Positions 1-10,200 of a stretch of 10,200 nucleotides of DNA are shown here, piece by piece. Numbering within the stretch: the first letter of the stretch is position 1; every line of letters starts with the position of its first letter. This DNA comes from an uncultured Deinococcales bacterium (lineage in GTDB: Bacteria > Deinococcota > Deinococci > Deinococcales > JAAFIG01), in contig CAXTTL010000177.1 in NCBI GenBank assembly GCA_964247135.1, positions 1 through 10,200 of the forward strand. Direction: 5' to 3'. The notes beneath the pieces are model-generated. The model had not been told where the DNA came from. It searched no databases and was given only the letters and a program-made list of their open reading frames with translations. Made by a program: the position numbers and the translations under genes.

Positions 1-578
1 GTATTTGGCATGAGATCAGCAATTTTCTTGTCGAATTCGGTGTACACGCCCGTAGGTTGAATCAGGCTGACCTCAATGCCAAAACTTTGCACTTCAAAGC
101 GCAATGCGTCGGTGATACTCTCCAGCGCCCATTTGCTGGCATGGTACGCCCCCGCGCCTGGGGCGGTGAAAGTACCACCAATCGAACCAACATTGATGAT
201 GCGACCAAAATGGTGTTGACGCATGGTTGGCAAAACCAGTTGGGTTAAACGCACCAAACCAAAAACGTTGGTTTCAAACTGATGCCGTAGTTTATCCAAC
301 TCGAGTTCCTCGATGGGTCCGTTCAAACCGTATCCGGCGTTGTTCACCAATACGTCTATTCTGCCGTGACGCTCGAGAATTGTTTCAACGGCAGTTTGCA
401 TGGATGTCTCCAAAGTGACATCCAATTCAAGGATTTCGCAACCAATATTTTGAAGTGGCATCAGTGTCTCGAGACGCCTCGATGTGGCGTAAGTGGTGAA
501 ACCGTTTTGGACAAATTGTTCGGCTGTGGCGCGTCCAATACCACTTGCTGCGCCTGTGATGAGTGCGACTTTTTGCAT
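1..578 (-). CDS. Short-chain dehydrogenase/reductase (SDR), 3' end runs off the window; missing from the ORF track
   Basis: Manual translation from ATG at 578: MQKVALITGAASGIGRATA (TGxxxGIG), then DVLVNNAGYG, IINVGS, YHASK (YxxxK). AAGGA RBS upstream. Confidence 0.95.
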   Translation of the reverse strand, partial: MQKVALITGAASGIGRATAEQFVQNGFTTYATSRRLETLMPLQNIGCEILELDVTLETSMQTAVETILERHGRIDVLVNNAGYGLNGPIEELELDKLRHQFETNVFGLVRLTQLVLPTMRQHHFGRIINVGSIGGTFTAPGAGAYHASKWALESITDALRFEVQSFGIEVSLIQPTGVYTEFDKKIADLMPN

Positions 579-594
579 GGAGTCCTTTCATTAA

Positions 595-610
595 GTAAAC
601 ATACGTTTAC
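595..610. promoter_or_regulatory. Putative TetR operator 1 (GTAAAC-N4-GTTTAC)
   Basis: Perfect 6-bp inverted repeat between divergent SDR and tetR, at the predicted SDR transcription start. Confidence 0.7.
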
Positions 611-616
611 ATAATG

Positions 617-645
617 AATCTAGCCCAGGAATTCGGGTTTGTCAA
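617..645 (-). promoter_or_regulatory. Sigma70-type promoter for the SDR
   Basis: Minus strand TTGACA (645-640), 17 nt, TAGATT (622-617). Confidence 0.7.
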
Positions 646-667
646 CAGGTGTTTACAAATGTAGAAT
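639..667 (+). promoter_or_regulatory. Sigma70-type leaderless promoter for tetR, overlapping putative operator 2 (TTGTCAAC-N4-GTTTACAA, 639-658)
   Basis: TTGTCA (639-644), 17 nt, TAGAAT (662-667), 6 nt, ATG at 674. Confidence 0.7.
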
Positions 668-673
668 CAATTG

Positions 674-1231
674 ATGCCAGAACCGCGACCACGCAACGCC
701 GACGCCACTCGAGCCAGCATTCTGAGTGCTGCCAGAAACTTGTTCGCGCAAAGTGGCTACGACGGCATCAGCTTGCGCGACATTGCCAACCAAGCCCAGT
801 GCAACGTGGCACTCGTCTCGAGGTACTTTGGCGGCAAAGACGAACTCTTTCTGGAAGCCGTATCAGAAGGATTTAATCTCGCCGACATTGCCAATACTGA
901 ACGCCAAGATTTCGGACAAAATCTTGCGCAATACATTCTTTCCAAACGCCAACGTGGGGCGCTCGAGCCACTGCAAGCCTTACTGCGTTCCACAAGTAAT
1001 CCCAAGGCAACAGCATTGATGCAAAATATTCTCGAGACACAGTTCATTGCGCCACTTGCCTATTGGCTTGGCGGTGAAAACGCAAAACTTCGCGCCGCTA
1101 CCATCGCCTCAATCATCATTGGTGTTGCCACCACACGCGATGTTCTCGAAAGCCCAAGTTTTTTAAAACCAAGCCTCGAGAAAAGTATCGAAACCATCGC
1201 GCCTTTGATTCAAGCCTTGGTAGACGCATAA
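674..1231 (+). CDS. TetR/AcrR family transcriptional regulator
   Basis: N-terminal HTH: ATRASILSAARNLFAQSGYDGISLRDIANQAQCNVALVSRYFGGKDELF. ATG 674 preferred over TTG 671 on -10 spacing. Confidence 0.95.
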   Translation: MPEPRPRNADATRASILSAARNLFAQSGYDGISLRDIANQAQCNVALVSRYFGGKDELFLEAVSEGFNLADIANTERQDFGQNLAQYILSKRQRGALEPLQALLRSTSNPKATALMQNILETQFIAPLAYWLGGENAKLRAATIASIIIGVATTRDVLESPSFLKPSLEKSIETIAPLIQALVDA

Positions 1232-1992
1232 ATCAAAGTTTCAGTTGAAGGTGCTGTAACGCTCGAGTTTAAAGGCTTATAAGCTTGATTTGCCCTCACC
1301 AACAACCACGCTCTGACATCCAATTCTTTGGCAAAATGCGCCACAGGCACAACGTTGGGCAGTGTAATCCCAATTTGTTCCGCCATTGTGTTCTCGAGAA
1401 TCTGCGCTTCACAAGCCTGCAACGACCAAGGTTGATGCAGAATATCCCCGCGATAAACCGTACCTCGAGCGTCAGAACTGAACAAACAATAGCGTTCAGT
1501 CAACCAATGCTCGAGGGTGCCTGGTGCGGCGTGAAAGACTTCGCCGACGGGTTTGTATTTGGCTTTGAAAGTTGCGGCTGGCGCGTTGCGGTGCGTGCGG
1601 AAACTCGAGTAATCCAACCAACCATTCTCAATTCGAGATGACATTTTTGCATCCATGTACGGCAGATGAAACGCAACCCGAGCGCCACGAACCGCCAATG
1701 GATTCTCGGCATCCAAACTGAAAAACCAGACGCCCGAACGCACACCGTCCGTGACATAGGTGCGCAAGTTCAACTCGAGAAACGCGTCCGTGCCAGGAAT
1801 CGGTGGCAAGCCTCGAGCGTGAATTTGATTCATGCGAAACGGCACGACGCCCAACCAGGCGTGACCCTCAAACGTCTCGAGTTTCAAACCCTTGGGAATG
1901 AATTTCTCGAGGCTAGCGACTGGCACAGGATAATGCAAGAACGCCAAATCGAGCCAGCGCATGTGCATGACCCAAAGGCGATCAGGTTTCAT
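1210..1992 (-). CDS. DUF2071 / YqjF family protein
   Basis: Motifs WLDLAFLHYPV, AWLGVVPF, ELNLRTYV, GVWFFSLDA, WLTERYCLF, HQPWSLQ. ATG 1992 overlaps the upstream stop (ATGA). Confidence 0.9.
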   Translation of the reverse strand: MKPDRLWVMHMRWLDLAFLHYPVPVASLEKFIPKGLKLETFEGHAWLGVVPFRMNQIHARGLPPIPGTDAFLELNLRTYVTDGVRSGVWFFSLDAENPLAVRGARVAFHLPYMDAKMSSRIENGWLDYSSFRTHRNAPAATFKAKYKPVGEVFHAAPGTLEHWLTERYCLFSSDARGTVYRGDILHQPWSLQACEAQILENTMAEQIGITLPNVVPVAHFAKELDVRAWLLVRANQAYKPLNSSVTAPSTETLIYASTKA

Positions 1993-2396
1993 TGCGCGTC
2001 GAGAAACCTTGCGCGAAGTTCTGGGGTCGGCAACCAACACGCCTCGCGCTTGCCAAAAATGTTGTAGCGGTAACGCCCGATGAAGTTATAAACCGTGTCG
2101 CGCAAGAATTTGGGGACAATTTTGAACGCGCTCAACCAAGACCATTTTGCGGGAAGCTGCCGCAAAATCTCGAGCACCGCGTCCGACCTCGTGTAAACCT
2201 TGTCACCTTCGATCAAAACCACGGTATTCATTCCAGGTAAACCATGAAGCTCGAGCAACTTCTTGCCCGCCTCGGATTGCTGTGAGGCGAATTGGAACAC
2301 CCCAGCGCGGTCATTGCTGATGATAAATTGCACCACACCGTTGCAAAGGTTGCACACGCCATCGAACAAAACAATGGTCTTTCCAGCGTCATTCAC
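1989..2396 (-). CDS. DCC family (DUF393/YuxK-like) thiol-disulfide oxidoreductase
   Basis: VLFDGVCNLC (DxxCxxC), FASQQS, C-terminal RYNIFGKREAC..P.PELRARF. GTG start 6 nt after TAAACT. Confidence 0.93.
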   Translation of the reverse strand: MNDAGKTIVLFDGVCNLCNGVVQFIISNDRAGVFQFASQQSEAGKKLLELHGLPGMNTVVLIEGDKVYTRSDAVLEILRQLPAKWSWLSAFKIVPKFLRDTVYNFIGRYRYNIFGKREACWLPTPELRARFLDAQ

Positions 2397-2462
2397 GACT
2401 TAAGTTTACTCAACTCGAGTTTTTAAAACCAGAGTTGGAAGTCCCCGCGTTAAACTGAGGTT

Positions 2463-3554
2463 ATGAACGATCCAATCCTCAAAAAATGGGCTGACCTGCT
2501 CTGCGATTACTGCTTTCAAATTCAAGCTGGGCAAAGTTTGATGCTCGATGCCAACAGCGAAGCCTTGCCACTCGTGCGCGAACTTCACAACGCGCTGCTC
2601 GAGCGCGGCGCGTATCCAATTCTCAAACTCGAGTATCCCGAGCAGCGTTCAGACTTTTATGCTTACGCCACGGACGCTCTTCTGGACAAGGTTTCTCAAG
2701 CCGAAATCGCGCAAATGCAAGCCATTGATGCGTACCTGGCGATTCGTGCCAGCAGCAACAGCGCGGCACTCTCGAATGTTGACCCTGAAAAACAAACTCG
2801 AGTCTTGCGTGCCAACAACGAACTTCGTAAGGCTCGAGAGGGTAAACCCTGGTGCGTGACGCTCTACCCAACCCAGGCTTACGCCCAAGATGCGGGCATG
2901 AACTTGGCGCAACTCGAGCAATTTATGTTTGGCGCAATGTTCTTAGACCGTGCCGACCCTGTTGCCGCCTGGGGCGAAATTCGTGCCATGCAAGCCGAAC
3001 TGATCCTGAAGCTCGAGCAAGCCAAAACCGTCAAACTCGAGGCGAACGGCACAGACTTAACGCTCGAGGTGACAAACCGCATTTGGCGCAATTCCGACGG
3101 CAAACGCAACATGCCAAGCGGTGAGGTTTTCACAGGTCCACTCGAGATGAGCGCCAACGGGGTGGTATTTTTTACGATTCCAAGTATGGTGAATGGTGTG
3201 GAGGTCAGCAATGTCAGGCTCGAGTTTAAAGACGGCAAAGTCATTGCCGCCAGTGCCGAAAAAGGCGATGCCTACTTGCAACGCGCCCTCGAGACGGATG
3301 AAGGCTCGAGGTTCTTGGGCGAACTTGGCATCGGCACGAATTTTGGGATTCAACGAAGCATCAAAAACATTTTGTTTGACGAGAAAATTGGTGGCACGGT
3401 GCATTTGGCGCTCGGCAACAGCTACCCCGAAACGCTCGGCACGAACCAAAGCGCACTTCACTGGGATTTGATTCTTGACATGCGCCCGAATGCGGGTGGT
3501 GGACGGATTTTACTGGATAGAAACGTGTTCGCGGAGAACGGAAAATTTGTTTAA
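2463..3554 (+). CDS. Aminopeptidase, peptidase M29 family (AmpT/AmpS/PepS-like)
   Basis: NMPSGEVFTGP, LGELGIGTN, LFDEKIGGTVHLALG, SALHWDL motifs. TAAACT-N6-ATG upstream. Confidence 0.93.
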   Translation: MNDPILKKWADLLCDYCFQIQAGQSLMLDANSEALPLVRELHNALLERGAYPILKLEYPEQRSDFYAYATDALLDKVSQAEIAQMQAIDAYLAIRASSNSAALSNVDPEKQTRVLRANNELRKAREGKPWCVTLYPTQAYAQDAGMNLAQLEQFMFGAMFLDRADPVAAWGEIRAMQAELILKLEQAKTVKLEANGTDLTLEVTNRIWRNSDGKRNMPSGEVFTGPLEMSANGVVFFTIPSMVNGVEVSNVRLEFKDGKVIAASAEKGDAYLQRALETDEGSRFLGELGIGTNFGIQRSIKNILFDEKIGGTVHLALGNSYPETLGTNQSALHWDLILDMRPNAGGGRILLDRNVFAENGKFV

Positions 3555-3596
3555 CTCGAGCTTTAACAAGAATTGACCAAGGTGTAAGATAAAAGC

Positions 3597-4100
3597 ATGT
3601 CATTGCCGTATGATTATTTAATCACCGAAGCCGAGCGTTTTAACGTCAGGCTCGAGATCATTGCTGGGGCGACAGTCTGGGAATCCAGTCCAGTTTTTAG
3701 ACATCAATGGGAAGTGAAACGAATTGCCAACTCTTTGCGCCCACTGGCAGACTCGAGTTGTGCATGTATCGAAACACAAGACACGTTGTTTAAATTTCCT
3801 GATGGTTCACTGAAACGCCCCGACATTGCCCTGCTTTGCACCATGCCAGACCTCGAGACTGCGGATGCTGCCCTCGAGTTGATTCCAACGGCGGTGATCG
3901 AAATTATCTCTAAAAATTACGAGTACAAAGACGTTGTGCTCGCACCACCGTTTTACCTGTCACAAGGCGTGCAAGACATTTTGATTTTCAACCCAGCCGA
4001 CAAATCCGTACTGCACTACCGACCCGATCTCGAGCAACCAAAAACCTACATTTCACCCATCACTTTGAATCTCGAGTGCGGGTGTGAAATTACGGTGTAA
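3597..4100 (+). CDS. Uma2 family PD-(D/E)XK endonuclease-fold protein
   Basis: EIIAG..SP..RHQ, KRPDIA, PTAVIEIIS, FYLSQGV. TAAGAT-N6-ATG upstream. Confidence 0.88.
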   Translation: MSLPYDYLITEAERFNVRLEIIAGATVWESSPVFRHQWEVKRIANSLRPLADSSCACIETQDTLFKFPDGSLKRPDIALLCTMPDLETADAALELIPTAVIEIISKNYEYKDVVLAPPFYLSQGVQDILIFNPADKSVLHYRPDLEQPKTYISPITLNLECGCEITV

Positions 4101-4142
4101 TAGATTTGCCCGAGTGACGATGCTCGAGATCACACCTGAATC

Positions 4143-5153
4143 TTGGCGGTTGCAAGTTACACTTTTGTGGTGAACCCCGAATTGCACGCGAGCATGGCTG
4201 GACGTGGCAACCCTTATGCCATGTTAACCGATGCTCGAAAATTGTTGCTCTACGCCCTGCACAATGCCGCTCCTGATGCAATCCAAAACATTCAGGGTGA
4301 AACTGAATTAAAACCCTTGGTTGAAGCATCTCTTGTCAAACAATGCGCGGATGGAACGTACCGTCCAACATTTTTCATCGCAGATGCACACGAGGTTGAA
4401 CGGGTGAATCATCAAGCTCGAGAGACAGGTCTTCAATTGGCGGCACGAGTCAAAATGTCTTGGAGTACATTGCAAAGCGCATTTGCAAAGTTGCATGTCA
4501 GTGAAAAGTTTTCTTTTGCAGAACAGGCTTTTTTTCTGGTTGGCGATTGTGTCCTCGATGTGGGCTTGCTGAATGCGCTGGCTCGAGATGGCAATTTATT
4601 GACACCAGCCCACGCCCGTCTCAGTCCAAATTTTCCAGAGGCACGCTATTGCTTTTGGATGATTGAAGGCGATGCCGATTCATTGGGGTGTTATGGACAA
4701 CGTTACACGCCTTTACCGTGGCATCATTGGACATTGTTGACTTTCGAGCGTTACCGCACAAAGTCTCAACCCATCACTTCGCGCTCTACACTCGAGCAAC
4801 ACCTACAGCAACTTGCCCCAACCGTTCCCAATGCCACAGCTTTGGGTCGCAGGGCAGCATTGGCGACGTACAATTCTCAAGCGGTCATGCTTTGGGAACA
4901 GACAACCCGTCCACTTTGCAATGATTTGGTACAAGTTTACAACCGTGAACAGACCCACCTCAAAACCCTGTTCGCAAGTTGTCACTCGAGCATATATGCT
5001 CCTGAAAGCTTCGGCGATTTCTTTTGCTGGTATGACCATCTTGCCTATGCTCATGCGATTGATGAATTGATCGCAACAGGCTATTTAGAATTGCCACAAT
5101 CAGGTTTTACAACCGCATTGTGGTACACAATCCCGAAATTCGCGGCTTTTTGA
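4143..5153 (+). CDS. Hypothetical protein, start uncertain, possibly 5' frameshifted
   Basis: 336-codon ORF filling the gap between two Uma2 genes; no family recognised; TTG start lacks an RBS and follows an in-frame TGA at 4137. Confidence 0.7.
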   Translation: MAVASYTFVVNPELHASMAGRGNPYAMLTDARKLLLYALHNAAPDAIQNIQGETELKPLVEASLVKQCADGTYRPTFFIADAHEVERVNHQARETGLQLAARVKMSWSTLQSAFAKLHVSEKFSFAEQAFFLVGDCVLDVGLLNALARDGNLLTPAHARLSPNFPEARYCFWMIEGDADSLGCYGQRYTPLPWHHWTLLTFERYRTKSQPITSRSTLEQHLQQLAPTVPNATALGRRAALATYNSQAVMLWEQTTRPLCNDLVQVYNREQTHLKTLFASCHSSIYAPESFGDFFCWYDHLAYAHAIDELIATGYLELPQSGFTTALWYTIPKFAAF

Positions 5154-5180
5154 AGTGAAATCACCGCGCTCGAGATTTCA

Positions 5181-5197
5181 GATTTGCTCGAGTGGTG
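5181..5197 (+). repeat. 17-bp direct repeat GATTTGCTCGAGTGGTG, copy 1
   Basis: Identical to 5772-5788; degenerate copy at 4102-4116. Confidence 0.85.
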
Positions 5198-5210
5198 CTA
5201 GAATTTTGGC

Positions 5211-5792
5211 ATGACCCTTGCTGCCGTGGAAGCAAATCAAAATCCACCAGAAATTCAGCGTCGTCGTTTCACGCTCGAGGAATTTGAACGCCTGAGCGAC
5301 CTGGGTTTGATTGCCGAACAACACGCGGAATTGCTGAACGGAGAGATTTACGTGAAAGGAATGCAAAGTCTTAGACACGCTTATACCATCGTGGCACTGA
5401 CCGAAAAAATGATGGCGCTCTACCAAAATCGAGTTTCTGTTGCCGCGCAAATCCCACTGATTTTGCTTTCGCCACCACCCGATTTTGTCGAACCAGACAT
5501 CATGTTGCGCAACCTGCCAACACAACAATACGCAACCCAAAACGCCAACTCCGAAGATGCCAAATTGGTTTTTGAAGTCAGCGATTCAACCCTCGAGCGT
5601 GACCAAACCGAAAAACTCAAAGCCTATGCCCGAAATGGCATTCCCGAGTATTGGATTCTGAATTTGCACCATAAACAACTCGAGGTTTACCGCGAACCAA
5701 GCGGCGAGGAATACTTGTTCATCCGCAAGTACAAAGCTGGTCAAGCGGTTGCGGCACTCGAGTTTCCTGATGATTTGCTCGAGTGGTGGTAA
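5211..5792 (+). CDS. Uma2 family PD-(D/E)XK endonuclease-fold protein
   Basis: RRFTLEEF, ELLNGEI, EPDIML, VFEVSDSTLERD..EKLKAYARNGIPEYWILNL. TGc-TAGAAT-N6-ATG upstream. Confidence 0.93.
   Translation: MTLAAVEANQNPPEIQRRRFTLEEFERLSDLGLIAEQHAELLNGEIYVKGMQSLRHAYTIVALTEKMMALYQNRVSVAAQIPLILLSPPPDFVEPDIMLRNLPTQQYATQNANSEDAKLVFEVSDSTLERDQTEKLKAYARNGIPEYWILNLHHKQLEVYREPSGEEYLFIRKYKAGQAVAALEFPDDLLEWW
5772..5788 (+). repeat. 17-bp direct repeat GATTTGCTCGAGTGGTG, copy 2
   Basis: Identical to 5181-5197; encodes the Uma2 C-terminus DLLEW. Confidence 0.85.
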
Positions 5793-5794
5793 GT

Positions 5795-6793
5795 TCAAAC
5801 ACCCAACATAAACTCGAGCGAATCCGCCAGCCCATTGCGCCACGTCACCCAGTTGTGACCGCTTGGACGCTCGAGGTAACGGTGCGCGTACTTTTTGTCG
5901 AACAACATGGCGGCAAAACGTCGGTTCGCGCCAAGCAACCACTCGAGTTGCCCACATTCGAGCGAGAAGCGAATGGGCAGTGGCTCGAGGTTCTGAAATT
6001 GGGTTAACAACCATTCCGCCGCACCGCGTTTGTATAGTTCGGTCGGAACACCTTGAAACGCGCCAGATTGCGAGACGACCAAACCGAAAACGTCTGGGCG
6101 TAGCATGGCGGCATAAACGCTTGCCATGCCGCCCAAACTCGCGCCCCACAATCCTCGAGTGGCGGCTTCTTTGGAGACTGGGAACTTCGATTCAATTTCT
6201 GGCAGGGCTTCGGTCAACAAAAACTCGAGATACTGCGGGTTCAGGTGATACTCGAGGGTGCGGTCATTCGGCTCGAGGAAGACCAAAATCGCGGGTTGAA
6301 TGCGCTCGAGGTGCAACAAGTTTTCCATCACGCTGCCAAGTTTGCCAGTGCGACGGTATGCCACGCCATCTTGCACGTAAAACACTGGGTACACTCGAGT
6401 TTCATCGAAGTTTGGCGGCAGGTGAACGTATGCCCGCCGTGTGCCTGCAAAAACCTTGCCAGCCCAACTGAGCGACACCGTGCGCCCTTTTGCGGCATCG
6501 GTCAGGGGTTCACGCAAAGGATGCGCTTCGTAACCCTCGAGAATCGCGGCACGACCGTACTTGTACCAAGGGTTTTCAGCCCAAACCTCATTGTCAGGAT
6601 CGGCAAACGGCGTGCCATGTTCATCCAGAAAGGCGTACTCGACAAATGCGCCTTTGGGAAACTCGAGCGTGACTGAACTTCCAACCTCGAGCTTGATGGG
6701 TTTGTCCAAACCGTCGGTGAAATCGCCGATCAGGGCGTGAGCGTGTTCTGGCGCGGTAAAAGTGACCTGGTTTTTAAGAATCTGAATCGGCAT
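5795..6793 (-). CDS. Alpha/beta hydrolase, enterochelin-esterase-like, with a small N-terminal beta domain
   Basis: VHLPPNFD..YPVFYVQDG, GASLGG nucleophile elbow, SQSG, GHNW. ATG 6793 lies 7 nt after TATATT; the longer ORF-track start crosses the rpsI terminator. Confidence 0.9.
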   Translation of the reverse strand: MPIQILKNQVTFTAPEHAHALIGDFTDGLDKPIKLEVGSSVTLEFPKGAFVEYAFLDEHGTPFADPDNEVWAENPWYKYGRAAILEGYEAHPLREPLTDAAKGRTVSLSWAGKVFAGTRRAYVHLPPNFDETRVYPVFYVQDGVAYRRTGKLGSVMENLLHLERIQPAILVFLEPNDRTLEYHLNPQYLEFLLTEALPEIESKFPVSKEAATRGLWGASLGGMASVYAAMLRPDVFGLVVSQSGAFQGVPTELYKRGAAEWLLTQFQNLEPLPIRFSLECGQLEWLLGANRRFAAMLFDKKYAHRYLERPSGHNWVTWRNGLADSLEFMLGV

Positions 6794-6823
6794 TGACACG
6801 AATATAACCCGCAACACGGCAAC

Positions 6824-6850
6824 AAAAAACCCTCGAGATTCTCGAGGGTT
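6824..6850 (-). terminator. Intrinsic terminator of rplM-rpsI
   Basis: Minus strand AACCCTCGAG-AAT-CTCGAGGGTT followed by TTTTGTT, 20 nt after the rpsI stop. Confidence 0.85.
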
Positions 6851-6869
6851 CTGAATTTCTGAATTGGTC

Positions 6870-7262
6870 TTAACGCTTGGAGAATTGTGGCGCACGACGG
6901 GCTTTTTTCAAACCGTACTTCTTACGCTCGACTTCCCTCGAATCGCGTGAAAGCAAACCGGCTGGTTTGAGTTTCGCACGGTTGTCGGCATCAATGCGCA
7001 CCAAAGCGCGAGCCAAACCGAGTTTGATCGCATCGGCTTGACCGGTCGGACCGCCGCCTTCAACGGTGATGGTCGCGTCAAAACGACCCGCTGCACCCGT
7101 CACGCGCAAAGGCTCGAGGGCTTGAACGGCTTTGATGATGCCACGGAAGTAATCTTGGAAATCTTTGCCGTTGACGGTAATGCTACCCTCGCCATTGCGA
7201 AGGAACACGCGAGCAACGCTGGACTTGCGGCGTCCTGTGCCGTAAAAAGATTCAACGGTCAT
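6870..7262 (-). CDS. rpsI: 30S ribosomal protein S9
   Basis: [43 protein letters not shown]. Confidence 0.99.
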
Positions 7263-7711
7263 TCTTTCACCTCGTACTTGGCGTGTGGCAACTCGAGCTT
7301 GACAGGTTTTTGCGCGGCGTGCGGGTGGTTCTCGCCGCGAAAGACTTTGAGGTGCGTGTGGAGCGAACGACCGAGACGACCTTTTGGCAACATACCGAAC
7401 ACGGCGTGTTCGATCATGCGCTCTGGGTGCTTTTCAATCGCAATGCGGGCGGTCTCTTTTTTCAAACCACCCTGGTAGCCCGTGTAACGGGTGTAAACCT
7501 TGGTGTCGAGCTTGCCGCCGGTCAACACGACTTTTTCGGCGTTCAAGACAATCACAAAATCGCCATTGGCGAGTTGCGGGGTGTAATCGGGTTTGTGTTT
7601 GCCACGAATGAGCGTCGCAATGCTGGTCGCCAGACGACCCAGTGTCAACCCAGTCGCGTCAATCACGACCCAGTTGGCTTCGGTTCTTTGGGGAAGGTAA
7701 GTTTTGAACAC
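7259..7711 (-). CDS. rplM: 50S ribosomal protein L13
   Basis: [44 protein letters not shown] 7711 has a GGAGG RBS 7 nt upstream; ATGA overlap with rpsI. Confidence 0.98.
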
Positions 7712-7860
7712 GAGGTATCCTCCGAAATCCAAACAAAAATGCTTGGAATGGTTTGCCACTTTTCAGGTCCGTACCGATTTTCGGGGGAATATCCATCGGA
7801 CTGTTTCGGAGGGCGACTCCGAGGATCGTACCCCTACCAAGGTTACGACACCGAATTGAG

Positions 7861-7889
7861 ATAGTATCACGACTTTCTCGAGATGACAA
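7861..7889 (-). promoter_or_regulatory. rplM-rpsI promoter
   Basis: Minus strand TTGTCA (7889-7884), 17 nt, TACTAT (7866-7861) with extended TGn; implies a leader of about 140 nt. Confidence 0.7.
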
Positions 7890-8104
7890 ATGCGGGTAAA
7901 ATCTCGAGTAGCACAAGTTCAATGCGAATCTCGAGGTTTGAAACTAGCATTTTGTCAGGCTCAAGGATATTGTGGAAGCTCGAGGTTCTAAATTGAGAAA
8001 TCGTTGTGCTCGAGGATGAACACATTCTTAACAATAAGACGCACCTGACGGGCATTGTCGCAGGTTCACCCCTACACTCAAGGTGGTTTCGTGGTTTTTT
8101 GCTC

Positions 8105-8133
8105 TTCCAAGAAATGCCTTCATGGTGTACACT
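8105..8133 (+). promoter_or_regulatory. Candidate rplY promoter
   Basis: TTCCAA, 17 nt, TACACT; a second TACACT lies at 8073-8078. Confidence 0.45.
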
Positions 8134-8174
8134 TCCAAGGCTGCCTGAAAAAACGGGCGTTGGAGGAATCACAA

Positions 8175-8780
8175 ATGGAATTAAATGTCTTTGACCGTTC
8201 GCAAAAAACCAGTGCCTTACGCGCTGATGGAATGCTGCCCGCAGTGGTGTACGACAAGAAAAGCAACCGCTCAATTTACCTCGAGCGCAAAGCCTTCGAT
8301 AAGGTTTTTCGTGCCGTCAGCACCCACGGTGTCATCACCCTCAAATTCGAGAACGGTGACAGCCTCGAGACGCTGGTCAAAGCCGTGGCGATGGACAAGC
8401 GCAAGCGCATCCCAGAACATGCCGATTTTATCATCGTGTCCGATGAACCCGTCGAGGTTGTCGTACCGATTCACACCAAAGGCGTTGCCAAAGGCGTGAA
8501 AGACCAAGGCGGCGTGCTTGACATTGTGCTGCACACCCTGACCATCAAATGCTCACCGAAAAACATTCCACAAGAACTTGTTGTGGACATCAGCGACGTG
8601 GGCTTGGGTCAACCCGTTCACGCCAGCGACGTTGTGCTTCCAGAGGGCGTCAAGCTCGTCTCGGATGCCAAAGCCACAGTCTTGACCATTCATCAACCGC
8701 GCGGTGCGGAAAACGTTGCCGCCGTCGTTGCTGGCACAGAACCGGAAGTCATCACCAAAGGCAAGAAAGAAGCCGAGTAA
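8175..8780 (+). CDS. rplY: 50S ribosomal protein L25 / general stress protein Ctc (long form)
   Basis: LRADGMLPAVVY, HADF, VVPIHTKG..KGVKDQGG, IPQELVVDIS, EPEVITKGKKE. GGAGG RBS; adjacent to pth. Confidence 0.95.
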   Translation: MELNVFDRSQKTSALRADGMLPAVVYDKKSNRSIYLERKAFDKVFRAVSTHGVITLKFENGDSLETLVKAVAMDKRKRIPEHADFIIVSDEPVEVVVPIHTKGVAKGVKDQGGVLDIVLHTLTIKCSPKNIPQELVVDISDVGLGQPVHASDVVLPEGVKLVSDAKATVLTIHQPRGAENVAAVVAGTEPEVITKGKKEAE

Positions 8781-8803
8781 ACTCGAATCACCTCGAGATT
8801 TTG

Positions 8804-8828
8804 GAGCGCTCTTTCGGGCGCTCTTTTT
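8804..8828 (+). terminator. Intrinsic terminator after rplY
   Basis: GAGCGCTC-TTTC-GGGCGCTC followed by TTTTT. Confidence 0.8.
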
Positions 8829-8856
8829 GTTGGAGTACAGTGTTATTGGAGTCATC

Positions 8857-9477
8857 ATGAGCATTCAATTGATTGTCGGACTGGGCAACCCAGGCGTTTT
8901 GTACGCCAAAACCAGGCACAACATTGGTTTTATGGTGCTCGAGGAACTCGCACGTCGGGCGAACTTGAGTTTTAGCAAGAAACCAAACCTCGAGTTGACC
9001 GAATGGCGCGTTGGGGCTGGGAAATTGCATTTGATGAAACCGCTCACCTTCATGAATTTGTCTGGAAATGCCGTTGTGCCGTTCGCAAAATTTCACAAAC
9101 TCGAAGCCCACCAAATTCTGGTCGTACACGACGATCTGGACTTGCCTTTTGGGCGGTTACGCTTTCGACTTGGCGGCTCGAGTGGCGGGCAGAACGGCGT
9201 GAAAGACATTACCTCCAAACTCGGCACGGATGCTTTCGTGCGCTTGAAAGTCGGCATCTCGAGACCCCCTGAAGGTTGGGAGGTCGTGAACTGGGTGCTC
9301 TCAGGGTTTCAAGCCACGGAAACCGCAATACTTGAGCAAGTCATCAAAACGGCTGCTGATGCGGTGATTGGCGCGACTCGAGATGGGTTTGCCAAAGCGC
9401 AAGCTGATTTTAACGGCACGGATTTACGACCAAAACCAGAACCTGTTATTGCTGAAACTCGAGCAGAAGGCAGTTAG
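8857..9477 (+). CDS. pth: Peptidyl-tRNA hydrolase
   Basis: LIVGLGNPG..YAKTRHNIGF, KPLTFMNLSG, VVHDDLDLPFG, GSSGGQNG. GGAG RBS before ATG 8857. Confidence 0.97.
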   Translation: MSIQLIVGLGNPGVLYAKTRHNIGFMVLEELARRANLSFSKKPNLELTEWRVGAGKLHLMKPLTFMNLSGNAVVPFAKFHKLEAHQILVVHDDLDLPFGRLRFRLGGSSGGQNGVKDITSKLGTDAFVRLKVGISRPPEGWEVVNWVLSGFQATETAILEQVIKTAADAVIGATRDGFAKAQADFNGTDLRPKPEPVIAETRAEGS

Positions 9478-9482
9478 GCATT

Positions 9483-9491
9483 TGGTATAAT
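9483..9491 (+). promoter_or_regulatory. Extended -10 promoter for the DUF2200 gene
   Basis: TGG-TATAAT, consensus TGnTATAAT. Confidence 0.65.
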
Positions 9492-9535
9492 CAAGCCATT
9501 GGCAAGTACGTGTACTTCAACCCAACGGAGGAATG

Positions 9536-9892
9536 ATGAAAAACGACTACCGCATCCCCACCATGAAATTCTCGGGTGTCTATCCGCTTTATGTTGCCAA
9601 AGTGGAACGCAAGAACCGCACCCGAGCAGAAGTTGACCAGGTGATCTGCTGGCTGACCGGCTACAGCGAGGACGGTTTACAAGAGCAGATTGACAACAAA
9701 AGTGACTTCCAGACATTTTTTGCTGAGGCTCCGGCGATTCATCCAAATCGTTCGCTGATTAAAGGCGTCGTTTGTGGTGTGCGCGTGGAAGACATTGAGG
9801 ATTCTTTGGTGCAGAACGTGCGATACTTGGACAAACTGATTGATGAACTCGCCAAGGGGAAAGCCCTCGAAAAGGTGCTGCGGCAAGCTTAA
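9536..9892 (+). CDS. DUF2200 family protein
   Basis: [65 protein letters not shown]; start 9533 or 9536. Confidence 0.92.
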
Positions 9893-10200
9893 ACCGCTTT
9901 GATCGGCAGTGGAAACACCGCGCCCGTTTTCGGTTCGCTGCCAATCCAAACTTCAACCCCGTACAATTCGCGCAACAATTGAGGTTGCAGCACCTCGAGC
10001 GGCGTGCCATCGGCAACCACTTTCGCGCCGTTCAGGGCAATGACGCGGTCAACCCTCGAGGCATAAGGCAGGTCGTGGGCGATAAAAATGATGCTCGAGC
10101 CGCCCGCTGCGCGTTCTTGCAAGGTTTCGAGCAGGCGCATTTGGTAGCGTGGGTCGAGTCCTGAGAGTGGTTCGTCAAGCAGCAAAATCTTGGTTTCTCG
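9889..10200 (-). CDS. ABC transporter ATP-binding protein (iron-siderophore/heme/cobalamin type), 3' part only
   Basis: Walker B/D-loop [13 protein letters not shown]-switch AHDL, tail [15 protein letters not shown] typical of FecE/HmuV-like ATPases. Confidence 0.9.

Follow-up and report, generated by a model that had tools for sequence, protein, structure and literature searches.

Why does a single six-base palindrome, CTCGAG, recur so densely in this DNA? The window, by which we mean the whole 10,200-nt stretch analysed here, holds exactly 85 copies, the first at position 300 and the last at 10094-10099, with a mean of one per 120 bp. Its G+C content of 51.2% predicts 2.6 copies by composition, and dinucleotide-preserving shuffles yield 1.76 on average and never more than 6, with 0 of 200 reaching 85. 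A sequence-only reading had put the count at about 85, the excess at about 30-fold over a chance value near 2.5, and TCGA in other contexts at 35-40, close to chance. These estimates stand: every position it had named carries the motif, and the 123 TCGA of the window divide into 85 within CTCGAG and 38 elsewhere, where composition expects 39.7 TCGA. Also borne out was its view that the motif is read in all three frames and sits in most intergenic gaps. Crude ORF calls assign 47 copies to the CTC-GAG frame, 14 to frame +1 and 11 to frame +2 and leave 13 in non-ORF DNA, and five of the eight gaps between called ORFs have at least one copy, the three empty ones measuring 2, 2 and 20 bp.

Two genes illustrate the in-frame copies. 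The M29 peptidase gene at 2463-3554 (PF02073 match, E 1.3e-81) carries copies at offsets 549, 573 and 600, and the minus-strand esterase gene (5795-6895; PF00756 match, E 4e-27) carries them at offsets 666, 639, 618 and 585 from its start. CTCGAG is a palindrome, and so identical on either strand.

300-10099, no strand: CTCGAG array of 85 exact copies (shuffles: mean 1.76, maximum 6)
2414-2419, no strand: one copy, in the 66-bp gap 2397-2462 between called ORFs
3012-3068, plus strand: three copies (3012, 3036, 3063) in the M29 peptidase gene, all in-frame Leu-Glu (CTC GAG)
3555-3560, no strand: one copy immediately past the peptidase stop codon, within the 42-bp gap 3555-3596
4123-4128, no strand: one copy, in the 42-bp gap 4101-4142
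5169-5192, no strand: copies at 5169 and 5187, both within the 57-bp gap 5154-5210
6224-6310, minus strand: four copies (6224, 6251, 6272, 6305) in the esterase gene, all in-frame Leu-Glu
7877-8014, no strand: five-copy cluster (7877, 7903, 7930, 7979, 8009) within the minus-strand ORF 7867-8274
8280-8369, no strand: copies at 8280 and 8364, both within the 429-bp stretch 8275-8703 without a called ORF

An excess beyond composition and codon usage

The genome as a whole contains 33,925 copies in 5.09 Mb (6.7 per kb, or 4% of all bases), against 1,371 expected by composition and 963 by a first-order Markov model. This is a 25- to 35-fold excess, and CTCGAG is the top hexamer of the genome, 5.7 times as frequent as the commonest unrelated one. 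Each of the 386 contigs (median length 9.3 kb) has a density of 2.56 per kb or more, and 825 of 825 segments of 5 kb have at least 8 copies.

Codon usage does not account for this, because the motif is found at 7.38 per kb in non-ORF DNA compared with 6.52 per kb in ORFs, and because synonymous-codon shuffling (n = 5), a conservative control, gives only 3,817-3,947 copies compared with the 27,960 observed in ORFs, so that a 7-fold excess is left. By frame, ORF copies number 17,126, 4,438 and 6,477. Where the protein sequence permits a CTCGAG, 43-77% of places hold one: 17,075 of 22,200 Leu-Glu positions, 6,466 of 13,914 x-Ser-[Ser/Arg] positions and 4,419 of 10,179 [SPTA]-Arg-[EDGAV] positions. 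Leu-Glu itself is over-used 2.39-fold (22,200 versus 9,296 expected), Glu-Leu (9,451) is not enriched, and GAGCTC, the reverse word, has 0 occurrences. The excess has changed the proteins of the family, doubling their Leu-Glu dipeptide. The enrichment thus outlives control for codons and dipeptides and reaches beyond one contig, to all of the genome and the 19 genomes of the family described below.

Is the signal confined to six bases? The sequence-only reading had held it to be exactly 6 bp; the hexamer core stands, while the strict limit gives way to weak symmetric flank preferences that extend in non-ORF DNA to about +/-4 (A at -3, 42% versus 25.5% background). One-off variants of the motif occur at 0.96-1.74 times expectation when the change is at an outer position and at 0.08-1.17 times when it is at an inner one. 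The first 30 bp past stop codons carry 12.3 copies per kb genome-wide, and the long genes poorest in CTCGAG are low-GC, defence-type genes. Recently acquired low-GC genes lack the motif, and CTCGAG marks resident DNA.

A family-wide trait

Our survey of the order comprised 201 Deinococcales genomes, 19 of which belong to one uncultured family of five genera; these are mostly 57-94% complete, and one, G011, is closed. All 19 carry 4.3-6.8 CTCGAG per kb. The other 182 of 182 lie at or below about 3.4 per kb, and a neighbouring large family is nearly devoid of the motif (0.01-0.27 per kb). The nearest named records to the genome are 'Deinococcales bacterium' MAGs, in keeping with the Deinococcota origin that had been thought probable from the window. 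CTCGAG belongs to the HIP class of highly iterated palindromes and is borne by an entire uncultured family of Deinococcales. Our literature searches found no earlier description of its hyperabundance and no characterised mechanism for it, of which the sequence-only reading had likewise known none.

Preservation and spacing of sites

Between two species of one genus, at 85% identity, 1,227 of 1,536 aligned copies are kept (79.9%), as compared with 44.6% for the median hexamer, and CTCGAG ranks 3 of 2,508 hexamers. Of the copies outside ORFs, 149 of 185 are kept versus 36% expected, and retention of the codons CTC, GAG, CGA and TCG is 80-88% within the motif versus 50-63% outside it. Between genera, 113 of 208 copies are kept (54%), versus 15.8% of all hexamers. 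At the DNA level, each CTCGAG is preserved about 4-5 times as well as its neighbouring bases.

Relative to a null in which usable positions are permuted within each gene, spacings of 7-14 bp occur at 0.41x, those of 60-180 bp at 1.09-1.13x and those of at least 400 bp at 0.79-0.86x. Retention depends on neighbours as well: 238 of 321 copies with a neighbour closer than 30 bp are kept, versus 138 of 159 with none within 150 bp (Fisher p 0.0014; permutation p 0.001 with flank identity as covariate). CTCGAG is more evenly spaced than chance, and isolated copies are best preserved. Both observations favour density-dependent functions, such as the uptake signal and the protein-binding site that the sequence-only reading had also named, over local repair bias, and they fit any such function equally, including methyl-directed repair and nucleoid binding.

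Discussion

What might the motif be for? We put at roughly 40% the probability that CTCGAG, like HIP1, serves as a 'self' tag for the machinery of DNA exchange or recombination. The exact palindrome with its weak symmetric flanks points to a dimeric DNA-binding protein, which would recognise CTCGAG as 'self' during DNA exchange or recombinational repair. Tagged fragments or alleles might then gain from better binding or uptake, from protection against AddAB-type end degradation or from more efficient recombination, and tag-bearing alleles would spread through molecular drive together with selection for coverage. Each copy would give a small, roughly uniform advantage, scaled about ln(25-35), or 3.3, which would shrink as local density rises; methylation could, but need not, belong to the read-out.

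The link to DNA exchange is drawn by analogy. Spread of this kind has been proposed to explain uptake sequences and, from 2024 on, HIP1 as well, whose sites are reported to increase natural transformation, with a possible role in uptake or a Chi-like one (bioRxiv 10.1101/2024.09.10.611283). Pilus and competence genes correlate with HIP1 abundance, as given in PMC13756078. The present genome encodes adjacent AddA-like (UvrD helicase plus PD-(D/E)XK) and AddB-like (ADDB_N) proteins (G000:C24; this genome alone) and an 890-aa type IV pilus ATPase (PilB/PilF-type) with MshEN domains; crude motif screens of the genome found neither ComEC nor DprA. CTCGAG is also the top hexamer of one tailed-phage contig, with 73 copies versus 4.3 expected; its DNA has no match among the 201 Deinococcales genomes, nor its proteins in this genome. 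Counting against a self tag, the effect of HIP1 on transformation depends on methylation (bioRxiv 10.1101/2024.09.10.611283), and we found no conserved methyltransferase here. So does the fact that known uptake sequences are longer, non-palindromic and sparser, and that a palindrome, unlike Chi, has no orientation.

Could CTCGAG instead be a methylation housekeeping signal, following Elhai's HIP model? We regard this as possible, if unlikely. A CTCGAG- or TCGA-specific methyltransferase would mark the sites, transient hemimethylation after replication would guide mismatch repair, the control of replication or the regulation of genes, and selection would make the hexamer as frequent as a 4-mer like Dam's GATC. 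One site per 150-230 bp is indeed about the density of a random 4-mer, and even spacing and the retention of isolated sites suit a signal needed within reach of every base. The one-off variants mostly keep the TCGA core, a pattern similar to that seen by Elhai for HIP1, and each HIP-bearing cyanobacterial genome in that survey has a matching methyltransferase (PMC4390886). Our genome carries at least 11 DNA methyltransferase-like genes, which would also be in line with such a role.

The family-wide searches argue otherwise. With a match defined as E<=1e-10 (<=1e-20 for L103), none of six methyltransferases of the genome has orthologues throughout the 18 other family genomes: L099 and L103 each match in 5, L105 in 6 and L100 in 9; the L098 matches, in 9 genomes, do not exceed 33% identity within the family, and L102, which matches in 16, reaches 70% identity in only 3. 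PF01555 has no match in the closed genome G011, nor HsdM-type PF02384 in G009, nor L102 a C5 match in G008, and the N6 enzymes of about 500 aa share only 25-59% identity with one another. These searches on relatives left out PF00145 and PF02086, and specificities are unreadable from sequence. An XhoI-family nuclease (PF04555) was found in 0 of 19 family genomes (57-94% complete) by a search that matched 6 of the 201 Deinococcales genomes. In one of the matching genomes, G021, the nuclease lies beside a PF01555 enzyme whose homologues in G027 and G022 are 63% identical to it, and this enzyme has no close homologue within the family. A search for Vsr found none. There is no 5-methylcytosine decay signature either, because transitions at the CpG cytosine of the motif (36) are not above those at other positions (51 and 45). 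As far as homology can tell, we thus found no restriction enzyme, Vsr or methyltransferase that is conserved together with CTCGAG across the family. Consequently, the mechanism that the sequence-only reading had named first, a methylation-linked drive, is not supported, at least in the form of a conserved orphan enzyme.

Less probable still is that CTCGAG is bound by an abundant protein that recognises this sequence and shapes the nucleoid or organises the chromosome, and whose genome-wide coverage is under selection, in line with the nucleoid function that Xu et al. 2018 (PMC5861425) proposed and argued for HIP1 on the evidence of a large-scale (10-90 kb) periodicity of its sites. A dimeric binder would suit the palindrome and its symmetric flanks, and its footprint the short-range exclusion (0.41x null at 7-14 bp); the deficit of long gaps, the superior retention of isolated copies and the presence of the motif in coding and non-coding DNA alike would fit as well. 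Yet no candidate protein was identified, and a nucleoid role alone leaves the equal richness of the phage contig unexplained. No nucleoid protein is known to depend on an invariant hexamer at intervals of 150 bp.

We consider it very improbable that a context-free mutation or repair bias, resembling very-short-patch repair or biased gene conversion, makes CTCGAG and that the sites are functionless. Such a bias would be indifferent to reading frame, as the excess is, and would force amino-acid changes (Leu-Glu is 2.4x over-used). It would also agree with the short life of one-off transition variants (CTTGAG kept in 8 of 59 cases and CTCAAG in 5 of 36, versus the 44.6% median) and with differences at CTCGAG sites being rich in transitions (single transitions number about 132 and single transversions about 28 among the states listed, at an aligned-background ratio of 1.4). 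Neighbours should make no difference to a local bias, whereas the copies are regularly spaced and the isolated ones survive better; moreover, the one-off variants are undepleted genome-wide (observed/expected 0.5-1.74, except for the CTAG-containing variant), and no Vsr was found. Finally, an origin of the excess in codon, dipeptide or base composition, or in errors of assembly, has a negligible chance: CTC and GAG are favoured codons in high-GC relatives and explain part of their count (the ORFs of G022 hold 47 CTCGAG versus 59 after synonymous shuffling), but the denser non-ORF DNA, the excess surviving the shuffle, the unenriched Glu-Leu, the absent GAGCTC and the recurrence at conserved positions in 19 separate assemblies, one of them a closed genome, led us to reject it.

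Relation to known systems

How does a self tag, our preferred reading, sit beside other short words of bacterial genomes? CTCGAG has the same six bases as the XhoI/PaeR7I target. Restriction targets are normally avoided; CTCGAG differs in being abundant, in a family with an XhoI-family nuclease in none of its 19 genomes. Chi is a short, over-represented 'self' word, read by RecBCD or AddAB, that guards DNA ends and stimulates recombination; it is oriented, strand-skewed and enriched only few-fold. The likeness lies in the AddAB-type gene pair of this genome and in the Chi-like role suggested for HIP1 (bioRxiv 10.1101/2024.09.10.611283). In contrast to Chi, CTCGAG is its own reverse complement, without orientation, and its excess is 25-35 fold.

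The uptake sequences of Pasteurellaceae (USS) and Neisseriaceae (DUS) are lineage-specific short words with thousands of copies, more evenly placed than chance, which leave an imprint on the proteome, are scarce in newly acquired DNA and need no methyltransferase. They are 9-12 bp long, non-palindromic and present about once per kb. CTCGAG shares with them the even spacing, the proteome imprint (Leu-Glu 2.39x) and the near-absence from low-GC defence-type genes, and is unlike them as a 6-bp palindrome with weak flanks at 6.7 per kb.

Among the alternate HIPs, GGCGCC of Calothrix PCC 7103 in particular is a dominant 6-bp palindrome that replaces HIP1; those described by Elhai 2015 have at least 75% G+C, reach about 1,000-2,000 per Mb and each come with a matching methyltransferase (PMC4390886). 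CTCGAG has 67% G+C, is 3-6 times denser and extends over a whole family of five genera.

HIP1 proper, the cyanobacterial octamer GCGATCGC, was rejected as the identity of the motif: it occurs 0 times in L001-L005, its core CGATCG only 47 times in the genome, and the organism belongs to Deinococcales. CTCGAG, a hexamer from another phylum, differs further in density (about 6,700 per Mb, versus 300-2,700 for HIP1), in fold excess (25-35 versus 55-228) and in that we found no conserved cognate methyltransferase, whereas HIP genomes each have one (PMC4390886). Common to both is a palindrome that is hyper-abundant genome-wide, in coding and non-coding DNA, with an unsettled function. HIP1 is conserved above control words and above its own codons elsewhere (Xu et al. 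2018, PMC5861425), and CTCGAG retention passes the control-word and codon-conservation tests used for HIP (79.9% versus 44.6%; 54% versus 15.8%). The likeness to HIP1 first suggested by the window therefore holds in every property tested: abundance, occurrence in every reading frame as well as outside coding DNA, and conservation exceeding that of codons.

Abundance of CTCGAG beyond composition and codon usage

That CTCGAG is hyperabundant in the uncultured Deinococcales genome holding the window is certain. The assembly (5,091,702 bases in 386 contigs, 84% complete, 52.7% G+C) contains 33,925 copies, or 6.66 per kb, compared to 1,371 expected from composition and 963 under a first-order Markov model, that is, an excess of 25–35 fold. 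The site is by far the commonest hexamer: those ranked just below it overlap the motif itself, the most frequent word unrelated to it averages 5,979 copies, and the next palindrome, TTTAAA, has 3,272. Altogether, CTCGAG occupies 203,550 bases, or 4.0% of the genome. Nor is the enrichment confined to C177, the contig of the window, since all 386 contigs carry at least 2.56 copies per kb, and each of 825 5-kb windows of the genome holds at least eight (mean 33.3).

Within the 10,200-base window, where a sequence-only reading had counted about 85 copies, direct counting gives exactly 85, and every coordinate that reading named matched. Composition (51.2% G+C) predicts 2.6, and 200 dinucleotide-preserving shuffles averaged 1.76 and never exceeded 6. 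Of 123 TCGA, 85 belong to CTCGAG and 38 stand in other contexts, where composition predicts 39.7 TCGA in all; the earlier estimate of roughly 35–40 in other contexts, near chance, was thus accurate. So was the statement that the motif is read in all three frames and found in most intergenic gaps: 47 copies are read as CTC-GAG, 14 and 11 in the other two frames, 13 lie outside ORFs, and five of the eight gaps between ORFs contain the site. These ORFs are our own crude calls (a greedy choice of the longest ORFs, none shorter than 120 aa) by an imperfect caller, which picked a shadow ORF in place of the L13 gene. None of the genes is unusual; besides L13, peptidyl-tRNA hydrolase and two Uma2 proteins, they encode an SDR, a TetR regulator, a DUF2071 protein, an M29 peptidase and an esterase.

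Could codon or dipeptide usage produce such numbers? Genome-wide, five synonymous-codon shuffles of the ORFs left 3,817–3,947 copies of the 27,960 observed, so the enrichment is not lost under this control. The control is conservative, because shuffling within each gene retains the protein and the codon usage that the motif has itself inflated. Density is 6.52 per kb in ORFs (17,126, 4,438 and 6,477 copies by frame) and 7.38 per kb outside them (802,032 bases). Leu-Glu is the most over-used dipeptide (22,200 vs 9,296 expected, 2.39 times), with Glu-Leu at expectation (9,451). CTCGAG is present at 17,075 of the 22,200 places where the protein has Leu-Glu, at 6,466 of 13,914 with x-Ser-[Ser/Arg] and at 4,419 of 10,179 with [SPTA]-Arg-[EDGAV]. 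The 18 one-off variants (nine strand-paired forms) stay near expectation (0.5–1.74, the highest being transitions), with the exception of the CTAG-containing one at 0.08, and TCGA outside CTCGAG stands at about 1.1 times expectation. An order-4 Markov model, under which observed/expected is 1.24, proved uninformative as a control, since the 5-mers on which it conditions are products of the motif.

Distribution over the Deinococcales

Assignment of the window to a probable Deinococcota lineage agrees with protein searches: the L13 protein matches five 'Deinococcales bacterium' MAG records at 95–100% identity, followed by Deinococcus at 63–75%. (Two primer patterns did not find a 16S gene, and a sequencing-run index gave word shares of just 5–7%, all from assembled contigs.) The five closest MAG loci carry 6.5–7.7 copies per kb at 50–53% G+C, and 16 Deinococcus-type loci 0–0.67 per kb. 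We extended the count to the order.

CTCGAG density in 201 Deinococcales genomes (genome sizes of relatives are rounded values)
Family f1, that of the window genome (five genera; most genomes are incomplete MAGs), 19 of 19 genomes: 4.3–6.8 per kb; reverse word GAGCTC nearly absent (0–568 copies)
Family f3, 53 genomes: 0.01–0.27 per kb; resembles named Deinococcus loci
Genus g9, 28 genomes: 0.6–1.6 per kb; close to its own GAGCTC count
All genomes of the order outside f1 (f3 and g9 included), 182 genomes: at most about 3.4 per kb (sizes rounded)

Several other Deinococcales lineages show a weaker excess (observed/expected 5–12). In samples of 8–40 kb, CTCGAG outnumbers every other hexamer in G152, G128, G126, G168 and G025 (observed/expected 7.5–11.8), each with a clear excess over synonymous shuffling, and ranks 3–7 in G019, G147, G059 and G200. 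G022 shows no excess, its ORFs holding 47 copies vs 59 after shuffling. Because the excess also occurs outside f1, this family stands at the upper end of a trait that turns up here and there among the Deinococcales.

Conservation of sites between genomes

Among species of the genus, sites in the window region are shared in 366 of 441 ordered comparisons, where 44% would be expected at 87% base identity. Over 219,472 aligned bases (85.0% identity) of the window genome and its relative G005, 1,227 of 1,536 sites (79.9%) are kept, as compared to 44.6% for the median hexamer and 60% at the 95th percentile, so that CTCGAG comes third when the 2,508 hexamers seen 30 times or more are ordered by retention. 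In non-ORF DNA, 149 of 185 copies are kept vs 36% expected. Third codon positions are 89–90% identical within in-frame sites vs 71% in general, and single codons behave likewise.

Codon retention between the window genome and G005, inside and outside the motif
CTC: 88% inside, 54% outside
GAG: 87% inside, 63% outside
CGA: 80% inside, 50% outside
TCG: 87% inside, 60% outside

In the same alignment only two words are retained better, CATGCG (82%, n=44) and CGCATG (80%, n=46). High ranks are also taken by several further words with CATG, and the genome has hardly any GCATGC; this probably reflects survivorship of few constrained CATG sites.

One-off transition variants are unusually unstable (CTTGAG kept in 8 of 59 cases, CTCAAG in 5 of 36, CCCGAG in 33 of 107 and CTCGGG in 30 of 107). 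Differing sites comprise 132 single transitions vs about 28 single transversions among the listed states, the background ratio being 1.4, and since the three transition classes are alike in size (51, 45 and 36), the CpG cytosine is no mutational hot spot. Between genera, where DNA is 63–78% identical and synteny scattered, 113 of 208 sites are kept at 70–74% identity vs 15.8% of all hexamers, in alignments some of which may be paralogous. A uniform scaled advantage of about ln(25–35), or 3.3, per site would account for the excess, and the same value would give several-fold slower loss and fast turnover of one-off words; observed loss outside ORFs is about 4.7-fold slower.

Spacing, flanks and gene context

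Raw spacings are deficient at both ends relative to an exponential distribution (1,355 vs 2,901 below 20 bp; 1,544 vs 2,108 at 400–800 bp). Under a stricter null, in which motif-bearing usable positions were permuted within gene and frame with overlaps barred, spacings of 7–14 bp occur at 0.41 times and of 15–29 bp at 0.78 times the expected number, those of 60–180 bp at 1.09–1.13 times and those of at least 400 bp at 0.79–0.86 times, all with small standard deviations. Retention shows the same tendency: 238 of 321 sites with a neighbour closer than 30 bp are kept vs 138 of 159 with none within 150 bp (Fisher p 0.0014), and the gap that a loss would open has a positive effect on retention with flank identity as covariate (permutation p 0.001). 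A copy is thus worth more where copies are sparse, which is evidence for a coverage-dependent function or drive. Flanks carry little information but are symmetric, also in non-ORF DNA (A at -3 42%, A at -2 33%, G at -1 35%, G at -4 31%), and this preference accounts for the accumulation of copies that begins 2 nt past TAA and TGA stops. Density is even over gene starts and bodies and twofold in the 30 bp after stops.

The long genes poorest in CTCGAG fall into two groups, one low in GC and defence-like or of unknown function, the other encoding membrane or transport proteins, which argues that the motif accumulates in resident DNA. Two long genes without a single copy look like recently acquired defence genes:

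C4 51606-53234: reverse transcriptase-trypsin fusion, 35% G+C
C70 14265-16157: AAA_16 ATPase, 26% G+C

Methyltransferases and restriction

Is the motif maintained through methylation, as the sequence-only reading had proposed among its options? We searched for methyltransferase families in the window genome, for six of its methyltransferases as protein queries, and for three Pfam families over five good genomes; specificity of such enzymes is not inferable from sequence. The genome encodes three full PF01555 enzymes and has two more PF01555 matches, a contig-end fragment and a weak partial one in a 465-aa protein, besides two C5, one Dam-family, one HsdM-type and two MmeI-type genes and one methylase-helicase fusion.

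Matches to six methyltransferases in the 18 other f1 genomes (E≤1e-10; L103 at ≤1e-20)
L099: 5 of 18
L102: 16 of 18, of which just 3 reach 70% identity
L103: 5 of 18
L105: 6 of 18
L100: 9 of 18
L098: 9 of 18, all at no more than 33% identity within the family

None of the six is family-wide. A PF01555 search of the closed genome G011 was negative, as was an HsdM-type search of G009. On clustering, the N6 enzymes of about 500 aa are 25–59% identical to one another, and an HsdS gene adjoins one of seven N6-type enzymes checked (six of the seven being HsdM-type). A search for Vsr found none. XhoI-family nucleases were found in none of the 19 f1 genomes, the same search finding them in 6 of the 201 genomes of the order. 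One of these, G021 of family f4, with about 1.7 CTCGAG per kb, encodes adjoining genes on L190 (C1):

1198-2136 (+): XhoI-family nuclease, complete
2073-3095 (-): PF01555 methyltransferase

The two probably form a CTCGAG restriction-modification pair, in a relative that is itself rich in the motif; the methyltransferase has 63%-identical homologues in G027 and G022 and none in f1. XhoI would cut f1 genomes to pieces of roughly 150 bp unless the sites are modified.

Other palindromes are nearly absent from the window genome (GAGCTC 0, GGGCCC 1, CGGCCG 3, AGGCCT 4, CGTACG 5, GGATCC 7, CCGCGG 11, CAGCTG 15, GCATGC 17), as is the GRGCYC set (GAGCCC/GGGCTC 5), which points to heavy, long-standing restriction pressure in a genome that hoards one restriction site.

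With no Vsr found and no family-wide enzyme among the six, a methylation-linked mechanism gains no support. A housekeeping signal centred on methylation appears unlikely. The leading model, which builds on methylation, is put in question by a family that apparently has no conserved methyltransferase.

A candidate tag for DNA exchange or repair

What, then, might read the site? An exact palindrome with symmetric flanks, indifference to frame and dependence on density point to a dimeric protein that would bind CTCGAG, with a benefit per copy saturating locally. We favour a reading in which CTCGAG would serve as a 'self' tag, recognized during DNA exchange or recombinational repair, and give it a probability of roughly 0.4. 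In its favour are the failure to find any conserved methyltransferase, nuclease or Vsr, the accumulation of the motif in resident DNA alone, a phage rich in it, genes for AddAB and for a pilus ATPase of the transformation type, and the recent experimental link between HIP1, the highly iterated palindrome (HIP) of cyanobacteria, and transformation.

The two recombination genes are adjacent on C24 (L376):

5924-8785 (-): AddA-like protein, UvrD helicase and PD-(D/E)XK nuclease, 953 aa
8749-11556 (-): AddB-like protein, ADDB_N, 935 aa

Deinococcus radiodurans is not known to have RecBC/AddAB. The pilus ATPase (890 aa) carries MshEN domains, the same arrangement as in PilF, the ATPase that serves transformation in Thermus; crude screens of the genome for ComEC and DprA gave just unrelated proteins.

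Regarding phage, a pattern scan of IMG/VR returned at least 120 CTCGAG-rich stretches, mostly from high-GC contigs, and among those listed no stretch longer than 1.4 kb was both near 50% G+C and dense in the site. Among the matches listed, CTCGAG is the top hexamer in L350, L337 and L281, at 14–17 times expectation. L350 (14,155 bases) has 73 copies, 17-fold more than expected, and represents the structural module of a tailed phage, with genes for endolysin, head-tail adaptor, tape measure and major tail protein. Unlike f1 genomes, it holds 29 copies of GAGCTC, and it has no match in the window genome or the 201 Deinococcales genomes. The window genome has no HK97 capsid gene.

Uma2-family proteins (PF05685), with a nuclease fold, were considered as a possible correlate of the motif, two being encoded in the window:

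3597-4100 (+): Uma2-family protein
5211-5792 (+): Uma2-family protein

The window genome has 24 matches, each of the 18 other f1 genomes 6–40, the Deinococcales genome G019 33, the small g9 genomes 10–16, CTCGAG-avoiding f3 0–1 and f4 none. Expansion of the Uma2 family is otherwise known from cyanobacteria (PMC1274311), the group to which HIP1 belongs. The correlation between Uma2 number and CTCGAG abundance is suggestive; Uma2 is not necessary, because f4 has none and is yet motif-rich (observed/expected 7.5 in G025). Separately, a 40-bp dispersed repeat (L139 6095-6134, on C16 of G005), neither a tRNA nor an Rfam match, has many 89–98% identical copies in G007 and G010, several in G009 and, allowing up to five substitutions, six in the window genome.

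Alternatively, CTCGAG may be bound by a nucleoid protein, which we regard as quite improbable. A repair bias blind to neighbouring copies is very improbable, as it conflicts with the higher worth of copies where they are sparse.

The 'self' tag has a stronger form, which we consider doubtful: a HIP without dedicated methyltransferase, in which recombination or uptake machinery would directly read a family-wide 6-bp tag for which 4% of the genome would have been rewritten and one dipeptide more than doubled, and which the lineage's phages would have copied. If true, HIP-type elements would be no peculiarity of cyanobacteria; bacteria in general would use them to bias DNA exchange towards kin or to protect DNA ends.

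Comparison with HIP1

HIP1 has been known for three decades and is not known outside cyanobacteria. The sequence-only reading named no characterised mechanism for CTCGAG, and the searched literature (subscription journals, supplements and REBASE lying outside the search) likewise yielded no description of it as a highly iterated or over-represented genomic palindrome. Mentions of 'overrepresented' CTCGAG among the matches listed were just eukaryotic, viral or tabular; nothing meaningful joined it to Meiothermus, and HIP1 with Deinococc* retrieved only unrelated work. Work on highly iterated palindromes since 2015 concerned, among the matches listed and to judge by title and opening of the abstract, cyanobacteria, cyanophage or cyanobacterial proteins throughout, and CTCGAG is absent from Elhai 2015 (PMC4390886). 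Function of HIP1 is only now linked experimentally to natural transformation, according to recent work (bioRxiv 10.1101/2024.09.10.611283; PMC13756078). In the latter study, HIP1 was analysed by phylogenetic least squares.

Strong enough to re-shape the proteome and conserved across five genera, the motif has a natural contrast nearby in a large family almost without it; a second case together with this contrast makes the drivers and readers of such words testable by comparison, and the weaker versions in other Deinococcales lineages offer a possible route to experiments. CTCGAG is best classed as a variant of the HIP kind, in keeping with the initial description as HIP1-like. Compared to HIP1, it is a different word in another phylum, 3–20 times denser, and CTCGAG of family f1 is a second, independent HIP case.
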